Shown here: positions 1 to 64,000 of the stretch, piece by piece | How positions within the stretch are numbered: position 1 is the stretch's first letter | Layout: each line of letters starts with the position of its first letter | Source: Shigella phage ESh19 | Direction: 5' to 3' (one strand) | Length of the DNA: 64,000 nucleotides | Sequence record: ON528729 | Notes under the pieces: model-generated | Databases searched by the model: none | What the model saw: the letters and a program-made list of their open reading frames with translations, nothing else | Told to the model about the DNA's origin: nothing | Position numbers and translations under genes: made by a program

Positions 1-283
1 AATCTTTCAGGTTTATATCTTGAATTGATTCTAGAAGTATGTCATAATCACTGATTAACTTAAAATCACCTTCTAGAATGTTATCAATCCGATATGTCTC
101 TGCTTTAAATCGAAAGCTCATCTCTAAGCGTTTCAATTGTTCTAAGCTTAAACGCTCTAGAAAGCCACGTACAAGGTTTATTTTTAAATCCCTTGATAGT
201 GCCTTATTAGCTATACTGTGCGCTTGTAAGGCTTTATAGAGCGCCACAATAGAGATAAAAATTGCAGCGTATGTGATTAACAT
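1..283 (-). CDS. hypothetical membrane protein, 5' part only (gene runs off the window start)
   Basis: ATG at 283 on minus strand overlaps the stop of the upstream gene (ATGTTAA); frame open to window edge; hydrophobic N-terminus MLITYAAIFISIVALY; not in ORF track because truncated. Confidence 0.4.
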   Translation of the reverse strand, partial: MLITYAAIFISIVALYKALQAHSIANKALSRDLKINLVRGFLERLSLEQLKRLEMSFRFKAETYRIDNILEGDFKLISDYDILLESIQDINLKD

Positions 284-573
284 TTGTTTTTACCTTTGTG
301 GAATAGTTTACCAGTGTGACTAATTTCATATGAATCAACCATATCTCTAGTAGTCTTAATCGATGACTTATTAGTGTTATCATATATATCAACCTGAAGC
401 AATGGTTTTTTGTATTCTTTGCAAAAGTTCCATACACAAATTATTACTTCTTTTTTGTTAATCTTTCCATGATACCACTCTACGGCTTCAGAAGTACGGC
501 GCATGGATTCAATGAATTGAATATTACTTAATAGCTGGCTTAATTTAGTTCTAACGTTTGCGGCAATAAACAT
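277..573 (-). CDS. hypothetical early protein (98 aa)
   Basis: ORF preceded by conserved cassette ending in GGAGA SD; member of co-oriented small-gene operon. Confidence 0.55.
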   Translation of the reverse strand: MFIAANVRTKLSQLLSNIQFIESMRRTSEAVEWYHGKINKKEVIICVWNFCKEYKKPLLQVDIYDNTNKSSIKTTRDMVDSYEISHTGKLFHKGKNKC

Positions 574-657
574 TTTAGGTTCTCCAGTTTAGGATTGTTT
601 GTAAAGCTCTTTATCTGGGGCTATCTTATCAACTTGATAACCCCATGTAAAGCACTT
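574..657 (-). promoter_or_regulatory. conserved intergenic cassette, copy A (GGGG..CCCC hairpin, TTTACA box, conserved 5'UTR AACAATCCTAAACTGGAGA)
   Basis: near-identical flanks shared with copies at 1171-1262, 1521-1611, 1993-2076; fills whole intergenic gap; SD GGAGA 6-9 nt before ATG. Confidence 0.6.
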
Positions 658-1170
658 TTAGATATTAAAGATATTCATAACAGAATCTTTCAAGGCTTCT
701 AAACGCTCCATTACTTCAGATTCTCCATCGGAGTTCGACACTTCCTCTTCTAATCGTGAATCTAAATCTTCCCCGTCAAGATAGCACCAATCGAAGCCAT
801 AAGCAAGAGAAAAGCTATTTAATACTGTATTACCTTCTTTATCTTCTACCTTTGCAAATAGTACATAGCTATTAGCTTCTAAATCCCTTTGCAATTCATC
901 TTGTAAGCTCTTGTAAGCCTCTATAGATGGATTTTCACGGCCTTGTTTAGCATAATCACTCATCAATTGTGAAAGGCTGTAATGCTGTGGAATTGCATAT
1001 TTGTACCCGTTACGCTCTGGATTTTTAAGTTTGATTGTAACCCCGCCTTTGTGCTCATCGGTAAACTTCCAATTTTCCACACAATGGGATGCTTCACAAG
1101 CATTAACAGCTTCATAGATGATGGTGAATTTTTCTTTCTGAACTTCAAAGGTAGCTTCAACGTATGACAT
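658..1170 (-). CDS. hypothetical early protein (170 aa, acidic C-terminus)
   Basis: ORF with cassette-derived SD upstream; no recognisable motif. Confidence 0.55.
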   Translation of the reverse strand: MSYVEATFEVQKEKFTIIYEAVNACEASHCVENWKFTDEHKGGVTIKLKNPERNGYKYAIPQHYSLSQLMSDYAKQGRENPSIEAYKSLQDELQRDLEANSYVLFAKVEDKEGNTVLNSFSLAYGFDWCYLDGEDLDSRLEEEVSNSDGESEVMERLEALKDSVMNIFNI

Positions 1171-1262
1171 TTTTAGATTCTCCAGTTTAGGACTATTGGT
1201 TAGTAAAGCTCTTTATCTGGGGCTTAAGATACTAGCTTTTAAGCCCCATGTAAAGCACTTTA
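1171..1262 (-). promoter_or_regulatory. conserved intergenic cassette, copy B
   Basis: hairpin GGGGCTTAA-loop-TTAAGCCCC (1220-1248) flanked by CATGGGG and CCCCAGATAAAGAGCTTTAC conserved arms. Confidence 0.6.
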
Positions 1263-1520
1263 TTAGATTAAATTGTCAGTTAATGATAAGTGCATTTTAT
1301 AGCCTTTCTTTGTGTAGACATTAGTTCTACCAATTGCTCTTACACCTTTGAAAAGGTCATAGGAACTACGCTTCAGAGTAAGATGCTTATCACATTTCAC
1401 GCCCCATCTTACAGCAGATTCTTTTCCGTTGTCAACCACTTTACCATTTAGTTTTTTAGCAGTTGCGCGAGCGTCATCACGAGATTTTGCAGATACAATG
1501 ATGTTTTTGATAGTAGCCAT
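1263..1520 (-). CDS. hypothetical early protein (85 aa, basic)
   Basis: ORF between cassette copies. Confidence 0.5.
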   Translation of the reverse strand: MATIKNIIVSAKSRDDARATAKKLNGKVVDNGKESAVRWGVKCDKHLTLKRSSYDLFKGVRAIGRTNVYTKKGYKMHLSLTDNLI

Positions 1521-1611
1521 TTTTGATACTCCAGTTTAGGTTGATTGTTTGTAAAGCTCTTTATCTGGGGCTTATCTTATCTAACTATAAACCCCATGTA
1601 AAGGACTTTAT
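1521..1611 (-). promoter_or_regulatory. conserved intergenic cassette, copy C
   Basis: same conserved arms, divergent hairpin core. Confidence 0.6.
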
Positions 1612-1992
1612 TTAGTTAATTTTGAAAACTGTAACGTAGCCGTCACTACCAATTGTTTGAGATACTCCAGCTTTCTCTACATCATACCCCATTTTATCAA
1701 GATGGTACATTGCATCTTCATACCCATATTTTCCGCCTTGATAGCGTCTTTTTTCGCATCGTATCACAGTTTTACCACGTCCTGCAATAGCATTTATGAT
1801 AGCTTTTTCACCGGATAATGTACCGTCAAGCATAGTAGCTTTGTAGTGGTTAATACGGTTACCATTAACATCATACTTAAAATTGTAAGCGTGAACAACA
1901 ATTATTTTTCCTTTGAAGTTTTCTTTCATAGTTTCCTCTAAGATACTACGAAAGTTTTCTTTGTTGATAAATTTAGGCGCACGATATTTCAT
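1612..1992 (-). CDS. hypothetical early protein (126 aa)
   Basis: ORF; ATG 8 nt downstream of GGAGA of cassette D. Confidence 0.55.
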   Translation of the reverse strand: MKYRAPKFINKENFRSILEETMKENFKGKIIVVHAYNFKYDVNGNRINHYKATMLDGTLSGEKAIINAIAGRGKTVIRCEKRRYQGGKYGYEDAMYHLDKMGYDVEKAGVSQTIGSDGYVTVFKIN

Positions 1993-2076
1993 TTCAGATT
2001 CTCCAGTTTAGGATTGTTGGTAAAGCTCTTTATCTGGGGCTTAAGATACTAGCTTTTAAGCCCCATGTAAAGTACT
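1993..2076 (-). promoter_or_regulatory. conserved intergenic cassette, copy D
   Basis: hairpin GGGGCTTAAAAGCTAGTATCTTAAGCCCC plus conserved arms. Confidence 0.6.
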
Positions 2077-2238
2077 TTATGCAATAATTTTTATAAAATC
2101 TTTCATGGTTATTTTATCGCCATTTGTAAGGGCTACGCAAGCGTTACCCATAGCAGATTTATAGAGATAGAAGACTTTACCAATTTTTGGGTATCCGTCT
2201 AAATCTTTGTACTGTATTACATCGTTTTCTTTAATCAT
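2077..2238 (-). CDS. small hypothetical protein (53 aa; below ORF-track cutoff)
   Basis: hand-translated MIKENDVIQYKDLDGYPKIGKVFYLYKSAMGNACVALTNGDKITMKDFIKIIA; SD AAGAAGG 7 nt upstream; fills gap between 2251-2457 gene and cassette D. Confidence 0.35.
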   Translation of the reverse strand: MIKENDVIQYKDLDGYPKIGKVFYLYKSAMGNACVALTNGDKITMKDFIKIIA

Positions 2239-2250
2239 TGTCAAGCCTTC

Positions 2251-2457
2251 TTAAACGTTGTAATAATAAATTGCTGTATGTCTTGTAAACTGTCTTGTAT
2301 GATTTGTCAAGTAACAATCTGACCTGATTGATGTATCAACATATTCGTCAAAATCCTTTTCTGAAATACGTTGCCAAACATCACAAATTAGCATATAGAA
2401 ACGACGCTTATTTGTTTTGTTGTTGTCAACAATCATTAACTCACGTTGATATAACAT
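2251..2457 (-). CDS. hypothetical early protein (68 aa), first gene of operon
   Basis: ORF; upstream partial cassette (2458-2490) supplies the conserved 5'UTR and SD. Confidence 0.5.
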   Translation of the reverse strand: MLYQRELMIVDNNKTNKRRFYMLICDVWQRISEKDFDEYVDTSIRSDCYLTNHTRQFTRHTAIYYYNV

Positions 2458-2507
2458 TTTAGATTCTCCAGTTTAGGATTGTTGGGATGTTTCCCGTTGA
2501 TGCAAAT

Positions 2508-2535
2508 ACTATAAGACTGGATTTATGAAGTCAAC
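2508..2535 (-). promoter_or_regulatory. candidate sigma70-type promoter of the small-gene operon
   Basis: minus strand GTTGAC(T)-N15/16-TATAGT about 50 nt upstream of ATG at 2457. Confidence 0.4.
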
Positions 2536-2708
2536 AAAATTTTTAAAAATATTTTTGATGTTTCGTGAATAGAACGCACGTATGCGGATACACTAAAACA
2601 GGAATCTAGTCAAGAATTATTTTTGAGTTCTCTACAAATTTTTCTCTTGACTTTTGGGAGGAAGGGGAGTAAGAGGGGATGGTGGGGCTGGCTTCCTACA
2701 GCTACCTA

Positions 2709-2934
2709 CCTGCACAATTCGAAAATGAATTTTCCCTTTGGAGTCCAACTGCATCTGCACAAATTGAAAATGAAAAATCCCTTTGGAGTCTAGACCTGCA
2801 CAAATTTGAAATGAATTTTCCCTTTGGAGTTCAGCTAAAGAAATCTGTCCAGAGTTCTATGCAACTATACCTGCACAAATTTAAAATGAAAAAGCCCTCC
2901 TTACCTGAGATTTTAAACTCAAACTTTGGAGGGC
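2709..2934. repeat. degenerate direct-repeat array (4 copies of ~37 bp unit CCTGCACAAATTnGAAAATGAAnnnnnCCCTTTGGAGT)
   Basis: copies start at 2709, 2754, 2795, 2870; the fourth carries a 25 bp insertion; non-coding (indels break frame). Confidence 0.7.
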
Positions 2935-2935
2935 T
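2893..2935 (-). terminator. possible long-loop terminator after macrodomain gene
   Basis: GCCCTCC...GGAGGGC inverted repeat followed on minus strand by T-run; loop is long (25 nt) so weak. Confidence 0.25.
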
Positions 2936-2960
2936 TGTCTATGTCTATGTAGGTGACTTA

Positions 2961-3755
2961 TTAGTTACGTGCTTCAACATAGTTTACGTTTTCATGTGTG
3001 ATATAATCTTCTGCAAACTCTTCTGTAGTCGAATTGATATACACACTTGCATCATCACCAAACGTTACCGCTCTGTGGTGGTGACCTTGTAACGGGTGGG
3101 TAACTTGAGCGTTACTTCGATTGTACTTCTCAACCGGAGGGTAACTGGTGTGTACCTTGCCATTACGCTTCACCTTGAGGGTAACTTTATCCTTGCCTAC
3201 CACAGCAACACCATCAAAATATTGAGGCTCACTGAAGTTCTCCCAACCAGTAACAGGACTAGTCAACTGACTGTACATCTTATCTTCATAGACATACATA
3301 TATACGTCAACATCTTTCATAGTCTGATTAATAATGGACAGCACAGCCATACTATCAAGACCACCAATCCCTGCACAAATCATAGGAAGCCCAACTTTCT
3401 TAAGTTGGTTGACTTTGCAGTAATTATTCAGACGCTGCAAAGCTGCTTCTAAAGCATTGTACCGTGCATCTTTGCCAGTGATAACCTGAGTATAAAGGTT
3501 AGCAATCCGACCCTGCTTAAAACGTGCTACAGAGATGTTACCAAGCATTAGGTGCTTAGGGTTATGATTTTCACCACCTACTGTAGCATAAACCTCAGCG
3601 TCAGTTTCATAAGCTTTTGGGTAGCGTTTAGCAATTGTTGCTGCGATACCTGAACCCATCAAGTTCATGCAGTTACAACCGTGACCAATGATATCAAACT
3701 TCTTACCATCAAAGTCTTTAAAGATATCACCTTTAATAATTTTTACGATACCCAT
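2961..3755 (-). CDS. macrodomain protein, TARG1/DarG-like ADP-ribose hydrolase fold, with extra C-terminal domain
   Basis: KGDIF..DIIGHGCNCMNLMGSGIAATIAKRY matches TARG1-type macrodomain signature (catalytic Lys in KGD, G-rich phosphate loop); start re-set to ATG 3755 (MGIVKII), since track start 3812 overlaps the upstream gene and lacks an SD. Confidence 0.6.
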   Translation of the reverse strand: MGIVKIIKGDIFKDFDGKKFDIIGHGCNCMNLMGSGIAATIAKRYPKAYETDAEVYATVGGENHNPKHLMLGNISVARFKQGRIANLYTQVITGKDARYNALEAALQRLNNYCKVNQLKKVGLPMICAGIGGLDSMAVLSIINQTMKDVDVYMYVYEDKMYSQLTSPVTGWENFSEPQYFDGVAVVGKDKVTLKVKRNGKVHTSYPPVEKYNRSNAQVTHPLQGHHHRAVTFGDDASVYINSTTEEFAEDYITHENVNYVEARN

Positions 3756-3756
3756 A

Positions 3757-3957
3757 TTAGTAATGCTCCCAACGTTCGTTATCTTCAGAGGGTTTAACTC
3801 GGTTACCTTCATGGTCTACCCATAAAGCACCACAGCCTTCACAGATTACTGGCATTGCTGAACCAGCTTCAAACTCTGCTTTTGTAAAGAGACCTTTTAA
3901 GTCTCCTGTATCTTTTCCAAACATCTCAACAGAACACTTAGTGCAGAAATCAGCCAT
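3757..3957 (-). CDS. small zinc-ribbon protein (66 aa)
   Basis: CxxC ... CxxC pairs (CTKCS, CEGCG). Confidence 0.5.
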   Translation of the reverse strand: MADFCTKCSVEMFGKDTGDLKGLFTKAEFEAGSAMPVICEGCGALWVDHEGNRVKPSEDNERWEHY

Positions 3958-4210
3958 TTGAGATTACCTCTTGTAAGAATACTCTGTCACCGTATCTTTC
4001 CTTAATGAGGGTCTTCCAATATCCGAGTTCCTCTCTTAGATAGCCCCTGTCAATATAGTGACAAAAGTCACCAGCCTTAAAGTGGCTATGTGATAGTACA
4101 GAACCTTTATAGATTCGTGAACCAAATGGCATCACCTCATCCCTTCCAACAAATATAGCCCCTGCTAACACTTGACGTGTAACTTTACTTCTTACCAGAA
4201 TTGCTTTCAT
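3950..4210 (-). CDS. hypothetical protein (86 aa)
   Basis: ORF in operon, short overlap with neighbours. Confidence 0.45.
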   Translation of the reverse strand: MKAILVRSKVTRQVLAGAIFVGRDEVMPFGSRIYKGSVLSHSHFKAGDFCHYIDRGYLREELGYWKTLIKERYGDRVFLQEVISNG

Positions 4211-4511
4211 ACATCACCTTTTCAGTTAGCTCAAACAGGTCAACATGTTCGATGCTTTCAATATGGATACCAACTTTTGCATAGCGTTCTTTAACATTCT
4301 CTGCATTAAGCCATATCAGACACCAATGATTCTCTATGGATTCTTCAAGCTTGTCAACACAATCTTTAAAAGATTTCATATCTCCACGAGTGCCAATGAA
4401 TGCAACAACCCCATAGAGAAACTCTTTACCACTGTGACAGACTTGTGCTGTACCAATTTCTTTTTCACCATCTGAAAAGACGGCTACATAATTCTTACCA
4501 TCTAGTTGCAT
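4185..4511 (-). CDS. hypothetical protein (108 aa)
   Basis: ORF in operon. Confidence 0.45.
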   Translation of the reverse strand: MQLDGKNYVAVFSDGEKEIGTAQVCHSGKEFLYGVVAFIGTRGDMKSFKDCVDKLEESIENHWCLIWLNAENVKERYAKVGIHIESIEHVDLFELTEKVMYESNSGKK

Positions 4512-4513
4512 AA

Positions 4514-4786
4514 TTACTCTCCAATGAAGAACTTAACCCTGCTATTTCTTTTTAGGTCAGTGAAGTTAAAGAAGAAGTCTTTACAGTTAGAGCGGCCTTT
4601 CCTTTTAACCCCACAAAACTTTTGTTGGTATGTCTTCTTCTTAAACTCCAGATTACAGCATGGGCATTTAATCAAATCACCTACCTTGGCATTTGCATTA
4701 AGATAATACCTTGTTAGACAAATGTCCATTCTTTGTTGCAAACCTAAACCAGAGTTCATTAGATTGTTTTGGTGTATAACATACAA
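4514..4786 (-). CDS. hypothetical Cys-rich protein (90 aa)
   Basis: CPCC and C..C motifs; ORF in operon. Confidence 0.45.
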   Translation of the reverse strand: MYVIHQNNLMNSGLGLQQRMDICLTRYYLNANAKVGDLIKCPCCNLEFKKKTYQQKFCGVKRKGRSNCKDFFFNFTDLKRNSRVKFFIGE

Positions 4787-4909
4787 AGGAGATTTTGGAA
4801 AATCCTTTTGTGTATACTCTACAGTTGTTTTAGAGACCTCACCAAGAGGTCTCTAAACTCTGCCTTTAAATCTTGAAGTTCAGCCCAACGGTCTGCATCA
4901 TCTGCACAA

Positions 4910-5071
4910 TCACCCATTTGCAAGAACCTCTTTAATTTGTTGGAGTAAGGCTGCTGAGGATTCTTCCCAGAGTGTTAAACCCTCTATAGAGCCTACACAA
5001 CTTTCTCCAGCTTCATTGTAACGAGAATCACCATACTCTTCAATCAGTTTAAGCAACTTTTGCTTGTCCAT
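4910..5071 (-). CDS. hypothetical protein (53 aa; track ORF 4910-5212 trimmed to internal ATG)
   Basis: ATG 5071 with SD GAGGAA 6 nt upstream, immediately after stop of 5073-5342 gene. Confidence 0.4.
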   Translation of the reverse strand: MDKQKLLKLIEEYGDSRYNEAGESCVGSIEGLTLWEESSAALLQQIKEVLANG

Positions 5072-5072
5072 G

Positions 5073-5342
5073 TTATTTCCTCGTTTTAAGGACTGCATAG
5101 ATTTCTTTAGAATCTTCCCCAAACCATGTGTAGTGATTCTCGTTGATTTCAGGATGGTTGTCAACACGTATTTTGCAATCTCTTCCAACATGTTTAAGTT
5201 GTGCAGAAACACCCTGCATAAAGATGTGACAAGTTACATCATCCATAACCGTTGGCATAATGTCAAATCTCATGTAAGTGTTACTTGGTCTTGGTAACAG
5301 AAGATAACCTTCCACAAAAAATGTTTCATTCTTCTCTGTCAT
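5073..5342 (-). CDS. hypothetical protein (89 aa)
   Basis: ORF, stop/start coupled with o-spanin gene. Confidence 0.45.
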   Translation of the reverse strand: MTEKNETFFVEGYLLLPRPSNTYMRFDIMPTVMDDVTCHIFMQGVSAQLKHVGRDCKIRVDNHPEINENHYTWFGEDSKEIYAVLKTRK

Positions 5343-5608
5343 TGCTGCTTATTCCCTAACAAAATCATATCAATTAAATTGTTTGCCTTAATAGTGCATT
5401 CATAGTAACCATCACGATAAAACTCAAGAGCACTTGCAAGGTCTTCACCTTTAGTGCCTTTAACCTCATATCGTGCTTCTTCTTGAGTGTACTTGTCACT
5501 CTCACTTACTTGGGAGTTTTTGAAGGTACTGTTCACTTTGTTCGTTGAACACCCTGACATAAGGCTCAGTAGCACAATCATTAATAAAGACTGTCTTAGT
5601 TTTTTCAT
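5339..5608 (-). CDS. putative o-spanin (outer-membrane lipoprotein, Rz1-like)
   Basis: lipoprotein signal MKKLRQSLLMIVLLSLMSGC with lipobox; gene starts inside 3' end of i-spanin gene in another frame (overlapped architecture). Confidence 0.5.
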   Translation of the reverse strand: MKKLRQSLLMIVLLSLMSGCSTNKVNSTFKNSQVSESDKYTQEEARYEVKGTKGEDLASALEFYRDGYYECTIKANNLIDMILLGNKQQ

Positions 5609-5849
5609 AGTTCAATACCTCTTTGGTGTGTTTGTTTTTAGCAAGCACATCTTTCAAATCATTTTTGTAATTGGAGCTAAGATTTGATAAACCTTCTTGA
5701 TAAGCATCTTTAGCAACACTAACAAGCTTCTGATTAGTCAACTCTTTCTCGTTAACTTGGCTAGTCTTGTAAGTATAGCCACCCCAAGCACCTACACCTA
5801 ACAAAAACATGATTACAAAAGCTGCTTGACAAAATTCTTTGAATGTCAT
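5502..5849 (-). CDS. putative i-spanin (Rz-like, N-terminal TM + coiled coil)
   Basis: single N-terminal TM (AAFVIMFLLGVGAWGG) followed by charged helical region; overlaps lipoprotein gene; SD GGAGA. Confidence 0.5.
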   Translation of the reverse strand: MTFKEFCQAAFVIMFLLGVGAWGGYTYKTSQVNEKELTNQKLVSVAKDAYQEGLSNLSSNYKNDLKDVLAKNKHTKEVLNYEKTKTVFINDCATEPYVRVFNEQSEQYLQKLPSK

Positions 5850-5868
5850 TTGTCAATCTCCTAGACTA

Positions 5869-5970
5869 TTATAAGATAAAAGGCCAAAAAGCAGGGCAAA
5901 GCATAAGTATGATACCTACCCCTACTATGAGCATTACCAATGATGGTATTATCTTGATAACTTTAATCAT
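5869..5970 (-). CDS. possible small hydrophobic peptide (33 aa)
   Basis: hand-translated MIKVIKIIPSLVMLIVGVGIILMLCPAFWPFIL; ends 19 nt upstream of i-spanin ATG; not in ORF track; sits just after a terminator so expression uncertain. Confidence 0.25.
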   Translation of the reverse strand: MIKVIKIIPSLVMLIVGVGIILMLCPAFWPFIL

Positions 5971-5995
5971 AATATACCCCTTACATAAATGAAAA

Positions 5996-6011
5996 GGCTC
6001 CCGAAGGAGCC
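5996..6011 (-). terminator. rho-independent terminator (GGCTCC-UUCG-GGAGCC + U-run on minus transcript)
   Basis: perfect 6 bp stem, UUCG tetraloop, followed by TTTTCATTT on minus strand. Confidence 0.6.
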
Positions 6012-6023
6012 TCTATAATAACT

Positions 6024-6488
6024 TTAACCAAGAACTTTCGCAAGGACATTTGCTGCCATTGTTGAGGCTTTTGAAGCAGCAGCTACGCCAGCCTTAATGG
6101 TATTGTCCTTAATCGCAGAAACCGTTGCAGTATCTGTGAAGAGGTAAGTGGTAGTTTGAGAACCACTTGTAAAGGAAAGCATAAGAGCAGTTTCCAGATT
6201 GAAAGAACGGTAAGGAGCACCGGATTGTACAATCCCTTTTGCACCTAACTCTGAAGCCATACCCATATCATAGATAGTCATCAGATTTTCTTTATGAGCA
6301 GTAGTTGAACCAACACCCTTAACGTGTTTTGTGACATTCAACATGGCACGATACTCACGAATGTTACCATCAGCTTTCACGTTTACTGCACGAAAGATTT
6401 TACCATCGAAATTACTTTTGATAATCTCACGAACTACCTGTGATTTGTTACCGGAAGCATCGATAGCTACTGTAATAATGTTTTGCAT
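6024..6488 (-). CDS. hypothetical protein (154 aa)
   Basis: ORF with terminator downstream. Confidence 0.5.
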   Translation of the reverse strand: MQNIITVAIDASGNKSQVVREIIKSNFDGKIFRAVNVKADGNIREYRAMLNVTKHVKGVGSTTAHKENLMTIYDMGMASELGAKGIVQSGAPYRSFNLETALMLSFTSGSQTTTYLFTDTATVSAIKDNTIKAGVAAASKASTMAANVLAKVLG

Positions 6489-6499
6489 GGTTTACTCTC

Positions 6500-7195
6500 T
6501 CAGTTTTTAACAAGCATTGTTTTGATGTGTGGTAAGATTCTTTCAACCTTTGCCACGTTCTTCACTGTATCTTCTATAAAGCATACTACATCATAGTAAG
6601 GTAGAATGCAAGACTGAAGCATACGAACTTTTAAACTTTCTGCACTAATCTCATTGTCACCAAATCCACGCATAAACAGTAGGAAATCACTGTCTACATT
6701 CTCATTCAGGAAAAGATGTGTGACAACTCTTTGTGATTCTCCACGAGCAGTTAAGAATCCTATATCAGCATTTCTTGATATACCACACAGGATGTTAAAA
6801 ACATATGTTGGTTTAGCTCTGCGAGAGTCTACCAAGTTAGTATACTGTGAGTAAGTGCCGTCATCTAACAGAGTTGCATTAAGTTTCTTGTCAAAGCTTG
6901 TAAGAACACCATCAATGTCTGCTAAGACCATTTTACGTTTTTCTTCCAAGTTCTTTGCAACCAAGATAAGACTATTACGACCAACATATACAGTTTTACC
7001 TGTTAGCAAATCCTGACAAGGAATCTGTGTCTTTGTTGAGTGGAAGTCTTCAAAGCTACACACAACATCTCTTGCTGTATCTGCAAAGTCAGCTTTAGCA
7101 ATATCTGACCAACTTGCAGAACTGATATCTAAATCAAGTGGCTTGATATCATAAGCATGACACAGAACCATGTCAAATTGTTTTGATTCGCTCAT
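6500..7195 (-). CDS. HAD-superfamily phosphatase-like protein (tentative)
   Basis: MVLADIDGVLT resembles HAD motif I (DxDG[TV]); located mid-protein, N-terminal domain unassigned. Confidence 0.4.
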   Translation of the reverse strand: MSESKQFDMVLCHAYDIKPLDLDISSASWSDIAKADFADTARDVVCSFEDFHSTKTQIPCQDLLTGKTVYVGRNSLILVAKNLEEKRKMVLADIDGVLTSFDKKLNATLLDDGTYSQYTNLVDSRRAKPTYVFNILCGISRNADIGFLTARGESQRVVTHLFLNENVDSDFLLFMRGFGDNEISAESLKVRMLQSCILPYYDVVCFIEDTVKNVAKVERILPHIKTMLVKN

Positions 7196-7721
7196 ATTTT
7201 ACCTTTTTAATGTTTGTTGCAAACTCACATTGAGCCAGCAGTTTCATGTTATTGTACACATCTTGAGAGTATTGTCTAGCCTTTGGAATCTTGTATTTGT
7301 AACCAGCATTATAAGAAGCTAGGACACGCTTCATAGAGTACTTTCCATCTGGGTTACCATGAACCTTAGTCCAGAATAATAGCTCCTTATGAGCCTCTTT
7401 CGCTGAGTAATGGAAGTCGCTTACTAGCTTCTTCTTAGCAACCTTTGGAGATACCTTGTTACGCTTTACAACAGTCTTCAAGTGATTTTGGAAAACACCA
7501 TAATCATGAGTCTTTTTATTTTCTAACATGACACCTAATTGTGACTCTTGTAAGGCTATAGCTGCTAAAGGGATTCCCCAACCTTTTCCCATCTGTCCTT
7601 CGCCATAGTCATATGCTTTTAACATATTAACTTTCTGGCTGATTGTAAGCTCTGGACAGTCAGACGCTGTAGCTAAATGTGCTGTAAAGAATAAGCACAA
7701 ACCTAAAACAAATTTCTTCAT
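7173..7721 (-). CDS. secreted lytic transglycosylase (SLT-domain), probable signal-peptide endolysin
   Basis: signal peptide MKKFVLGLCLFFTAHLATA; SLT motifs AIALQES and SYNAGY; start set to ATG 7721 with AGGAG SD. Confidence 0.6.
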   Translation of the reverse strand: MKKFVLGLCLFFTAHLATASDCPELTISQKVNMLKAYDYGEGQMGKGWGIPLAAIALQESQLGVMLENKKTHDYGVFQNHLKTVVKRNKVSPKVAKKKLVSDFHYSAKEAHKELLFWTKVHGNPDGKYSMKRVLASYNAGYKYKIPKARQYSQDVYNNMKLLAQCEFATNIKKVKYERIKTI

Positions 7722-7788
7722 TTGCACTCCTATTTTGTTAAACATGCAGACAATTATACACTAACCTGCACATTTTTCAAATAAAAAA

Positions 7789-7804
7789 GGCTGCCGAAGC
7801 AGCC
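7789..7804 (-). terminator. rho-independent terminator after rIIB (GGCUGC-UUCG-GCAGCC + U6)
   Basis: stem-loop followed by TTTTTT on minus strand. Confidence 0.6.
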
Positions 7805-7822
7805 CCTTTAGGAATTTACTTA

Positions 7823-8935
7823 TTAGACTTCACGTTTACGCTGAGAAATCAGTTCACCAGCAGTGCCTACAACTACGTGGAGTGCTTCTGAACCATCCCA
7901 CTCTTTGATGATTTCACGGCGACTATTTACAATCGCTGCAACTTCATAACGGGAAGCTCGCATTTTCATGTCGTTGTAGTCAGTTGGTACTGAAACAACA
8001 TCACGAGGATGAACACGAACTTTCAGGATAGTGTCACCAGAGAAGCTAGTTACATAATCCCAAGCACCAACGTGCAGACCCTGAGAGCAGGTTACATGGC
8101 GGTTATTATCAACCATCCAACGTGGCATCTCTACAATGTTACCCAAATCATTTGGAACTTTGCAGGTACGAGAGTCAAACAGTTTACCACCACGAGTTGT
8201 GACTTTCTTCCAACCGATGATATAACCTTCTTCATCAATTTCAACATCGAGGTGTGATACGAAGCCCCAAAGTTGTTCTACAGAATCTTTTGATGGGTTT
8301 TCCATCAGTTTTTCGAAGAATGCAATCAGTCGAACAAAACCATTATCACCTTTCTTCATCATATCCAGAATACGGTCTACCAGAGTTGAGCGCATCTGAA
8401 CAGCACCGTAATACAGGTTGTCGCCTTTGATGGTTACAGCACCCTGAGTGAAGTTCTCAATAGACTTGCGAATGTTCATCAGTTCAAAAGCTTTCTTGTA
8501 CTCACCTGAAACAACAGCCATTACAATATCAGTGTAGTTAGGGTGAGTTGACTCAACAATCTCAGACTCTGCACCGAAAGTCATGATAACAGAATCACCA
8601 GTAATCATGTACTCAATCTGGCTGTTATTCTGCATTGCTTCATGCAGAGCATTTACAGGTTCTGCTTTGACTGCTTCTTTAACAGCTTTTGCAACAGGCT
8701 TCTGCTTAGATACTTTCTTGGTCGCTTTAGCTTTCTTTGCAATATCTTTCAGAGTCTTTGCAGGTTTTGCTTTGGTTTTCCCTGACAGCAGCGTTGCTTC
8801 ATGACGCTCTACAGCACGACCTACCGAACGGGTTGAAGTGTTATACTTCAGAGCGATTGCAGTTTTGGTCAGTTTACCTTCTTTAACCAGTGCATAGATT
8901 TCTGCGTCGATTTGTGCTTTAGTCTTAGTAGTCAT
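7823..8935 (-). CDS. rIIB: rIIB protein
   Basis: C-terminal block CSQGLHVGAWDY..KVRVHPRDVVSVPTDYNDMKMR and central LVDRILDMMKKGDNGF match remembered T4 rIIB; directly downstream of rIIA. Confidence 0.8.
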   Translation of the reverse strand: MTTKTKAQIDAEIYALVKEGKLTKTAIALKYNTSTRSVGRAVERHEATLLSGKTKAKPAKTLKDIAKKAKATKKVSKQKPVAKAVKEAVKAEPVNALHEAMQNNSQIEYMITGDSVIMTFGAESEIVESTHPNYTDIVMAVVSGEYKKAFELMNIRKSIENFTQGAVTIKGDNLYYGAVQMRSTLVDRILDMMKKGDNGFVRLIAFFEKLMENPSKDSVEQLWGFVSHLDVEIDEEGYIIGWKKVTTRGGKLFDSRTCKVPNDLGNIVEMPRWMVDNNRHVTCSQGLHVGAWDYVTSFSGDTILKVRVHPRDVVSVPTDYNDMKMRASRYEVAAIVNSRREIIKEWDGSEALHVVVGTAGELISQRKREV

Positions 8936-8985
8936 TTCAATATCTCTCTTTGTTGTTTAAAATTACTTAGTGGTTCGTATTCTAA

Positions 8986-9001
8986 GGGGCTTTTCAGCCC
9001 C
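8986..9001 (-). other. GNRA-tetraloop hairpin (GGGGCU-GAAA-AGCCCC on minus transcript) between rIIA and rIIB
   Basis: identical 16-mer recurs at 13847-13862; no U-run follows. Confidence 0.5.
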
Positions 9002-9014
9002 TGTCAAACTATTT

Positions 9015-11387
9015 TTATTCCCAACAGTTGGTATCTTCTGGGATGCTCTTAGTGTCAAAACCTAAAAACTTACCAACTTCGACGGGTGATACTTTATTCC
9101 AATCCAGATTAGAAAGCAAGAAGTTTTCTTTACGGCGTTTCTCAAAGTAATCTTTGAACTTGCTTTCAAGACGCTTCTTAGCATTATCCAGTACCTTTCT
9201 TGGCTTACAAGAACCTCTCATATTCCTGCGAATGGTATCAAGAGTGCTGGTGATATCTTTGTAAGCAACTGGTGCAGCAGTGTATGCCAAGCGTCCAAAC
9301 ATTGCTTCTATAGCCTCTTCATTCCCCTCTAAGAAGATAGTCTTCTTAAAGTCTTTACTGTACATGTGGCCTCTGGACTTACGTTTATCAGCAAACATAA
9401 AGTTTCGAGAAATCACATTACAATCAGTGATATCATGATTATTTGTCATGTACTGATATGTCAAGTAACGATGATACTCAATCCAATGAGTGTTATCAAT
9501 AAAATCTTTCAATACTTGTTCATTGACTTCTGTCCAATCTTCAGGAATCTTTTTCCAGTTGGCTTTACGGAAGACATAAACTGACTGTCCAGTTAACTCT
9601 GTCATCAACGTTGCAGCACGTTCTGGTGAACATGAGAAGATTCCACCAATCACTTCATCACTCTGTGCTTTGATATACAGTTGTGGTTCTTCAATCTCGT
9701 CAAAGTTCTCTTTAACCTCTGTATAGCGAATCATGTCGGTATTTGGACATATAAATGCTTTATACAGTTTTACAACACCACGTACAATAGTACGTTTTTC
9801 ATAGTGGTGTTCTTTAGATGACATTGTATGCACACTTAACAGACTTTTGTCAAGCATATGTAAATCTACAAACTCATCAAATTGCTGCTGACTGCTGAAC
9901 AAGAAAGCAATACCATTGTAGCGACGGAAGTTAGAGTCTTCCTGTTCACGGTCACGGCAAGCCCCACGGATAATCTGGTTTTTACCAGTTGTCTTTTCAG
10001 ACCCGTTCTTGTTTCGACGGTCATTGATAAGGAACAAGTAGTTGCTCAACTTATCTTTACTCATCGCTCCAAAGATACTAAACATTGCTGCATCTTGTGA
10101 ATAAGTCGCTGAAGTTGCCCGAATACGGTTCTCCAGACTGCTGTACTTGTAGTATGCTACAGGTTCATACAGATTACCAATATTAGGAACTGGATTACCA
10201 TCTTTATCAAGCCTCAAGTTACCCGCATCATCTTTCAAGAATGACGGAGAACCATCTGCTTCAGTTAACTGACCACGACGAATACCTAACAGTTTTTGTT
10301 CAAGCTTTTTCAAGTTCTGGCCTTGCCATTCCAGAGAATCTTGAACGTGATTAAAGATTTCACGAGCCTCTTTCCTCATGGTATCGTAAGCCTGTGCAGC
10401 ATCAATCAGAGTTGGCTTGTTAGCAATCTCTTTTACCACATCTTCTACGATTGTCTTAGTGATTTTCTTCACAGCTTCAACAATCTTAGTTTTGGTAGTC
10501 TCATTCATCTGCAATGCTTCACGAGATGCAGCAATAGCTACTGAACCAATTGGCATGTAGATGTTAACAAGGTCTACAGCACTACGGAAGAACTGAGGCA
10601 GAATGCTTGTAAACTCTGAACCAAGCAACTCACCCATTTCAACCGGATAAGCAATGTTACCCATGATTACATTGAAATGGACGCTGTTACTATTTGAGCG
10701 CCAGTTCTCTTTGTACTTCATTGCATCATAGACACCATCTTCACGAGAAATGGAAGTCATTGCTTCAAGAATGTCATAGTACTCAACATTACACTCTGGC
10801 TTAACTTTAAAGTACGAGTATACATTGCTCGCTTCTTCATGAAACTTGTTAATACGGTTATCAGATACCGCTACTCGAACAGCTAAACCATTTGGCTCTG
10901 TAGTTGGGTTAGTAGTCAACTTAGTTACTTGAGGGATACCATTCTCAAGGTAAACTGAGTATTTGTTAACTACACCATCAACATAGCTCGATACAGTGAA
11001 TGACTGAGCAATTGCAAATGGTGACTTTGAACCGATACCCATAGCACCAATGTAGTCATTTGAATCGTTCTTTGTGGATTCTCCATAGGTCATGTAAAGT
11101 TTCATAACTTTTTCATGAGTCAGCCCTGTACCAAAGTCACGAACTTCAAAGAATGGTTCAAAACGAGTTGGTAAGTGAACCAAGAAAGGTTTATCAACAT
11201 TACCAGAATCAATGTGAGCATCTACTGCGTTACATGATAACTCACGAATTACAGCACGTTCTTTATATGTGTAAACACCTGAGCTTAGAAGACTGAACAT
11301 TTCAGGTGTCATCTTAATTTGAGCCTGAGAGGTTTCCAGTGTACTTGAGCTTTTAATTACCGTTGCGTGGTCATTTACCATGCGCAT
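9015..11387 (-). CDS. rIIA: rIIA protein (GHKL ATPase-like N-terminal domain)
   Basis: N-terminal RAVIRELSCNAVDAH and DYIGAMGIGSKSPF blocks match remembered T4 rIIA / HATPase N-box and G-boxes. Confidence 0.85.
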   Translation of the reverse strand: MRMVNDHATVIKSSSTLETSQAQIKMTPEMFSLLSSGVYTYKERAVIRELSCNAVDAHIDSGNVDKPFLVHLPTRFEPFFEVRDFGTGLTHEKVMKLYMTYGESTKNDSNDYIGAMGIGSKSPFAIAQSFTVSSYVDGVVNKYSVYLENGIPQVTKLTTNPTTEPNGLAVRVAVSDNRINKFHEEASNVYSYFKVKPECNVEYYDILEAMTSISREDGVYDAMKYKENWRSNSNSVHFNVIMGNIAYPVEMGELLGSEFTSILPQFFRSAVDLVNIYMPIGSVAIAASREALQMNETTKTKIVEAVKKITKTIVEDVVKEIANKPTLIDAAQAYDTMRKEAREIFNHVQDSLEWQGQNLKKLEQKLLGIRRGQLTEADGSPSFLKDDAGNLRLDKDGNPVPNIGNLYEPVAYYKYSSLENRIRATSATYSQDAAMFSIFGAMSKDKLSNYLFLINDRRNKNGSEKTTGKNQIIRGACRDREQEDSNFRRYNGIAFLFSSQQQFDEFVDLHMLDKSLLSVHTMSSKEHHYEKRTIVRGVVKLYKAFICPNTDMIRYTEVKENFDEIEEPQLYIKAQSDEVIGGIFSCSPERAATLMTELTGQSVYVFRKANWKKIPEDWTEVNEQVLKDFIDNTHWIEYHRYLTYQYMTNNHDITDCNVISRNFMFADKRKSRGHMYSKDFKKTIFLEGNEEAIEAMFGRLAYTAAPVAYKDITSTLDTIRRNMRGSCKPRKVLDNAKKRLESKFKDYFEKRRKENFLLSNLDWNKVSPVEVGKFLGFDTKSIPEDTNCWE

Positions 11388-11420
11388 AAGAATATCTCCT
11401 TAGTTGTCGATGTGGCAAAC

Positions 11421-11449
11421 TATATAATTTTATAGATGCCACTGTCAAG
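11421..11449 (-). promoter_or_regulatory. candidate sigma70-type promoter upstream of rIIA overlapping an inverted repeat
   Basis: minus strand TTGACA-N17-TATATA; GTGGCA/TGCCAC inverted repeat (11412-11441) spans spacer and -10. Confidence 0.4.
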
Positions 11450-11629
11450 TTACTTTTTAAATTTCTTTCCAGTTCCATTGCAGTAAGGGCAACAATGTCC
11501 TATACCAACTAACCCAGAACCCTCACACCCATCACAAGGTTCAGTCTCTGAGAAGTACTTGCATAGTAACACTGCAATAGCAACAATACAACCGAGTGAA
11601 AGAACAATTTCTAACCAATAACCTTGCAT
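11450..11629 (-). CDS. small membrane-anchored protein with DnaJ-type zinc-finger repeats (59 aa; below ORF-track cutoff)
   Basis: hand-translated MQGYWLEIVLSLGCIVAIAVLLCKYFSETEPCDGCEGSGLVGIGHCCPYCNGTGKKFKK; two CxxCxGxG repeats; SD GGAGA 6 nt upstream. Confidence 0.35.
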   Translation of the reverse strand: MQGYWLEIVLSLGCIVAIAVLLCKYFSETEPCDGCEGSGLVGIGHCCPYCNGTGKKFKK

Positions 11630-11958
11630 ACCTTGTCTCCTATAGTTCTGAATAGGACAAAACTCCTGTCATGGACAATACTCGAAGATACTGCAAAACT
11701 ATTCTCAAGTATCTTTTTGTTTGGATTGTAAAATTCTTCTTGAAACAAATCAAGAGCTTCTTGATGGTTCTGTGGAAGACCTTTGATATAAACCTTCAAA
11801 GTAACCGTTGTATAAATCTCAGAAGCTAACTCTGATTGTGCTGCTTGAAACAGTTCATTGATAAACTTATGACCATCTTCATGTCGCTTGATGTTTTCCC
11901 AACGTTCTTCAATGATTAAATTAACATTCATCTGTTTAATTTTCATAGTAATCTCCAC
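11611..11958 (-). CDS. hypothetical protein (115 aa)
   Basis: ORF after terminator, SD present. Confidence 0.5.
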   Translation of the reverse strand: MEITMKIKQMNVNLIIEERWENIKRHEDGHKFINELFQAAQSELASEIYTTVTLKVYIKGLPQNHQEALDLFQEEFYNPNKKILENSFAVSSSIVHDRSFVLFRTIGDKVCKVIG

Positions 11959-11968
11959 AAATTAAAAA

Positions 11969-11984
11969 GGCTCCTACGGGAGCC
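11969..11984 (-). terminator. rho-independent terminator after Nampt gene (GGCUCC-CGUA-GGAGCC + U-run)
   Basis: stem-loop followed by TTTTTAATTT on minus strand. Confidence 0.6.
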
Positions 11985-11999
11985 TCTTATCATACTGTT

Positions 12000-13826
12000 T
12001 TAAAGTTGCTTGTCAATAGTATTTCGAACATCACGCAGGTTAACGTAACCATAAGGTTGCGAGTTACTAAATACCAGTTTCAAAGCACTATGACAATTGT
12101 CAATTGCACCTTCAAACTCTGCAAAGCCAAAACCATCTACAGCTACTAGCTTGTCACCATCCCACATAGGGACGACTCCACCAAAAGCAGACTTCTTAAG
12201 ACCACTGTCAGTTTTAGGGTCTTTAGCCAGCATAATTTCTTGACCATCCATCTGTGCAAGAGTTGCTTTAACAGCAAATGCAAATGTGTCACGAGTCAGG
12301 TACTGATAGGTGTATGAGCCTACACCAAACACTACGTTAGAACTTGCAAAACCTTTATCAGCAAGACGTGACAGAATCTCATTAGCCCTTTCCAGAGTGA
12401 TAGAATCACCGTAGATTAGTCCAATGTGCTCATCCAGTACTTTGTACCCTTTGGAGTTAACAGTGCCACCAAAGATGTTATACAGCGTGTGGATAGCTCC
12501 ATCAATTTCTGCTGTTAACATACGCTTCACAGTAAACTGTCCAGTTTTCTGAGCGGTAATCAGGTTGATTGTATCAATATAATCAAAATCTTCATTTTCA
12601 GCAACCATCTCATATCCTTCAGAGATTAACCAAGCAGAGAACCCAAAACCAATATCAGACATTTCACAATTCAAGATTGTGTCATGCAGATGGGTATTAT
12701 CTGGTGCAAGACCTTTCATGTGCTTGTAGAACATTGACTTAGCAGTTTCCCATTCAACGGCTTTGTAACCTGTAACAATGTGAACAGGGTCTCCAGAGTC
12801 TGGACGAATTACCAACTTACCATCACGATTCAGAATTACATTACGTAGCTCTGGCAGAATCTCTGTAACAGTACGCCAGAAGTTGTAAGTATCTGAAACA
12901 ACACTTGCAATACCAGTTGGATATACGTCTACCAGTAAATGCTCAAAGGTTTTAACCTCACCACGCCAACGTTTTGCATCCAGCAAGCTATCAGACCGCA
13001 TGATGTACTGTGAATGAATATCTTCCTCTGACAAGTCTTTCATATTCCATGAAATGTTTGCGCACATCACAGAGTGTTCAGTAGCTGGTACAGAGTTGCC
13101 GATATCACTTACTTCCATAAACTGACCATAAGAACGTTTAGCAGTGTAGACAGCAGGGAAGCTGTCAGTACCTTTAAAGCTTGTCAGGTGTCCTACTGCG
13201 TTAAACGCATCATCTGTGAAGCCAGACATGCCACGCATTGCAAAGTCATGACACTGCCAAGGTAAATGGGAGTCGTTGTCACAGGTTAAATCAGCCCATT
13301 GCTTACAAATACGTTTGTAATGCAGTGCAATAGTTGCAATCGTACAAGCTTTCCAGATTTCAGCAGAGAAAGCATCTTCAAGGTAACCAGCTACCCAATG
13401 GAATCCCTCTACAGTATTTTTGAAGACAATCATCGGGACACGCATAGGGACAATTGTACCTTCCTCTACAGAGTAGACTTCAACAGGTAGGTAACCCAAG
13501 TCATGAAGTTCTTCCCAATGTTGACGACCAATAGTATCTGCACCAAGGACACCATTCATGATTTCCAAGATTTCGTCAATGGCTTCTTTCTTATCACGTT
13601 CAAAGAACGTTGCATTCCAGTGGTCTACCAGATAGTCTTTTACAAAACGCTGAATACCAAAAGCTACAACACCATCAATCTCTAACGGAGAGTTAAACCA
13701 TTTATCTCCACGAGGTGTTAAGTTCAACATAAGATACTGTGTAGCATCTGGATACTGATAGATATGACCCGCTTTATAAGCATCTGCATTAAGACCTGCT
13801 GGTACTGCATAGATTGATTTAGTCAT
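12000..13826 (-). CDS. nadV: nicotinamide phosphoribosyltransferase-family enzyme (Nampt/NadV-like; possibly nicotinamide ADP-ribose transferase)
   Basis: blocks YKAGHIYQYP, HDFAMRG..SFKGTDS, PATEHS, VVSDTYNFW, IRPDSGDP, GVGSYTYQYLTRDT align with eukaryotic/bacterial Nampt; 608 aa, longer than canonical ~490 aa. Confidence 0.8.
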   Translation of the reverse strand: MTKSIYAVPAGLNADAYKAGHIYQYPDATQYLMLNLTPRGDKWFNSPLEIDGVVAFGIQRFVKDYLVDHWNATFFERDKKEAIDEILEIMNGVLGADTIGRQHWEELHDLGYLPVEVYSVEEGTIVPMRVPMIVFKNTVEGFHWVAGYLEDAFSAEIWKACTIATIALHYKRICKQWADLTCDNDSHLPWQCHDFAMRGMSGFTDDAFNAVGHLTSFKGTDSFPAVYTAKRSYGQFMEVSDIGNSVPATEHSVMCANISWNMKDLSEEDIHSQYIMRSDSLLDAKRWRGEVKTFEHLLVDVYPTGIASVVSDTYNFWRTVTEILPELRNVILNRDGKLVIRPDSGDPVHIVTGYKAVEWETAKSMFYKHMKGLAPDNTHLHDTILNCEMSDIGFGFSAWLISEGYEMVAENEDFDYIDTINLITAQKTGQFTVKRMLTAEIDGAIHTLYNIFGGTVNSKGYKVLDEHIGLIYGDSITLERANEILSRLADKGFASSNVVFGVGSYTYQYLTRDTFAFAVKATLAQMDGQEIMLAKDPKTDSGLKKSAFGGVVPMWDGDKLVAVDGFGFAEFEGAIDNCHSALKLVFSNSQPYGYVNLRDVRNTIDKQL

Positions 13827-13846
13827 CTTTTTATCTCTCTCAAAGT

Positions 13847-13862
13847 GGGGCTTTTCAGCCCC
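13847..13862 (-). other. GNRA-tetraloop hairpin between Prs-like and Nampt-like genes (identical to 8986-9001)
   Basis: GGGGCTTTTCAGCCCC exact repeat. Confidence 0.5.
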
Positions 13863-13870
13863 TAAAGTTT

Positions 13871-14770
13871 TTATTCAATATTTGCTACGGTCACTTGTGA
13901 GAAGTGGGAAAGACCACGGTCTTTTTCATCCCCTAGTGAGTTTGTAGTGTAGATATGGTCGATACCATTGTCAAGGAGATTTTCAACACCTTTAGAGAAA
14001 ATCCCATGAGTGACATACAGTTCTACACGTTCTGCTCCAGCTTCACGAAGATACTTTGCAGCCTCGATAAATGTTCGACCACCGTCACAGATATCATCCA
14101 GAATCATGACGGTCTTACCTGTCAAGTCTACATCATCAAGGATTCGCATACCAGTGATTTCACCAGTTTTCAGGTTTCGTACCTTAGCCATTGTAATGTA
14201 AGGTTTCTCAACCTCTTTAGCAGCCTCTTCAGTCTTCTTAGCTGCACCTGCATCTGGAGCCACTAAGTAATCAATGCGTGGGTCACTTGCAAAGTGGACT
14301 GCTGCCTCTTTTTGAGGGAGGTTGTAGAAGCTCTTAAACAAATTCTCTGCAACATTACTGTGAGTATCCAGAGCACATACTGCATCGAACTCCATAGCAT
14401 TTACAAGATTTGCAAAGACTTTAAGTGCTGCTGCATCACCTTTAAACATGTGACGGTCATAGCGAGCATTTGGTAAGAATCCAAAGACAACAGTTTTCAG
14501 GGTTGCTTTCTGAGGAATCAAACGGTCAATTGCTTCTTTAGCCATAGCCAATGCAAAGAGTGTGTCTTTGTCATAACCTTGTACAGTGAATATTACGTTT
14601 TCAATCTTACCAGCAGCATGTTCAGCAAAGTCTACTAAGTCTTCTGAGAAATTACCACCAATCTCCCCAGAAGGGAACTGGATAATGTTGAAGGTCTCTT
14701 GGTGAGTACCTTTGGAATTTGAATTAATCAGGACTCGAATAGTAGTTTTCATAATATCTCTCTCAGTCAA
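13871..14770 (-). CDS. ribose-phosphate pyrophosphokinase-family enzyme (Prs-like; possibly ADP-ribose pyrophosphokinase)
   Basis: PNARYDRH and VMILDDICDGGRTF resemble Prs divalent-cation and PRPP-binding loops; adjacent to Nampt-like gene. Confidence 0.75.
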   Translation of the reverse strand: MTERDIMKTTIRVLINSNSKGTHQETFNIIQFPSGEIGGNFSEDLVDFAEHAAGKIENVIFTVQGYDKDTLFALAMAKEAIDRLIPQKATLKTVVFGFLPNARYDRHMFKGDAAALKVFANLVNAMEFDAVCALDTHSNVAENLFKSFYNLPQKEAAVHFASDPRIDYLVAPDAGAAKKTEEAAKEVEKPYITMAKVRNLKTGEITGMRILDDVDLTGKTVMILDDICDGGRTFIEAAKYLREAGAERVELYVTHGIFSKGVENLLDNGIDHIYTTNSLGDEKDRGLSHFSQVTVANIE

Positions 14771-15041
14771 AAGTTACAAACGTTACAGCCATAGCTGATT
14801 TACATTTCTTTGGGTCTACAATGTGGTAGATAACTGAACAGTTTCCTGTTCCGTCTGGTACTGGTTTTGTCCAAGTACGTTCAATATTTGGTTCTCCAAA
14901 TTCTTTATAGAATCCGTTGGAGTAGTGGTCTATCATCTCAATAGCGAGTGCATCTGGGACGTGACCACGTATCATATACATCTCACTACCATTTCCAGCT
15001 TCGCTAATAAGCTCTTTGATATCCCATTGTTCTCTAGCCAT
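14763..15041 (-). CDS. hypothetical protein (92 aa from ATG 15041)
   Basis: track start is TTG; ATG 15041 has GAGG SD. Confidence 0.4.
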   Translation of the reverse strand: MAREQWDIKELISEAGNGSEMYMIRGHVPDALAIEMIDHYSNGFYKEFGEPNIERTWTKPVPDGTGNCSVIYHIVDPKKCKSAMAVTFVTFD

Positions 15042-15549
15042 GATAAGTTGCCTCATAAACTGTCTCAAGCTTCAACAAGAGTGATATTGCCAGAACTGCA
15101 TATTCCCTGTCAAGCATTGGTGGCATATTATTTTTAAGATATGCTTTCTGTTCTTCCCAAGTCATCTTAGGGGCTTCTGGAAGCTTCTCTCCCTGCTTCT
15201 GGTTATCTTCTTGAGTCTGGATAAACCAGTTAGAGCAATGGTGCTCTCCACCTTTTGTCACGGGCTTATGGTGACCTAACGTGAAAGCTTTCTTTCCAGA
15301 ATATCTACAAAGTTTATTAAGGGTTGCAATGGTGTTCTTGACAACACAATATTCATATAGGTTATCAATAGTGTAGTGAGGGTAATACTGGAACAAGGCA
15401 CTGTCACGGAACTTACCACGGTTCCAAAGCACCATGTGATTAGAATTTGAAGGGTCATACTGATGTGACTCGATGAACTCTTGACGCTCATCAAAATCAA
15501 GACGAAGAACAGACATTGCAGCAGCACGTTTCAGATTTGAATGGTACAT
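15034..15549 (-). CDS. HNH endonuclease-like protein
   Basis: LGHHKPVTKGGEHHCSNW fits HNH core (His-His ... Asn with flanking Cys). Confidence 0.45.
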   Translation of the reverse strand: MYHSNLKRAAAMSVLRLDFDERQEFIESHQYDPSNSNHMVLWNRGKFRDSALFQYYPHYTIDNLYEYCVVKNTIATLNKLCRYSGKKAFTLGHHKPVTKGGEHHCSNWFIQTQEDNQKQGEKLPEAPKMTWEEQKAYLKNNMPPMLDREYAVLAISLLLKLETVYEATYHG

Positions 15550-15568
15550 GATTTCTCCAAAATAAAAA

Positions 15569-15588
15569 GGGAACCTTTTACAGTTCCC
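15569..15588 (-). terminator. rho-independent terminator (GGGAAC-UGUAAAAG-GUUCCC + U-run)
   Basis: stem-loop followed by TTTTTATTTT on minus strand. Confidence 0.55.
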
Positions 15589-15601
15589 TAATCATATACG
15601 T

Positions 15602-15913
15602 TTACTGAGCTATTTTCAAGACTTTTAAGAAACCTTCCTCACCAATTGCATCATAAACGTTTTCAGTTGGCTTGATAAGGTTGTTCAAGCATACAATTTT
15701 CTTACGCTTCTTGTCATAAGTAAGCTTCAGTTGTTTCAACTCTTTGTCATCTTCAGGGTGCTCGTTGTACATCTTCACAGCTTCTTTAAAGCTAATGTAG
15801 CCACCACCTAAAGTAAGGAAACCCGTACCACAATAGTGGGAGTTGTGTTTATCAGCCATAAACTGGCACAGGATAGAAATCTGAATTTTACGAGTGTTAT
15901 AAATCTTTTCCAT
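15602..15913 (-). CDS. hypothetical protein (103 aa)
   Basis: ORF. Confidence 0.45.
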   Translation of the reverse strand: MEKIYNTRKIQISILCQFMADKHNSHYCGTGFLTLGGGYISFKEAVKMYNEHPEDDKELKQLKLTYDKKRKKIVCLNNLIKPTENVYDAIGEEGFLKVLKIAQ

Positions 15914-15924
15914 TTTAGTAATCC

Positions 15925-16182
15925 TTACTTGCTACGTTTACGGTTGCGAGCTTTTTTAGCTGCACGTTTAATTGCTGCTGCACCAGTTTGGCGATGAGCT
16001 TGCTTCTTACCACCTTTACCACGTCCAACATGGATGTAAGGTTGCTGTTCAATCTGGCTTGCAAGAACCTGTGCAACTGCTGAAGCATCTACTCCAACCT
16101 GCTTACCAGTCATTGAAACGATAGCTGCTGCTTTTGCCAGAGCCGCTAAGAAACCTGCTTTCATGTTTGAAAAAATACCCAT
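15925..16182 (-). CDS. hypothetical Ala-rich protein with basic C-terminus (85 aa)
   Basis: ORF; C-terminal KRAAKKARNRKRSK. Confidence 0.45.
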   Translation of the reverse strand: MGIFSNMKAGFLAALAKAAAIVSMTGKQVGVDASAVAQVLASQIEQQPYIHVGRGKGGKKQAHRQTGAAAIKRAAKKARNRKRSK

Positions 16183-16197
16183 TTTAATATCTCTCTT

Positions 16198-16476
16198 TTA
16201 AAGTTTAATACAGAACTGGTCTAGTTCTTCTTTTTCAATACAGACTTGTATGTTTCCGTATCTTACATCAGTGAAAAGCATTAGTCCATCCCCAAGTGTT
16301 GATTTTTCTTCAACTGTGAATGTTACCTGCTTAACAAGTGCAGCTAAAGCCGTTAAGCCATTCTCACCAAATTTTTCTTGAGTATAAACCATCCAAGCAT
16401 CAAGCTTGTTGATGTTATAAATCCACTTACCAGAGTAGCTATTCTGCTCTCCATTGACAGTCGCCTTGCCAGCCAT
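16198..16476 (-). CDS. hypothetical protein (92 aa from ATG 16476)
   Basis: ATG 16476 with GGAGA SD; overlaps 3' end of nrdG by about 38 nt. Confidence 0.4.
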   Translation of the reverse strand: MAGKATVNGEQNSYSGKWIYNINKLDAWMVYTQEKFGENGLTALAALVKQVTFTVEEKSTLGDGLMLFTDVRYGNIQVCIEKEELDQFCIKL

Positions 16477-16930
16477 ATTCTTTTCTCCAAAGTATTTGAT
16501 TGTCAGACCCACGATACGGTTTGTGTGTCGGTTTAGAAGCATCATACTTACCATCTATTACCACGTCAACATATTTCATCACTTCTAAGTGAATTTTTTC
16601 ATGTAGCTGGTAACCTGTCCATAACCAGATAGATTTGTCTGGGTAGATAGACCTAACCTTCTGACAAATCTTTGTAACTTCTTCAACGTTACGGTCATCA
16701 AGTGGTTCTCCACCTAGTATGGAAAGACCGCTTATAGCTTCATCTTCCATGAGTCTTAGAATGCCATAAAGGTTTGCATAAGTAAACTCTTTACCAGCAT
16801 TAAACTTCCAAGATTCCTTGTTAAAGCAACCTTCACAGTGATGTTTGCAGCCAGCTACAAAAAGACTGACACGAGCACCTTCACCGTTTGCTGTATCGAA
16901 TTTTCGTATTTCCATGTAGTTCATTAGCAC
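16439..16930 (-). CDS. nrdG: anaerobic ribonucleotide reductase activating protein (radical SAM)
   Basis: CKHHCEGC radical-SAM cluster motif near N-terminus; size ~160 aa; next to nrdD. Confidence 0.75.
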   Translation of the reverse strand: MLMNYMEIRKFDTANGEGARVSLFVAGCKHHCEGCFNKESWKFNAGKEFTYANLYGILRLMEDEAISGLSILGGEPLDDRNVEEVTKICQKVRSIYPDKSIWLWTGYQLHEKIHLEVMKYVDVVIDGKYDASKPTHKPYRGSDNQILWRKEYGWQGDCQWRAE

Positions 16931-17316
16931 ACCCCAACTTCAAACCTTACATGTTTTGTGACGTACTCTTCACAGTGCTCTTTAATAAATTCCTGAAGCA
17001 GCTCATCTTCCTGAGCACGAGTCATCAAAGCAACATACTTTGGATTCATTGTTTGCTGAATGCTGTAGAAAGACATATCACCAATTTCTGTTCCATATGA
17101 ATCTGACCATGTTCCAGTTACTACTAAGACTTTATCACTCAACTCCGTAGGCAGTCCAATGTCATCATCCTTTGCATCATCAATAACAGAATCAGTTATT
17201 AAAAGAGTACATGCTATGTAAAACTCTGAGTATTTTCTGTGAGTTTTCTCACAAGAGCCACACTCTAAAGCATAGTCTTTAAGCCAGTTCATTTGATTTT
17301 TATTTAATTTAGTCAT
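16924..17316 (-). CDS. hypothetical protein (130 aa)
   Basis: ORF; ATG overlaps stop of upstream small ORF. Confidence 0.45.
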   Translation of the reverse strand: MTKLNKNQMNWLKDYALECGSCEKTHRKYSEFYIACTLLITDSVIDDAKDDDIGLPTELSDKVLVVTGTWSDSYGTEIGDMSFYSIQQTMNPKYVALMTRAQEDELLQEFIKEHCEEYVTKHVRFEVGVC

Positions 17317-17410
17317 TTCTCTTTCCTTTCAATGTATTGTATAAAAGCCCTAACAAGAAACCTAGTAAGACAGAGCCTACTAAAGTGACTAACAAGAATG
17401 TCTTAATCAT
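17309..17410 (-). CDS. possible small single-TM peptide (33 aa)
   Basis: hand-translated MIKTFLLVTLVGSVLLGFLLGLLYNTLKGKRND; ATGA overlap with upstream gene and AATGACTAA overlap with downstream gene (translational coupling on both sides). Confidence 0.35.
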   Translation of the reverse strand: MIKTFLLVTLVGSVLLGFLLGLLYNTLKGKRND

Positions 17411-17757
17411 TCGCCATACCACCATATTGTTTGGTTGTTATCACAAACATACAGATACTCTGTCCCGATTTGCGGGACGATGATTGTAGTGTTGCCTGAG
17501 ATGACTGTCATGTAGTACATGTATTCCCTGCTTTGTGATGTTTGCTGGCAATTGTTTGCATTCATCCAAATTCTTGTTTGATAAGTATCATATACTAGAA
17601 ATCCTATCATAATTGCTAATGCAATTCCAAGGAGCCATAACCAAAATTTAGGCCAAAAGTCATAACTTAGCCTATCTTTGTACTTCATAATACCAAGAGT
17701 AATAAGCAATACTAAGCAAGCCAATGTGCAGACTGTAACATAAACCCATACGTTCAT
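17407..17757 (-). CDS. membrane protein with two predicted TM helices (116 aa)
   Basis: hydrophobic segments VWVYVTVCTLACLVLLITLGIM and FWLWLLGIALAIMIGFLVY. Confidence 0.5.
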   Translation of the reverse strand: MNVWVYVTVCTLACLVLLITLGIMKYKDRLSYDFWPKFWLWLLGIALAIMIGFLVYDTYQTRIWMNANNCQQTSQSREYMYYMTVISGNTTIIVPQIGTEYLYVCDNNQTIWWYGE

Positions 17758-17821
17758 AATTATTGCTCCAATAAAAAAGGTGATGTAAGCCTATCAAGAC
17801 CTACACCACCTTGTCAACTAC

Positions 17822-19963
17822 TTACATAGATTTTCTATCCTGAATCTCAGCAATTTTTGCATCGTTCATTCTGGAAGTACCTTTAATCTTAGTCCAGCCA
17901 AGATAACCACATACACGGTTAATCACAGAGATATCATGTGAGTTACACTTAGGACACAATTCAACATCTGCACTTGGACGGTGACCACAATTCTCACAGA
18001 TTGCCAAGTCAAAGTTAACACCTTGATAGAAACCTTTACCCATACCTCTTGTCACACAAGCCCTGATAGCTTTATGATTCTCTGGGTTAGCAATACGAAT
18101 GTACTGGATATGTCCTCCATTACAAGCATGGAAGAAAGGTTCTTCTAAGTCTTGCTTTTCAAATGGTGTAATATCCGCACCAACATTCATGTGGAAACTG
18201 TTTGTAAAGTATTCTTTATCAGATACACCTTTAACAACTCCAAACATGTTTCTAAACTGCTTCAATTGCGTACCACAAAGGCTCTCAGCAGGTGTACCAT
18301 AGAGGGCATACAAGAAACCATCTTCCTGTTTAAACTGCTCCAGCTTGCCATTCAGGTAGTTTAAAACCTTACTTGCAATATCACCGTCTGACTCATGTAA
18401 TCTTTTACCTTGTGCAAGTACTGTTAACTCATCTAATGCAGTAACACCGAAAGAGGCTGTAAAAGATTTCACAGTATCCCAACCAATCTTGTCAGTTGGC
18501 TTCTTATGGCCTTTATACAAACCACCTTGTGTGAATGCTAGAGGGTTAGAGCTTGCTGGCATATTAGCAATCATCTCATAACGCTTTTTATGAAAGCTTC
18601 TAATCATCTCAAGATACTTGTCAAGTTCTGTCCAGAAGTCTAAACCATTCTCTTCAGAATACTTGTAAATCATTGGCAGATTGAGAGATACTGCACCGAT
18701 ATTTGCTCGCCCTGTGTAGAACTCTTTACCATCTTCATCATAATATGGTGATAAGAAAGCCCTACAACCCATTGGAGAGATGACTGCACCTGAACGCTCA
18801 AAAGCTTCTGCAACAGAACCATGACCAGAAACACTTAAGAAGTCTGGATACATAGCTTTAGAACAGCACTCAATAGCTTTGTCATAAAGAGTTCCCTGCC
18901 AAGGGTCTAACATGTGCCTTGTCTCATCATAAATGTAAACCAGTTTAGGGAATACAACAGGCTTCTTAGACTTGCCTTGACCATTCATTCTCACATCAAG
19001 AATAGTCTTTGCAATCATAAATTGCAAGCGGTTATCTTCACTAGCCATATCTGGTTCGAGTAAACCAAACGTTAAAGTTGTGAATGCAAAATCACCACGG
19101 CTGCAAGGAACTGTATTCAGTTTCATTTCCAGAGATTGGAAGCCTTGGGTTAGCTCAATCTGAAGTTGCTCTTTAGCGTAGTGGTATACTTCTTTACTTG
19201 GGATATTATACTGCTTTGCTTTCTCCAGATGATACTCAAAAGACTTCTTAGCATATGGCACAAGAACCTTGTCAATCTCTGGGATAGTAAACCCACCAAA
19301 TTGCTGTGCAGTTGCTGAGAGTACAACGTCACCAATGACCTGTAAAGCTGAAAGTACAGACTTTGGTTCACAGTATTCGATGCCTGACATTTCAAAACCA
19401 CCTTTCAAGACGCTTCCAATGTCAAACAAGCAACAGTTAATACCACCGAAGATTAAATCTCTCAGGTCATGGATATAAATGAATCCATCTTCAATAGCAC
19501 TTGCTTCTTCTGGTGTCAAGTGATACTGCTTAAAGATTTCTTTTGTCAAATATCCACGGATGATTGAGCCTTTTGTAGAGATTAAGCTACTGTCAAAGTT
19601 AGCATTCTCACGGTCACCTAAGAAGAGTGTGTCTTTAGTTTTCTGGTAAAGTTCATCCCAATTCTGTGCAACCTCTTTACGATAGTTTCTGTAGGTTGAG
19701 TATGACTCATAGATTTCATGGTTTACCTCTGCCAGAGTTCCTTCCACAATACTGTGAACATCATCTACAGAGATGAGCATAGCATTCTGATTAGTTGCTC
19801 TGACAAGCAGTCTCATAAAGGCTGATTCAAGAGCATGGATAACTTCTAGTGGTAACTCTTTGTAGCCGACTCTATTAGCTGACTTGGTAACTGCTTCGAC
19901 GATTTTATTTACATTTGGTTTTTCCAGTGAACCGTCTTTCTTAATAATTTGTACTTTAACCAT
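17822..19963 (-). CDS. nrdD: anaerobic ribonucleoside-triphosphate reductase (class III)
   Basis: C-terminal glycyl-radical motif RVCGYLG and Zn-ribbon CENCGH..CPKC; start re-set to ATG 19963 (MVKVQII) with AGGAG SD, directly after terminator. Confidence 0.85.
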   Translation of the reverse strand: MVKVQIIKKDGSLEKPNVNKIVEAVTKSANRVGYKELPLEVIHALESAFMRLLVRATNQNAMLISVDDVHSIVEGTLAEVNHEIYESYSTYRNYRKEVAQNWDELYQKTKDTLFLGDRENANFDSSLISTKGSIIRGYLTKEIFKQYHLTPEEASAIEDGFIYIHDLRDLIFGGINCCLFDIGSVLKGGFEMSGIEYCEPKSVLSALQVIGDVVLSATAQQFGGFTIPEIDKVLVPYAKKSFEYHLEKAKQYNIPSKEVYHYAKEQLQIELTQGFQSLEMKLNTVPCSRGDFAFTTLTFGLLEPDMASEDNRLQFMIAKTILDVRMNGQGKSKKPVVFPKLVYIYDETRHMLDPWQGTLYDKAIECCSKAMYPDFLSVSGHGSVAEAFERSGAVISPMGCRAFLSPYYDEDGKEFYTGRANIGAVSLNLPMIYKYSEENGLDFWTELDKYLEMIRSFHKKRYEMIANMPASSNPLAFTQGGLYKGHKKPTDKIGWDTVKSFTASFGVTALDELTVLAQGKRLHESDGDIASKVLNYLNGKLEQFKQEDGFLYALYGTPAESLCGTQLKQFRNMFGVVKGVSDKEYFTNSFHMNVGADITPFEKQDLEEPFFHACNGGHIQYIRIANPENHKAIRACVTRGMGKGFYQGVNFDLAICENCGHRPSADVELCPKCNSHDISVINRVCGYLGWTKIKGTSRMNDAKIAEIQDRKSM

Positions 19964-19984
19964 TCTGACTCCTAATGCAAAAAA

Positions 19985-20000
19985 GGTCTCCGAAGAGACC
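19985..20000 (-). terminator. rho-independent terminator (GGUCUC-UUCG-GAGACC + U6)
   Basis: stem-loop followed by TTTTTTGC on minus strand; nrdD SD follows. Confidence 0.6.
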
Positions 20001-20012
20001 CTTATATTAATT

Positions 20013-20213
20013 CTACTTAGAAAACTTTTCAATAAGCTTTTTAAGCTTTCCACTCAAATCATGTTTGATATCTAATATCTCAAAGATAACCCATACTAGC
20101 ATAGCTCCAAATAGAGCACCTTGTTTTAAATCAGTAAACAGGCTAGTAACCATGAATGCCAGAGCAATCATCGGAGCATCTTCAACAAAACCATCCCATA
20201 AACGTTTAAGCAT
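20013..20213 (-). CDS. small membrane protein (66 aa)
   Basis: hydrophobic core MIALAFMVTSLF..LFGAMLVWVIF. Confidence 0.4.
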   Translation of the reverse strand: MLKRLWDGFVEDAPMIALAFMVTSLFTDLKQGALFGAMLVWVIFEILDIKHDLSGKLKKLIEKFSK

Positions 20214-20448
20214 TATTCACCTCTGCCATAAAGTTCTGTAGTGTTCCAACAGGTTTCATTTCATTGTCTTCAACCTTCATAATGAAAGGCATCTGACGAA
20301 CAGGTATCTTTGCAATATCCATCAGGTCACTTAGCTCATAATCTTTCCCAAGCATTCTAACAACATGGTCTAAGCCACGAGCCTGAGCAAAGTTCTTAGC
20401 AGTCACACACTGTGGGCATCCATCTTTTGAGTAAATTACATAAGTCAT
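20206..20448 (-). CDS. glutaredoxin/NrdH-like redoxin
   Basis: CPQC active-site motif near N-terminus, 80 aa, between nrdB and nrdD. Confidence 0.7.
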   Translation of the reverse strand: MTYVIYSKDGCPQCVTAKNFAQARGLDHVVRMLGKDYELSDLMDIAKIPVRQMPFIMKVEDNEMKPVGTLQNFMAEVNNA

Positions 20449-21521
20449 TAAGGAACCTCTAAAAATCCTGAATTTAAATCATCAACAACGGTATTCAAAA
20501 GGTACGCACCATTTTGTTGTTCTTGGTTAGCGTTTTGCTCTTTATCAATTTCCATCTTCTTAATCATATATTTCAAAGGTGGTTCTTTAGGAGCTACGAA
20601 GTCTCTTGGAATACCAAACATATCATACAATGGAGCAGCGTTGTAGTAAACCCATTCGTGAAGAAGTTTTGTATTCAAACCTACAACAGCACGTCCTTCA
20701 GAGAAGATATAATAAGACCATTTCTCTTCACTTTCAACTACTTCATCCAGAATTACTTTAATCTCTGGGAGTACTTGACGGAAAGCTTCTTGCCACTCTT
20801 CATCTTTCAAAGTTTCTTTTAATGCTTCGATATCAATCTTTGTGTGAATGATTTCGTCAAGCATAATTTTCTGTACTGCTTGTGCAATCCCTTGGAATTT
20901 ATCTTGTGCATCAAGTGCAAAGGTACATGCAAAGGATGCCATGAAGGAAATACCCTCAAGTGCTGTTACTGCAAAGAGACCTTTTAAGATTACTTTGTGG
21001 AAGTGTAAAGGGTCTTTCTCCATTAGCTCTTGACGAACATAGCTTAAACGATAGTTAATACCTTCGTCAAGTAATTCTGCCAGTGCTCTGTTCACAGTCT
21101 TCAATCTGTCCTGAACAGCAGCGTTCTGGTTAATCTCATCAAGGATTGTTTCAGGGTTCTTGATACACTGACGAACAATCTCTGAATAAGTTAGTGCATG
21201 AAGGTTCTCAATTTCTGATTGCTTCATGATAGCAGTTGCATAGATATCATCAGAGATGAATGGTGCAAATGCAAAAGCTAAACTCTTAGCAACCTGTGTA
21301 TCTGCTTCCCATTGCCATTTCAGAATCTCAAGCATTACACCAGACATTGATTGAGGGACACTCTCAAAGTCTAAACGTGACTGTTCAAATGGGAACTCAT
21401 CTTCAGACCAGTCTTGAGCTTTCTGCTGCTTATACAGTTCAAAGATTTTTGGATAGTGTTTATTAAGTGAATCAAAAGTCTTACGTTCTTCACCTAAGAA
21501 GATTGGATGTGAATTAATCAT
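20448..21521 (-). CDS. nrdB: ribonucleotide reductase class Ia small subunit
   Basis: di-iron ligand pattern (EGISFMASFA..., DEIIHT) and size 357 aa; adjacent to nrdA. Confidence 0.85.
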   Translation of the reverse strand: MINSHPIFLGEERKTFDSLNKHYPKIFELYKQQKAQDWSEDEFPFEQSRLDFESVPQSMSGVMLEILKWQWEADTQVAKSLAFAFAPFISDDIYATAIMKQSEIENLHALTYSEIVRQCIKNPETILDEINQNAAVQDRLKTVNRALAELLDEGINYRLSYVRQELMEKDPLHFHKVILKGLFAVTALEGISFMASFACTFALDAQDKFQGIAQAVQKIMLDEIIHTKIDIEALKETLKDEEWQEAFRQVLPEIKVILDEVVESEEKWSYYIFSEGRAVVGLNTKLLHEWVYYNAAPLYDMFGIPRDFVAPKEPPLKYMIKKMEIDKEQNANQEQQNGAYLLNTVVDDLNSGFLEVP

Positions 21522-21793
21522 TCTGGTAATTTTCCTGTTCTGAACATATCTCTCGCAGCTTGTCTTGTAAGGACTAGCCAGTTTTCCATATTAAATAACT
21601 CAGGTGCTCTAACATATTCTTTGCCGCCATTAAAGCAGTCAATATATCTCACACATTTCTTCCAAGAATCATCATCCTGCTTTACCATTACCTCTGTACT
21701 GGCAACATAGTAAAGTGTATTTCTTGGCTTATACATCAGATAAACAGATTTACCTTCTGCTTTATTTCTTGCGGATTCTATTAAGTCTATCAT
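21518..21793 (-). CDS. hypothetical protein between nrdA and nrdB (91 aa from ATG 21793)
   Basis: track ORF trimmed to ATG with GGAGA SD; preceded by hairpin GAGGGTC-loop-GACCCTC (21816-21836). Confidence 0.4.
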   Translation of the reverse strand: MIDLIESARNKAEGKSVYLMYKPRNTLYYVASTEVMVKQDDDSWKKCVRYIDCFNGGKEYVRAPELFNMENWLVLTRQAARDMFRTGKLPE

Positions 21794-21848
21794 AGACTCT
21801 CCAAAGTTAATTTTAGAGGGTCTTTTACGACCCTCATAGTTATTGAAA

Positions 21849-24083
21849 CTAAACACCACAACCTTCACAGTAAGCATCTTGTAGTGCTGACTTACCAACA
21901 CCAATACGACTGTTAAGATAATACATGGTTTTCATACCAACTGAGTTAGCATAAATCATGTACTTCAGAGCTTGCTCTAATGATACCTTCTTAGACTTCG
22001 AGTAGTCAACATAGAAATCTGAAGAGATAGCTTGACCAGTGAACTTTTGAACAATTGCATAGCAATCAATCATATCAAATGTGTCAATATCCCAAGCAAT
22101 TTCATAGACATACTTCAACTCTTCGTAGTCTGGTACGATAAACAGTACGTTACCAGTGGCAGACTTTTTAGTTAAGATGAAGTCACGAATAGGGTACAGA
22201 CCGTTTGTTGTGTTAGTTGCCAGAGAAGAACTCTCATTAGGCATGTAAGCCTCTAACACAGAGTTACGGATACCTCCATTTTCTTTGATTCGATGTGACA
22301 GGTCATCCCAATCATAACGAAGTTTTGCATCGTGCTTCTCATCAATTTTCTTGTTAGCAGTCTTTGGTGGAACCCAACCATCAGGGTACTTAGTAAACTG
22401 CATGTACTCTGGTACACCACGCTCTTTTGCGAGTCTTAAAGATGCTTCATGCAAGAAGTAAGAGTGCATCTCAGCCAACTCATGTAGTTTGGTTTTACCT
22501 GCTCTTGATGAGTAATTCACATAGTTCTTCGCAAGGTAGTGAGCCACATTAGTAAGGCCAATACCAACAGAACGACGCTTCTGAACATGGTTACGCATCG
22601 ACGGATACGGATAATCCATAAGGTCAATAACGGAGTCAACCATTGCCAGAGCATAATAAGCAACGTCAGCGTATTCATCTTCTGAGATTCTCCCTGCAAC
22701 CAAACTAGCTAGGAAGCAAAGAGCAACTTCACCATCTTCTTTCTTGGCTGTGTAGCTGTATAGGTCTCGTTCATCTTCAAAACCATGTACTGGCAATACA
22801 ATTTCCATACACAGGTTTGACATTTTCAAAGGCTCTTTGAAAGGTGTATGATAGTTTGCGTTGTTAGTAAAGAACGGGTAAACACGTCCTGTAGCATAAC
22901 GTTGCTGAATAAACAACTTGGCAACTTCACGAGCCTTTACACGTTTATGTTTAACACCTGTATGAACTGCGTGACCTACTGCCATAGCAAATTCATCAGC
23001 ACTTGCTGTGTAGAACATGTCATACAGTCTTGGTGCATCTTTGTAAGAGAATAGCAACCAATCTGTATCGTACTGTACACATTGCCAGAAGTAATCATTT
23101 GCACCAAATGAGTAATCCATTTCATTAATACGCTTTGCAGGAACCGTTGTAGGGTGCTTCAAGCGTAGCAAATCCTCAATCTGTGGGTCTAATGCAGTGA
23201 AGAAGTTATTAGCTGAACCACCACGACTCTTCTGCTTATTAGCCTCTACAGCAGCACGTACAAGCTTATAATAAGGGAGTTTTCCCATATGCTCAATAGT
23301 GTTTTGTCGGATTCCATCACCAATTGTTCTGGTCTCCATCAGCATACCAATACCTGCTTGCTTAGTGGTCATGTCATAAGCTACTTTTGTAGCAATGCCA
23401 AGAGATTCAGCAGTATCATTTGCTTTAATTAGGCAACATGAAGCATAGCCAGATTTTGTAGCTCTCAGACCATTCAGATACGGTGTAGGGGCATTAATCT
23501 TCAGGTCAGATAGATATGTGTAGAGCTTAATAACATCATCTAAACGACGCTGTTTAGGCTGTCTTTCAAAGGCTTTCATAGCCATACCCATGAACATAAA
23601 CTGTGGAGACTCAAACAACTTACCACTTTTAATGTCACGGATTCCATACTTATCACGGAACTGCTTCAGCACTGCATACCCATAAGAGATATCTTTTGAA
23701 TGTACGATGTGACCTTGTAAATAGTCAATCTCTTCAGGTGTGTAATCCATGTGTTCCCAAAGCCCCATCTGCTCCATCTTCATCACAAATGGAAGTAACT
23801 GAGGAACCTTTGTAAATCCACCAAAAGCTTCTTTGTAGATAATGCCAAGAAGTAGCCTCCCAGCCATATCAGAGTACTCTTGAGTTTGCTTATCAATACA
23901 AACGTCAATCATAGCTTGGTGCATTTCTTTTGTTGTACAACCTTCATAGACACGCTTCATAGCTTCCATTACAACTTCTGACCAGATAATTCCTCTCTTG
24001 TCAGCCCATGAAGCCCATTTATTTAAACGTTCTGGTTCGAATGGTACAATTGTACCGTCTGATTTGCGAATAGTGGTAATCAT
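21849..24083 (-). CDS. nrdA: ribonucleotide reductase class Ia large subunit
   Basis: N-terminal ATP-cone, active-site NLCMEIVLP block, 744 aa. Confidence 0.9.
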   Translation of the reverse strand: MITTIRKSDGTIVPFEPERLNKWASWADKRGIIWSEVVMEAMKRVYEGCTTKEMHQAMIDVCIDKQTQEYSDMAGRLLLGIIYKEAFGGFTKVPQLLPFVMKMEQMGLWEHMDYTPEEIDYLQGHIVHSKDISYGYAVLKQFRDKYGIRDIKSGKLFESPQFMFMGMAMKAFERQPKQRRLDDVIKLYTYLSDLKINAPTPYLNGLRATKSGYASCCLIKANDTAESLGIATKVAYDMTTKQAGIGMLMETRTIGDGIRQNTIEHMGKLPYYKLVRAAVEANKQKSRGGSANNFFTALDPQIEDLLRLKHPTTVPAKRINEMDYSFGANDYFWQCVQYDTDWLLFSYKDAPRLYDMFYTASADEFAMAVGHAVHTGVKHKRVKAREVAKLFIQQRYATGRVYPFFTNNANYHTPFKEPLKMSNLCMEIVLPVHGFEDERDLYSYTAKKEDGEVALCFLASLVAGRISEDEYADVAYYALAMVDSVIDLMDYPYPSMRNHVQKRRSVGIGLTNVAHYLAKNYVNYSSRAGKTKLHELAEMHSYFLHEASLRLAKERGVPEYMQFTKYPDGWVPPKTANKKIDEKHDAKLRYDWDDLSHRIKENGGIRNSVLEAYMPNESSSLATNTTNGLYPIRDFILTKKSATGNVLFIVPDYEELKYVYEIAWDIDTFDMIDCYAIVQKFTGQAISSDFYVDYSKSKKVSLEQALKYMIYANSVGMKTMYYLNSRIGVGKSALQDAYCEGCGV

Positions 24084-24108
24084 TATATTAAATCCTACAG
24101 GTGAAAAA

Positions 24109-24126
24109 GGGTCTCCGAAGAGACCC
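24109..24126 (-). terminator. rho-independent terminator (GGGUCUC-UUCG-GAGACCC + U5) upstream of nrdA
   Basis: same stem sequence as 19985-20000. Confidence 0.6.
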
Positions 24127-24134
24127 CTTAGAGA

Positions 24135-24470
24135 TTAAATGCTAAAAATCTTTTTACTTACCCAGAGTTCAACGAACTTCTGTGATACTTTTGTCAGTGA
24201 ACCTTTAGACATTGCATTCATGTACCAGTAACGCATACCATCATCGAATGCCATATCAAGTTTTTCACTAACATCATCTTCAAGTCGTGCAATTGAAAAG
24301 TTACCACGTACTTTGCAGACAACTCGTCCAAATTTGATATCACTGCGACCTTTGCAATCTTCAGTGTACATTACAAAGTCACCATGACGGAGTGTCTCAC
24401 CAAACTTATCAGTGCCTAGTTCTTCACCAGCTTTGATTTCTTCTTTAGTTAACTTTTTAATTTTAGACAT
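24135..24470 (-). CDS. hypothetical protein (111 aa)
   Basis: ORF. Confidence 0.45.
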   Translation of the reverse strand: MSKIKKLTKEEIKAGEELGTDKFGETLRHGDFVMYTEDCKGRSDIKFGRVVCKVRGNFSIARLEDDVSEKLDMAFDDGMRYWYMNAMSKGSLTKVSQKFVELWVSKKIFSI

Positions 24471-24789
24471 GATATCTATCCAAGTTTCGTTTCAAGTAAA
24501 TCCACTGGTCATCTGTGCGCTCTACACCCATGAACAGTGGGGCTACAACAACTTTACCAAAAGTATTTCTGTGCTGGCAAATCTCGTAAGAGTACGGTTT
24601 ATCAATATTTAAGCCATACTTATACAACACTGCTGCTAATACTTGTTCATTATCCAGAATCGTTTCTGGCTTCTCTCCGTACTTGTCTAACAGTGAATCA
24701 TTCATAAACACTGTCATAGAGAGGTTGTAGTTGGAGAAGTGGCTTTTTGCCACCACTTCTTCACCTTTATTAATGTTCTGTGAATCCAT
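24463..24789 (-). CDS. hypothetical protein (108 aa)
   Basis: ORF. Confidence 0.45.
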   Translation of the reverse strand: MDSQNINKGEEVVAKSHFSNYNLSMTVFMNDSLLDKYGEKPETILDNEQVLAAVLYKYGLNIDKPYSYEICQHRNTFGKVVVAPLFMGVERTDDQWIYLKRNLDRYHV

Positions 24790-25525
24790 TATAACCGACT
24801 CCTTTCAACCACTGCTTGAGGTTGATTGCATCATAATTCAATTTCGGATATGAGGTTACATGGAACTTCTCACCATCATAGTACACAATATCCGCAAGCC
24901 ATAATCCATTCTCACGGCAGAAGTCTTTATCTGCTTTTGAAGAGATTGGTTCAACTTTAGAAAAGTTTTTAATGCCAAGACTACCAAGACTTCCAATCAG
25001 TCCTTGGCAGATAACGCATGTGTCAGATGTTACCACAAATAATTCTTTTGCGTCAACTTCTGCAATAAAACTTTCAAGTTGAACTTTTGGAAGATTAGAC
25101 TGTTTCATAATCTTACCATCAGACTTGCGAATAATCGCAAACCACTCTTTACCTTCGATGATTGATTGACGCAGGTAACATTCATCACCAGTACGTTTCT
25201 CAATATCAAACATTCGCTGTAAAGCTTCTTGATAGTCGTCTGTGTATTTGAGGTTGTTGTTTTCACAAACAGCCTTGATAGCACCATCATGGTCATGTTG
25301 TGTCAGGAAAATTAAACCGTCAAGTACATACTGCAAATCAGCTTGAGCATCAAGGGTCTCAACAGGGTCTTTGGATTCTACTGCTGCGACTAACTCTCTA
25401 GCTTCTTCAAGCATACACAGAGATTGACTTTTCAGTGATTCCCAATACTCTGTGCTGTATGGTTCTTTTGGATTATTGCCACAACGTAGATTCCAATTTT
25501 TTACGGATTCTCTGGAATTAAACAT
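24770..25525 (-). CDS. hypothetical protein, N-terminal region MazG-like (tentative)
   Basis: EYWESL...LEEARELVAAVE...DAQADLQYVLDGL resembles all-alpha NTP pyrophosphohydrolase pattern. Confidence 0.4.
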   Translation of the reverse strand: MFNSRESVKNWNLRCGNNPKEPYSTEYWESLKSQSLCMLEEARELVAAVESKDPVETLDAQADLQYVLDGLIFLTQHDHDGAIKAVCENNNLKYTDDYQEALQRMFDIEKRTGDECYLRQSIIEGKEWFAIIRKSDGKIMKQSNLPKVQLESFIAEVDAKELFVVTSDTCVICQGLIGSLGSLGIKNFSKVEPISSKADKDFCRENGLWLADIVYYDGEKFHVTSYPKLNYDAINLKQWLKGVGYNGFTEH

Positions 25526-25755
25526 TAAGCCTCCTTATCTTCAAACAACTTTTGTTGAGACTCAATATAGTCCATTCGTTCTTTGAGTTCAACACGTTTG
25601 CTTAACAGATGTTGAATTTGTGATTCCAGAGCATCCATCTCAGCTTCTGTAGCTGACTTAGCTTTGCTGATAGTTTCCTTCAGTGCTGCTACGCCACTCT
25701 GGATTTTAGAAACATGGTCATTTTTGATTTTATTAAACATTTTAAACTCTCTCAT
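25525..25755 (-). CDS. small coiled-coil protein (76 aa)
   Basis: ORF, heptad-like charged sequence. Confidence 0.4.
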   Translation of the reverse strand: MREFKMFNKIKNDHVSKIQSGVAALKETISKAKSATEAEMDALESQIQHLLSKRVELKERMDYIESQQKLFEDKEA

Positions 25756-26242
25756 TAAGTTTCATGATTTTAGTGATTCTCTTCTCAGCTTCATCATAAG
25801 TCTCTTTTGTAAGAAACTTGATTGCTGCAATGTTCGCATTGTAGAAGAGTCGAAGCTTAGAGTCAATCCTTTTTGTCATGACGTCAAACTTATGTTGTAG
25901 GTTAGCTTCGCCATAAACCAAGCCACCTCGCGTATAGTAAGTCTGGATGATGTAGAAGTCAAACTCTTTTTCACCAAAAGATTCAATATCCTTCTTAATG
26001 TATTCAGAAGATGTTTGATAAGTCATCCAATCACTTTCTTTTGTCACGACTTTACGTCTGGTCTTTCCAGCAACCTTTCTCTTAGTGACGTTATTAAATT
26101 GTTTCTTTCCAATATAATATTGTCCAGTTTTCTTACAGTATACTAAATAGACAAAACCAAAATAGTTAGCGGGGTCAATTTCCCCGCACAGTGAAATCCA
26201 ATGTCCATAAACAGGGCAATTTCCAAATCCTTTAATCTTCAT
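25742..26242 (-). CDS. GIY-YIG-like endonuclease (tentative homing endonuclease)
   Basis: GFVYLVYCKKTGQYYIGKK resembles GIY-(10 aa)-YIG module. Confidence 0.4.
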   Translation of the reverse strand: MKIKGFGNCPVYGHWISLCGEIDPANYFGFVYLVYCKKTGQYYIGKKQFNNVTKRKVAGKTRRKVVTKESDWMTYQTSSEYIKKDIESFGEKEFDFYIIQTYYTRGGLVYGEANLQHKFDVMTKRIDSKLRLFYNANIAAIKFLTKETYDEAEKRITKIMKLNERV

Positions 26243-27272
26243 TCATAACTGGCTCCCAATTGTATTTTTTAAACGTAAAATCATCTTTAGGATTTCGTTC
26301 TTGATAAGCAATCCAGAAGTGCTGCTCCATTAGTTCTAGTGGAGTTCTTGTCACAATCTGACCATCCCACGATTCATAAGTATATGACTCTTTCTTAGCA
26401 TAAAGTTCATAGATTGCGTCTAAGCACTCTTTGTAGGTAGTTTTACCTTCCAGTGCATTCATCACCGCAACTTTACCAGCACCTTTTAAACCGAAGTAGT
26501 TATCTGCATTATCACCTGCTACAGCTTGATAGCAGAGGAATTTAAAACCTACCCCGACTGTCTTCTTAGCTTTCGGTTTAGATTTGATAGGGCAATCCCA
26601 AATCTCACCAACGTTATTATCTGCAATGAAAATTAATGGAGATTTCTCGTAAGTCATATCAATACAGTAAGTTCCTTCAGCTTGACGAAGGTCTTTATCA
26701 ATACTCATCAGAGCAGCTTTTTTACCCATCTTCTCAGCTTTTGCAATAACGATAGAGTCTGCTTCGAAGCCCCCCTTTAGGAGCTTAAACTCTGGTCGTG
26801 ACAGAAGATACTCACGACAAGCAACTAGGTGTGTAGGTGTTACAGCTTCTTTTCTGTTACCTTGGTATTGGTGTTCAAGACCTTTGATATCCTTGTGTTT
26901 GTGAACACCTTTCTCAGTAAGGTAACCCATCCATTTGCGTTCTTTACCAACGACTTTCAACCACTCCTGAAGAACTTGCTGTGTAGCCATAATTGCTTCA
27001 GCTTCACTCTTAGCTTCTTTCCAAGTCTGTCTTTCCCATTCATCTTCATCAAAGTCAAGTCCTAACTCTTCAGTTAAAACTCTTTGGTCAGACAACCATT
27101 GTGCTGCCAGTTTTGCACTATCAAAAGCGTCGGATTCTTCAGCAGTGATTTTATTCACATACTTGTACTTTGCTTTTTCAACTACACAAGCACCTTTGTA
27201 AGCAATGCTATCAGAGTCAATAAAGACGTGTGTAACGCTCTCTGGGAGCTTTGTTAAGGTGTATTGTTCCAT
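26232..27272 (-). CDS. 5'-3' exonuclease / flap endonuclease (RNase H-like)
   Basis: THVFIDSDSIAYKGA and FEADS..SIDKDLRQ blocks match remembered T4 RNase H / FEN motifs; start set to ATG 27272 with GGAGAG SD. Confidence 0.65.
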   Translation of the reverse strand: MEQYTLTKLPESVTHVFIDSDSIAYKGACVVEKAKYKYVNKITAEESDAFDSAKLAAQWLSDQRVLTEELGLDFDEDEWERQTWKEAKSEAEAIMATQQVLQEWLKVVGKERKWMGYLTEKGVHKHKDIKGLEHQYQGNRKEAVTPTHLVACREYLLSRPEFKLLKGGFEADSIVIAKAEKMGKKAALMSIDKDLRQAEGTYCIDMTYEKSPLIFIADNNVGEIWDCPIKSKPKAKKTVGVGFKFLCYQAVAGDNADNYFGLKGAGKVAVMNALEGKTTYKECLDAIYELYAKKESYTYESWDGQIVTRTPLELMEQHFWIAYQERNPKDDFTFKKYNWEPVMNED

Positions 27273-27334
27273 TGTACTCTCCATACGAAAAAGCCCCATA
27301 CGTCTGTACAGGGCTTTGTAGTAGTTACTGACTA

Positions 27335-28195
27335 TTACTCGTCGTCAGTTTCGAAATCATCTTCGTCGTCATCATCTGGGTTTGGTAGGTCGTCATCATC
27401 GTCATCACCACCTTTACCTTCATCACCAGAATCTTTTGCATCTTCTTCAGTGATTTCACCGTTATCTTCAACACCCGCAAGGCCAAGCATTGCCAGTTCA
27501 TCTTCATCCAGTTCGGTTTCAGTAGCACCACCAGTACCACCAGTGTAAGGAACCAGAGTATCAATGATGAATTGTTCCTGAATTGGCTTGGTCAGAACGT
27601 TACCTTCAAAAGTGTAGAAGTGAGTCGCCAGAATCACACTACCAAATGAACCGTTACCGACTGCAATATCTGGATGAATTACATCGTAAGTCTTGTCATC
27701 ATCATGTTTGTCAGATTTTGCTGCCTTGATTTTCTTCATAGGCTGCTTAACTGCAACACGTTTACCGTTGATTTCTTCAACCAGCATTACAGGGAAACTC
27801 TGTTTTGCTGACCAAACAGCACCATCTTTGTATGCTGCTGAACGGCTAACCTTCAGGATGTGATAGGTTTCAGCTTCGAATGGAGGCTCACAACCAAACT
27901 TCTCTTCGAAGTCATCTGCATCAACAGCCTCTGTAGTAACTTTATCCCAACCTTCAGGATTCTTCTTAGTCTTGGTGAACTCTTTAAAGAGCTTGTTACC
28001 ATCTTTTGCCAGAATTGAAACGCTGTAGTTACAATCTTTGCCCGGAAAATGCTTATCCACAGATTTACCCTTTTGAGGGCGTGGAATAGTGTTCAGGTAA
28101 TAGAACCAAACATCTTTCAGCAGGTAACGCAGAGTCTCACGTTCTTGACCATTGTACTTCTCTACCGGAGCTTTCATTTTAACAACTTTAGACAT
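27335..28195 (-). CDS. putative ssDNA-binding protein with acidic C-terminal tail
   Basis: C-terminus DDDDDDLPNPDDDDEDDFETDDE; located beside primase-helicase; fold not verifiable. Confidence 0.4.
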   Translation of the reverse strand: MSKVVKMKAPVEKYNGQERETLRYLLKDVWFYYLNTIPRPQKGKSVDKHFPGKDCNYSVSILAKDGNKLFKEFTKTKKNPEGWDKVTTEAVDADDFEEKFGCEPPFEAETYHILKVSRSAAYKDGAVWSAKQSFPVMLVEEINGKRVAVKQPMKKIKAAKSDKHDDDKTYDVIHPDIAVGNGSFGSVILATHFYTFEGNVLTKPIQEQFIIDTLVPYTGGTGGATETELDEDELAMLGLAGVEDNGEITEEDAKDSGDEGKGGDDDDDDLPNPDDDDEDDFETDDE

Positions 28196-28280
28196 TTTAA
28201 TACCTCTTTCTCAAATTAACTTTTAACTCAACTATCAAGGAGTACAATCTTACAGACTTCGTACTCCCTTGTCAAATACT

Positions 28281-28418
28281 TTAAGCAGATTTCTTAGCTG
28301 CTTTACGAGCCGTCTTACCTGTACGTACCCGCTTCTGTACATAGTGTTCAGCAGATTTACCAGCAGTTGCTTTCATGGAATCGCCAAATACTTTCTCGAA
28401 TGCTTTAGAATGTTTCAT
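28281..28418 (-). CDS. possible small basic protein (45 aa; below ORF-track cutoff)
   Basis: hand-translated MKHSKAFEKVFGDSMKATAGKSAEHYVQKRVRTGKTARKAAKKSA; SD GGAGA; ATGA overlap with upstream stop. Confidence 0.3.
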   Translation of the reverse strand: MKHSKAFEKVFGDSMKATAGKSAEHYVQKRVRTGKTARKAAKKSA

Positions 28419-28696
28419 GAATCTCTCCGATATATTTCATATTCAAAATGTTTATTAGTCAAGGTAAAGATGTAAACTGTGGACAAATTATCAATTGCTA
28501 ATGCAAACATCTCAACATTGTCTTTTGATATATGTTCAAACTTTACTTTATGTCCCTTGTTGATGAGTACTTTACCGAACTGTTCTATCTTAGTCAAGCA
28601 CTCATTTACAAATTTTTCTCTACTTTCTTCTGAATAGAAGGGTTCAAAACCCTCCTTCAGATAACTATCAATCAGTTTCGAACGGACAGTCATCAT
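28415..28696 (-). CDS. hypothetical protein (93 aa)
   Basis: ORF overlapping 3' end of primase-helicase. Confidence 0.45.
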   Translation of the reverse strand: MMTVRSKLIDSYLKEGFEPFYSEESREKFVNECLTKIEQFGKVLINKGHKVKFEHISKDNVEMFALAIDNLSTVYIFTLTNKHFEYEIYRRDS

Positions 28697-30659
28697 TATC
28701 CTCGTTAATCACAGGTGGAATGGTAGAACTTTCACGTTGCTCTTGTGTGTAAATCTCTCCAGATTCACGGTCAAAATCAACATCTTCATAGTGTGGCATA
28801 GAGTCATCGTAATGGTCTTCAGCCTCACCAATACCAAACTGCTGACGAATATTCTCTGCTGCACCATCAATATCAACACCACATCCAGCAGCCTTTACAA
28901 GACGACCTGTATCTGGATTATACCAAGTGTGACCAGCAATACCAGTTGATTTACCATGACGACGACATTTCGTTAACTTGATTTTTGTCAAGTTCTTTTT
29001 AACAGGGTCTGGGTCAACCTTGTTACGCATAAGCAAAATGTTGTTCATGGAAATCTGGAAGTATGCACCAGAACCCTTGATATCTTCTTCAGAAATATCA
29101 CCACCTTCAGAGTTGGCCTTTTGACCACCTGCACTCTTACGAACGTGACACACGTTTACCTGAGCATACTGGTAACGCTTACAGCGACGAAGTAACTCAG
29201 ACAGAACTTCCTCTTCATCTGTATCAGAGCGTGACAGCGCCAATGTAATAGGGTCAAGGATGATAATCTTACAATCAAGACTGTTAACCAGATAGTCAAC
29301 AAACTCCAGCAGGTTATCTTGGTCAATTGCCCCTTGGTGGTCTACGATGTGAATACGACGACCTTTTGACAACTCAGCATGTGCAACCTTAATCTCATCC
29401 CAATTACGCTCATCGTAAGGAATCTCTGAAATCTGCTTACTAAGATGGATTGCACAGAGCATTTCCATAAGTTCTTCGTAAGTATCTTCTACAGGAATTA
29501 CACCGATGTTGTACTCAGTATCTTTCCATGCTTTGTAAATCATCTCACGAGTATATGCAGATTTACCTACAGATGAAGGTGCAGCAAGGGTTGTAATCTC
29601 ACCTAAACCATACCCGCCATAAGTCAGCTTATTCAAATCCCCGAAAGAATCTGGGAAAGGAATTAAAGGAATCTGACCACGATTCTTCATAGCATCGAAA
29701 CCATCTGCAAAGTTCTTGATACCAGCAGGGCAGTAACGAGGTGCATTGTAGATTCGTTGTTTAAATCCTTCTAAGACTGTATCTTTGTCTTTGAAGAACT
29801 TAGTCCACCACTCACTAAGGTCTTTAATACCTTCAGGATACTGGAACAGTCTTACTTTCTCAATAGGTAAGATACCAGCAGCTTCCTTAGTTGCTTTAGC
29901 CCCTGCTTCATCATTATCAAAGCATAGGTAAATCTCATCAAAGGAAGTAATATACTGATAGTTCTCTTTGATAGACTTAACATTAGCACCAGATGGTACA
30001 GAAACGTGGCAGTAATTCTTACGTCTAGACTTATCTTTAATTGCTAAAGAAGTCATGTAGATTGCTGTAGCACATTCCATCTCACCTTCCCAGATGAAAA
30101 GACGGTTACCACCTTCTGGAGCAATCCATGAACCGAACATAGCCAGTTCACCTTTAATATCTCCGACACCACCAGAAAAGTCTTTCAACTTCCCACGTAA
30201 GTGCTCTTTGTGATAGTCATCTGGATATTTGTGACGAACACGATAACCTACATGTTGCAACTTACCATCTTCATCTTTTTTGTATGTTGGATAGAAATGT
30301 GCATCAATGTCGCCATTATCGTCAATATCAACTTTAATACCAAGACGCTCAAGGACTTTTGCAGGAATCTTCCTGTCTTTTAAATCCATTGCTTCTAGGT
30401 TTTCTTTCACATCATCCAAATCCATACCACGAAATGTACGGTTTTTATTCTCTGAACCTGAAGTATGAGTACTCACAATCTGCCCTTTATCAAAATCCCA
30501 CTCTGGAAAACCTTTTCCACAACTGAAACATGTCATTGAATATGAACCGTCATCATGACGATATATAGAACCTGCATCTGAAGATAAACATTGAGGGCGT
30601 GGACATGCACAGTGACCTACAAATGTTCCAGCATCTTTCAGTTTTCTCTGTTTAGCCAT
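28668..30659 (-). CDS. DNA primase-helicase (zinc-binding domain, TOPRIM, SF4 helicase)
   Basis: N-terminal Cys4 zinc ribbon; TOPRIM E (IWEGEMECA) and DxD (DNDEAG); Walker A AAPSSVGKSAYT. Confidence 0.85.
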   Translation of the reverse strand: MAKQRKLKDAGTFVGHCACPRPQCLSSDAGSIYRHDDGSYSMTCFSCGKGFPEWDFDKGQIVSTHTSGSENKNRTFRGMDLDDVKENLEAMDLKDRKIPAKVLERLGIKVDIDDNGDIDAHFYPTYKKDEDGKLQHVGYRVRHKYPDDYHKEHLRGKLKDFSGGVGDIKGELAMFGSWIAPEGGNRLFIWEGEMECATAIYMTSLAIKDKSRRKNYCHVSVPSGANVKSIKENYQYITSFDEIYLCFDNDEAGAKATKEAAGILPIEKVRLFQYPEGIKDLSEWWTKFFKDKDTVLEGFKQRIYNAPRYCPAGIKNFADGFDAMKNRGQIPLIPFPDSFGDLNKLTYGGYGLGEITTLAAPSSVGKSAYTREMIYKAWKDTEYNIGVIPVEDTYEELMEMLCAIHLSKQISEIPYDERNWDEIKVAHAELSKGRRIHIVDHQGAIDQDNLLEFVDYLVNSLDCKIIILDPITLALSRSDTDEEEVLSELLRRCKRYQYAQVNVCHVRKSAGGQKANSEGGDISEEDIKGSGAYFQISMNNILLMRNKVDPDPVKKNLTKIKLTKCRRHGKSTGIAGHTWYNPDTGRLVKAAGCGVDIDGAAENIRQQFGIGEAEDHYDDSMPHYEDVDFDRESGEIYTQEQRESSTIPPVINEDNDDCPFETD

Positions 30660-30852
30660 TCACACCTCTTCGTTGTAGTTCTGCCTTAAGACCGTTTTCA
30701 ATCTTATCAAGCTCATGGATTTCTTCTGCAATCTCTTTCCTTCTTGAAGCGACCCTTTCAAGTCGCTCCATCATAACTTCTTTGGAAAGAGATGAGAGTT
30801 CCACTGTACGGTGGTCAATTACTTTAAAGTTATTCTCTCTCATCTTCAACAC
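30652..30852 (-). CDS. hypothetical protein (66 aa)
   Basis: ORF. Confidence 0.4.
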   Translation of the reverse strand: MLKMRENNFKVIDHRTVELSSLSKEVMMERLERVASRRKEIAEEIHELDKIENGLKAELQRRGVNG

Positions 30853-30855
30853 CTT

Positions 30856-31596
30856 TTATAGATTGATAATGGTTTTAAGTTTACTCTCTAACTCTTCCAT
30901 CGTTCCGTTATTCTGGATAATATCACGGGAGAAGTTAGTGGAGATACCACGTTCAGAGCTATGGGAAGCCACCTGAATAGCATCTTTTCTTGTAATCTCA
31001 ATTATCTGGCTATCATAGCTTTGAAGGAACTCAGCTTCAATATCAAATCTTAAATCACATACCAGTGCAATACCTATGTGACTTTTCTTAACGCAATCAC
31101 CATAGAATTTTTCAATACGTTCTGCCAAATCTGTAATCCAGAAACGCTCTCCAAGAATTTTACGGATAACCTCACTACCCCAGACTTGCTGTATTTGTCT
31201 TGAGGAAATCATATATTCATTTTTCAAACCAAGCTTTGTAAGCAATGTTGGCTTACCAACTTTCTTTAACTCTTTGATAAGTCTGTCTGTGATTTCCCCA
31301 CAAAGTTTTGCATCATCTTGTATACCCTTGCTTTTCATGTTTATATTGAAAGCCCATGCCACACGAGAGTTAAGGTTGTCAAAATCTAAGCTAAACTTTT
31401 TAGGCGTTTCTTTCGTATCACCATATAGGTCGTGCCAGTTTAAGTCAAAGATAAACCCAGCAGTTGCTTTTAAGTTATCGGCAAACGCAAACACTTTAAC
31501 AGTGTATCCAGCCTCATTCAATAGATTTTTTACAATGCTGCAAGACGTATCCTTTCCAGAACGAGCTTTTCCAGTAAATGCAATAACACTTTTCAT
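30856..31596 (-). CDS. deoxynucleoside monophosphate kinase (T4 gp1-like)
   Basis: P-loop FTGKARSGKDT and C-terminal GTMEELESKLKTIINL match remembered T4 dNMP kinase; start set to ATG 31596 (track start is TTG). Confidence 0.7.
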   Translation of the reverse strand: MKSVIAFTGKARSGKDTSCSIVKNLLNEAGYTVKVFAFADNLKATAGFIFDLNWHDLYGDTKETPKKFSLDFDNLNSRVAWAFNINMKSKGIQDDAKLCGEITDRLIKELKKVGKPTLLTKLGLKNEYMISSRQIQQVWGSEVIRKILGERFWITDLAERIEKFYGDCVKKSHIGIALVCDLRFDIEAEFLQSYDSQIIEITRKDAIQVASHSSERGISTNFSRDIIQNNGTMEELESKLKTIINL

Positions 31597-31653
31597 ATCG
31601 TTCACTCCATAATAAAAAGCCCCCAATTAAGGAGGCTGAAGGGTATGCCACAA

Positions 31654-32448
31654 TTATTGTAGTTGAGAACCAGTGAGTTCACGCTCAGACATTGCTTCTA
31701 GCTGCTGAACAAACTCTTCACCGAAGTTGATTGCAATCTTGGTGCTAAGGACTGCTGCACCAGTTTGGCTAAATACATCCCCTAGTGCTGCTGTATGAGC
31801 ACCTTGTGAAATGCTCTCTACAAAGCTTGGGTCAGACTCTAACATTTTTGACACTTCAAGTAAAGCATGAATACCCATGATACTAAAGATAGCGTTTAAC
31901 AGTGAAGTTACCTTAACCTGAATAGGGTCTAAAGAGAGACCATTAGTAATCTCTGACAGCTTATTCATTGTCTCATCAGCGTACTGAATTGCCTTGTCAG
32001 AGACTTCATCAAAGCCCCAATCCAGTTTTGCATAACGTGGTGACTTATCATTCATACGCTTCTCTAGCGATGCCATTACAGCAGCAACTGGTGTACAAAT
32101 ACCTTTCAGAAGGTCTTCATCACTCATGTTATCAAGCTCTTTAATACCCTTCTCAGTAATCTGGATGTATCCACCTGAATACATTTCATCAAAGATGTAT
32201 GTTGCAAAGGCATCAACACCAATGAGGATGGTTTTCAGAGCATCAGTCTTATTAGCCAGCAGGTATTCAACCTCTTTACGGAAATCTTCGTCATTCTCTA
32301 CAGCGTTTTCTACAACACGCAGAGATTCAGGGATAAATTTTCCTGACAGTGAGTTGCTACGCATAATGATAGCAAGAGTCTCAACAGTGTTCAGCATGAA
32401 TGCTTCGTCAATACCTTTTTCTTCCAGAATCTCATTTACAGTTTTCAT
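31654..32448 (-). CDS. hypothetical protein (264 aa)
   Basis: ORF. Confidence 0.5.
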   Translation of the reverse strand: MKTVNEILEEKGIDEAFMLNTVETLAIIMRSNSLSGKFIPESLRVVENAVENDEDFRKEVEYLLANKTDALKTILIGVDAFATYIFDEMYSGGYIQITEKGIKELDNMSDEDLLKGICTPVAAVMASLEKRMNDKSPRYAKLDWGFDEVSDKAIQYADETMNKLSEITNGLSLDPIQVKVTSLLNAIFSIMGIHALLEVSKMLESDPSFVESISQGAHTAALGDVFSQTGAAVLSTKIAINFGEEFVQQLEAMSERELTGSQLQ

Positions 32449-32872
32449 CTTTAATCTCTCTCATTTTGTTAATAGTAAGTCGTGATAATCTTAAGCTTTC
32501 TTGTGAAGAGAAGTCAAGTCCTTTTTCAGACCGTGGGAAGTAATTTCTGTCCCAAGTATTCTCTGCATCCTGAAGCAGTTGGGATAGACTATCTAAGTCC
32601 GTTCCATTTTGCAACTTATTTTTTAAGGTATCTATCAAAAAGATTGTGTCTTTCGCTTTACGTCTTTCTGAAGATATCTCTTTCATGTGCTCAAATACCG
32701 AGCACTTTAAACCTTCGTCATATCCACTTGATAGTTCTATCTCATGCTGAACATCAACCATTCGACGATGTTGATAAGCATACTCCTTCTGAGCCTCAAT
32801 GTAAAGTGCTTCAACTTTTTCTAAAGCTTGGACAAGGTTATTGATATCTGGGTGAACGTACATCCTCTGCAT
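32432..32872 (-). CDS. hypothetical protein (146 aa)
   Basis: first gene of minus operon facing divergent region. Confidence 0.5.
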   Translation of the reverse strand: MQRMYVHPDINNLVQALEKVEALYIEAQKEYAYQHRRMVDVQHEIELSSGYDEGLKCSVFEHMKEISSERRKAKDTIFLIDTLKNKLQNGTDLDSLSQLLQDAENTWDRNYFPRSEKGLDFSSQESLRLSRLTINKMREIKDENCK

Positions 32873-33131
32873 GATTGCCTCTGTTAAGTATCTATAAAGA
32901 TTTTAATCTCTTATCTTTATGTATGTTATACATATAACTTTAAAGATTTTTAAAAGCTATTAAAAATCTTTTAAGACTTTTAAAGAAACTGTATAGTTAA
33001 TCTATAAAGGGAGTCTATTAAGATAAAACCCACTTCGAAAAGACTAACACCTTGTCAAGTAGTTTGTCAACTTGCTTTTTGAAGAAAATTGCTGTAGGGT
33101 ATTATCCAGAATGATTTGAGAGGGAGTAAAA
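32873..33131. promoter_or_regulatory. AT-rich divergent intergenic control region
   Basis: between divergent operons; repeated TWTAAAGA boxes, palindrome GTTATA-CA-TATAAC (32925-32938), tandem TTGTCAA (33051-33070), TTTGAA-N16-TATTAT upstream of DNA polymerase. Confidence 0.45.
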
Positions 33132-35831
33132 ATGGACAATGTAGATTTCGAAAAATTACATTTGGTTGGTGATACAGAAACTGATGGGTTGCTCCTTGAG
33201 TTTACAAAAGCACACGTAATGGCTTTCGCAGACTATAAAGATGACAGTGATGAACCTGCTGTGTGGGTTTTCACTGATGAGCCTATTCTTGGTCACAAGT
33301 ACACAAAATACATCAAAGGTGGTCTGCGTGAAGGTGTTGAGTTTGCACTGAAAGCTAAACGTCTTTGCATACATAATGGTTTAGGTTATGACTGGTGGGT
33401 GTTTAATCACATTGCACCTGACCTGTGGAACTTTGAGAATCCTAAGTGCAAGCCTTGGAGTGACTTCTTTCAGGATTCACTTATCCAATCTCGCGTACAG
33501 TGGATGGATAGACCTACACCAAAAGGTTACAAAGGTGCTCATGGTTTGGCTGCATGGGGTGCTCGTGTTGGTGTTCGTAAACCAGAGATTGAAGAGTGGG
33601 GTGTCTGGAATGCAGAGATTCTTACTCGTGTTGTAGAAGATATTAAGATTAACGCCAAAACTAAACGTGCTCTTGATAATGAGTACCTCAAGCTTAAGAA
33701 GTGTGGTGTTGACACTTATGAAACCTACATGCGAGCTAAAGAAACATCTTTCTGGATGAGTCAGCAAGCTATCAACGGTTGGAAAGCTGATGTAGAACTT
33801 ATGCAGTTCCACGTTAAAGAGCTTGACAAGTTAACTAATGAGTTGGCTGCTGAGGTTGAACCACACCTTCCACCAACTATTAAGACAAAAGGTAAAGTCA
33901 CAGGTGAAGAATTTGCCAAGTCTTGGAATGAGTATGTAGATACATTTGGTCACGTTGACGGTTTAAAAAGGATTACCAAGTACCCTAAGACAAAGTATCG
34001 TGAACAGATGCGTGAAGGTGAGTTGAAGCAGTACCCTATCAAGCCATATGGTAAGCCAACCACAAAGATTTTTAATGTTGAGAAACGCAACTGCTACACT
34101 CCAACTAACACGGTCACAAAAGAAGAGTACCCTGAAGGTTTTGTAGCAATGAAAGATGCTCGTGCAGTTTGTAATGAACTGAATGAGAAGATTGGCAAGA
34201 AGTGTAAAGATTGGAAGCCAGTTAAGACTGTGAAAACTGTGAAGTACTACAACGTTCACGTTGTTAATCACTTTGAGTTAGAGTCTAGTCGCTACACTGG
34301 TTTGATTGATGCACCATTCACACCAATTGAGTTTGAAGTTTCACGAATGACTCAGGTAGCTGTGGTGAAGGATTACTTAAAATCCGTTGGCTGGATTCCT
34401 GATGATTGGAACTATAAAAAAGATTCTGACGGTCGTCCTATCAAGGTTTGCAGGTTCAAAGACAACAAAAAGATGATTCGCAAACATCCTAAGTGGGATG
34501 AGATGGTTGAACGTTGTGGGTTGAACTATATTGAGCATGAAGGTGTCTACTACATCGAGCATAACTGGTCTGTTAAGAAGTACACAGATGTGCTTGAGCC
34601 TTGCTTGATTAGGACTTCACCAAAGCTTACAGAATCTTCTTATGATACAATCGAAGGTGAGCTTGGACAGAAGATTGCGAAGTACTATACTTTGATGCAC
34701 CGACGCAGGACTATCGAGAACTCAAAGGATGATGAGAAAGGTTGGCTGAACCAGATTCGTCCAGATGGTCGTTTGAGTGCAGGTGCAATGGTGTTTGGTA
34801 CTTCTACTGGACGTATGACTCAGTATGGTATTGTGAACGTACCTTCTGGTGCTGCTGTGTACGGTGAGCCAATGAGGGCAGTGTGGATTTGTGAAGAGGG
34901 AACCAACGTAGTATCTGTTGATATGAACTCTGCACAGCTTGTACTACTCTGTAACTTCATGGGTGATAAAGATTTCACCAAAGCGGTAACAGAGGGTAAA
35001 GAAGAGATTGAGTTTGTTCGTCAAGAGGATGGAAGATACTACTGTAAACACTTTGACCAGTATCTGAATCCAGAGATTGACAAGTATCTGCGTTACGACT
35101 CTGAAAACGATTTGTACGTAGTTTACTCAGGGACTGATGCTCATACCCTGAACAGTATCTACTTCAGCCTTAATGATGAGCAAGATATCTTGACTTGTCG
35201 TGCTACTCAGGATGAGAATCTTCTTCATGAGATTAGCAAGGGACGTAAGAAAGCTAAGAATGGTATCTATGCCCTGTTGTTCGGTGCAGGTGATGAGAAG
35301 TTTGCTAAAACAATTAAAGCAGCAACTACTCAGGAAGGTGCATTGACTAAGCAGACTTACTTTGTGCGTTTACCGAAGATTAAGAAACTGTTAGACAACT
35401 TGGAAGCTGATTTCAAAGCAACTAAGAAAGCACTTGAAGAGGTGTTTGGTAAGACTGCTGCAATAGCTAAAGGTGGATTTGTTCAGGTTGCTGGGGCGTG
35501 GTTGTGGTGTAAATCTCCACACAAACTCTTGAACTATCTGTTGATGGGTTCAGAAGCACAAGTTCAGAATGAAGCAATCAACCTTGCTTGTCGTCGTATG
35601 ATTGATGAAGGTTTGATGAAACTAAATGGTCGTAAGCCAGCTATCGGTGCTCGTTTACTTTGTGCTTACCACGACGAAACAAGCTGGGAATGCCCAGAAA
35701 GCATGACAGCAGAAGTTAAGGCAGTAACTGACTGGTATTATGGTCAAGCTTCTAAAAACTTGGGACTGAAGAAGGATACTTTGGTAACGGGTACTGGTAA
35801 GGTTGGTAAATCGTGGCTTGAAGTCCACTAA
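33132..35831 (+). CDS. DNA polymerase, family A, with 3'-5' exonuclease domain
   Basis: Exo I DTETDG near N-terminus; Pol A motif C LLCAYHDETSWE; 899 aa; SD GAGGGAG. Confidence 0.85.
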   Translation: MDNVDFEKLHLVGDTETDGLLLEFTKAHVMAFADYKDDSDEPAVWVFTDEPILGHKYTKYIKGGLREGVEFALKAKRLCIHNGLGYDWWVFNHIAPDLWNFENPKCKPWSDFFQDSLIQSRVQWMDRPTPKGYKGAHGLAAWGARVGVRKPEIEEWGVWNAEILTRVVEDIKINAKTKRALDNEYLKLKKCGVDTYETYMRAKETSFWMSQQAINGWKADVELMQFHVKELDKLTNELAAEVEPHLPPTIKTKGKVTGEEFAKSWNEYVDTFGHVDGLKRITKYPKTKYREQMREGELKQYPIKPYGKPTTKIFNVEKRNCYTPTNTVTKEEYPEGFVAMKDARAVCNELNEKIGKKCKDWKPVKTVKTVKYYNVHVVNHFELESSRYTGLIDAPFTPIEFEVSRMTQVAVVKDYLKSVGWIPDDWNYKKDSDGRPIKVCRFKDNKKMIRKHPKWDEMVERCGLNYIEHEGVYYIEHNWSVKKYTDVLEPCLIRTSPKLTESSYDTIEGELGQKIAKYYTLMHRRRTIENSKDDEKGWLNQIRPDGRLSAGAMVFGTSTGRMTQYGIVNVPSGAAVYGEPMRAVWICEEGTNVVSVDMNSAQLVLLCNFMGDKDFTKAVTEGKEEIEFVRQEDGRYYCKHFDQYLNPEIDKYLRYDSENDLYVVYSGTDAHTLNSIYFSLNDEQDILTCRATQDENLLHEISKGRKKAKNGIYALLFGAGDEKFAKTIKAATTQEGALTKQTYFVRLPKIKKLLDNLEADFKATKKALEEVFGKTAAIAKGGFVQVAGAWLWCKSPHKLLNYLLMGSEAQVQNEAINLACRRMIDEGLMKLNGRKPAIGARLLCAYHDETSWECPESMTAEVKAVTDWYYGQASKNLGLKKDTLVTGTGKVGKSWLEVH

Positions 35832-35892
35832 TAGTGTTGACAAGGTGCTCATGGAAGAGTACCTTATACTATATATTATATAGGAGACTTGT

Positions 35893-36093
35893 ATGACTAT
35901 TTCAGAAATTGAAGTTCAACTGCAATGTGCTGGATATTCTCAAAGTGAGATTGAGGCTATGTGCATCATCATTTGCAGTAGCCATAAGCACCTCAAGCTT
36001 TCTAATGAAAATCTTAGCAAGGTTGATATTTTTATTGCTGGAGGTAAGATTATCAAGGATAAGACAGGATACCTTAAAGGTGAACGTCTATGA
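35893..36093 (+). CDS. hypothetical protein (66 aa)
   Basis: ORF with AGGAGA SD. Confidence 0.45.
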   Translation: MTISEIEVQLQCAGYSQSEIEAMCIIICSSHKHLKLSNENLSKVDIFIAGGKIIKDKTGYLKGERL

Positions 36094-36299
36094 GCCATCG
36101 TGGAAGAACTCATCTCGCTATGATGCAAGGTGCTTCAAAAGAGACTATCAAGAATCGGAAGAAAACTCTTTTTGACAGAATGAATAGACTCATTGATAAT
36201 GCGAGCCTACCTAACTCTGAAAAGGTTTTCTTGAAAGGGAATCTGAAGAGTATTGCACAGGAACTTATTGACATTGAATTTTGGAGACACCAAAAATGA
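36090..36299 (+). CDS. hypothetical protein (69 aa)
   Basis: ORF, ATGA-coupled. Confidence 0.45.
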   Translation: MSHRGRTHLAMMQGASKETIKNRKKTLFDRMNRLIDNASLPNSEKVFLKGNLKSIAQELIDIEFWRHQK

Positions 36300-36547
36300 G
36301 CAATAAAGAGCAAGAAGCTTTAGCAATCTTCAAGAGCGAAGACAAATCAATAGCTTTTGTCTCAGAGGCTTGGTGCAGGGATTTGGGGTATGATTGGTAT
36401 ATCTTCTTATGCGCTAAGAAAGATGTTAAACCAGTTGATGAAACCCGATTCAAAGAACTGTATACTATCTGCCAAGAGGGTTATGAAGAACATTACGAAG
36501 GTTCTTTGAATCCTGTAAATTCAAAAGCTTCAGATTTATTTTATTGA
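36296..36547 (+). CDS. hypothetical protein (83 aa from ATG 36296)
   Basis: ATGA overlap with upstream stop. Confidence 0.4.
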   Translation: MSNKEQEALAIFKSEDKSIAFVSEAWCRDLGYDWYIFLCAKKDVKPVDETRFKELYTICQEGYEEHYEGSLNPVNSKASDLFY

Positions 36548-36557
36548 GAGGTTTAAA

Positions 36558-36803
36558 ATGTTAAAATTATTGATACCAGCTTTAGCAGTCCTACTGGTTG
36601 GGTGTAACCCTTCTTATGAGAATAAGGATGCTTCTTACAGACTTCCTCCAGAAATGCAAGACTGCAAGATTTATAAGCTTAATGGTGATGCCATTAGCAG
36701 GGATGTTATTGTAGTTCGCTGCCCAAATTCTCAGACGACAACTTCTTACAAGTATGGGAAGAATAGTCAGTCACACGCCACAGTTTTTGATGAGGGATAT
36801 TGA
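36558..36803 (+). CDS. putative lipoprotein (81 aa)
   Basis: signal MLKLLIPALAVLLVGC with lipobox. Confidence 0.5.
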   Translation: MLKLLIPALAVLLVGCNPSYENKDASYRLPPEMQDCKIYKLNGDAISRDVIVVRCPNSQTTTSYKYGKNSQSHATVFDEGY

Positions 36804-36804
36804 T

Positions 36805-37011
36805 ATGCAGGTTCTGGTAAACTTTATCTATAAGTATGAAAACATCTTCAGCACTATGACTGTAGCTCAACGCAATCCAGTTATTCCCCGAGAAGGGGAG
36901 ACTGTTGAGATTAATGATTGGAACTACAGAGTTGAAGAGGTCAAGCATAAACTTAAAGATGGTTATGACCACCAAGTTGTAAATGTGTATTTAAAAGGTA
37001 AGTGGCAATGA
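36805..37011 (+). CDS. hypothetical protein (68 aa from ATG 36805)
   Basis: SD GAGGGA 7 nt upstream. Confidence 0.4.
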   Translation: MQVLVNFIYKYENIFSTMTVAQRNPVIPREGETVEINDWNYRVEEVKHKLKDGYDHQVVNVYLKGKWQ

Positions 37012-37250
37012 GTAGAGAAGACCAGTTAATTGATATGCAAAATGACAAAAATGAGGCAATATCCATAATCCCAATATTGTGGGGGCATGACTGCACATAT
37101 GGTAACTATCTGTGTGTTTGTGAAGACCGAAACATTGAACCCGTAAGCCGTGATGAGTATCAAAAACACTTAAAGGCTCTTGACAATTACTTCACAGATA
37201 ATAAATGCTCTCAGATTTCAAGTGAGGTCTTGCATGAAGATTTTTATTAA
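37008..37250 (+). CDS. hypothetical protein (80 aa from ATG 37008)
   Basis: ATGA overlap with upstream stop; track start is GTG. Confidence 0.4.
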   Translation: MSREDQLIDMQNDKNEAISIIPILWGHDCTYGNYLCVCEDRNIEPVSRDEYQKHLKALDNYFTDNKCSQISSEVLHEDFY

Positions 37251-37331
37251 AGTTATTGATGAAGATTTTGGAGGGTGCTCTTGGCACTCATTTTTCACAA
37301 AAGGTTGTCTAGCTTGTGAGGCACGTAATAA

Positions 37332-38432
37332 ATGACAATTCTGTACAAACAAAACAAAGATGGTTCTTTCAACGTCTGGTCATGTGTTGCTGTAGGTGAT
37401 AAAGTCGTCACAACTTATGGTAAAGAAAATGGCAAGATGATGTTTGAAGAGTACACAGCAGAACCTAAGAACATCGGTAAAAAGAATGAGCGTAATGCTG
37501 AACAGCAAGCTCTCTTTGAAGTTGCTGCTAAGTACAAGAAGCAGGTTGACCGTAAAGGATATGCTTACACAAAATCTGAAGCAGAGAATGTTGAGAAGGT
37601 TGGTGTACAGCTTGCTCAGGATGCTTCCAAGATAAGTCACAAGAAGTATCTGGTATTCCCTGCCGATGCTCAACCTAAACTTGATGGTGTTCGTTGCAGG
37701 ATTTCAAGAGATGCTGACTCAGAAAGTTTTACGGCATATTCTCGTGAGAACACGGTATACAACATTCCTGTAGAGTTGATTCCTGATGTTCTTCTTATGC
37801 TGAAACTGCACAAAGATGTTGAGGATTTCGACGGGGAGATTTATGCTCATGGTTGGGACTTGGAAGATATTGTATCTATGATTAAGAATGCTGACAATCC
37901 AGACCGTCACCTTCTTAAATTCTACTGGTATGATATCTGTGACAAGACTAAATCTTGGCCTGAGCGTCGTGAAGTTATTGATAATTCACCAATCGTTGAA
38001 CTCGGTGATGCTTGCAGGGTTGTACCTGTTCAGACAATCCGTGTTAACTCTTGGGAAGAATTTGATAATGCTCATGACAACTGGGTTAAACTCAAGTTTG
38101 AAGGGGCAATGTATCGGTCAATCTCACCAGATTCGTTCTATGAGTGTGGTCATCGCTCTTACTTCCTGATTAAGCACAAGAAGATGCACACACAGGAATT
38201 TAAAGTAACTGGTGTAAAGACTGATAAACGTGGTCATGGTAAGTTCGTTGTAGAGACTCTTCCTAACGTCTTTGTAGATGTTTCATGGAAAACTACACAC
38301 GAGAAGAAAAAGTATCTTGCTGAACATCCTGAAGAGTTTATCGGGAAGCCTTTAACGGTTCAGTTCCAGAAGATGACTCGTAAGGGTTCTTTACAGTTCC
38401 CTGTTGGGCTAGTAATTCGAGATTATGAATAG
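37332..38432 (+). CDS. ATP-dependent DNA ligase
   Basis: adenylation motif I PKLDGVRCR (KxDG); 366 aa. Confidence 0.8.
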   Translation: MTILYKQNKDGSFNVWSCVAVGDKVVTTYGKENGKMMFEEYTAEPKNIGKKNERNAEQQALFEVAAKYKKQVDRKGYAYTKSEAENVEKVGVQLAQDASKISHKKYLVFPADAQPKLDGVRCRISRDADSESFTAYSRENTVYNIPVELIPDVLLMLKLHKDVEDFDGEIYAHGWDLEDIVSMIKNADNPDRHLLKFYWYDICDKTKSWPERREVIDNSPIVELGDACRVVPVQTIRVNSWEEFDNAHDNWVKLKFEGAMYRSISPDSFYECGHRSYFLIKHKKMHTQEFKVTGVKTDKRGHGKFVVETLPNVFVDVSWKTTHEKKKYLAEHPEEFIGKPLTVQFQKMTRKGSLQFPVGLVIRDYE

Positions 38433-38440
38433 AGGTTAGT

Positions 38441-38590
38441 ATGTTTAGCACAATTATCCTGTTTGTTTTTGTTGTTTTATCATTATCTTACTTCATAAGT
38501 AAACTTTTAAGCATAACATACAAAGCAGCCTTAGCCCTTACTCTGTTGTCATTTGCAGTAAATGCAGCAGTTAGAATGTATTTAGTATAA
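38441..38590 (+). CDS. possible small membrane protein (49 aa; below ORF-track cutoff)
   Basis: hand-translated MFSTIILFVFVVLSLSYFISKLLSITYKAALALTLLSFAVNAAVRMYLV; SD GAGG 6 nt upstream. Confidence 0.3.
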   Translation: MFSTIILFVFVVLSLSYFISKLLSITYKAALALTLLSFAVNAAVRMYLV

Positions 38591-38595
38591 AATTG

Positions 38596-38656
38596 TTGAC
38601 ATGAGTAACCTGACGGGTATACTACCTATATAGAAAATTATATAGGAACCCGTCAG
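38596..38656 (+). promoter_or_regulatory. sigma70-type promoter with nested inverted repeats (operator-like)
   Basis: TTGACA(38596-38601)-N16-TATACT(38618-38623); outer IR CTGACGGGT/ACCCGTCAG (38610-38618, 38648-38656), inner palindrome CCTATATA/TATATAGG. Confidence 0.5.
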
Positions 38657-38673
38657 AAACCTCGGAGGTGTTT

Positions 38674-39054
38674 ATGAAAAAGTTACTTGTTGGTGTCATT
38701 GCTATTGGTATGAGTTTTAGTGCAGCAGCTATGAAGATGCCTGAAGCAAACTTTAATGGTGTTGCTTTAGAATCTTGTAAGATTGTACAGAAAATCGCTT
38801 CAAATGCTGGAGAGTTGACTAAACCGTTGTCTGCTCAGACTGTTCAAGAAATGACTGATAAGATGGTTGACTACAACTACCATTTTATGGGAGATTACTA
38901 TGACAGATTAGCAGATGAGATGGTCACTCAGAACGTTGACCTTCTTGATAGCAAAGGTATTGAGACTGTAGAAGATGTGAAAGACAACTTTATGCGTGAG
39001 TCTTTCAAAGGTGTTCAATACTTTATTGAAAATCGTCACTGCATGGGTTTATAA
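38674..39054 (+). CDS. secreted protein of unknown function (126 aa)
   Basis: signal peptide MKKLLVGVIAIGMSFSAAA; start at ATG 38674 after GGAGG (track start is GTG). Confidence 0.55.
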   Translation: MKKLLVGVIAIGMSFSAAAMKMPEANFNGVALESCKIVQKIASNAGELTKPLSAQTVQEMTDKMVDYNYHFMGDYYDRLADEMVTQNVDLLDSKGIETVEDVKDNFMRESFKGVQYFIENRHCMGL

Positions 39055-39056
39055 TC

Positions 39057-39260
39057 ATGAAGAAGAACATCTGTAGAACAGACTATGGTGAAGTGGTCGA
39101 TGATGACGGAGTAGTTATTTACAGAGTTTGGGCTAATGATTTTGCAACCGTTGTAGAGTCTTTAGATAACTACATCAATGGGACTCGTGAAAACGTCAGA
39201 GCAACTAATCTTGATTCGTTAATAGACACTTCTCGAAAACGGAGAAAGAAAGATGAATGA
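39057..39260 (+). CDS. hypothetical protein (67 aa)
   Basis: ORF. Confidence 0.4.
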   Translation: MKKNICRTDYGEVVDDDGVVIYRVWANDFATVVESLDNYINGTRENVRATNLDSLIDTSRKRRKKDE

Positions 39261-39552
39261 AGTCTTTGACCCATATGCACCTCAAGATTCTTGGGAGGCT
39301 GATAGAGAGGCTGAAATGGAGAGTTATGTCTGTCCAATGGATATAGAAGAGATGAAAGACTTTGTATCTTTCAGATTCTCTAAAGAGATTGAGAAGCTAA
39401 AACTTTCTCAGGCTCAAGTAGCAACTGTTTGTGAAATCTCACAGAGTCGTGTGTCAAATATCATTAACGACCCTCAAAAGATTTCTTTAGAGTACATGCT
39501 TAATGCTTGTACAAAACTTGGTGTAAATTTTAACTTAAGGCTGGCAGATTAA
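39253..39552 (+). CDS. putative HTH DNA-binding protein (99 aa)
   Basis: LSQAQVATVCEISQSRVSNIIN resembles XRE-type helix-turn-helix. Confidence 0.4.
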   Translation: MNEVFDPYAPQDSWEADREAEMESYVCPMDIEEMKDFVSFRFSKEIEKLKLSQAQVATVCEISQSRVSNIINDPQKISLEYMLNACTKLGVNFNLRLAD

Positions 39553-39553
39553 T

Positions 39554-39913
39554 ATGAAACGTGAAAATGCAATCTTTAACGATAACTTTGCAATTGGCTT
39601 CTATGGTAAACCAACTCCAGCAGAGAAACTTTATGGTAATGCAATTCTGGAGACCTTGAAAGAGGTTTACACAACTGGTGGTATGAAGCATACTGAAGCA
39701 AACCGTGTAAGAGGTTATATGGCAATTGGCTCTGCAATCTCTAACATCAAACTTGAAACTACAAGTGCTAAAAAGGTGCGAGACCACTTCATCAAAGAGT
39801 TGTCAGAGAACCTAGATGGTGTTGAAGTCAAGGCTGTCTGGTTAGATGTTGATGGTCACAACTACACAACTTTTGTGTTTAAAAATGAGGATATCAAATG
39901 TCTCTTCCCTTAA
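39554..39913 (+). CDS. hypothetical protein (119 aa)
   Basis: ORF. Confidence 0.45.
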   Translation: MKRENAIFNDNFAIGFYGKPTPAEKLYGNAILETLKEVYTTGGMKHTEANRVRGYMAIGSAISNIKLETTSAKKVRDHFIKELSENLDGVEVKAVWLDVDGHNYTTFVFKNEDIKCLFP

Positions 39914-40401
39914 AACTTGATTTATACTTTGGTTACAGTGTATTACAGGGTAGCATACTTTCACTACCAAAGTCAGATTACCGTTGTGATTTAGGTTCTG
40001 TGAAACGTGCATCACACTTCAATAACAACATTTTAGGCTTGCAGACACTTCACAGGTGGCTTGAGGAAGATGGACGGTTGAATGAGTATCTTCACCAACT
40101 CGAACTAGCCAAAGAAGAAGGTCATATGGGCTATGAGATGCTTCCACATCTTTACAAACCTGTAAGCCCAAATGAGATTCGTTGGAATGAGCAAGCTGTT
40201 GAGAGCTATAATAAATTTAATATAACTATTGGCTCCAGAGCTTGGAAGGAGTATATGAAACTCCGTGAAATCATCATACAGACTATTGGAAAGCGTGTAG
40301 CAAAAGGTCTTGTTTATGATGAAAAGGTTGACTGGAATACACAAAAGTGTATAAAATTCTTCAAGTACGATAATGACAAGGATACTTTTGTAGAGGTTTA
40401 A
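39898..40401 (+). CDS. hypothetical protein (167 aa)
   Basis: ORF with GAGGA SD. Confidence 0.45.
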   Translation: MSLPLKLDLYFGYSVLQGSILSLPKSDYRCDLGSVKRASHFNNNILGLQTLHRWLEEDGRLNEYLHQLELAKEEGHMGYEMLPHLYKPVSPNEIRWNEQAVESYNKFNITIGSRAWKEYMKLREIIIQTIGKRVAKGLVYDEKVDWNTQKCIKFFKYDNDKDTFVEV

Positions 40402-40402
40402 C

Positions 40403-40918
40403 ATGAAAATTGGAATTACCCTTTGCCAGCCTGAAGCAGAGTTCTTGAAATCAATGTTGTCTGAGCATATGAAAGCTACAAATCATACTGAGAAGGCATT
40501 CTTGATTGATACCAACTATGATGCAGGAACTATTGAGTTCATCGATGAAGACACTGCTGACTCTCTGTGTGTTCTCCCTGCTCATCTGTTCACTCCAGAA
40601 TTACGTGATAGTCGCTCTATTGAAGTTAATATGGAGCCAAGTATTGAACTGTACTCAGATACACAGTATCCAAGAAGTTTTAAAGCATTGCTAAACATCT
40701 TCATAGCTGATATTGTAGAAATTGTTAAACAAACTGAAGGTGGTCATGTAGTGACTGCTGAGTACGAACAAGGTACTATTAAGTTGACAGGTGATTTTGG
40801 TTCTATGAGTTTCTTAGACTTTGTTCCAAAACACTTCGAAGATTTCTTGTCAAGTGAAGTTGATGACCTTGACTTCATACTCAAATTTGAACGCACTTTT
40901 AAGGTAAACAAAAAATGA
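40403..40918 (+). CDS. hypothetical acidic protein (171 aa)
   Basis: ORF with AGAGG SD. Confidence 0.45.
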   Translation: MKIGITLCQPEAEFLKSMLSEHMKATNHTEKAFLIDTNYDAGTIEFIDEDTADSLCVLPAHLFTPELRDSRSIEVNMEPSIELYSDTQYPRSFKALLNIFIADIVEIVKQTEGGHVVTAEYEQGTIKLTGDFGSMSFLDFVPKHFEDFLSSEVDDLDFILKFERTFKVNKK

Positions 40919-41187
40919 AAATCTTAAGCGGAGTATCACAGTGTTACATGAATGATGGTGAGCCAGTTAAATGCTGCCATTGTGGAGGTGAGAACTTCCA
41001 AGGTGAAGTTTCAGAGATTGTCTCTGGCAATATCGCTGAAGAGTACACCCGTTGCTGTGGATGTGGAAAGATTTTATCTTTTTGGGCTTATGGAAGTTAT
41101 GAACCACAACCTCACCTTATTTACCATCCAAACAGGATTGTGAAGCGTGTTCTGAATTGGTTCATTATCAAAGGATTTACAAAATGA
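40915..41187 (+). CDS. zinc-ribbon protein (90 aa)
   Basis: CCHCGG ... CCGCGK. Confidence 0.45.
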   Translation: MKILSGVSQCYMNDGEPVKCCHCGGENFQGEVSEIVSGNIAEEYTRCCGCGKILSFWAYGSYEPQPHLIYHPNRIVKRVLNWFIIKGFTK

Positions 41188-41729
41188 TTAAGTTAATTTT
41201 TGCAAGTGGTATTAACGGGGAGTTTGGCACAGCTACTGGAATGCCTTGGCCTCGTAATAAACAAGATATGGCAGAGTTTAAGAAGCAGACTATTAACCAG
41301 TTAGTCTTGATGGGTAGCGAAACTTGGAAGACTCTTGGGAGCAAGCCTTTGCCAAACCGTGATAATATTGTCTTGACAAACTCTCTTGACTTTTATGGTC
41401 TGGATTTTAAAGATGACTCTCATTGTAAAGCAAGAGTTAAGCCTGAAGCTTTTGGGGCTTTCCTGAAGTATATTGATAGTTCTATTGATGAAGATGTTTT
41501 AGTAATCGGTGGAGCCAATATCTTAATCTCAGCTTTGCCGTATGCTGACGTAGTTTTCCACAGTGTTATTAAGGAAGTTACTGAAGAGGCTACTGTCAAG
41601 CTACCTTATGAGGGTTTCTTCCAGTACTTGTATGACACAGAGTTATTTGCTAAAGTACAGTCCAAACCTTCAGAAGATAAGTCTGTGGTTTTTGATACCT
41701 ATGTTCCACAAGTAAGAGGACGTTTCTAA
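41184..41729 (+). CDS. dihydrofolate reductase
   Basis: GMPWP, LVLMGSETWKTLG, PNRDNIVLT, VIGGANIL; start set to ATG 41184 (ATGA overlap). Confidence 0.8.
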   Translation: MIKLIFASGINGEFGTATGMPWPRNKQDMAEFKKQTINQLVLMGSETWKTLGSKPLPNRDNIVLTNSLDFYGLDFKDDSHCKARVKPEAFGAFLKYIDSSIDEDVLVIGGANILISALPYADVVFHSVIKEVTEEATVKLPYEGFFQYLYDTELFAKVQSKPSEDKSVVFDTYVPQVRGRF

Positions 41730-41730
41730 T

Positions 41731-42630
41731 ATGTCACAAGCAGATGTAAGCTACAAAGCTATTTTAAACCACGTTTTATCAGTTGGTGAGTTGCGTAATA
41801 CCCGAACTGGCTCAGTGATTTCAACATTTGCTCCACCTGAGTTTCGTTTTGATATGCGTAGTGGATTTCCATTAATCACCTCAAAACAAACATTTATGCG
41901 TCAAGTTCTCGGTGAAGCATTATGGTTTATGAACGGAGAAAATCAACTAGGGCATTTGCGTTACAGAACTTGGGGAGAGAACGACGGAGAGCGTTGGACT
42001 ATCTGGACAGATGATTTTAAACGTTGGTTGAAAACAACCTATGCTACAGAGAATGATTGGCTGGAGGACGCTGGAGGAAGAATCTACGGAGTCCAATGGA
42101 GAGCCTACGAAGGTCATGGTGGCGTTGTTGTAGACCAGTTGAGTAATCTTGTAGAGAAGATGAGAAAGTCTCCTACAGACCGTTACATGCTCGTTAACGC
42201 ATGGAATGCAGCAGATATCTCAAGTAACTCTATGGCATTAGCACCTTGTCATGTACTTTTTCAGATTTATATCTCGAACACTAATGAGGTTGATTTGAAA
42301 TGGTATCAGCGCTCTTGTGATACATTCTTAGGGTTACCGTTTAACATTGCTTCCTATGCCTTTATCTTGGAAGTGTTGTGTAAACTGACGGGATATACAC
42401 CGCGATATCTGATAGGGACTTACGGTGATACTCAAATCTATCAGAACCATATGTCGCAGGTTTTTCAGCTTCTTGGCAATGAAGAGTTTCCAGCACCTAA
42501 GTTTGAAATTCATCAAGATTTGAAGTCTCTTGAAGACTTGAGACATATGACAGCAGATGACTTCCTAGGTGGGTTGAAAGGGTATAAACATGCTGGTAAG
42601 ATTGAAGCTCCCTTGTCAGTAGGTAAGTAG
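41731..42630 (+). CDS. thyA: thymidylate synthase
   Basis: LAPCHVLFQIY, YQRSCDTFLGLPFNIASYA active-site blocks. Confidence 0.9.
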   Translation: MSQADVSYKAILNHVLSVGELRNTRTGSVISTFAPPEFRFDMRSGFPLITSKQTFMRQVLGEALWFMNGENQLGHLRYRTWGENDGERWTIWTDDFKRWLKTTYATENDWLEDAGGRIYGVQWRAYEGHGGVVVDQLSNLVEKMRKSPTDRYMLVNAWNAADISSNSMALAPCHVLFQIYISNTNEVDLKWYQRSCDTFLGLPFNIASYAFILEVLCKLTGYTPRYLIGTYGDTQIYQNHMSQVFQLLGNEEFPAPKFEIHQDLKSLEDLRHMTADDFLGGLKGYKHAGKIEAPLSVGK

Positions 42631-42641
42631 ATACAAAAAAA

Positions 42642-42661
42642 GGCTCCTTTTTACGGGAGCC
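42642..42661. terminator. bidirectional terminator at convergence of plus and minus operons
   Basis: GGCTCC-TTTTTAC-GGGAGCC flanked by A7 upstream and T-rich downstream. Confidence 0.6.
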
Positions 42662-42667
42662 TTAGCA

Positions 42668-43042
42668 TTATTTCTTTTTAGCATTCTGTGTATTTTGTTC
42701 GGTAATTGCTTGTAAAGCTGATACAGACTGTGCTAAGTTGTTCACACTATCTGAGAATTTATCAAGGGTTTTGGTCAACTTAGCGTTCTCCCCTTTAACG
42801 TTCTCTAACTGCACTTTCTGGTTTTCCATCCCTAACTGAAGGAGTTTCATATCAGACTGTAAATCACGAATAGCTGAATAGTTACCTTTTGAGTAACCAT
42901 CCAACTGTTGTAACTTTGTGTTGATAGAAACTTCTTGCTTTCCATCAGAGACCTGCATCGTAGTGTACATACCAATTACACTGAAAATACCTACAACGAT
43001 TGCACCAATATTATTCTTAAAAGCATCTTCAAGCCACTTCAT
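42668..43042 (-). CDS. membrane protein, N-terminal TM + coiled coil (124 aa)
   Basis: TM IGAIVVGIFSVIGMYTT then heptad-rich region. Confidence 0.5.
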   Translation of the reverse strand: MKWLEDAFKNNIGAIVVGIFSVIGMYTTMQVSDGKQEVSINTKLQQLDGYSKGNYSAIRDLQSDMKLLQLGMENQKVQLENVKGENAKLTKTLDKFSDSVNNLAQSVSALQAITEQNTQNAKKK

Positions 43043-43236
43043 TATTTCTCACCTTTAAAAGCCTTTTCCAAGGTATCTACAAATTCATCATCAATAGGTG
43101 TATCTGTTTTACTCGCAAGGTATCTTGCAAGCTTAAAGAACACTTTTTCAATCATGTATTCACTGAGAAGAGAAAAAAGAAGCTTCCAAAAGAATGCCCC
43201 AAGGTTTTTCATGAAGATTGCTAGAATGGTTGGCAT
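43042..43236 (-). CDS. small membrane-associated protein (64 aa)
   Basis: hydrophobic N-terminus ILAIFMKNLGAFFWKLLFSLL. Confidence 0.45.
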   Translation of the reverse strand: MPTILAIFMKNLGAFFWKLLFSLLSEYMIEKVFFKLARYLASKTDTPIDDEFVDTLEKAFKGEK

Positions 43237-43322
43237 TTAATCACCTTACTTCTTGAGCCAAGATGGTGAGAATACCTACTAAGAAATATTAACACCATCT
43301 TGACAGTTAGTCAACAAGGTAA

Positions 43323-45698
43323 TTATGCAGTTCTTACCCAAGCCATTAATTTAATGTAAGTGTTAAGAACACTGAATGCTGCACCAGAACCAGTTGCACC
43401 AGTGTTACCACTGAATGTGTGGTTGTGAGCACCAATACCTACACCGTGACCGTGAGCACCTACCCAACTTGTTCTCCCTGTCCAAGTTCTGGAAGCATAG
43501 AAGTTAACTGGCGCACCATAAGTGAAGTGAGAACCTGTCCAGCTATGCCCACCTTGGCTACCACTCATTGCAAAAGCACCGTCTGCAACGTAGAACGAGT
43601 TATTATCACTTCTAAACCATCCAAAGTTACCAGAGATTTCCATATTACCTCTGTCATGGTCGTGAGCACCTTGAGCGTCTGTGTACTTAGTGCCATAATC
43701 AAATGTACTTGTTGTTCCAGAGAAGCTATGAGTGTGCGCAGGAATATGACCAACACTTAGAGCCACCGTATCAGAACCACCAAGACCTTTCACATCGGAA
43801 CCATTTGCAGAACCAATTCTAATAGTTCTGTTTGCACCCTCTGTCAAGTAAGTCCAAGTAGTGCCTGGGAAAGCTGTATTTGGGTTGACATTAGAAGCAA
43901 AGAACGTCACAATACCAACTGGATACACTTTTTTAAGGTCTGTAGCATCAGTTACAGCGGAAGCAATACGTTGGTCTACTTCAGCCTTGGTGTAAGCACC
44001 AAGTTCAGAGGGTGTAGGTTTGTCTTGGTCTGTGTAGATTTTAGCCCAAACCTCTTCAAAACCAAATCCATCCCTTGCTGTTCTATAATAGATTCCAGTA
44101 TTCTTGTAGTTAAATTTAAACTGTGCAGTCGGTGTAGATGCACCAACTCCAAGGTACATTTGGTAAACTAAGTGAGTAGACCCACCAGTTGAATTTGTAA
44201 CACTGTACAAACCTGTTTTTGAATTCCAAGCAATACCTGTTGCATCACCAACTTCTGTTCCCGTTCCAGATACACCAGACAACATATATCTTGAGTTTGA
44301 AGCAGATTGTGTGTAGTATCTTGAGTCAAAGTTTGACCAATCGCTTGGTCTTACTTGTCCAACAATATTCACATGTGTATTCACATCTAAATCAGTACCA
44401 ATATTGATTGCCTTTCCTGTTACATCATTGTTAAGTACCACATTGTTTTGACCAGCATCACCAATACCCAACCACCATCTCCTGCTCCCATTAGCATTAT
44501 GTGCAGACATGTAGATTCCAGAGTCTTGTACTGTTGCCTGTAGTCTAAAAGGATTGTCGCTGTCAGTATTGATAGTCTGTGGACTAGTAAAAACGTTTGC
44601 AGCATTAGTTCTTGCAAGAACATTCGTTAAAGAGCTTGGAACGTATCTTGTATCAAAGTTTGCAAAGTCACTTGGTTTTACCTGACCAGTTACATTGATA
44701 GCTTTATTAAATGAAAACTCTGTAGCAATTTTCAAGTTAACATTTGTCATCTGATTTGCTAAAACAATCTCAGACTGCGTACCATCTGGTTGACCTACAT
44801 ACCAAGTTCCTGTCCCAGCACTGTTATAACCACGCATAAATAATGCAGCATTCTCTGTAACCGCTCTTAAGTTAAGTGCATTACTATCTGCAATAACATA
44901 AGTCTTACCATTGAAGTTGTTAACCCCAACAAAGTTATTACTTGCATTAAGTTTTGCAAATCTCTGGTCAGCAGCAGTCTGTGTAAAGAATCTTGCATCA
45001 AGGTTATTCCAGTTATTAGGCTGAACCTGTCCATTGATTTCAAAATTCTTATCAACACTAACAGAGTTTGTGCCAAGAGTCAACGTAGCACCCTTACTAT
45101 TAACTAATGTAACATCAGTACCAGAAGTCAAGTTACCAACTGTGAATCTCAAAGCATTATTTGAATCCCTTGCTTCAATATATGCTCCACCATCTGGTAA
45201 GATACTTTTAAGTGTTAAACCAACACCGTTGATATTAATGATTTGTCTTGCCAAGAAGGTATTTTCAGTTTCCTTCATAGCGTATCTTGCATCATTTTCA
45301 GTATTAGTTCTCATACCTAATTCATTAGGAGATGGTTTATTAAGTGTGTGATAAACTGTTGCAGACCTTGTGGCATCATTTACAGTTAATCTTAAAGCAC
45401 TTGCATTAATTCTAAAGGTCTTGGCAGTGTCACCGAGAATAACCTCAGAAGAACCTGTTGGGTCTAATAAGTCTTTTCCACCGTATCTTAATTTGACGAT
45501 GCCAAGATTCCCTGTCATATCCCCACCAGTTAGTTGTAAGAATCTTTCTAGTTTGAAAGAGGCAAGGAAATTTGCATAGGTCATTTTACGGTCTTCATCA
45601 CCTAGCATATCAGACCTTTTGATAATTCTTAGGTGAAGTAAATCTTCTGAGCGAACTGTATCAATACTGTTTAGCTCACTTAGCTTATATTCAGCCAT
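43323..45698 (-). CDS. tail fibre protein (long), His-rich C-terminal domain
   Basis: GGDMTG fibre motif, three internal ~35 aa repeats (VQPNNWNNLDARF / VKPSDFANFDTRY / VRPSDWSNFDSRY), C-terminal HxH repeats ending AWVRTA. Confidence 0.7.
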   Translation of the reverse strand: MAEYKLSELNSIDTVRSEDLLHLRIIKRSDMLGDEDRKMTYANFLASFKLERFLQLTGGDMTGNLGIVKLRYGGKDLLDPTGSSEVILGDTAKTFRINASALRLTVNDATRSATVYHTLNKPSPNELGMRTNTENDARYAMKETENTFLARQIININGVGLTLKSILPDGGAYIEARDSNNALRFTVGNLTSGTDVTLVNSKGATLTLGTNSVSVDKNFEINGQVQPNNWNNLDARFFTQTAADQRFAKLNASNNFVGVNNFNGKTYVIADSNALNLRAVTENAALFMRGYNSAGTGTWYVGQPDGTQSEIVLANQMTNVNLKIATEFSFNKAINVTGQVKPSDFANFDTRYVPSSLTNVLARTNAANVFTSPQTINTDSDNPFRLQATVQDSGIYMSAHNANGSRRWWLGIGDAGQNNVVLNNDVTGKAINIGTDLDVNTHVNIVGQVRPSDWSNFDSRYYTQSASNSRYMLSGVSGTGTEVGDATGIAWNSKTGLYSVTNSTGGSTHLVYQMYLGVGASTPTAQFKFNYKNTGIYYRTARDGFGFEEVWAKIYTDQDKPTPSELGAYTKAEVDQRIASAVTDATDLKKVYPVGIVTFFASNVNPNTAFPGTTWTYLTEGANRTIRIGSANGSDVKGLGGSDTVALSVGHIPAHTHSFSGTTSTFDYGTKYTDAQGAHDHDRGNMEISGNFGWFRSDNNSFYVADGAFAMSGSQGGHSWTGSHFTYGAPVNFYASRTWTGRTSWVGAHGHGVGIGAHNHTFSGNTGATGSGAAFSVLNTYIKLMAWVRTA

Positions 45699-45706
45699 TT
45701 ATAAAT

Positions 45707-45722
45707 CCTCTTTCTAGGGGCT
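45707..45722 (-). other. hairpin GGGGCU-loop-AGCCCC between fibre genes
   Basis: GGGGCTGTGTAGCCCC; same stem as 8986/13847 hairpins. Confidence 0.4.
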
Positions 45723-45743
45723 GTGTAGCCCCTTATAAAATAA

Positions 45744-46919
45744 TTACGCAGTTCTCTTCCAAACATATACAACATAAGAAGGTTGCTCAATATTAAATGC
45801 TTGTCCAGCACCAAATGCACCAGTTGTACCTGAGTGAGTGTGCTCAGAAGATTGAACTGTCACAGTACCTGAGTGTCCATGTGAACCAATTGCAACGCTG
45901 TGTCCATGTGCTCCAATATACACACTGTGAGAGTGGTTACCACCAACTGAAGAGTTAACGTTGAAGGTATGTGTGTGAACCCCATCAAAGTCTGTATATG
46001 ACGCATTACCAACACCTGCATCAGCCGTTGCCGTAATAGCGTTTACACCACCCCTGTCGGAACCCCTCAATGGAATCCTGTGGCTGTGACTACCAGCACT
46101 GCTTACAGAACCATTAACGTTATGAGCGTGGCTTCCAGAGTCGTTTGTGGCCTTAGAACCATAATCAAAACTTGATGTGCTCTTAGTCCCATAGTCAAAG
46201 CTAGAAATTACTACTGTTGCATTATGGGAGTGTCCACCACCAGTTAGTAATACAGAGTGTGTGTGACTTGGAATGTTATTTTGTGTAAGTGTTACAGTAG
46301 CAGAACCAAATACTGATTCTACAGGTCTTGTATCTGTGTCATAACCAACAAGAGACCTTCCTTTAGAAACTAACTCCCAAGTACCACCACAAAGTAAATA
46401 TGTAGATGGGTTTGCAGGGTTAACTGACAAATGAATAGTACCAATTGGATAGCTATTCTGGATAGCTCTGTATAAAGCATTCACAGCTTTTGCAGTAGCG
46501 TACTTATCAGCATCTTCAGAGTAAGAGTTTGAGTATGTCCAGTTTTGAATATTAGACAAACCTACTTGAATCTTGTTAGTGTTGTGAGGGTTATTCTTGT
46601 CATTAATGTGATTTTGAATAAGGGCATTAACTTCATCACTTGATAGAATATTAAGGTTCTGTCTAGCCTCTTCAACACTAACCACGTCTGACAAGTTATT
46701 AGCAGCCACTAATTGGAGTGCGTTAACAACATTACCAAGTTCTACGTGAACCTTTGTAACACCGTGTGGGTTATTTCTTAAAGATGCGTGTGGAGCAAGT
46801 AATTGCTCAAGTGTGCATCGTTTATCCTCAATACCTTGCTTCAGGTGAAAGATATCACTTAAATCAATCGGTAATGAGGCTTGAGGCAATGCACTAATTT
46901 GAATTTCACCGACTGCCAT
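45744..46919 (-). CDS. tail fibre protein (short), paralogous C-terminal His-rich domain
   Basis: C-terminal HSH/HTH/HGH repeats and ending VWKRTA shared with 43323-45698 product. Confidence 0.7.
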   Translation of the reverse strand: MAVGEIQISALPQASLPIDLSDIFHLKQGIEDKRCTLEQLLAPHASLRNNPHGVTKVHVELGNVVNALQLVAANNLSDVVSVEEARQNLNILSSDEVNALIQNHINDKNNPHNTNKIQVGLSNIQNWTYSNSYSEDADKYATAKAVNALYRAIQNSYPIGTIHLSVNPANPSTYLLCGGTWELVSKGRSLVGYDTDTRPVESVFGSATVTLTQNNIPSHTHSVLLTGGGHSHNATVVISSFDYGTKSTSSFDYGSKATNDSGSHAHNVNGSVSSAGSHSHRIPLRGSDRGGVNAITATADAGVGNASYTDFDGVHTHTFNVNSSVGGNHSHSVYIGAHGHSVAIGSHGHSGTVTVQSSEHTHSGTTGAFGAGQAFNIEQPSYVVYVWKRTA

Positions 46920-46921
46920 TA

Positions 46922-47221
46922 TTAGCTCCCTTTATATTCGTATGTGTAAAGGTTAGTCGTGCTGGTGTGTGCAGTTCCTGTTACTGTGTCAATTAATTCC
47001 CAACCATTGGAAACTAAATCAGGTTGCTCCGTAGCAAATGAACGAACCTCTCCAACCGTACCATTTACTTTGTTAAGCAAATAGTTGATAATATAGTTAA
47101 ACCACTGACGACCCATAGGTTCACCCCTTAATAGGCCAGTGGCTTGAATTTCTGGAGGTGGTAAAACTTTAAGCTGGTTACCATCAGCATCAACTGTATC
47201 TGTAGACCATGAAAGAGACAT
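46922..47221 (-). CDS. hypothetical tail protein (99 aa)
   Basis: ORF between baseplate and fibre genes. Confidence 0.45.
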
Positions 47222-48078
47222 TATGAACTTCCTTCTTGTTGAGATTTATCTTTTCTGCCTTTGACGATTTGGGCGACTTCTGCCATAATCCCATAATCAC
47301 CACCTGCTACTGTTTCTTTACCAGCAATGAAATAGTCGTTGCTATTGTTTGTTTTGCTGACTTTTAAATAATCTTTACTGGTACTTCCACCAGTTTTATC
47401 CACTCTTACATAACCATCTCTTACACCTGCATCTGCAAAACTACCTAATTTGTTTGCTTCTAGAGAGCCACCTGTGTTATTCGTAATAAGACCCTTGTTA
47501 GTGTTTGTTACAAACCAGTTATTGTTCTCATCAGTGATTGCCAGAGATGAATCAGCAACCTCTACAGGAGTCCAAGCAGTACCATTTAAGGTAACATCTC
47601 TAAGGATAACTGCCGAACCAATAGTTGTTGCAGCAATCTTAGAAAGTGTGTATGCTGTATCTAACACGTTATTACGAGTGTTTACACGGACAACGATTCC
47701 ACCAGTCATTGGTGTAATGTGCTCAAAAATCTGACTGAATGATGCGTTGTAAAGGGTCATAACAGCCCTTTGTAAGAAGTTTGGTGTGGTGTCAGAACGT
47801 CTTAAGAAAATTTGAATGTAGAGGATAGCTCTGTAAGTGTCATCATCAGCACCAATAGGTCTAGGGACTTTAATCAAAGCCCCAATGTTATCAAGTTGTG
47901 TGCCAACACCTACACGAATATTTCTTTCAGTATATAACTGGTTACTGATATCCTCTAATAATTGTAACTCATCTGTGATAGATTTCAATAGACTTGTGTA
48001 AATAAACTTATCTTTGAATTGAGTTACAGTTCTTTCGTCCAATGTTTTCTCATAAAAGTTTTCAATCTTTTTAAACAT
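47221..48078 (-). CDS. baseplate protein (P2 gpI-like by synteny)
   Basis: follows J-like gene; start set to ATG 48078 with AAGGAG SD. Confidence 0.45.
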
Positions 48079-48080
48079 TG

Positions 48081-49550
48081 TTACTCCTTGGTAATTGTAT
48101 ACTGTGAGCTTTCCCAAACAGTGTACTGGTCACCATCAATAGTGATTCTTGAAGTTGTGTACTGCCCCTCAGCAGGTGGAATTGCTTGGTTATTTGAAAG
48201 TGCAACCTTAATCTCGTTAATCTCGATACCTTGAATCACATCATAGATATGTCCATAGATTCTGTTAGGGATTACATCGTTACCAACTTTCAACGTTCTA
48301 CCATAGGCATTAATACCTTGAACAATTCTGTCATGAATATCCTGTTCAGGGATGTTAAGAGTTTCTTCATCGTAAAGAGAGTAAGTAACCTTGACAAAAA
48401 CATATTTAGGCATTGGTCTGCTAAAGTAAACATCATGAGGGAGAGAACCTAAGTCATATGCAGTCCCAAAGATTGAACCATATGGGCGAATACCAGCAGG
48501 TTTCGTGTCCCAGATTGCCTGTGCAATATTATCATTCTGACCACCAACTACAACAATCTTAAAAGACTTCGGAGGAAGACCATCAGCGTTTGTTGTCTCA
48601 GTATCATTTTCTACACCAGAAGCATCAGACACACCTTGCACTCTCTTGACAGCAGCTACAATAGCATCCAGAGTACCTACACCAGTAACAGCCAGAGATT
48701 CTAAGTAACGCTGTCTCAGTTCTGTGTCAGTTTCCTCATCACGACCTGTTGTCAAGTCATATCTGTTGAAAACACTATCAAGACCATCTACAGTTGTTTC
48801 AATCTCAATCAAGGTTCCTGCAAGAGTCTGGATAGCTCCAGTTTCATCTGCTACAACGTCACTGATTGAAGTAATCTTTGTAAATGTTAAGAATGTCGTT
48901 GCAGTAACAACCATAGGGTTAGTTCTGGCAATGATATCTCCAGTGTCTTTATAGATTCTTAGAACTGAGCCATCATTAATAACTTCAGCCTTTGCAATAA
49001 TACCACCATTGATAGCATCTGCAAGTTTCTGTAGCAATGTTGTAATGGTATCAGAGCTAGTCGGATGATATGAATACTCAATGTTGTCAATGATAATAAC
49101 ATAGTTTGCATCTGTTCGTAAAGAGTTAACTTCTAAGTTTGCCTCTACACAGTAAGATGGAGTCAGCGTGAAAGTTGACACAGGGTAAAAGATATTACCT
49201 GCTGTGCTTCTTAACCTTGTAGTGGCTGGTACAGGAGCACCAGAATTACCAGTGAACTCAGCTTGACCTCTTGTAGCCTGTGCCACATATCTGTATACAG
49301 CGTTCAAAGCTGTTACATCATCTAAACTGAATCCTTCAGCTTTGTCAATAGTACCACCGTCATAGATTTCTGACAAGATTTCATGAACGTCTGCAAGACC
49401 TCGGCAAACAGAAGCTAAGAATAACCCAAGTTCGCTATCTTCAGAAACATCAAGGTTTGGTGAGATATCTCTATACAGACTTGCTTTAACATCATCCAAG
49501 ATTTCTTGATATCTTTTTGTTTGTAAACCTGTAGTTGTTAATCCAGCCAT
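48081..49550 (-). CDS. baseplate J-like protein
   Basis: [10 protein letters not shown] block typical of baseplate J family; 489 aa. Confidence 0.55.
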
Positions 49551-49965
49551 TAAATGTTTACCTCTGTATTAATTTCAACATCGTCAGCAGTTGTCGTTGC
49601 ATTAAATCTTACTGACACTTTTCTCATTGCATTATCCATTGTTGAAGAGTAGTTGTAGATGTTTGTTACATCTCTCGTTTCAACAAGGTAACCTTTCATA
49701 TAATTATCAAAAATAGAGGTCTTCTGCTTGAACTTAGCAAGCTGTAAATAAGGGAATCCAGCAGATGTATTAAAGAATACCTCTCCAGCCCTTAGAAGAC
49801 ACCTAATATGTAATCTTTGAGCTACCTGAGTAGCTTTATCGTCTTCTGGGATAATTCTAATCTGATTACCCGTAATTTTTAAATCTCCGTGAGCAACGTA
49901 TACAGAATCATTTCCTAATTTAGCTACGTAGTCACCACCAAGATTAATTGCAAAATCTGTTTTCA

Positions 49966-49966
<1 letters not shown>
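49550..49966 (-). CDS. baseplate wedge protein (gp25/gpW-like by size and synteny)
   Basis: 138 aa directly upstream of J-like gene. Confidence 0.45.
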
Positions 49967-52727
<2,761 letters not shown>

Positions 52728-52728
<1 letters not shown>

Positions 52729-54965
52729 TATTCATCCTCTGGGTAGCTAGAGTTTAACAGAATATCTTCCTGACTCTTATCAGTGATATCCACCATCTTA
52801 GTAGCAATCTGCTTACCATCCAGATTAAAGGAAACGTTAAGCGTCTGCTTAGTTTGCAATGGTAGTCCAGAGGGAGTCATCATCATAGGTGTCTGGTTAA
52901 ACTTGTTTGCAAAGTTATTTAGAGACTCAGACAGGTTGTTCATGATAATATCCCAATTTGACAAACCATTATCAACCCTCTGAATATTTCCAGAAGTGTC
53001 TGTGGTATATTGTGCAAACTGAAGTTGTCCATTCTGGTCAAAGAACATTGGACGTTTTGGATTAGTGATTCCTGAGATAGCTTCATTGAAAGGATTAGGT
53101 GTGTTAACCTCGTTAAATCTCTTTCCAGCATTCTTGTCAACTGAACCAGATAACATTAATGCAGAACCACCTACACCAAGAGCCATTCTGGTTGCTGATA
53201 CACCAGCCGTTGTAGCTGCTGTTTCTGCTGCTGTAGTTAACCCAAACTTCTGTGCAATCTTAGCTAAGATACCTTCTTCAAAAATACTCTTGACAAATGC
53301 TACAGTACCACCAAAGATTTTAGCAACTTTTGTAATAGCTGCAATTGAAACACCGATAGCGGTGAACGTAGCAACTAACTCAGCAGAGTCCTTGATTAGT
53401 TTCTGTTGACTAGCATCTAATTCCTTGAAATAACCCATTGAGGTGTAGTACAATGAAGAAATGCGGTACATGATATCTGTCACGAAATCTAGGAGGTTAC
53501 TAGCACCTTTTAAGAGGTAACCAATACCTGTACCAAGTGCTTCAGATGTACCAAGGGAACCTTGCAAGAACATTGCAACTGAGTTAGAGAGTTGTGAAAT
53601 ACCTTCGCTAGAGTTGTTAAACAAAGCTACAAGGGTGTTATCCCACATTGCCTTTGCTTGACCCATAGAGGTAGCTGTCTGCTTAGAAACTGCATTCATA
53701 CCACCTGCTGCTTCAACAAGCTCTCTCATTTTTTCTGAGACTTTTGGTAGAACGTCTTTTGCAAGAAGCTGACCATCTTTCATCATCTTGTCAAGTTCTT
53801 GTGGAGTTTTACCAATAGCATCAGCAAATAACTGAACAGCACCTGCCAAACGGTCACCTAACTGTCCACGAAGTTCTTCAGCCTGAATCTTACCTTTAGA
53901 TGCCATTTGCTGGAAAGCAACCATGATACCTTTCAAGTCTTCATCAGAAGCACCACGAATACGTGAGAACATAGCAGCATTCTTATAGAACTCTTGAGTT
54001 CCTTTAAAACCTAACTCTGGTTGAGCACCAGCAGCGAAGTTTGAGTACTGCTTCATAGTGTCTGTGTAGTTCTGACCAATCTGGTGAGAGAACGTAGCAG
54101 CGAACATTCTAGCTTGCTGTGTATCCCCTCCAAAGATAGCTGTTGAGGCTAACTGTGCAGACTGTCTCTTTACACCTGCATCAATAGTCTTCTGAGCTAA
54201 TTCCAGCATAGCATACGCTGAAACAAAACCACCTACAAGCTGTCTTAGTGAAGAGTTTGCTCTGTCTTGTAACCAAGCTGACTCTCTGACTGCCTTAAGT
54301 CTAGCATTTTCTGCAATAACCCAACGTTTGGTAGTGTCAATGAGTTTCTTGACTTCCATCTCATACTCACCAACTTTACCACTACCTTTGTACTTATTAT
54401 AGATTCCTTGTAAGCTTCCTCTGAAGGAAGTAGCCATTTGGTTACCTTGTCCACCAATTGTTTCAAGACGACGAGTCAAACCAGAGTAGAAGTTGTTATT
54501 AAACATTCTTTCCATTTGTCTTTGAGCAATATCAGGTCTAACTCTAGGTGAACCACCACCTCCAACCGGAGGGATAGTATTACCACGGCCTCTACCAACT
54601 CCACCACGAACATTAACTTTACCTTCAACATTCATAGCTTGTCTTAGAGCCTTATTAATCTCTTTGGCTGTTTTCTTACCCTGTGTTTCTAATCTACGAA
54701 GTGATTTTACACCTTGTGAATCTAAATTCATAGCATTGTTTAGGGATTTATTGATTCTGCCTGAAGCAGTCTGAGCGTTTTTTACAAGTCTGTTTAGAGC
54801 GTCTTGTGAACTTCTATTAGGCTTCACATCAAAGGCTTTATTGATATTGCGTTCAATACGTTGAGCAGACTGCATAGCCATTTTCTCAACTCTTTGCAAA
54901 CCCTTAATAACCTTTTCACTGAATCCAAGTTCAACAATAAAACTATCAACTGTATATTGTGCCAT
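52728..54965 (-). CDS. tail tape measure protein
   Basis: 745 aa, Gly/Ala-rich hydrophobic segments, preceded by chaperone pair. Confidence 0.7.
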
Positions 54966-55192
54966 TAAATTTTACCTGCTTTTCTGAGTTCGTTGTAAGC
55001 CATTTCTTCTTTATATGACTTCTGGATTTCTAAATATTGACGTAGAGATAATAAATCAACGAAGGTCATATCAAAAAGTTGGTTGAGTGTTTCTTTACAC
55101 CCATCCATACCATAAATAGCAAGCACAAATTTCATCTCATCTGCTTCATCATAAGTTGCCTTTACAGCCCCGTCAGTCAGCGGGGTCTGCAT
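54965..55192 (-). CDS. tail assembly chaperone, frameshift extension ORF
   Basis: -1 frame relative to 55201-55602 ORF; frame open upstream across slippery heptamer. Confidence 0.5.
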   Translation of the reverse strand: MQTPLTDGAVKATYDEADEMKFVLAIYGMDGCKETLNQLFDMTFVDLLSLRQYLEIQKSYKEEMAYNELRKAGKI

Positions 55193-55200
55193 AGAATAAC

Positions 55201-55602
55201 TTAAGCTTCCTGTTGAGAAGTTAGGCTTTTGAAAATGCTTGCCTCGAAAAAACTTCCGAAGTTTGCCTCCAAAGCAAAAGCTAAAAAGTCAATAAATTCA
55301 CCGTAGTTCGCTTGGAAGTAACTATCAATTTTCAGTGGGAAGTCATTAACTGTTGCCCCCTGAAATAGTGTCTCTGCCATTGCATCAATATCCAGTTCAT
55401 CAACCTTTTCAAAGCAAGCTTCTACAAGCTCTTTAAAGGGAACTTTCACCTCTCCATCTTTTGAGGTTAGTCCAGAGAACATCTGTGCAAATGCTGGTAC
55501 AACTGCTTTACCAAGCTTCATAGAGATACGGATACCATCTCTAGCTCCAAGAAGAATAATAGTTACCTTCTTGCCATTAATCATTTTAGTTTCAGTTTTC
55601 AT
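55201..55602 (-). CDS. tail assembly chaperone
   Basis: 133 aa immediately upstream of tape measure; contains T_TTT_TTC slippery site near 3' end. Confidence 0.55.
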   Translation of the reverse strand: MKTETKMINGKKVTIILLGARDGIRISMKLGKAVVPAFAQMFSGLTSKDGEVKVPFKELVEACFEKVDELDIDAMAETLFQGATVNDFPLKIDSYFQANYGEFIDFLAFALEANFGSFFEASIFKSLTSQQEA

Positions 55603-55639
55603 TGTGATTCCTTAAAAGTTCTGGTATAAAAACACAAAA

Positions 55640-55665
55640 GGGGAAGACCTTTTACAGTCTCCCCC
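55640..55665 (-). terminator. rho-independent terminator after tail tube gene
   Basis: GGGGGAGAC-UGUAAAAG-GUCUUCCCC + U-run on minus transcript. Confidence 0.5.
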
Positions 55666-55678
55666 TTATTAGGATTTG

Positions 55679-56125
55679 TTAAACGCTTGACGCAGGGATT
55701 GTTGAAGCGTAGTCTAACTTCTCACAACCGAAAATCCAAGTTTTAGAGTTCTGGTAACGTCCAAGTTCAATCTGTGGAAGCTCTTGCAACCAAGCATTGA
55801 TACCTGTAGCCAGTACTGAACCGGATGGGTCATAAATTACGAAGTTAGATGAAATGTCTTCTTCAAGTTCCATGTCATCTTGTTTAGCTTGAATTGCAGA
55901 AAGCATCTGGTTAGATAGAGAAGTCTGCATTAGCTCAATCTCAATCGTACCTGTCTTGTCTGCATTTCTTGTCAGAGCTACTTGACCACCTGCACCTACA
56001 ACTGGCGTAACAAGTGGAGAAGTTCTCTGAAGACGCAAGAATGAGTCTGGTGCAAAACCTTCAATGGCAATGCCATTCCAGCTACAAACTACATCTTTAG
56101 GGGAATATTGCTGATACATAGCCAT
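55679..56125 (-). CDS. tail tube protein (by synteny)
   Basis: 148 aa between sheath and chaperones. Confidence 0.45.
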   Translation of the reverse strand: MAMYQQYSPKDVVCSWNGIAIEGFAPDSFLRLQRTSPLVTPVVGAGGQVALTRNADKTGTIEIELMQTSLSNQMLSAIQAKQDDMELEEDISSNFVIYDPSGSVLATGINAWLQELPQIELGRYQNSKTWIFGCEKLDYASTIPASSV

Positions 56126-56139
56126 TCCTAATTACTCCT

Positions 56140-57492
56140 TTATTCGTAAGCCACTGTGCCTTTCAAGTCAACATCCAAGATAGCCCCTGCAAGAATACCG
56201 TGGAAGGTAACGTCTTTCAGGATACGTGCTTTCTTATCTGCCAATGCAACTTGTGAGGCTTTAGGAACAGTAACGGTGTAAGTTGACAAAAAGTTTCTGT
56301 TAACTGCTCGCTGAAGAGATGTTTCAATGACCTGACGAATACGGGTAATACCAGTATCATCATAAGTAATCTTACCACCCTTCTGATTAATTAGCAAGTC
56401 TCTCAGAGATGTTTTCAAATCAGATTCAAGCCAATCAACACCACGTACAATGTCAATCCATTCACCACCAGAAGTGATACCTCTGCGCACTACAGGAACC
56501 CCACCATCGAGGTCAATGAAGTTACAGCTACGAGTGTCTAAAGCTGACTTCTGAATGCTTGTCAGTGGTCTCTGGTTAGCGGGTTGTAGAGATGCTGCAA
56601 CACCAGTTAATTGAGCGTTACCCCAAGCAATTGAACCTGCATCGTATGGAGCGCCATATGCGATGTAAGCCATTTCTGGGTAGTCATACTCGGCTGTGTG
56701 ATGCCACAAGCAAACTGTACGAGTGTACTTGCTCTTAGCTAACTGTGCCGGAACATCTGTTGCAGAGGTCAAATCAGTGCCTTGCAGAGCCTTAACATCA
56801 GCATTAGCTGTGAAGAAAATCTTCTTACGAGCCTGAATCTCTGAAGCCATTGCCAAGACAAACTGTTGAGTTCTGTCTTCTGCTGAGATGAAGTACCAAT
56901 CTGTTGAATATGTTTCAATGGATGCCAGAGCAGCAGAAGCCGTGTCAGCAGTTGTTGCTGCAATAGATGTTGTAGGTGTAATAGACGTTACTTTTACGAA
57001 GTCATTATCACCAGCTTTAGTAATAATCATCGTCGCAGAAGCACCAGTACCTGTTACACTAACATTAACACCATCTTTAATTGTTGGGCTTGCTTCAATC
57101 TGTGATTTAAACTCATTCAAGACAATAAGTGCTGTGTCGCTTTCTTTTGCAGTGTACTGGAATGGCTGAGAAACACCACCACCAATAGCAACTGTCAATG
57201 AATATTCACTTCCTTCAGCCACTGTGTCGGGAATAGAAACAGTATATTGCATAGTTCTTCTACCAATATACAGTTGAGTTACTTTTGGAGTTTGGCTCCA
57301 TAGCTGTTTTGCAGCTTTATACGCAGCAGTACTTTCATCAAAGTCTTCAGCTACTTCTGTTAATGAAGTGTAACCACGGATTCTTTCTTCAAAGTTATCT
57401 GTTGAAGCAAGGAATAATGGTAAACCAAAACCTTCTCTTGTAGTTCCTGCTGTGTTCAATGTAATATCTACATTAACAATTGGATTCCACAT
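56140..57492 (-). CDS. tail sheath protein
   Basis: 450 aa, Ala/Thr-rich, positioned upstream of tube in contractile-tail order. Confidence 0.55.
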   Translation of the reverse strand: MWNPIVNVDITLNTAGTTREGFGLPLFLASTDNFEERIRGYTSLTEVAEDFDESTAAYKAAKQLWSQTPKVTQLYIGRRTMQYTVSIPDTVAEGSEYSLTVAIGGGVSQPFQYTAKESDTALIVLNEFKSQIEASPTIKDGVNVSVTGTGASATMIITKAGDNDFVKVTSITPTTSIAATTADTASAALASIETYSTDWYFISAEDRTQQFVLAMASEIQARKKIFFTANADVKALQGTDLTSATDVPAQLAKSKYTRTVCLWHHTAEYDYPEMAYIAYGAPYDAGSIAWGNAQLTGVAASLQPANQRPLTSIQKSALDTRSCNFIDLDGGVPVVRRGITSGGEWIDIVRGVDWLESDLKTSLRDLLINQKGGKITYDDTGITRIRQVIETSLQRAVNRNFLSTYTVTVPKASQVALADKKARILKDVTFHGILAGAILDVDLKGTVAYE

Positions 57493-58092
57493 TTATTTTA
57501 CCCCTTTGGAGTCTACATCTAGATGGATAGTATATTCTGGTGGCTCCTGTCCTTCCTCGTAAACCAATTCACCATCCACAATGATGCGCTCAATAATACT
57601 CCCACGCTCATCTTTTAATACTGAATTTTTTACAAGGGTTACAACAAGAGGTGCAGAATTTTCAAAATCTGTGTTGAGATAAGTATAATCATTTGGGATA
57701 GCCCCTGTATCAAGTACTGAAGCACCTGTCATGTCAGCTAGATAATCTCTTGTAGTACTCATCTCTAATCTTTGTTTTAGCTCAAGCATAATACTGTGAG
57801 CACCTTTACCATTTACAGTAATAAGTACAGGAATCTGAAAAGCAATTCTATAACAAACTACATCATCTTCCACGAACTTATCAAGAACCCAACCATAAGG
57901 TGTGGTAGCATCTTGACAGTATACTGTAATAAAAGGCTGGTCTGGTTTTAGACCTTTATCATTGGAATTATCTGAAGGGTAAGCCCTAATAACGTTTGGT
58001 CTGTTATTCTTGTCTCTCGCTAAACGGTGACCAATAACATCAACCAAAACTCGGACAATACCTTTCTCAAGTTCTGCTGTTTCTAACTGCAT
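57493..58092 (-). CDS. hypothetical head-tail joining protein (199 aa)
   Basis: ORF, synteny. Confidence 0.4.
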   Translation of the reverse strand: MQLETAELEKGIVRVLVDVIGHRLARDKNNRPNVIRAYPSDNSNDKGLKPDQPFITVYCQDATTPYGWVLDKFVEDDVVCYRIAFQIPVLITVNGKGAHSIMLELKQRLEMSTTRDYLADMTGASVLDTGAIPNDYTYLNTDFENSAPLVVTLVKNSVLKDERGSIIERIIVDGELVYEEGQEPPEYTIHLDVDSKGVK

Positions 58093-58468
58093 TCATCTTA
58101 TTCCTTCTAATAATGATATACTCATAATGGGATGTGTGAGCTAATTGTTCAGACCAATCCATTGTCATAAAGACTTCGTATTCGTGTCCCTTAATCATGA
58201 CAATATCAGCTTCAGTCCAATCAACATCATCAGACGTTCTTAACTCAGCTACAGTGAAAAGGATTCTTGTATCTGTCAGTCTGATACCTTCAGGTAAAAC
58301 AATCTGTGTACCATTCTTTACAGAACCCTTAATATAAGGTTGAATATTACCTTTACAGTTAATTGATACAATATCCTGTGAAGCTACCCAATCACCATCT
58401 TCATTGTAATAACCATCTTCAGATACCTTTCTTTTAACTACAAAGCTGTGTCTATTTAAGAGTCTCAT
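58067..58468 (-). CDS. hypothetical head-tail joining protein (133 aa)
   Basis: ORF, synteny. Confidence 0.4.
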   Translation of the reverse strand: MRLLNRHSFVVKRKVSEDGYYNEDGDWVASQDIVSINCKGNIQPYIKGSVKNGTQIVLPEGIRLTDTRILFTVAELRTSDDVDWTEADIVMIKGHEYEVFMTMDWSEQLAHTSHYEYIIIRRNKMNAVRNSRT

Positions 58469-58947
58469 TTTTTAATACCTTTCTTAGTAGAGATTTTATA
58501 AGCAAGGTTATCTCGTAAATCTCCAGTTTCCACAAGAGGGGCATTGAAGCCTTTCTTTTTAACTGTAGATGGAGCGTTAGGAGGCAATATAGCCGTATTA
58601 CCAAAACCTCTTTTAATTGCTTTCTGAGCACTCTTTGCAAATGCTTCTAAAGTATCTGAGGGGTCAGTATTAAGACTGTTTAATTGCTTATAGAGATTCT
58701 TCTTAGTCTGCTCTAACAAGGTCTGTCTGTGTAACATCATAGTAATTTCAAACAACCTACGATATACTTTACCTGAAGCTGCTGGTACACCAATAACTTC
58801 ATGCAAGTACATTAAAGCAGAGTAAGAAAAACCAGAGCTATGTTGACCTTGTTCCTGAAAATACCCAACTTGAGCATTAGCCGTATGCAAGTTCTTCATA
58901 GCCCCGACTAATTTAGCTCTAGCGGGGTGAATAACCCTTTTAACCAT
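58465..58947 (-). CDS. hypothetical head-tail joining protein (160 aa)
   Basis: ORF, synteny. Confidence 0.4.
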   Translation of the reverse strand: MVKRVIHPARAKLVGAMKNLHTANAQVGYFQEQGQHSSGFSYSALMYLHEVIGVPAASGKVYRRLFEITMMLHRQTLLEQTKKNLYKQLNSLNTDPSDTLEAFAKSAQKAIKRGFGNTAILPPNAPSTVKKKGFNAPLVETGDLRDNLAYKISTKKGIKK

Positions 58948-59396
58948 TATTCATCTCGCTCGATAATAAATACACCATTGACACGTTCACAGTAATCTCT
59001 ACCGTAGTATCTAACAGCATCGCCATATTCAGTATATTTCTTGACAGAGCAAGGATTTTGACGACGCATGTCAATATCACACTGGTTAATACCACCCGCA
59101 TAAGGGAGGCCACTAACAGAGCTTTTAACTAGGTCGTCATAGACAGCTTTCAGAGATTTGAATCTGGAAGAGTTTCGTAAATAAACACCACCAACTTTCT
59201 CATCTCCCATCTTGGCTACTTGAAAGAGTAAATATTTAAGAGCTTTGATGGCTGCTTTCTTTTCATCCTTTCCAGATTCTTGGTAGAACCACTCTAGAAC
59301 CGATTGGTCAATGAGGATTTCATTGTTGTCAGTATCGGTGCAGAGGATTCGAACTCTATCAAGAGGGTTATTAGCGGGGTCGCCTGTATAACACAT
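58947..59396 (-). CDS. hypothetical head completion protein (149 aa)
   Basis: ORF, synteny. Confidence 0.4.
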   Translation of the reverse strand: MCYTGDPANNPLDRVRILCTDTDNNEILIDQSVLEWFYQESGKDEKKAAIKALKYLLFQVAKMGDEKVGGVYLRNSSRFKSLKAVYDDLVKSSVSGLPYAGGINQCDIDMRRQNPCSVKKYTEYGDAVRYYGRDYCERVNGVFIIERDE

Positions 59397-59418
59397 TTAT
59401 AACCCTCCTTTCAAGTTA

Positions 59419-60522
59419 TTACTCAGCGTCTGAACGAACGTCAACAAGCAGTTGAGGACGTGTGCAGTATGGCAGCATGTAAGAGTGGGCTTCGAAGTCA
59501 ATACCTTCGTCACGGTCTTTCTCATATTCGAACACATACAGTTCCTGACCCAGAGTGTTTGCATAACCCATCTTAGGACATGGAGCGTAAGCAACTTCGA
59601 AGATGTTGTTAGCTTCACCCAACATTGCTACGTTAGGGAATGCGTGACCTACACCAACATTAGTGTCAGATACACCGTCAATGCTAACCAGCGTATGAGT
59701 CTTACCACGCTTGTCTTTGAACTTACCGTTGTACTGTACGAATACAACACCACCGTAGTAGAAGCGGTTCATGTGAGCCTGAACACCATCAGTACCACCA
59801 GTTCTTAGAGAACCAGTAATCTGTTGCCAAGCCAGCGGAGTCTGCTGTGCAAGGTATGCGTCACGAATCTTAGGATGCTTGATAAGCTTGCTGAAGAAAG
59901 TTCTGTCAACAACGATGTGAATTTCTTCACCGTTAATTACAGTACCTGTCTTAGCTTCATCTTCCATGTGCATACGCAGGTCTTCAATGTGCGCATCGAT
60001 ATCAGAGTTCGGGTTGTCCAAGTCGAAGTAGATAGTCTTCTTAGTTACATCAAACTGCTTGTACAGGTCTGCGTACAGAACACCGTTAGCGTCGATAACT
60101 TTACCCTTCAGAGCTTGCATAAACAAGAACTCACGAGTAATATCAAACTTGGTACGAATCTTCATCAGCTTCTTAGCACGTACAACTGCTTCAGTAGTCA
60201 GTTCATTTGCAGTGCCTGGCTGACGAACACCCTGAATCTCATCAGGAGTGATGCTTTCAACTTCCTTGAAGTACATCATCGGGAAGCTAATCTGACGAAC
60301 ACGCTCAGGAGCGCTAGTCTCAGCTTTACGGCTGGTACGGTCTACCGCATCCAGTAAGCTGATATCCCAATCAGTCAAGTCCATCAGGAAAGTAGTCTGT
60401 GTTTGTGGAGCAGAACGGAACAGTCCCAGACCAGAGATATATCCGTAAGTATTTGGAATAGACTGGACTTCACCAGTTAAGTCAGCAAGGAAAAATCTGC
60501 TTTTTTCAGAATTAGTCAACAT
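59419..60522 (-). CDS. major capsid protein (lambda gpE-like)
   Basis: 367 aa; C-terminal ...YMLPYCTRPQLLVDVRSD resembles lambda E tail (..LMLLADPDEFVSV); follows decoration and protease genes. Confidence 0.7.
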   Translation of the reverse strand: MLTNSEKSRFFLADLTGEVQSIPNTYGYISGLGLFRSAPQTQTTFLMDLTDWDISLLDAVDRTSRKAETSAPERVRQISFPMMYFKEVESITPDEIQGVRQPGTANELTTEAVVRAKKLMKIRTKFDITREFLFMQALKGKVIDANGVLYADLYKQFDVTKKTIYFDLDNPNSDIDAHIEDLRMHMEDEAKTGTVINGEEIHIVVDRTFFSKLIKHPKIRDAYLAQQTPLAWQQITGSLRTGGTDGVQAHMNRFYYGGVVFVQYNGKFKDKRGKTHTLVSIDGVSDTNVGVGHAFPNVAMLGEANNIFEVAYAPCPKMGYANTLGQELYVFEYEKDRDEGIDFEAHSYMLPYCTRPQLLVDVRSDAE

Positions 60523-60553
60523 TGTAAAATTCTCCAGAATGTCTTATTATTAA

Positions 60554-60931
60554 TTACAGGCCAGTTGGGACGAAATCAATACCTTTCGCCTTAAGAGCAG
60601 ACTTGACAGCAGCAGCATCAACACTATCTGCCAGAGTTAGCATGTCTTTCAGTTCAGCGTCACGGTAAATACCAACAACTTTTAACTGACCGTGGTAAGA
60701 CAGTTGTAGGTCTGCGTAGAAGTTAACGATACATACAGAATCTGCCTGAGCTTCTTCACCTGCTGCAACTTTAGTACCATCAGCTTTCAGAACTTCACCT
60801 ACACGATACTCAGTGCTGGCTACTGGAGCGTACTCTTTACGAGAGTGACCAGTTGGTGTAATCTGTTCCCAAAGGATGATATCGTTCAGAGGTTCTCTGT
60901 TACCTAATTTAGTAAAACCTTGATATGCCAT
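60554..60931 (-). CDS. head decoration protein (gpD-like by synteny)
   Basis: 125 aa between protease/scaffold and capsid genes. Confidence 0.45.
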   Translation of the reverse strand: MAYQGFTKLGNREPLNDIILWEQITPTGHSRKEYAPVASTEYRVGEVLKADGTKVAAGEEAQADSVCIVNFYADLQLSYHGQLKVVGIYRDAELKDMLTLADSVDAAAVKSALKAKGIDFVPTGL

Positions 60932-60943
60932 TATTTGTGTTCC

Positions 60944-62290
60944 TTATTTGATAAGAGTTTTCAAAGCATTCTGGAGAGCCAGTTTGCGTTGGTCAGCGTT
61001 AGCATTAGCATTTGCTTCTGGAGCGGTGTCTTTACCGTCATCCACTTCTGCTTCGCCGTCATTGCCAAGTTCTTCCATAGCGTTTGAGTGTTCCAGAACA
61101 GCACCAGCAGTTTCTTTCAGCTTAGTGATTTCAGAATCCTTCTCAGACATGGCAGAAGCGTGGGACGCGATAGTTTCATTAAGTTTCTGGTTAGCACCTT
61201 CCATAGCATTCATAAACAGAACACTCAGAGGGTTGTCAAGACCAGCACCTAAAATAGCTGTTGCAGCTTCTTTTGCATCAAACCCAAAAGTTTCAGCAGA
61301 TGCAGAAATCTTACCAGTTAAATCTGTAAGAACTGCTTCCTGTTCCTTAGCTTTCATTTGAGCAACCTGAAGACGCAGAGCTTCTAGTTCTTGCTTTTCT
61401 TGTTCAGTCATTTCTTCACCTGAATTGTTTGTGTTTAAACTTACAGGAGCTTCTTCAGAACCTTGTAAGTAATTTAAGAAATCATCTTGAGACATGATAG
61501 AGTTAATTAAACCAAGTTCAAGAGCTTCCTGAGCAGAATAAACATTCGCCTCAGTATTCTTTACAGCTTCTTCAGAGATATTACGTGAGTCTGCAACAAA
61601 ACTAGTAAAAGTCTTGTAAGTGTCATCAATTCTCTTTTGAAGTCTATTCTTGCTTTCTTCTGATAATGCTTGGAATGGGGAACCCATACCTTTAAATTCA
61701 CCAGCTTTAATAACGTTAATAGTTACGCCATTCTTTTCAAATGCTTTAGTTAATTCTTGGTGAACCATAATCACACCAATTGAACCAACATCTGCATCTG
61801 GTGATGCAATAATTTCTTCAGCGGAAGATGCAAGAGCATATGCAGCAGAGCAAGCAAACTCATCTACATAAGCAATAATTTTCTTTTGGCCTCTTGAAGC
61901 CATGATGTGTCGTGCCAACTCAAAACAACCTGACGCTTCACCACCACCTGAATCAACGTGCAGCACGATAGTCTTAATAGACTCATCTGCTAGGGCTTCG
62001 TCAAAGCCTCTGCGTAAACCTTCATAAGAACTTAGTCCACCAGTACACATTGCATCCATGAAGGTCATACGATGTGTTAGGCCACCCATAATAGGGATAA
62101 TAGCAATATCATCTTTAACTTTTAAAAGACTTCTTGCCTCACCTTTTGGTTTATCAAAGTTTACTGCTGCTTGTACCTCACCTAACAAGCGGTTATTAAC
62201 ATAAGTCGCTGCTGAGTGGGCTAATGATTCTGTAGCTAGTAAAGGTTGGTTGAATAATCTGTCAGCAAGTCTGAAGATATTCGAACTCAT
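60944..62290 (-). CDS. prohead protease (S49/ClpP-like) fused to scaffold-like coiled-coil domain
   Basis: DSGGGEASG and DEFACSAAYALASSA blocks of S49 peptidases; C-terminal half Glu/Ala/Lys-rich coiled coil. Confidence 0.7.
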   Translation of the reverse strand: MSSNIFRLADRLFNQPLLATESLAHSAATYVNNRLLGEVQAAVNFDKPKGEARSLLKVKDDIAIIPIMGGLTHRMTFMDAMCTGGLSSYEGLRRGFDEALADESIKTIVLHVDSGGGEASGCFELARHIMASRGQKKIIAYVDEFACSAAYALASSAEEIIASPDADVGSIGVIMVHQELTKAFEKNGVTINVIKAGEFKGMGSPFQALSEESKNRLQKRIDDTYKTFTSFVADSRNISEEAVKNTEANVYSAQEALELGLINSIMSQDDFLNYLQGSEEAPVSLNTNNSGEEMTEQEKQELEALRLQVAQMKAKEQEAVLTDLTGKISASAETFGFDAKEAATAILGAGLDNPLSVLFMNAMEGANQKLNETIASHASAMSEKDSEITKLKETAGAVLEHSNAMEELGNDGEAEVDDGKDTAPEANANANADQRKLALQNALKTLIK

Positions 62291-62301
62291 TTTTACTCAC
62301 C

Positions 62302-62634
62302 CTATTTATTTAAGTCAATGGATACTGAAGAGATAACATAAATTCCTTCTTCAGCAAAGAACTGAGGGCTACTTAGAGCACCTGTTGCCACGCACTTAGA
62401 GTTGTCATCCCATAAACTAAAATGAGAAACTGTAGCAGAAGCTGGAACAGTAATATTAACTGTGTCTTCTGAGGCAATTAATCCATTATTAGGTTCTGAG
62501 AAGAAGATAGCCACTGGCTGAGTAACCTTGTTTGCTGTAGGGTCTGCCGTTGGGTCTACATTGTGTAATACAATAGTTGTCGGGGTTAGTGTGGCTAGGA
62601 TTTTATTCTTACCATCAATCGTTAATGTTCCCAT
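62302..62634 (-). CDS. hypothetical head protein (110 aa)
   Basis: ORF. Confidence 0.4.
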   Translation of the reverse strand: MGTLTIDGKNKILATLTPTTIVLHNVDPTADPTANKVTQPVAIFFSEPNNGLIASEDTVNITVPASATVSHFSLWDDNSKCVATGALSSPQFFAEEGIYVISSVSIDLNK

Positions 62635-63134
62635 TAATTAAACCTTACTTTTTGTTTAAGGATTGTTGAATGGTTACCAGATTCATCTACCACATTTACA
62701 ATCATATCATAAACTTTACCTTTGACAAGTACTTTGTAATCATTTTGTGAAAAAATGTACTCAAGTCTGTTAGACTCTTTGTTTACTGTCATTGGAGATT
62801 GAAATGCTGTATCAATGGTAATGAACGCAGCTTCAACACTATTAACGTTAACACGTTTATTCTCACAGTTATATAACTTTACACCCAAAAGGCATGAACT
62901 GTCAAATGGAATTTTAACAATTTCGTTACAATTGTTTGAAATAAACTGTTTTCCGCTCATTGGAGCATCAAGTAACCTGCAAATAGTGAAAACGTCAGAG
63001 GTTCCACCATCACTAACATACCCTGAAAGGCTGACCCTTGAGCCAGCCTCTACAGTTAATTCATCAGTGATAATTAAGACACCTCTATAAGAATGCACTC
63101 GCGTAGCATTGGAAATAGAGATAACTTCTGCCAT
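62634..63134 (-). CDS. hypothetical head protein (166 aa)
   Basis: ORF. Confidence 0.4.
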   Translation of the reverse strand: MAEVISISNATRVHSYRGVLIITDELTVEAGSRVSLSGYVSDGGTSDVFTICRLLDAPMSGKQFISNNCNEIVKIPFDSSCLLGVKLYNCENKRVNVNSVEAAFITIDTAFQSPMTVNKESNRLEYIFSQNDYKVLVKGKVYDMIVNVVDESGNHSTILKQKVRFN

Positions 63135-64000
63135 TATTTGTTTGCCTTATTAGCTGTGCTTGGGTCTTTAGCTGAAGGAGTTTTAGCAGTCCCTTCTCCA
63201 GCAGTTTGATAACCATCACCAGAACGACTTTGAGTGTTTGGGGATAGTTTCTCAGATACTGGTTTAGACTCATCAGCAGGTTCAAGGTCAAGATATTCTC
63301 TAAGCTTGTCAGACAATGGCTTATCAACTTCCAGAGCACCAACTGCAACTGTCTTCTGAATGAATGATGCAATAGCTTCAAGGTCTGGTGTCTCAATATC
63401 ATCATACACAATTTCTACGTGTTCTTCATCATCCCACATATTTAGTGCATAAGTCTGAGCAACCAAATCACGGTTAATTACATTCTTCACTTGCTTCAGA
63501 AGAATATCAACTGACATTGCCAGTAAGCTTGTCTTAGAATCTGCCAGAGAGAATGAACCATATTTTGACTGTCCCATAGCAAGAACATCAGACATAAACG
63601 CCATCATAATTTGCTTAGAGTATCTATCAATGATAGAACCTGTATCATAAGCTTTAGCACCCTGTCGAGAAACTAATGAGAACTCAAAGATATCTTCTTT
63701 AGTTTCTGGGTCGATAAATCTAGGCCAAATTAAACCTGCTCTGTCATTAGCAATTAAATCATTTACTACTTCTTGGCAGTATTTAACAAAAGCTTTCTTT
63801 TCAGGCTCTGCATCTTCACCTAAGTAATCAGGTGGAAGACCAATCTTTGGCATACCTACTAAGTCTCTGGAAACACCAACTGCTTCAAACTCTTCAATTT
63901 GAACTTTGTATTTCCAAGGAACATAAGCATTAAGTAATGGTGAACGTCCCTCTGGGTTACCGTATTCATCGTCATACTTGAACAATAAGAATTTACTTCT
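63134..64000 (-). CDS. portal protein, C-terminal part (gene runs off window end)
   Basis: frame open to window edge (track start is a TTG); position upstream of protease and capsid; Lys/Ala-rich C-terminus. Confidence 0.45.
   Translation of the reverse strand, partial: RSKFLLFKYDDEYGNPEGRSPLLNAYVPWKYKVQIEEFEAVGVSRDLVGMPKIGLPPDYLGEDAEPEKKAFVKYCQEVVNDLIANDRAGLIWPRFIDPETKEDIFEFSLVSRQGAKAYDTGSIIDRYSKQIMMAFMSDVLAMGQSKYGSFSLADSKTSLLAMSVDILLKQVKNVINRDLVAQTYALNMWDDEEHVEIVYDDIETPDLEAIASFIQKTVAVGALEVDKPLSDKLREYLDLEPADESKPVSEKLSPNTQSRSGDGYQTAGEGTAKTPSAKDPSTANKANK

Follow-up and report, generated by a model that had tools for sequence, protein, structure and literature searches.

The analysed window, 64,000 nucleotides of Shigella phage ESh19 (ON528729), is approximately 98% identical in DNA to Shigella phage SFPB and places the phage in Mooglevirus, within the Ounavirinae. 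On the minus strand it carries two adjacent genes separated by a 44-nt gap: adps (13871–14752), encoding a protein of the Prs family (Pfam PF00156 and PF14572), and, 3′ of it, namat (12000–13826), encoding a 608 aa protein of the Nampt family (PF04095 at 1.1e-30, with PF18127). The adps open reading frame can be extended upstream to a TTG at 14770 (ORF 13871–14770), which accounts for the 299 aa given in the first-pass annotation; the frame itself stands, but the ATG at 14752, yielding 293 aa, is the likely start because it is preceded by a Shine-Dalgarno-like GAGAGAG run and the upstream ORF stops just before it. The orthologues in SFPB, Michonne and Bas63 have an annotated length of 882 nt. 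Genes for NrdA/B/D/G, dNMP kinase, thymidylate synthase and DHFR are located nearby.

An intrinsic-terminator-like hairpin followed by a T-run is found directly 3′ of namat (11965–11988, minus strand; 10-bp stem, dG −16.4, z −4.0). The description of the pair as flanked by terminators is therefore accurate downstream but not upstream, where the terminator-like hairpin (15568–15589, minus strand; 8-bp stem, dG −14.4, z −3.2) lies two small genes before adps rather than directly beside it. The terminator-like sites at 15589–15568 and 11988–11965 thus bound a unit of four genes. As the scan overall returned no more sites than expected by chance (3 found versus 3.7 expected), support for these two terminators comes from their position and their conservation, terminators being annotated at both equivalent relative positions in the record of phage Michonne. 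The first gene of the unit (15034–15549, minus strand; 171 aa) is 77% identical to Bas63 gp77, which is reported to counter the Ec67 retron, and has a weak HNH-like PHROG match; it falls within the terminator-bounded unit but outside NAD+ reconstitution pathway 1 (NARP1), the system considered below. The second (14763–15068, minus strand; about 92–101 aa) is Bas63 gp78-like and matches phrog_4726 (function unknown), with no Pfam match. The adps–namat spacer contains a GC-rich stem-loop (13847–13862, minus strand; GGGGCU-GAAA-AGCCCC; 6-bp stem, dG −12.8 kcal/mol, z −3.1) whose stem is invariant in SFPB, Michonne and Bas63. As this conserved spacer hairpin (13862–13847) lacks a proper T-run, co-transcription of adps and namat is plausible.

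The Namat protein is closest to characterised Namat by both sequence and fold. A PDB sequence search returned the Namat of Bacillus phage SPbetaL1 (9w5w/9w5x) at 418 bits and Haemophilus ducreyi NadV at 339, with Xcc Nampt (171 bits) and mammalian NAMPT (146 bits) lower, and the AF2 model (pLDDT 90.5) had 9w5x 'Namat' as its top Foldseek match (target TM-score 0.94), such that the Namat crystal structures ranked first in both searches, before bacterial NadV and mammalian NAMPT. The residues contacting nicotinamide and NAD+ in SPbetaL1 Namat are all conserved or conservatively replaced, with D13, Y15, F189, R192, D215, R306, D308, G360/D361, G390/S391, F392, Y396 and T398/R399/D400 corresponding to D15, Y17, F195, R198, D221, R341, D343, G473/D474, G503/S504, Y505, Y509 and T511/R512/D513 in the window protein, respectively. 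The catalytic core is intact (F195, R198, D221, A248, H251, R341, D343, D15 and Y17 are conserved) and includes the catalytic-His motif ATEHS. Codons 503–513 (12288–12320, minus strand) encode GSYTYQYLTRD, which by analogy would form the helix motif of the selectivity clamp, by which the adenine of ADP-ribose (ADPR)-pyrophosphate is recognised, with Leu at Phi3 instead of the usual Asn or Val. At the same site, the true Nampts Xcc Nampt (GGALLQKVDRD) and H. ducreyi NadV (GAQTYQRNTRD) both lack the aromatic residues. The clamp loop reads TPRGDKWFNSPL, and its K42–W43 pair is identical to that of Bas63, where the K-W loop is of the Lys type (NAR 2026, PMC12774641); clamp loops were recognised by a stacking residue that is either Arg at position 3 or preceded by Lys or Tyr. 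The window protein therefore has the catalytic core, clamp helix motif and clamp loop of a NARP1 Namat, and all of the published sequence features that discriminate Namat from Nampt.

The first-pass annotation described the Nampt homologue as about 120 aa longer than canonical enzymes, and its coordinates and length were confirmed, with 608 aa against 491 aa in SPbetaL1 Namat. The excess is due to two insertions, at residues 258–286 and 354–442. Insertion 1 (about 29 aa; 12969–13055, minus strand) directly follows the catalytic-His motif ATEHSVMCAN and is helical in the AF2 model (pLDDT about 83). Insertion 2 (12501–12767, minus strand; net +78 aa relative to SPbetaL1 Namat) is modelled as an ordered alpha/beta lobe (pLDDT about 90–96), is common to Bas63 and variable among other phage Namats, and had no relative in a PDB sequence search. 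These two ordered insertions may add a regulatory or partner-binding function.

The Prs-family protein belongs, by its sequence, to the Adps clade and not to the housekeeping Prs enzymes, as judged by identity, BLASTP scores, NCBIfam cut-offs and the published table of Adps proteins. BLASTP scored it at 133 bits against the Adps of Pakpunavirus C11 and 90.5 against that of SPbetaL1, compared with 67 for Escherichia coli Prs, to which it is 29% identical in the BLASTP local alignment and 26% in a multiple alignment. The catalytic Lys of SPbetaL1 Adps (K162), mutation of which abolishes activity, corresponds to K190 within a K-V-R-N-L-K-T-G-E-I stretch; the motif K-x-R-N/D-x-x-T/S-G is common to the window protein and other Adps proteins, where E. 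coli Prs has KRRPRANV. Every NCBIfam Prs equivalog cut-off was failed (best 107.9 bits versus a cut-off of 296) and only the broad subfamily model TIGR01251 was passed (131.8 versus 113). As Namat also passed as an ordinary enzyme (NF006629, 465.8 versus a cut-off of 405), family-level profiles are unable to distinguish NARP1 from classical salvage. Of the comparisons that had been proposed to separate canonical from ADPR-specific enzymes, those with individual proteins and structures were informative, with 9w5x as the top Namat match and Adps nearer to Adps proteins than to Prs, while the family profiles did not discriminate. Substrate specificity is assigned to Adps solely by orthology, because no residues determining specificity for ADPR versus ribose-5-phosphate have been published.

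That orthology is to Escherichia phage Bas63, in which deletion of gp79 and gp80 defined NARP1 (Osterman et al., bioRxiv 10.1101/2024.02.11.579819). The adps product is 81% identical to Bas63 gp79 (Adps) and the namat product 75% identical to gp80 (Namat), both over their full length (293 aa for Adps), and the window and Bas63 have the gene order NrdG ... gp77, gp78, gp79, gp80 ... rIIA, rIIB in common. NARP1 calls for the two genes to lie within 10 genes of each other, and here they are adjacent. The gene pair at 12000–14752 is thus almost certainly the NARP1 operon of a Mooglevirus phage, and the proposal that it acts on ADP-ribose instead of serving as a classical Prs–Nampt pair is well supported by the orthology and shared gene order. 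The system is already published and Mooglevirus is already among its carriers, with the supplementary tables of the same study listing Citrobacter phages Moogle, Michonne and Mordin and Shigella phage Sf13 for Adps and 'Adps-associated' Namat; the locus adds no new mechanism.

In the proposed pathway, cleavage of NAD+ by SIR2, TIR or SEFIR defence effectors leaves ADP-ribose, onto the 1'' position of which Adps would transfer pyrophosphate from ATP to form ADPR-pyrophosphate (ADPR-PP). Namat would then exchange the pyrophosphate for nicotinamide and generate NAD+ directly, a route that would require neither an NMN intermediate nor an Nmnat, and the rebuilt NAD+ would permit phage replication in hosts that defend themselves by NAD+ depletion. 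In Bas63, deletion of genes 79–80 reduces plating on SIR2-HerA and NAD+ becomes depleted, ADPR-PP is detected only with wild-type phage and the defence system together, and the phenotype is retained in a host lacking both pncC and nadR. In an independent screen, single deletions of g79 or g80 cut plating efficiency by 1e4 to 1e6, with complementation shown; on hosts that carry no defence systems, Bas63 does not need these genes. All NARP1 enzymology derives from SPbetaL1 proteins because the Bas63 protein purified poorly. SPbetaL1 Adps converts ADPR and ATP to ADPR-PP and yielded no measurable product with ATP and the Prs substrate (named ribose-5-phosphate in the legend of Figure 2D but 'PRPP' in the body of the paper), and SPbetaL1 Namat forms NAD+ from ADPR-PP and nicotinamide and prefers ADPR-PP over PRPP when both are offered. 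The window proteins share only 33% (Adps) and 45% (Namat) identity with these enzymes. Orthology, gene order, conserved catalytic and selectivity residues and the failure to find an Nmnat gene are results of this analysis; publications on the orthologues supply the chemistry, from SPbetaL1 enzymes in vitro, and the anti-defence phenotype, from deletions in Bas63 and FADO. By analogy with these, we infer that the window pair converts ADPR to ADPR-PP and on to NAD+ and so acts in counter-defence.

Alternatively, the pair could perform classical salvage, with the Prs-like enzyme supplying PRPP, the Nampt-like enzyme producing NMN, and host NadR or NadD adenylating it. Both proteins score above curated Pfam/NCBIfam cut-offs for the Prs and Nampt/NAPRTase families, and SPbetaL1 Namat does make NMN from PRPP in vitro when ADPR-PP is absent, a side activity that the window Namat could conceivably share. 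However, this reading is very unlikely given that the Bas63 orthologues defeat SIR2-HerA in the pncC nadR host, that ADPR-PP accumulates in vivo, that SPbetaL1 Adps gave no measurable product on the Prs substrate and its Namat partner chose ADPR-PP, and that the window Namat has an adenine clamp that true Nampts lack. In addition, NARP2-type Nampts of phages fall into a clade of their own and about 94% of the phages carrying them encode their own Nmnat, whereas the scans of the window and of the remaining SFPB genome revealed none. Least credible of all is that the Prs-like enzyme raises PRPP supply for phage nucleotide synthesis and is paired with Nampt incidentally: the pair does adjoin the ribonucleotide reductase cluster mentioned above, but Namat adjoins 97% of Adps-clade genes, the phenotypes of the dispensable Bas63 orthologues are defence-specific, and the window protein is much nearer to Adps proteins than to E. 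coli Prs.

The first-pass annotation saw no Nmnat in the window, and Pfam scans of its ORFs (20 unannotated, 50 others of 90 aa or longer, and 21 small) likewise gave no CTP_transf_like or NUDIX match. A wider search for Nmnat or Nudix genes, which it had recommended, found none in 10 ORFs from the rest of SFPB, the nearest complete genome. In one Pfam scan the best 25 of 32 families were inspected, the other 7 being at E > 2.8e-8. NARP2 consists of a phage Nmnat and a Nampt without Adps association, while here Adps is adjacent and no Nmnat was found. This agrees with the published observation that NARP1 and NARP2 do not occur together in any phage.

Among known systems, the locus most resembles NARP1 of Bas63 (Escherichia phage JohannRWettstein), with which it shares orthologous proteins, gene order, flanking genes, both Namat insertions, the K-W clamp loop and the adps–namat spacer stem-loop. 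The two differ in that Bas63 is a Felixounavirus and the window a Mooglevirus, and in that insertion 1 is 15 aa longer in the window. NARP1 of SPbetaL1, the source of the enzymology and of the Namat crystal structures 9w5w/9w5x (NAR 2026, PMC12774641), is the best solved structural match and has the same two-gene architecture, catalytic residues, clamp-helix motif and catalytic Lys of Adps. It is, however, more distant in sequence (identities given above), its Namat is without the two insertions and has Arg40 in the clamp loop where the window has the K-W pair, and its genes overlap whereas those of the window are parted by the hairpin-bearing spacer. NARP2 of Vibrio phage KVP40 (Nampt plus a bifunctional Nmnat) also uses a Nampt-family enzyme against NAD+-depleting defences, but starts from PRPP, makes NMN, needs the phage Nmnat and has no Adps; its Nampt belongs to another clade, with homologues from T4-like and Vibrio phages only about 28% identical to the window Namat. 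Similar gene pairs occur in bacteria as NrtR-regulated 'prs-nadV' operons (Rodionov et al. 2008, PMC2330246) and bacterial NARP1 (NAR 2026). For example, chromosomes of Klebsiella michiganensis have an Adps-like gene (42% identity to window Adps) and, immediately after it, a Namat-like gene whose 496 aa product is 44–45% identical to window Namat, with the motif GSFTYQYNTRD and without insertions. Unlike the phage pair, the bacterial operons are chromosomal and adjoin the gene for an ADPR-responsive NrtR repressor, and their role is presumed to be housekeeping recycling of ADPR rather than counter-defence.

A macrodomain protein had also been proposed to join the pair in an ADP-ribose/NAD+ counter-defence axis, which is no more than plausible: the protein is an Adpp homologue, but it is distant, in another transcription unit, and of a family also found in many phages without NARP1. 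The gene (2961–3755, minus strand; 264 aa; PF01661; PHROG 335 'phosphatase') encodes a candidate ADPR-1''-phosphate phosphatase (Adpp-like) and lies about 8.2–9 kb downstream of namat, from which it is separated by rIIA, rIIB and about ten more genes. Its product can be aligned along its full length with the Adpp assayed from Vibrio phage Gary (E 2e-16, 30% identity) and is 33% identical to the macro protein gp018 of phage C11, which is encoded two genes away from Namat and listed among the NARP1-associated proteins. The family motif H-x-C-N-C ... G-x-G-I-A is shared and invariant, and the gene is conserved in Bas63 (bas63_0095).

With somewhat less than an even chance, the macrodomain protein may act independently of NARP1, either by stripping DNA, RNA or protein of ADP-ribose in the manner of TARG1 and DarG, for instance to counter defences that use DarT-like or other ADP-ribosyltransferases, or by processing ADPR-1''-phosphate in RNA repair. 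Its AF2 model matches TARG1, DarG and Poa1p, with Foldseek placing the TARG1 and DarG glycohydrolases slightly above Poa1p, and its sole NCBIfam match is the DarG model, far below the cut-off (49 versus 250). The widespread occurrence of the family in phages without NARP1 and the location of the gene in a different transcription unit point the same way. Against independence, the best PDB sequence match is yeast Poa1p (5e-5), and the protein is a homologue of the assayed Adpp.

The other reading, which we consider doubtful, is a dispersed form of the NARP1-AP of phage Gary (Adps-Adpp-Namat; bioRxiv 10.64898/2026.01.28.702374), all three families of which are encoded in the window; the macrodomain protein would act as an Adpp that feeds ADPR to Adps and Namat and would so widen their protection to RES-type NAD+ phosphorylases (aRES). 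The full-length alignment with Gary Adpp, the identity to the C11 protein, the invariant motif and the retention of the gene in Bas63 are consistent with this, as is the match to Poa1p, an ADPR-1''-phosphate phosphatase, which is also the match reported for Adpp. However, the published definition of NARP1-AP asks not only for a Poa1p-like, Adpp-homologous macro domain, as found here, but also for a position within two genes of NARP1, whereas in the window operon linkage is absent. The macrodomain family occurs in 2,333 phage records, T4-like phages included, and in 931 Escherichia phage records versus 192 with a Namat homologue; P0009 and P0014, the two closest relatives outside the Ounavirinae among those with context examined, have no Adps or Namat within 8 kb. 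The slightly higher Foldseek ranking of TARG1 and DarG, a Leu opposite Poa1p S30 in a hand alignment, and an additional C-terminal domain of about 100 aa with no counterpart in Adpp also argue against it. The aRES preprint makes no mention of Bas63. It is tentatively possible that the Ounavirinae run a dispersed three-enzyme NARP1 in which the distal macrodomain protein would combine an Adpp homologue with a C-terminal domain specific to the lineage. If so, ADPR-1''-phosphate, the product of RES-type NAD+ phosphorylases, would be converted to ADPR for Adps and Namat, and Ounavirinae would resist aRES although published surveys, which go by operons, count them as plain NARP1.

NARP1 restores the metabolite that has been depleted and so undoes the effect of a whole class of defences (SIR2-HerA, DSR1/2, type I Thoeris, SEFIR and others); its presence in a therapeutic or environmental phage therefore predicts the hosts that this phage can overcome. 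The practical value of the locus lies in annotation: public records, NCBIfam and PHROG name the two genes 'ribose-phosphate pyrophosphokinase' and 'nicotinamide/nicotinate phosphoribosyltransferase', names that hide the real chemistry of adps and namat.

The window encodes, on its minus strand, the pair of Nampt- and Prs-family genes described in the first-pass annotation, and ORF and Pfam scans confirmed both: a 608 aa Nampt-like protein (12000-13826; NAPRTase PF04095, 1.1e-30, and NAMPT_N PF18127) and, 44 nt away, a Prs-like ORF of 299 aa (13871-14770; Pribosyltran PF00156 and Pribosyl_synth PF14572). The most probable start of the latter is the ATG at 14752, for a protein of 293 aa, as this codon is preceded by a ribosome-binding-like run (GAGAGAG), the stop codon of the upstream ORF lies just before it, and the annotated orthologues are 882 nt long in every case. 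The region shares 98.4% DNA identity with Shigella phage SFPB, 93-98% with other Mooglevirus phages (Ounavirinae) and 60-90% with more than 200 Felixounavirus-like records.

The NAD+ reconstitution pathway NARP1 was discovered via genes 79-80 of the BASEL phage Bas63, JohannRWettstein (bioRxiv 10.1101/2024.02.11.579819), which encode Adps (gp79) and Namat (gp80). Compared with the Bas63 record MZ501086, the Prs-like protein of the window is 81% identical to gp79 over 293 aa and the Nampt-like protein 75% identical to gp80 over its whole length, and both genomes have the gene order NrdG ... gp77, gp78, gp79, gp80, three small genes, rIIA, rIIB. Bas63 lacking genes 79-80 is sensitised to SIR2-HerA and allows NAD+ depletion, ADP-ribose (ADPR)-pyrophosphate was seen only in SIR2-HerA cells infected by the wild-type phage, and the effect of the two genes was kept in a pncC nadR double-deletion host (bioRxiv 10.1101/2024.02.11.579819). 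In an independent knockout screen, each single deletion of g79 or g80 cut plating efficiency by 1e4 to 1e6 and was complemented. The enzymology comes from homologues of the Bacillus phage SPbetaL1, in which Adps converts ADPR and ATP to ADPR-PP, and Namat forms NAD+ from ADPR-PP and nicotinamide, preferring ADPR-PP over PRPP when offered both (bioRxiv 10.1101/2024.02.11.579819). Adps gave no measurable product from ATP and the Prs substrate, which is named as ribose-5-phosphate in the Figure 2D legend and as 'PRPP' in the running text (bioRxiv 10.1101/2024.02.11.579819). The same study lists Adps and an 'Adps-associated' Namat for Citrobacter phages Moogle, Michonne and Mordin and for Shigella phage Sf13 (supplementary tables, bioRxiv 10.1101/2024.02.11.579819); the region matches two of them, Michonne and Sf13, at 93-94% DNA identity. 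Every defining feature of NARP1 that can be judged from sequence is present in the locus. It is orthologous to the founding example and belongs to a genus that the original study had listed; the system is already known.

One alternative is a classical Prs plus Nampt pair acting through PRPP, and the Namat was examined against Nampts residue by residue. Structures of SPbetaL1 Namat in complex with nicotinamide or NAD+ have been solved (2026; PMC12774641) and define a 'selectivity clamp' for recognition of the ADPR-PP adenine (PMC12774641). When the window Namat was aligned with those of SPbetaL1 and Bas63, all contacts to nicotinamide and ribose-phosphate were conserved (D15, Y17, F195, R198, D221, A248, R341, D343, G473/D474, G503/S504, R512) and the catalytic-His motif ATEHS was present. 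The clamp helix reads GSYTYQYLTRD (residues 503-513), in place of GGALLQKVDRD in Xanthomonas Nampt and GAQTYQRNTRD in H. ducreyi NadV. The clamp loop, K42-W43, is the same as in Bas63, a Lys-type loop in which stacking is done by the next residue (PMC12774641). Sequence searches scored the SPbetaL1 Namat structures highest (418 bits), followed by H. ducreyi NadV (339 bits), Xcc Nampt (171 bits) and mammalian NAMPT (about 146 bits), and the top Foldseek match of the AF2 model (pLDDT 90.5, pTM 0.89) was 9w5x, 'Namat in complex with nicotinamide' (target TM-score 0.94).

On the Adps side, a search of literature and structures returned no solved Adps structure and no residue-level study of ADPR versus ribose-5-phosphate specificity, so this assignment leans mainly on orthology, with four more lines of evidence in its favour. 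BLASTP scores descend from Bas63 Adps (501 bits) through those of Pakpunavirus C11 (133) and SPbetaL1 (90.5) to E. coli Prs (67), and the catalytic lysine mutated in SPbetaL1, K162, aligns to K190 of the window protein. All NCBIfam Prs equivalog models were failed by a wide margin and the broad subfamily model alone was passed. At the site of KRRPRANV in E. coli Prs, Adps proteins have in common the stretch K-x-R-N/D-x-x-T/S-G, and their ribose-5-phosphate loop reads DDICDGGRT versus DDMIDTGGT in E. coli Prs; we infer that these two differences may be specificity determinants. The proposal that the pair acts on ADPR rather than as classical Prs plus Nampt is supported by the Bas63 orthology together with the Namat residue test.

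A possible extension of NARP1 in this phage is the pathway NARP1-AP, in which the Poa1p-like macro protein Adpp, included in 15% of NARP1 operons, dephosphorylates ADPR-1''-phosphate; this compound, unusable by NARP1, is released with nicotinamide when RES-domain defence proteins (aRES) cleave NAD+ (10.64898/2026.01.28.702374). The first-pass annotation had proposed that the pair would form an ADPR/NAD+ counter-defence axis with a macrodomain protein. This protein (2961-3755, minus strand; 264 aa; Pfam Macro; PHROG 335 'phosphatase') is indeed related to Adpp: a full-length alignment of its macro domain with the assayed Adpp of Vibrio phage Gary shows 30% identity (E 2e-16), Pseudomonas phage C11 has an operon-linked macro protein, listed in the preprint's table (10.64898/2026.01.28.702374), that is 33% identical to the window protein, and the best PDB sequence match of the latter is Poa1p. 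However, NARP1-AP as defined has a macro gene within two genes of the operon and none lies there in this locus; the gene belongs to another unit, about 8 kb away from namat, and of the 2,333 phage records that contain its family most lack NARP1. Neither Adps nor Namat was found within 8 kb of the nearest examined macro relatives outside Ounavirinae (P0009 and P0014), so a macro-NARP1 linkage is not supported. An axis joining macrodomain and NARP1 is a reasonable hypothesis rather than a finding, and less likely than not. Assignment as phosphatase or glycohydrolase by fold was tried and set aside, as Foldseek placed Poa1p no higher than TARG1 and DarG, with all scores within about one order of magnitude, too close to be separated; this ranking, too, speaks against a link to NARP1. 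So does an additional, beta-rich domain of about 100 aa at the C terminus of the protein (residues ~165-264, window 2964-3263; pLDDT mostly 67-88) that has no Pfam match, occurs only in Ounavirinae homologues and is absent from the assayed Adpp and from T4 Tk.4-type macro proteins.

NARP2, the route through PRPP and NMN, requires an Nmnat, and the locus differs from it in lacking one and in having Adps. Pfam searches found no cytidylyltransferase-like or Nudix domain in 20 unannotated window ORFs, in 21 small window ORFs, in 50 further window ORFs of at least 90 aa (best 25 of 32 families; others weaker than 2.8e-8) or in 10 ORFs of the part of the SFPB genome beyond the window, and neither the SFPB nor the Bas63 annotation includes an Nmnat. 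The earlier remark that the window has no Nmnat therefore holds for the window plus the SFPB remainder, among the Pfam matches listed, and fits the published statement that no phage encodes NARP1 and NARP2 together. Within the same limit (Pfam-modelled families, among the matches listed), no Nudix, Nmnat, RyR, NADAR or sponge-like counter-defence domain was found among 91 window ORFs. A KVP40-like, T4-type affiliation of the window was rejected, as the DNA search led to Mooglevirus.

Names in current databases point elsewhere. The SFPB, Mooglevirus and Felixounavirus-like records all call the pair 'ribose-phosphate pyrophosphokinase' and 'nicotinamide/nicotinate phosphoribosyltransferase', and PHROGs 448 and 619 carry the same misleading names. 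The window Namat passes the NCBIfam equivalog NF006629 ('nicotinate phosphoribosyltransferase'; 465.8 bits versus a cut-off of 405) and the window Adps passes TIGR01251 ('ribose-phosphate diphosphokinase'; 131.8 versus 113). Current curated models thus misname the pair (12000-14752), and automated annotation will keep hiding NARP1.

The extra length claimed for the Nampt homologue (about 120 aa) was borne out by alignment, which gave 117 residues beyond SPbetaL1 Namat, almost wholly from two insertions. The first (residues 258-286; window 12969-13055, minus strand) directly follows the catalytic-His motif and the second (residues 354-442, net +78; 12501-12767, minus strand) lies between the RPDSGDP and GLIYGD strands. 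Both occur in Bas63 Namat, the first with 15 aa fewer. In other phage Namats the insertions at these two positions vary in length, and the chromosomal homologues of enterobacteria carry no insertion. Both are ordered in the AF2 model (pLDDT about 83 for the first and 90-96 for the second). The second insertion alone had no match below E 0.39 among PDB sequences, and a Foldseek comparison of the full model with BFVD yielded Nampt/Namat proteins only.

The description of the pair as flanked by terminators was correct on one side. A strong terminator-like hairpin with a T-run directly follows namat (11988-11965, minus strand; dG -16.4 kcal/mol, z -4.0), but the nearest upstream terminator-like site (15589-15568, minus strand) lies two small genes above adps, so the terminator-bounded unit would comprise four genes, not two. 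Terminators are annotated at the equivalent relative positions of both sites in the curated Michonne record. A promoter and terminator scan of 11300-16300 gave counts not above shuffled expectation (promoters 14 versus 11.6; terminators 3 versus 3.7); these were given no weight, no promoter was called, and both terminators were accepted solely on position, fold z-scores and annotation in the related phage. The adps-namat spacer contains a stem-loop (13847-13862; GGGGCU-GAAA-AGCCCC, 6-bp GC-rich stem, dG -12.8, z -3.1) whose stem is unchanged from Mooglevirus phages to Bas63, although the proteins on either side share just 75-81% identity; no more than three to four T residues follow the stem-loop, so it may act as an attenuator or in RNA stability or processing. 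SFPB and Michonne have an extra small ORF (~216 nt; SFPB_071, Michonne gene 4) between the namat terminator and the next gene, and its absence from the window (11959-11999 compared with 20044-20259 of record L001) explains why the DNA match differs in length by 212 nt.

The first gene of the unit (15034-15549, minus strand) is 77% identical to Bas63 gp77, reported as a counter to the Ec67 retron and termed GIY-YIG in a knockout-screen preprint (10.1101/2024.10.10.617714); the window homologue has weak HNH-like PHROG matches and nothing more, with a motif HH...GG...N...N. If it does counter Ec67, three of the four genes would be anti-defence. Three small genes downstream of NARP1 lie rIIB and rIIA homologues (7823-11387, minus strand), and Bas63 g84 and g85 (rIIA, rIIB) are reported to counter the QatABCD defence system (10.1101/2024.10.10.617714), so that this genome stretch looks like a counter-defence gene cluster.

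Related pairs occur elsewhere. On enterobacterial chromosomes, as in Klebsiella michiganensis GCA_023685665.1 (L012:4211-7491), a Namat-like gene whose product has the clamp motif GSFTYQYNTRD comes right after an Adps-like gene, whose protein shows 42% identity with the window Adps (24% for E. coli Prs). This pair is divergent from a gene for a NUDIX+WHD NrtR regulator, with two tandem palindromes of GT-N7-AC core between them (L012:5066-5107). Repression of 'prs-nadV' operons by NrtR is lifted by ADP-ribose, and the second, dedicated prs paralogue in these operons was described as unexplained (Rodionov et al. 2008, PMC2330246). A literature search found no paper covering NrtR and NARP1 together; ADPR-inducible NARP1 chemistry would explain this paralogue. 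In Pseudomonas phage C11, the Pakpunavirus NARP1 locus (L008:1850-5361) runs Adps, small ORF, Namat, small ORF and Adpp-type macro gene, the small ORFs interleaved in this operon being unannotated.

Follow-up and report, generated by a model that had tools for sequence, protein, structure and literature searches.

Gene organization between nrdD and nrdG

The window examined in this study, 64,000 nucleotides of Shigella phage ESh19 (ON528729), comes from a Mooglevirus-like member of the Ounavirinae. Three small genes lie on its minus strand between nrdD, which codes for the anaerobic ribonucleotide reductase and forms the upstream flank of the slot (17822..19963, minus strand; start assumed to correspond to that of the 2142-nt gene of Michonne, with the listed ORF reaching further, to a GTG at 20053), and nrdG, which codes for the reductase activase and is also on the minus strand (16439..16924; 161 aa from the ATG at 16924, a start identical to that in Michonne; Pfam Fer4_12, 2.8e-43). 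The first (17407..17757, stop included) encodes a 116 aa protein with two transmembrane (TM) segments that matches the PHROG profile phrog_8826, the second (17309..17410, stop included; ATG at 17410, stop at 17309-17311) a 33 aa single-TM peptide (MIKTFLLVTLVGSVLLGFLLGLLYNTLKGKRND), and the third (16924..17316) a 130 aa acidic, soluble protein of phrog_4382, the Felix O1 ORF120 family, whose gene is the one that follows the peptide in Moogle-type phages. Hydropathy analysis (Kyte-Doolittle, 19-residue window, >1.6) predicted two segments in the 116 aa protein (approximately residues 1-27 and 34-59) and a single one in the peptide; the 130 aa protein has no such segment. The first-pass annotation of this DNA had likewise described the 116 aa protein and the peptide as membrane proteins. 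A terminator-like hairpin of 16 pairs followed by a T run (17777..17812, minus strand) separates the nrdD stop from the 116 aa gene, at the same place as an annotated terminator in Michonne, and its T run continues into the GGAG Shine-Dalgarno (SD) sequence of that gene; the operon is bracketed by terminators at 17812-17777 and 15589-15568. A search of Rfam over positions 15500-18500 found nothing.

Where the 116 aa ORF meets the peptide (GGCGAATGATTAAG), its TGA stop shares an ATGA with the peptide's ATG, and where the peptide meets the 130 aa ORF (AGAAATGACTAAATT) there is an 8-nt overlap with the motif ATGACTAA, the ATG of the 130 aa gene falling within the final two codons of the peptide and its SD sequence (AGGA) within the closing codons as well. 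These overlaps bear out the coupling of the peptide at both ends that the first-pass annotation had reported, and a further one that it had not mentioned, between the stop of the 130 aa ORF and the start of nrdG (TAATG), joins the four genes in one chain. The same annotation had taken this coupling as an argument that the peptide exists; the overlaps are real, but because start/stop overlaps are the norm across the ESh19 window, coupling alone is weak evidence for the peptide.

Scans of all three proteins against Pfam, PHROGs, NCBIfam and PADLOC returned nothing beyond sub-threshold matches driven by TM segments and, from PHROGs, families whose function is unknown, and in Pfam, NCBIfam, PADLOC and PDB searches nothing by homology ties the 116 aa gene, the peptide gene or the 130 aa gene to a function. 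The 130 aa protein was considered as a redox or metal partner of NrdD/NrdG, an idea that was dropped as its CxxC is not conserved.

The 33-residue peptide is encoded by a gene under purifying selection

The 33 aa start is preceded by a GGTGG 9 nt upstream. A 38 aa version starting at the ATG at 17425, present in ESh19, Michonne and S.Kent, was rejected, having no SD sequence at a usable distance and not being kept where the upstream gene is missing. All 42 locus copies with the peptide (24 distinct core DNA sequences) have its frame open, including every relative that keeps the cassette; the check that the first-pass annotation had named, absence or disruption of the ORF in close relatives, thus did not refute it. 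Pairs of Moogle-type copies differed by 5.5 synonymous changes on average and by no nonsynonymous change, and pairs of Felix-type copies gave a pN/pS of 0.17; the other two sense frames gave values of 0.6-1.7, or could not be computed where there were no synonymous differences, and the antisense frame with shared wobble positions contained stops in 15 of 15 Felix-type sequences. The 33 aa ORF therefore codes for a protein and is kept by purifying selection. That the peptide is real is what the earlier annotation had argued, and it is the conservation of the frame, rather than the coupling, that is decisive for this conclusion.

The peptide consists of one hydrophobic helix with a small-residue face (S13-x3-G17-x3-G21), Tyr24 and a basic tail, and residues S13, L16, G17, F18, L20, G21, L22 and Y24 are invariant in the alignment. 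On the basis of its sequence it is homologous to Felix O1 ORF118 (NP_945000.2, annotated as 'membrane protein') and the Felixounavirus orthologues, with which it shares a single TM segment, the position directly after the nrdD terminator, the overlap with the following gene and a core (G-S-V-L-L-G-F-x-L-G-L-x-Y, in family terms S-x2-L-G-F-x-L-G-L-x-Y) followed by a basic tail. Unlike the Felix-type copies, to which it is 44-50% identical, the ESh19 peptide is 33 aa long with the tail NTLKGKRND. Downstream of it comes the 130 aa gene, whereas in Felix O1 a 66 aa membrane protein stands there, and it has a two-TM gene directly upstream, which ORF118 does not. The annotated 54 aa form of ORF118, whose start falls within the hairpin terminator, is probably overextended. 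Annotation of the peptide varies among relatives, the ORF being recorded in HP1, KMM4, pEC-M719-6WT.1, AYO145A and Felix O1 and left out in Michonne and Sf17. A degenerate DNA motif scan of IMG/VR recovered 24 Ounavirinae contigs and five chance low-complexity matches, so within that scan the peptide was seen only in the Ounavirinae; tblastn, for which this is a very short query, returned 6 records only.

The 116-residue protein belongs to a wider family of phage proteins

The 116 aa protein matches phrog_8826 (E 7.1e-38) over residues 30-112, covering profile positions 1-81 of 81, and has a full-length copy of 92% identity in Salmonella phage S.Kent 1-2-1. An AlphaFold2 model, built on an alignment of four sequences only (pLDDT 78), has helices at residues 3-24 and 34-67 followed by strands at 71-87, 90-105 and 109-114. 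The first TM helix (TM1, residues 3-24; 17686..17751, minus strand) varies among lineages, being present in ESh19, S.Kent 1-2-1, some Felixounavirus and the cluster representative P0005, replaced by a separate 60 aa ORF in Michonne-type phages and absent from Sf13 and Sf19. The second (TM2, residues 34-59; 17581..17658, minus strand) is the membrane anchor common to the whole family. The model and the family alignment together delimit a C-terminal beta domain (residues 68-116; 17410..17556, minus strand), in which C70, at the start of the first strand, T73 and C105, at the end of the second, are invariant among 18 family sequences and W112 nearly so; the natural chimera vB_SflM_004 (P0004) is without the first cysteine. 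Between ESh19 and S.Kent this domain shows 18 synonymous and 3 nonsynonymous differences (pN/pS 0.04), a substitution pattern that indicates strong purifying selection. The positive-inside rule (K25, K27 and R29 in the loop) and the paired cysteines predict a periplasmic location for the beta domain.

Whereas a word-indexed protein search with the 116 aa protein found 4 clusters, an exhaustive profile search returned 17 cluster representatives at E<=1e-3, none of them named. Matches by tblastn fell in Seuratvirus, Loughboroughvirus and phages of Pectobacterium and Hafnia, and a T7-like family member gave a reciprocal match. A fold search of BFVD with the model matched only uncharacterised proteins, and a PDB sequence search with the family profile gave nothing above threshold. 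Members such as Michonne gp14, Seurat gp77 and ZCSE2 QBZ70555 share with ESh19 the anchor and the two-cysteine beta domain; compared with most of them the ESh19 protein has an extra N-terminal TM helix. We conclude that phrog_8826 is a wider family of virulent-phage proteins that combine an N-terminal anchor with a three-stranded beta domain of about 50 residues. Its members occupy early or DNA-metabolism regions in several phage groups, lying between nrdD and nrdG in L054, after DNA ligase in the T7-like contig and next to a dUTPase gene in another case; the Seurat member sits within an array of small hypothetical genes.

Cassette genes are exchanged in the nrdD-nrdG slot

Comparison of the slot across the subfamily shows that the three cassette genes are separable, each being found without the others, and that some relatives have none. 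Moogle, phiSUSP1, SFPB, IME338 and most Felixounavirus have the peptide but no two-TM gene, and allfine, Meda, L034 and L039 have the two-TM gene but no peptide. In all 11 Moogle-type copies that carry the beta-domain gene the peptide is present too; in Felixounavirus the place after the beta-domain gene is taken by a 71 aa membrane protein. The whole cassette is missing from ESCO56, where only 64 nt separate nrdD and nrdG, and from GEC_vB_BS, where a homing endonuclease alone lies between them. Since the two-TM gene and the peptide are separable, the ATGA overlap upstream of the peptide is not conserved; what is conserved is the overlap of the peptide with whatever gene follows. The original description of the two genes as a membrane module is only partly borne out: both products are predicted membrane proteins and the genes are coupled in ESh19, but within the subfamily they do not form an obligate unit. 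The nrdD-nrdG gap is a hotspot in which small membrane genes and homing endonucleases are swapped. In the PhageMaP study the segment of Bas63 that holds the ribonucleotide reductase genes was uniformly nonessential, a result obtained at the level of the segment.

Possible roles of the cassette

We tentatively favour, at a little below an even chance, an explanation in which the three head-to-tail genes form a dispensable accessory cassette in a variable slot and supply early membrane factors that act on the cell envelope. Judging by its gene neighbours, the cassette would be transcribed along with nucleotide-metabolism genes of the early or middle phase. The peptide would insert with its N-terminus out and its C-terminus in, and would work through its helix, packed within the membrane against other copies of the peptide or against a different membrane protein. 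In the 116 aa protein the beta domain would face the periplasm, with a predicted C70-C105 disulfide clamping the open end of the long hairpin, and may bind a periplasmic or inner-membrane target, most plausibly so as to block the entry of a second phage. Both products would then be inner-membrane accessory factors acting on the envelope of the infected cell, not on its lysis.

The cassette proteins may thus act in superinfection exclusion or in another envelope role. T4 Imm and Sp and HK97 gp15 are superinfection exclusion proteins, and their likeness to the cassette proteins is one of logic only: all are small, non-essential, directed to the inner membrane or periplasm and made before the late stage. 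No similarity of sequence or fold between these proteins and those of the cassette was detected, and no Pfam, NCBIfam or PADLOC family that would place the latter with Imm or Sp was matched at threshold, the only matches being sub-threshold and TM-driven. The beta-hairpin domain with its cysteine pair has no known counterpart in T4 Imm/Sp or HK97 gp15. A literature search on Felix O1-like phages found no transcriptome, exclusion study or holin experiment.

The translational coupling of the 116 aa gene and the peptide in ESh19 could also mean that the two products cooperate, the tiny peptide docking, for example, on the anchor helix of the beta-domain protein. This is unlikely, though the constant company of the peptide in the Moogle-type copies with a beta-domain gene is consistent with it, and the fact that each gene stands alone in many Ounavirinae, which speaks against it, could be due to secondary loss or to the 66-71 aa two-TM protein having taken over as partner, as the Felixounavirus arrangement would allow. 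In its favour, too, single-TM ORFs of 28-31 aa adjoin phrog_8826 members in Seuratvirus, Loughboroughvirus, an uncultured relative and the T7-like contig (upstream in Seurat, SD04 and L053; upstream and annotated in ZCSE2; downstream with a TAATG overlap in the T7-like L090). A crude count of 9 such micro-ORFs over 280 ORF-defined genes puts the baseline at about 1-2% per gene side. The enrichment was, however, spotted post hoc, the three upstream cases (Seurat and SD04, ZCSE2, L053) may represent one evolutionary event, and no adjacent micro-ORF is found in CAjan, L048, L051, L052, L054 or L091-L094. From one lineage to another the micropeptides differ in the side of the gene on which they are encoded, have oppositely charged tails and show no detectable similarity. 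The 31 aa peptide of L090 had looked to the eye like a homologue (S-x3-G-x3-G-Y) and was rejected as such, its score against the Ounavirinae peptide profile (3.4 bits) being at background level. More doubtful still is the broader proposal that a phrog_8826 protein and an abutting TM micropeptide of 28-33 aa constitute a recurrent two-part inner-membrane system in virulent phages of Gram-negative bacteria, one that Ounavirinae, Seuratvirus, Loughboroughvirus and T7-like phages would each have assembled independently or acquired by exchange with one another, and that would serve an envelope function not described so far, for example a novel form of superinfection exclusion.

A holin/antiholin pair, which the first-pass annotation had listed among its candidates, is unlikely and is the least likely of the candidate functions. 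The idea is not new, as Whichard et al. (2010) had already placed Felix O1 gp118, the homologue of the peptide, and gp119 among holin candidates by TM criteria alone. Small size, TM helices and a charged C-terminus are what it builds on, together with a weak, sub-threshold match (E 0.036) between the 116 aa protein and a holin PHROG and the 38 and 33 aa starts of the ESh19 peptide, which superficially resemble a dual start; moreover, no holin is established in Felix O1-like phages, the authors of the Meda genome having identified none and Felix O1 being without a lysis cassette. In T4 the holin need not be linked to the endolysin, and RI, in which a membrane segment at the N-terminus precedes a periplasmic domain, is not adjacent to it. 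Lambda S105/S107 and T4 T/RI are, like the cassette proteins, small membrane proteins. The cassette differs from them in being dispensable in natural isolates, in lying in the nrd operon between two terminators and away from the late genes, and in having no conserved dual start, and phrog_8826 differs from them in its early positions in T7-like and siphophage genomes. Presence in every member of the lineage, as a holin requires, was found neither for the cassette, absent from ESCO56 and GEC_vB_BS, nor for the two-TM gene, absent from many relatives, and instead of two conserved in-frame starts around a charged residue, as in lambda, the peptide has a second start that lacks an SD sequence and is lost wherever the upstream gene is missing. 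A better-placed holin candidate lies where the tail-fibre operon ends: the Michonne annotators recorded a putative holin after the tail fibres, and its homologue in ESh19 is at 42668-43042. Taken together, these observations make any lysis-timing function of the cassette away from the endolysin, holin/antiholin or other, very improbable.

Weakest of all is the view that the peptide ORF is mainly a translational coupling device, or a chance ORF in a spacer, with a functionless product, passing ribosomes that start near the terminator on to the 130 aa gene and nrdG. The codons at its end (AAA GGA AAG AGA AAT GAC TAA) do hold the SD sequence and ATG of the next gene, the Felix-type tail does likewise and, without the upstream gene, the ORF is the first after the nrdD terminator. 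Yet purifying selection acts on the TM core, where no other signal overlaps, copies with no more than 44-67% identity to the ESh19 peptide all keep the same eight residues, and ESCO56 expresses nrdG without any such ORF.

Implications for Felix O1-like phages

These results are of modest practical value. The 33-codon gene, overlooked in most Mooglevirus annotations, is a real gene, the one known in Felix O1 as ORF118, and the cassette can probably be struck from the candidates for the missing Ounavirinae holin. Phages of the Felix O1 type serve in the typing and biocontrol of Salmonella, and knowing which of their genes are dispensable accessory ones aids their engineering. If the beta-domain family and the micropeptides that neighbour it do exclude other phages, they would also be relevant to the design of phage cocktails.

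Gene Organization of the nrdD-nrdG Interval

All genes in the nrdD-nrdG part of the window lie on the minus strand. A terminator (17812-17777; a hairpin of 16 pairs, then a T run) separates nrdD, which ends at 17822, from the gene for a 116 aa protein with two transmembrane (TM) helices (17757-17407; GGAG 8 nt before the start). A 33 aa peptide ORF (17410-17309) comes next, its ATG sharing bases with the TGA that ends the 116 aa ORF (ATGA). It finishes in AAT GAC TAA (two sense codons and the stop), within which lies the ATG of a 130 aa ORF (17316-16924). The junctions read from the sequence agree with the gene order, overlaps and coordinates of the first-pass annotation, although its chain was one gene too short, as nrdG is also linked, its start overlapping the 130 aa stop codon (TAATG). 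The nrd operon carrying this cassette is flanked by terminators (17812-17777 and 15589-15568), and the neighbouring genes (nrdA, nrdB, glutaredoxin, nrdD and nrdG) form a nucleotide-metabolism cluster. The segment is 95.5% identical to the Citrobacter phages Michonne and Mordin (Ounavirinae, Mooglevirus) and is matched by about 250 Felix O1-like records. Between glutaredoxin and nrdD, a 66 aa hydrophobic protein (20013-20213, minus strand) is a homologue of Felix O1 ORF116, which was also put forward as a holin in 2010; its gene overlaps the GTG start assigned to nrdD in the ORF list, which makes 19963, the position used in Michonne, the likelier start of nrdD.

The 33 aa Peptide

Tight coupling had been taken to argue that the peptide is real; start/stop overlaps are common throughout the phage genome, which makes the coupling unremarkable on its own. 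The claim is upheld by comparison of nrdD-nrdG intervals gathered from GenBank relatives and IMG/VR contigs, in which the ORF, recognised by its core G-S-V-L-L-G-F-x-L-G-L-x-Y, recurs in 42 locus copies that amount to 24 different DNA sequences of the core. Over 29 codons, Moogle-type copies average 5.5 synonymous differences and 0 nonsynonymous ones (pN/pS 0), and Felix-type copies give a pN/pS of 0.17; in the other two sense frames the ratio is 0.6-1.7 or incomputable for want of synonymous differences. On this comparative evidence the 33 aa ORF is a genuine gene. An antisense 48 aa ORF (17337-17483, plus strand) overlaps it, with wobble positions common to both, and is open in Moogle-type phages (pN/pS 0.13); it is broken by stops in 15 of 15 Felix-type sequences, which rules it out as the cause of peptide conservation, and it probably arises as a by-product of the peptide-strand codons. 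It is the 33 aa start that is conserved: only MIKT..., preceded by AGGA, is left where the upstream gene is missing; an alternative 38 aa start has no usable Shine-Dalgarno sequence in front. In IMG/VR, scanning with a degenerate motif located the peptide in Ounavirinae contigs alone.

The peptide had been described as unannotated, which is true of Michonne, Mordin, Sf17 and most Moogle-type records but not of HP1, KMM4, pEC-M719-6WT.1 and AYO145A, or of Felix O1, where its counterpart is ORF118 ("membrane protein," NP_945000.2). The RefSeq 54 aa model of ORF118 (7311-7475 of locus copy L096) starts within the nrdD terminator hairpin, and comparison with relatives suggests that the real product is a 38 aa form from MADSII. 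Another 33 aa single-TM ORF (MIKVIKIIPSLVMLIVGVGIILMLCPAFWPFIL) fills the gap between two genes at 5869-5970 (minus strand), a stretch matched over most of its length in pEC-M719-6WT.1 only.

Variation of the Cassette Among Ounavirinae

At least eight gene arrangements of the interval occur in Ounavirinae (window 16924-17822 and loci L001-L047, L085 and L086). The two-TM protein, peptide and 130 aa protein are shared by the window and S.Kent; Michonne, Sf17, Henu12, HP1, KMM4 and KMM2 have a 60 aa ORF, a one-TM protein, the peptide and the 130 aa protein, and Sf13 and Sf19 the same without the 60 aa ORF. Only the peptide and 130 aa protein are found in Moogle, IME338 and pEC-M719, and in phiSUSP1 and SFPB the two are preceded by an HNH endonuclease. 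Felix O1 and most Felixounavirus carry the peptide, a 66 aa two-TM protein and a 131 aa protein; allfine, Meda, L034 and L039 lack the peptide and carry the two-TM protein, a 71 aa two-TM protein and the 131 aa protein. The interval holds nothing in ESCO56 (64 nt) and an endonuclease alone in GEC_vB_BS. The peptide and the two-TM protein are therefore separable: the proposed membrane module stands side by side in the window and S.Kent, but each gene occurs without the other elsewhere, and the ATGA junction is not conserved, the sole constant of peptide junctions being overlap with whichever gene comes next. The interval is a recombination hotspot in Ounavirinae. HNH homing endonucleases occupy it in several IMG/VR contigs as well as in phiSUSP1, SFPB and GEC_vB_BS; there is no endonuclease in the window copy. 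In PhageMaP, the Bas63 segment with the ribonucleotide reductase genes was uniformly nonessential on four hosts, though the Bas63 cassette form may differ.

The 116 aa and 130 aa Proteins

Hydropathy and an AlphaFold2 model (pLDDT 78) place helices at 3-24 and 34-67 of the 116 aa protein, and the model adds three strands (71-87, 90-105 and 109-114). The match to its family, phrog_8826, begins at residue 30. When 1.8 billion cluster representatives were searched exhaustively with a profile, 17 members emerged at E<=1e-3, nearly all of them 74-112 aa long and sharing the C-terminal domain behind one N-terminal anchor; tblastn adds members in Seuratvirus, Loughboroughvirus, Pectobacterium and Hafnia phages, all labelled hypothetical. 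C70, T73 and C105 are invariant and W112 nearly so. Because C70 and C105 lie at the open end of the long hairpin in the model and the inter-helix loop carries K25, K27 and R29, we infer that the C-terminal domain is periplasmic and disulfide-clamped. This domain differs from that of S.Kent 1-2-1 by 18 synonymous and three nonsynonymous changes. The first helix is lineage-variable: the window has it, as do S.Kent and some Felixounavirus, the separate 60 aa ORF replaces it in Michonne-type phages, and Sf13 and Sf19 lack it. Along the gene pS against S.Kent 1-2-1 climbs from 0.05 (TM1) through 0.24 (TM2) to 0.57 (beta domain), which suggests a recombination junction within 17407-17757. A natural chimera in Shigella phage vB_SflM_004 (P0004) fuses the N-terminus of the 66 aa membrane protein to the phrog_8826 beta domain and lacks the first conserved cysteine.

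The 130 aa family occurs without its cassette partners in T7-like phages of about 40 kb, Przondovirus among them, where it separates the gp5.5/5.7 genes from the exonuclease (1501-1884 of locus L087); in Przondovirus it is flanked by gp5.7 and the exonuclease. Its model is confident (pLDDT 91) but found no convincing structural neighbour. GenBank names it "tail tube protein" (HP1, Pr103Blw) or "putative DNA methylase" (Henu12); neither found support here.

Functional Interpretation

That the beta-domain protein and an abutting tiny single-TM ORF belong together, as first proposed, draws on such ORFs upstream of family genes, namely Seurat76 (28 aa) and its SD04 homologue, an annotated one of 30 aa in ZCSE2 and one of 28 aa in contig L053, and on a called 31 aa ORF downstream in a T7-like contig (TAATG overlap). 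We consider this pairing improbable: the peptides of different lineages are without detectable relatedness, lie on either side of the family gene and have tails of opposite charge, CAjan and nine other family contexts have no adjacent micro-ORF, the three upstream cases may go back to one event, and the pattern was recognised post hoc. A rough baseline gave nine such micro-ORFs over 280 ORF-defined genes, three of the nine being the very cases cited.

A holin-type role, previously suggested as a holin/antiholin pair, keeps some room because the holin of Felix O1-like phages is still to be assigned; Whichard et al. (2010; PMC3185647), using no criteria other than TM segments, listed gp116, gp118 and gp119 among possible Felix O1 holins. 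It is nevertheless unlikely, as the cassette is dispensable in nature and sits within the nrd operon, family members elsewhere adjoin DNA ligase, a dUTPase or nrdD/nrdG, and annotators placed the putative class III holin of Michonne after the tail fibres. The window homologue of that protein (gp57, "putative holin") is a 124 aa ORF ending the tail-fibre operon (42668-43042, minus strand); it belongs to phrog_4038, of PHROGs category function unknown.

What the first-pass annotation observed is confirmed as a whole and its interpretation in part: the peptide is real, but a lysis role is unlikely and the pair is separable in relatives. The anatomy of the cassette is well supported, and its genes belong to already known, uncharacterised families. 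They are best read as three separable accessory genes of an early or middle nucleotide-metabolism operon. The peptide would be a single-pass micro-protein, probably N-out/C-in, whose conserved S13/G17/G21 face is suited to helix packing, and the 116 aa protein would carry, on the periplasmic side, a small beta domain that a disulfide probably clamps. T4 Imm and Sp and HK97 gp15 are superinfection exclusion proteins, and by analogy of role, not homology, the mechanism that we guess to be most likely is action on the infected-cell envelope, the leading candidate being that superinfecting phage are excluded.

Follow-up and report, generated by a model that had tools for sequence, protein, structure and literature searches.

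The 259-bp gap at positions 32873-33131 (27.4% GC) of the window, by which we mean the whole 64-kb stretch of Mooglevirus (Felix O1-like myophage) DNA analysed here, appears to be a strongly conserved control region separating two divergently transcribed replication operons. We put at roughly 0.5 the probability that it acts as an early control region in which two back-to-back host σ70 promoters are combined with an array of short boxes bound by a putative protein. The original prediction of an AT-rich gap of this length between a minus-strand operon and the DNA polymerase gene is confirmed, and its view of the gap as a control region between divergent replication operons is supported by sequence conservation and by enrichment of the boxes.

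Genomic context and conservation

The gap is bordered by the first gene of the leftward operon (32432-32872, minus strand), which encodes a 146-aa protein, and by the family-A DNA polymerase gene (33132-35831, plus strand), which opens the rightward operon and is preceded by an invariant ribosome-binding site, GAGGGAG, at 33120-33126. The leftward operon also encodes a dNMP kinase and a primase-helicase, and the replisome is T7-like, with a DNA_pol_A polymerase and a primase-helicase carrying Toprim and DnaB_C (PMC3185647). No small conserved ORF was found in the gap, which contains only three chance ORFs of 20-31 aa. Elsewhere in the window, an apparently ORF-less stretch of 859 bp (47222-48080) was discarded since a 298-aa ORF sits there.

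The gap is the homologue of the Felix O1 gene 96-97 gap, and homologues are present in at least 258 phage records. Its conservation across three genera exceeds that of the third codon positions of the flanking genes: identity to Felixounavirus reaches 80%, and about 85% in the core, against 58-68% at these positions. The gap also contains the 100-bp GC minimum of the window (32884-32983, 16% GC), the least stable duplex, whose nearest-neighbour stability departs from the window mean by about +5 SD; the equivalent place is the minimum of the 89.5-kb ESh20 genome (16-17% GC).

In Felix O1, the genes on both sides of the gap were seen by RT-PCR to be expressed within 5 min; divergent promoters were assumed to lie in the 96-97 gap, although none was recognised there (Whichard et al. 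2010, PMC3185647). The present result is a refinement of this already assumed control region. A search of the literature returned no transcription start, RNA-seq, binding or origin data usable for Ounavirinae.

An array of conserved boxes

The repeated unit of the gap is CTnTWAAG, present as eight units that include two variants and are all in the plus orientation. The unit closest to the leftward gene, u1 (32881-32888, CTGTTAAG), overlaps its ribosome-binding site. It is followed by u2 (32892-32899, CTATAAAG), by u3 (32938-32945, CTTTAAAG), a perfect palindrome that can be read on either strand, and by u4 (32968-32975, CTTTTAAG). The variants are u5 (32977-32985), a 9-bp form, CTTTTAAAG, of which only TTTTAAAG is invariant, and u6 (32989-32996, CTGTATAG), invariant in 8 genomes. 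The array ends with u7 (33002-33009), identical to u2, and u8 (33015-33022, CTATTAAG). The box consensus is CTnTTAAG in Felixounavirus and CTnTWAAG in Mooglevirus, and resembles CTGTTAAG in Kolesnikvirus and Arno162; in Arno162 the boxes read CTGTTAAAAG and CTGTTCAG.

Background was estimated from dinucleotide-matched shuffles of the gap itself. CTnTWAAG matches it 7 times at 6 positions, and none of 1000 shuffles reached that number. In an unbiased enumeration of 5,926 gapped 8-mers in the gap, CTNTNAAG ranked first, with 6 occurrences for 0.4 expected (P=4.5e-6, or about 0.03 after Bonferroni correction). No other place in the window matches this density of 6 boxes per 160 bp, the maximum elsewhere being 2. 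The boxes therefore exceed a composition-matched background, and the lack of enrichment on which the original prediction could have foundered was not observed. Over 8 genomes, 6 units keep the core CT-T--AAG unchanged; variation is confined to positions 3 and 5 and to the spacers between units.

These data bear on the idea that no specific factor is involved, selection having acted on AT-rich, curved or easily melted DNA (UP-like, or of the H-NS/Fis type) with the box as a by-product of composition or duplication. The extreme AT content, the A/T-rich and quasi-palindromic nature of the box and its irregular spacing (10-46 bp) would all agree with it. The same shuffles nevertheless yield only 0.36 boxes for the 7 matches observed, drift affects the A/T positions of the box whereas its G/C positions are invariant, the placement of the boxes does not change across three genera, and three further non-coding loci, richer in GC, also show an excess of the box. 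We consider this explanation highly improbable.

The boxes had been described as TWTAAAGA, in at least four copies and in both orientations. Exact copies number only three, all on the plus strand (32893, 32939 and 32979; 0.23 expected in gap-matched shuffles, P=0.002), and the description holds only if one mismatch is allowed, which gives 13 matches in the gap. The box seems to lie on both strands since it is quasi-palindromic. Over the window this motif is not enriched (16 observed for 10.5 expected; 7 of 100 shuffles reach 16), and its final A is not conserved.

A candidate leftward promoter facing the array

Two tandem TTGTCAA elements occur at 33052 and 33064, where gap shuffles predict 0.04. 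On the opposite strand they read as TTGACA -35 hexamers, and the distal one would be the -35 element (33065-33070, minus strand) of a leftward σ70 promoter candidate. A position weight matrix (PWM) scan pairs it, across an 18-bp spacer, with the -10 hexamer TAGTCT at 33046-33041, which reads TAATCT in most relatives, and with an extended TG at 33049-33048. This TTGACA-N18-TAGTCT candidate scores 12.6 bits, the best value in the gap, and points into the box array. Its predicted start (around 33034) is surrounded by an invariant block, AAAACCCACTTCG (33025-33037), which is common to a paralogous element, module B, discussed below. The T-run at 33076-33080 would provide an A-tract on the upstream side.

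The arrangement persists among relatives. The leftward promoter is the top PWM candidate of the gap in the window and in six of seven close relatives scanned (12.6-12.7 bits); its Arno162 equivalent (14.5 bits) is also the best, and that of phiEa21-4 (13.8 bits) comes second to a gene-proximal promoter of 14.2 bits. In a survey of 23 distinct upstream sequences from 30 viral contigs, 21 carry it at -196 to -198 from the ATG. A leader of 160-162 nt is predicted for the 21 sequences of the closer genera and one of 144 nt for a single Kolesnikvirus, and all boxes lie downstream of the leftward -10 in the relatives examined, with the exception of phiEa21-4's own locus. The candidate conforms to the usual form of promoters in this phage, TTGACA-N17/18-TAnnnT, other examples of which score 13-15 bits. 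Against the promoter reading, its score taken alone is unexceptional, ranking 25th in the window with a chance of about 10% of arising in a 259-bp stretch.

The second TTGACA (33053-33058, minus strand) is invariant; it falls between the -35 and the -10 of the leftward promoter, with its centre on the palindrome CTTGTCAAG, and may be an operator. A separate promoter at this hexamer was rejected since no -10 is found at N16-19 (AAGTGG), and TTGTCA was likewise dismissed as a rightward -35 since no -10 stands at the right distance. An intrinsic terminator, hairpin or small RNA at the pair was also considered and rejected; the hairpin is weak (-2.2 kcal/mol, z=-0.05), a terminator scan found none, and Rfam gave a sub-threshold snoRNA score only.

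A candidate rightward promoter

On the plus strand, an invariant TTGCTT (33072-33077) and a TAGGGT (33095-33100) constitute a candidate -35 and -10 for the DNA polymerase gene. Between them, the spacer varies in sequence and keeps a fixed length of N17. The T, A, G and T of the hexamer do not vary, and TAnnGT is kept in 8 of 8 genomes. The match is weak (7.0-7.7 bits; 7.7 bits in the window), a level similar to that of thousands of window positions, and TTGCTT with its adjacent T-run can also be read as an A-tract UP-like element of the leftward promoter. Arno162 has a stronger back-to-back equivalent, TTGACC-N17-CATACT. The leftward and rightward -35 hexamers are 1 bp apart and face outwards.

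T4 MotA boxes, (a/t)3TGCTTtA, are located 11-13 bp upstream of the -10. A MotA-dependent middle promoter was rejected here, as TGCTT (33073-33077) stands 17 bp from the candidate -10, at the normal place of a -35. No MotA/AsiA-type factors were reported by Whichard et al. (PMC3185647).

The original prediction had placed the polymerase promoter at TTTGAA-N16-TATTAT (33078-33083 and 33100-33105, plus strand), preceded by the TTGTCAA pair, and had read TWTAAAGA boxes, taken to lie in both orientations, as an operator common to the two directions. The promoter sequence is present and occupies the most variable stretch of the gap; TTTGAA varies in relatives, and TATTAT loses its essential final T in close ones (TATTAG, TATTAA or TATGTG). 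The TTGTCAA pair is also present, rather as the leftward TTGACA hexamers, conserved in orthologues and paralogues. Enrichment of the boxes over background and the divergent, conserved character of the region do speak for a shared operator; every box, however, lies on the transcribed side of the leftward start, and 85 bp or more separate the array from any polymerase promoter downstream of it, so that control of both directions by one regulator is not indicated. We find this arrangement very unlikely.

Control of leftward transcription is the natural reading of the box placement. In the early control region that we favour, the leftward promoter would drive the operon of the 146-aa protein, the dNMP kinase and the primase-helicase, and the first 160 or so transcribed bp would be extremely AT-rich and carry the eight boxes in a single orientation. 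The weak rightward candidate, abutting the leftward -35, would serve the DNA polymerase gene from a start expected near 33107. For the boxes, the likeliest role is to bind a sequence-specific protein, of phage or host origin, on start-proximal DNA, and this protein would modulate leftward transcription through a roadblock or shut-off. Since the two polymerase footprints would overlap, it could indirectly shift the balance with the polymerase promoter. What the analysis shows is the sequence features together with their enrichment, conservation and paralogy; that the promoters are active, where they start, that a protein binds and which way regulation runs are predictions from these features.

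Palindromes and the predicted leader transcript

The 6-2-6 palindrome reported previously, GTTATA-CA-TATAAC (GTTATACATATAAC), does exist at 32925-32938, in the window and in Moogle only; what is conserved is an overlapping 7-3-7 palindrome, TATGTAT-GTT-ATACATA, identified by alignment at 32918-32934. It reads TACGTAT-TCT-ATACGTA in other genera, with a compensatory change from T:A to C:G at 32920/32932, and its DNA hairpin has z values of -2.5 to -3.7 in three lineages. A central dyad (32938-32975) joins u3 and u4 through perfect 12-bp arms, AAAGATTTTTAA and TTAAAAATCTTT, in the core of the AT-rich trough; its DNA fold reaches -9.5 kcal/mol (z=-5.4), and the arms are less perfect in other genera.

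Another explanation considered is an element operating at the RNA level, in which the AU-rich leader of about 160 nt, with its CUUWAnAG repeats, would be structured or serve as a platform for an RNA-binding protein governing translation or stability of the first gene. The confinement of boxes to the predicted leader outside the phiEa21-4 locus, the conserved leader length and the pairing retained by the small hairpin at 32918-32934 through one compensatory change are in keeping with it. The leader, on the other hand, folds no better than shuffled sequences (z=-1.2), the covariation term of the alignment is -0.08 kcal/mol, and the predicted pairs simply mirror the quasi-palindromic boxes. Rfam gave no match beyond a sub-threshold snoRNA score, and boxes are also abundant in a 1.5-kb non-coding region that lies at a convergent junction, a setting with no obvious role for a leader. 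An RNA element seems to us very doubtful.

Recurrence of the module

The association of a tandem TTGACA promoter with downstream boxes forms a module present in three copies per genome, all leftward. Exact TGTCAA-N6/7-TGTCAA occurs only 3 times in the ESh20 genome, with boxes on the same side each time. One copy corresponds to the published promoter P41 in the Felix O1 40-41 gap, of which the tandem-TTGACA element studied here is a paralogue; P41 was described as TTGACA-N15-TATAGG (Whichard et al. 2010, PMC3185647), whereas we read the -10 of the module as TAGnCT/TAATCT at N17/18. Neither the boxes nor a three-copy module are described in that paper.

The two further copies, modules B and C, are likewise kept from one genus to another, and boxes are over-represented in them (2 for 0.13 expected and 4 for 0.41, respectively). 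In ESh20, the enriched loci outside the gap are 281-476, 78189-78436 and 86883-88421. One of the three transcription units behind the module leads into tRNA and structural genes. With the module repeated at a further two leftward promoters, the boxes would mark out a small regulon.

Candidate reader proteins

The 146-aa neighbour was rejected as reader of the boxes: no DNA-binding fold was found in it, its AlphaFold model being all-helical (pLDDT 72.6) with a best Foldseek E-value of 0.14. It belongs to phrog_4039, has no Pfam family and no PDB sequence match, and its homologues are confined to Ounavirinae.

Among 51 window ORFs scanned against Pfam, only one encodes a Cro/C1-type helix-turn-helix (HTH_3) protein, of 99 aa (39253-39552, plus strand), and we suggest it, speculatively, as a reader of the boxes or of the CTTGTCAAG palindrome. 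It was located by this batch scan, phmmer searches with classical Cro, C2 and SinR sequences giving no match, and has no PDB relative by sequence. Mooglevirus, Suspvirus and Felixounavirus have the protein; no copy was detected in the Erwinia or Pectobacterium relatives, two distant lineages that still have box arrays. An 8-bp box is also short for a typical HTH dimer, which weighs against the protein-binding reading.

DnaA, IHF, Fis, Lrp, PhoB and MotA recognise known motifs. Sites for IHF, Fis, Lrp, PhoB and MotA in the gap were rejected as unfit in sequence or spacing.

A possible replication origin as the main rival

The AT trough, the lowest GC of the genome, would suit an origin, whereas a simple operator model can do without it. 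The main rival is an origin primed by transcription, like that of T7 or like T4 oriF/oriG, in which iteron-like boxes may or may not take part; it could coexist with promoter function. A leftward transcript made by host RNA polymerase would form an R-loop, prime the T7-like DNA polymerase and let the gp4-like primase-helicase load, while an accessory or initiator protein would sit on the boxes. The anatomy of such an origin is recognisable in sequence: the least stable 100 bp of the genome directly follow the promoter, at a site between the polymerase operon and the operon of the primase-helicase in a phage with a T7-like replisome. Direct repeats 10-13 bp apart and conserved palindromes also favour it. 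GC skew changes sign at the gap, but this switch coincides with the switch of coding strand, so that the skew is uninformative on this point.

Several observations weaken the case. The module and its boxes are not unique to the gap, since two paralogous promoter modules and the 1.5-kb non-coding region carry boxes, and the latter is at least as good a candidate for origin or terminus. No initiator-like protein adjoins the gap, and neither the Pfam scan of 51 ORFs nor the 8 replication-region proteins on its flanks yielded a Rep-like family. The only near-match to a DnaA box (8/9, TTATCCAGA, 33102-33110) is not conserved, and 8-bp boxes are shorter than classical iterons. An iteron-type origin would show a direct-repeat array beside an AT-rich unwinding element, as here, together with a cognate initiator and an array specific to the origin, which were not found. 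We regard an origin at the gap as possible, if unlikely.

A bolder version, which we rate as rather unlikely, makes the gap the main origin of Felix O1-like phages. A host σ70 promoter would transcribe into the least stable duplex of the genome and so prime a T7-like replisome, and the boxes would be sites of a putative phage protein coupling early transcription, replication initiation and possibly genome-end functions. If true, this would reveal a previously undescribed phage-specific DNA-binding regulon, acting through the box arrays of the three leftward promoters and of the long terminal non-coding region.

Comparison with known systems

In lambdoid immunity regions, operators are palindromes of 14-18 bp overlapping the promoter. 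The gap resembles these divergent σ70 promoters in its outward -35 hexamers 1 bp apart, its short sites near a start and the small invariant palindrome CTTGTCAAG between -35 and -10. It departs from them, and from λ-like Cro/CI operators, in having 8-bp direct boxes over about 140 bp downstream of the start and no adjacent regulator gene, the single HTH_3 gene being 6 kb away.

The T7 primary origin consists of the tandem promoters φ1.1A/B and an AT-rich region, and T4 oriF/oriG of a middle promoter and a downstream unwinding element. The gap similarly has tandem -35 hexamers, a promoter followed by the most AT-rich DNA of the genome, and T7-like replisome genes next to it. In contrast with T7, host rather than phage RNA polymerase would act there; of its tandem hexamers, which are spaced by 12 bp, just one is associated with a -10, and the box array is without counterpart in T7 or T4. 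Iteron origins (λ ori, P1, plasmid iterons) share with the gap direct repeats beside an AT-rich stretch near replication genes. Their repeats are of 17-22 bp, whereas those of the gap are of 8 bp, irregular, found at four loci and unaccompanied by an identified initiator gene.

Pho boxes (CTGTCAT-N4-CTGTCAT) and Tor boxes (CTGTTCATAT) are bound by winged-helix response regulators. The boxes, notably those of Arno162, are reminiscent of these short CTGT-type direct repeats spaced by about one helical turn, but their period is irregular (10-13 bp), their consensus differs, and their place relative to the -10 is wrong for PhoB activation.

Significance

Felix O1-like phages are widely used in Salmonella typing, biocontrol and therapy, and the Felix O1 genome paper left the temporal regulation of this phage unknown and the promoters of this gap unfound (PMC3185647). 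The present analysis supplies coordinates for candidate promoters, defines an 8-bp box that occupies eight conserved positions, and describes a module recurring at three transcription units. The gap is thereby flagged as a region to keep intact in phage engineering, and together with the box module it offers a testable handle on the timing of gene expression or on the start of replication in these phages.

Genomic setting of the polymerase gap

The DNA under study belongs to a Felix O1-like myophage (Ounavirinae, Mooglevirus); the region analyzed is 99% identical in Shigella phages ESh20 and Sf15 and has homologues in about 300 records of Escherichia, Salmonella, Shigella, Citrobacter, Erwinia and Pectobacterium phages. 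The gap of interest (32873-33131, 259 bp, 27.4% GC) separates a minus-strand ORF of 146 aa (32432-32872), the first gene of an operon that also encodes a dNMP kinase and a Toprim/DnaB-type primase-helicase, from the plus-strand gene of a family-A DNA polymerase (33132-35831), followed by a DNA ligase gene. Its Felix O1 orthologue lies between genes 96 and 97, where divergent promoters were assumed as transcription starts, no recognisable promoter was reported and temporal regulation was given as unknown (Whichard et al., PMC3185647). RT-PCR found both flanks of the Felix O1 gap expressed within 5 minutes (PMC3185647). A divergent control region is already assumed in the literature.

In the replication operon, a 264-aa ORF (31654-32448, minus strand) is labelled 'minor tail protein' by RefSeq and PHROG 4251, a label that looks doubtful and propagated because the ORF has the 146-aa gene on one side and the dNMP kinase gene on the other. 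The presence of HNH homing-endonuclease genes near the polymerase gene varies among relatives: ESh20 carries one directly 3' of it (L010:39260-39787, on a piece of that genome), a place taken in the window by a promoter-bearing gap of just 77 bp (35832-35908), and in phiEa21-4 one has inserted upstream of the polymerase gene, separating it from the control region (L004:1065-1541).

A conserved array of repeated boxes

All strings named in the original prediction are present: the 6-2-6 palindrome GTTATACATATAAC at 32925, TTGTCAA at 33052 and 33064, and TTTGAA-N16-TATTAT at 33078-33105. Of the genomes aligned, only the window and phage Moogle have this palindrome; a 7-3-7 palindrome overlapping it (32918-32934) is retained in all, a compensatory T:A to C:G change preserving the pairing. 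The proposed TWTAAAGA box is enriched in the gap, with three exact copies against 0.23 in gap-matched shuffles (P=0.002), and not over the whole window (16 observed, 10.5 expected). All three copies lie on the plus strand; the four or more boxes in both orientations that had been claimed are reached only with one mismatch (13 hits), where the two-strand appearance arises because the core is quasi-palindromic.

The repeat is better described as CTnTWAAG, with seven matches in the gap against 0.36 in its dinucleotide shuffles, none of 1000 of which reached seven. Canonical units of this 8-bp box lie on the plus strand at 32881, 32892, 32938, 32968, 33002 and 33015, and variants CTTTTAAAG and CTGTATAG on the same strand at 32977 and 32989. 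An unbiased enumeration of 5,926 gapped 8-mers in the gap placed CTNTNAAG at the top, with 6 occurrences against 0.41 expected (P=4.5e-6, or about 0.03 with Bonferroni correction). Six boxes per 160 bp are unique to the gap within the 64-kb window, two at most being found elsewhere. As DNA, the window's central dyad (32938-32975) has a good predicted fold (z=−5.4); the match between its arms is poorer in other genera.

The gap was aligned across eight genomes of Mooglevirus, Suspvirus and Felixounavirus, giving a mean column identity of 90%. It retains 80% identity with Felixounavirus (85% in the core), against just 58-68% at third codon positions of the flanking genes, and is therefore non-coding DNA under purifying selection. 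Box positions C, T, T, A, A and G are invariant in six units of all eight genomes, substitutions being confined to positions 3 and 5 and to the spacers between units, and box locations are identical across the three genera. Related units occupy the same place in phiEa21-4 (Erwinia; Kolesnikvirus) and Arno162 (Pectobacterium): CTGTAAAG, CTGTTAAG, CTTTAAAG and CTGTTAAAAG. The view of the gap as a divergent control region with boxes above composition-matched background is supported by shuffling and conservation.

A predicted leftward promoter upstream of the array

TTGTCAA reads TTGACAA on the opposite strand, and the pair that had been taken for elements preceding the polymerase promoter is better read as minus-strand TTGACA −35 sequence of a conserved predicted promoter pointing left. 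A simple σ70 weight-matrix scan gave its top score in the gap (12.6 bits) to a minus-strand element made of TTGACA (33070-33065), N18, an extended TG and TAGTCT (33046-33041), matching the usual promoter form in the window's other intergenic regions, TTGACA-N17/18-TAnnnT, often with a spacer hairpin. The same element scores highest in six of seven close relatives scanned (12.6-12.7 bits, with mostly TAATCT as −10). Its equivalent in Arno162 (TTGACA-N17-TAGGCT, 14.5 bits) is top there, and that of phiEa21-4 (TTGACA-N17-TACATT, 13.8 bits) is second to a gene-proximal promoter at 14.2 bits. By itself the score is unexceptional (rank 25 in the window, about 10% chance per 259 bp), and the assignment draws its weight from conservation.

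Thirty viral-contig loci encoding the 146-aa family provided 23 distinct sequences, and in 22 of them this promoter is the best on the strand of the gene and all boxes (4-7) are found downstream of the −10. Only the locus of phiEa21-4 itself departs from this, its gene-proximal promoter scoring slightly higher. The promoter lies at −196 to −198 from the ATG in the 21 sequences of closer genera, leaving a leader of 160-162 nt (22-29% GC), and at −179 in one Kolesnikvirus (leader of 144 nt). An RNA-level function of this leader is unlikely (fold z=−1.2, covariation term −0.08 kcal/mol), the predicted pairs being due to the quasi-palindromic boxes; Rfam returned no match.

The T-run after the TTGTCAA pair, on the minus strand an A-tract directly upstream of the −35, may resemble a proximal UP element. 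The hairpin into which the pair could fold does not exceed the chance level (z=−0.05), and a terminator scan was negative. Many TTGACA promoters of the window form terminator-promoter composites, with a GC-rich hairpin within or overlapping the −35/−10 spacer (8936-9014, 17758-17821, 28196-28280, 35832-35908 and 38591-38667), and across the window the coding strand carries 41 copies of TTGACAA against 21.5 expected, roughly a twofold excess.

A weak candidate for the rightward promoter

The proposed polymerase promoter TTTGAA-N16-TATTAT is not conserved: it falls in the most variable part of the gap (33073-33112, 55-65% variable columns), and TATTAT becomes TATTAG, TATTAA, TATTGA or TATGTG in relatives, with loss of the essential last T. 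A conserved candidate, weak at 7.0-7.7 bits, is the plus-strand element TTGCTT (33072-33077), N17, TAGGGT (33095-33100), whose hexamer positions are invariant and whose 17-bp spacer is fixed in length and variable in sequence. Arno162 has a stronger TTGACC-N17-CATACT (11.8 bits) in the same back-to-back position. A single base pair separates the opposed −35 hexamers, and about 73 bp the predicted starts; polymerase footprints would therefore overlap, and the two promoters may compete. An 8/9 match, TTATCCAGA (33102-33110), to the DnaA-box consensus TTATCCACA was discarded, as it falls where the gap is not conserved and has no counterpart in relatives.

Three modules per genome

The whole ESh20 genome, 99% identical to the window over 1.2 kb around the gap, was scanned for the module of tandem TTGACA promoter and downstream boxes. 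Exact TGTCAA-N6/7-TGTCAA occurs three times only, at the polymerase gap, at ~426 and at ~78320, always in intergenic DNA and always with CTnTWAAG boxes on the flank of the element that leads to a minus-strand gene. The genome thus holds three paralogous modules, which share the minus-strand layout A-tract, TTGACA, N6-7, TTGACAAG, N2-3, TA(G/A)nCT. The two outside the window, at ESh20 340-470 (L010:340-470) and ~78190-78350 (L011:33190-33350), each combine boxes with the tandem leftward promoter. Both are enriched in boxes, module C with 4 against 0.41 expected and module B with 2 against 0.13. Between Mooglevirus and Felixounavirus, module C is 93% identical, and module B about 95% in its core with diverged flanks. 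The 78.3-kb module sits in the other divergent junction of the genome, coincides with the cumulative GC-skew minimum (78210) and equals Felix O1 promoter P41, published as TTGACA-N15-TATAGG (PMC3185647), which heads the transcription unit holding tRNA and structural genes. In the spacer of the leftward promoter, the invariant CTTGTCAAG palindrome may represent another type of site.

These modules bear on the main rival reading, a T7/T4-style transcription-primed origin in which a promoter fires into unstable duplex. Positions 32884-32983 (16% GC) are the lowest 100 bp of the window, with a nearest-neighbour stability about 5 SD above its mean, and their counterpart is the GC minimum of the complete ESh20 genome; such an origin, with its promoter firing into the most unstable duplex of the genome beside a T7-like replisome, explains this trough better than a promoter-operator does. 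However, the module is not unique in the genome, no initiator was found among the 51 window ORFs scanned and a long repeat-rich non-coding region exists elsewhere; we regard an origin here, although compatible with promoters in the gap, as unlikely. That other region, 1.5 kb at a convergent junction (ESh20 86883-88421, L011:41883-43421, outside the window), has 14 boxes against 1.8 expected, and could hold the genome termini, since the relative UAB_Phi87 has a reported terminal repeat of 608 bp (PMC4837284), or else serve as origin or packaging site. It also contains runs of ~12-bp CTCTTAACA/CTAACAAG repeats, about five tandem ACTTTTACGTT and pairs of CTGTATAG.

Other repeats were seen in the window. 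Five near-identical 84-92-bp intergenic cassettes between small early genes (574-657, 1171-1262, 1521-1611, 1993-2076 and 2458-2490) carry minus-strand TTTACA-N17-TAAGAT with an embedded GGGGC...GCCCC hairpin and match the direct repeats of 57 bp described in Felix O1. A stretch of 503 bp without called ORF (2458-2960) includes 2.9 tandem copies of the 41-bp unit ACCTGCACAAATTGAAAATGAATTTTCCCTTTGGAGTCAAG (2708-2830).

Candidate box-binding proteins

The neighbouring 146-aa protein was rejected as box reader, its AlphaFold model being a bundle of long helices (pLDDT 72.6) without significant Foldseek hit; the family is confined to Ounavirinae, and neither a Pfam family nor a PDB sequence match was found. 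A Pfam scan of 51 window ORFs identified one Cro/C1-type HTH protein (HTH_3, 34.1 bits against a cut-off of 23), of 99 aa, encoded in the polymerase operon (39253-39552, plus strand). Among Mooglevirus, Suspvirus and Felixounavirus it was found in 258 records; the Erwinia and Pectobacterium relatives gave no hit. Sequence comparison yielded no relative of solved structure, and the protein is a candidate only. Several GenBank records call it 'transcriptional regulator' or 'phage repressor', and such a protein is unexpected in a strictly lytic phage.

Functional and evolutionary implications

From sequence and conservation, we consider it about an even chance (probability near 0.5) that the gap is a back-to-back early promoter pair whose box array, in the first ~150 transcribed bp, would be bound by a sequence-specific protein modulating leftward transcription, and that this protein would act at both paralogous promoters as well. 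New here are the assignment of promoters, a redefined box with its conservation, and a module in three copies with its link to P41. The gap would be placed among promoter regions with repeated predicted protein-binding boxes, a known type, now better defined; its importance would rise if it turned out to be where replication starts or the centre of a regulon specific to the phage.
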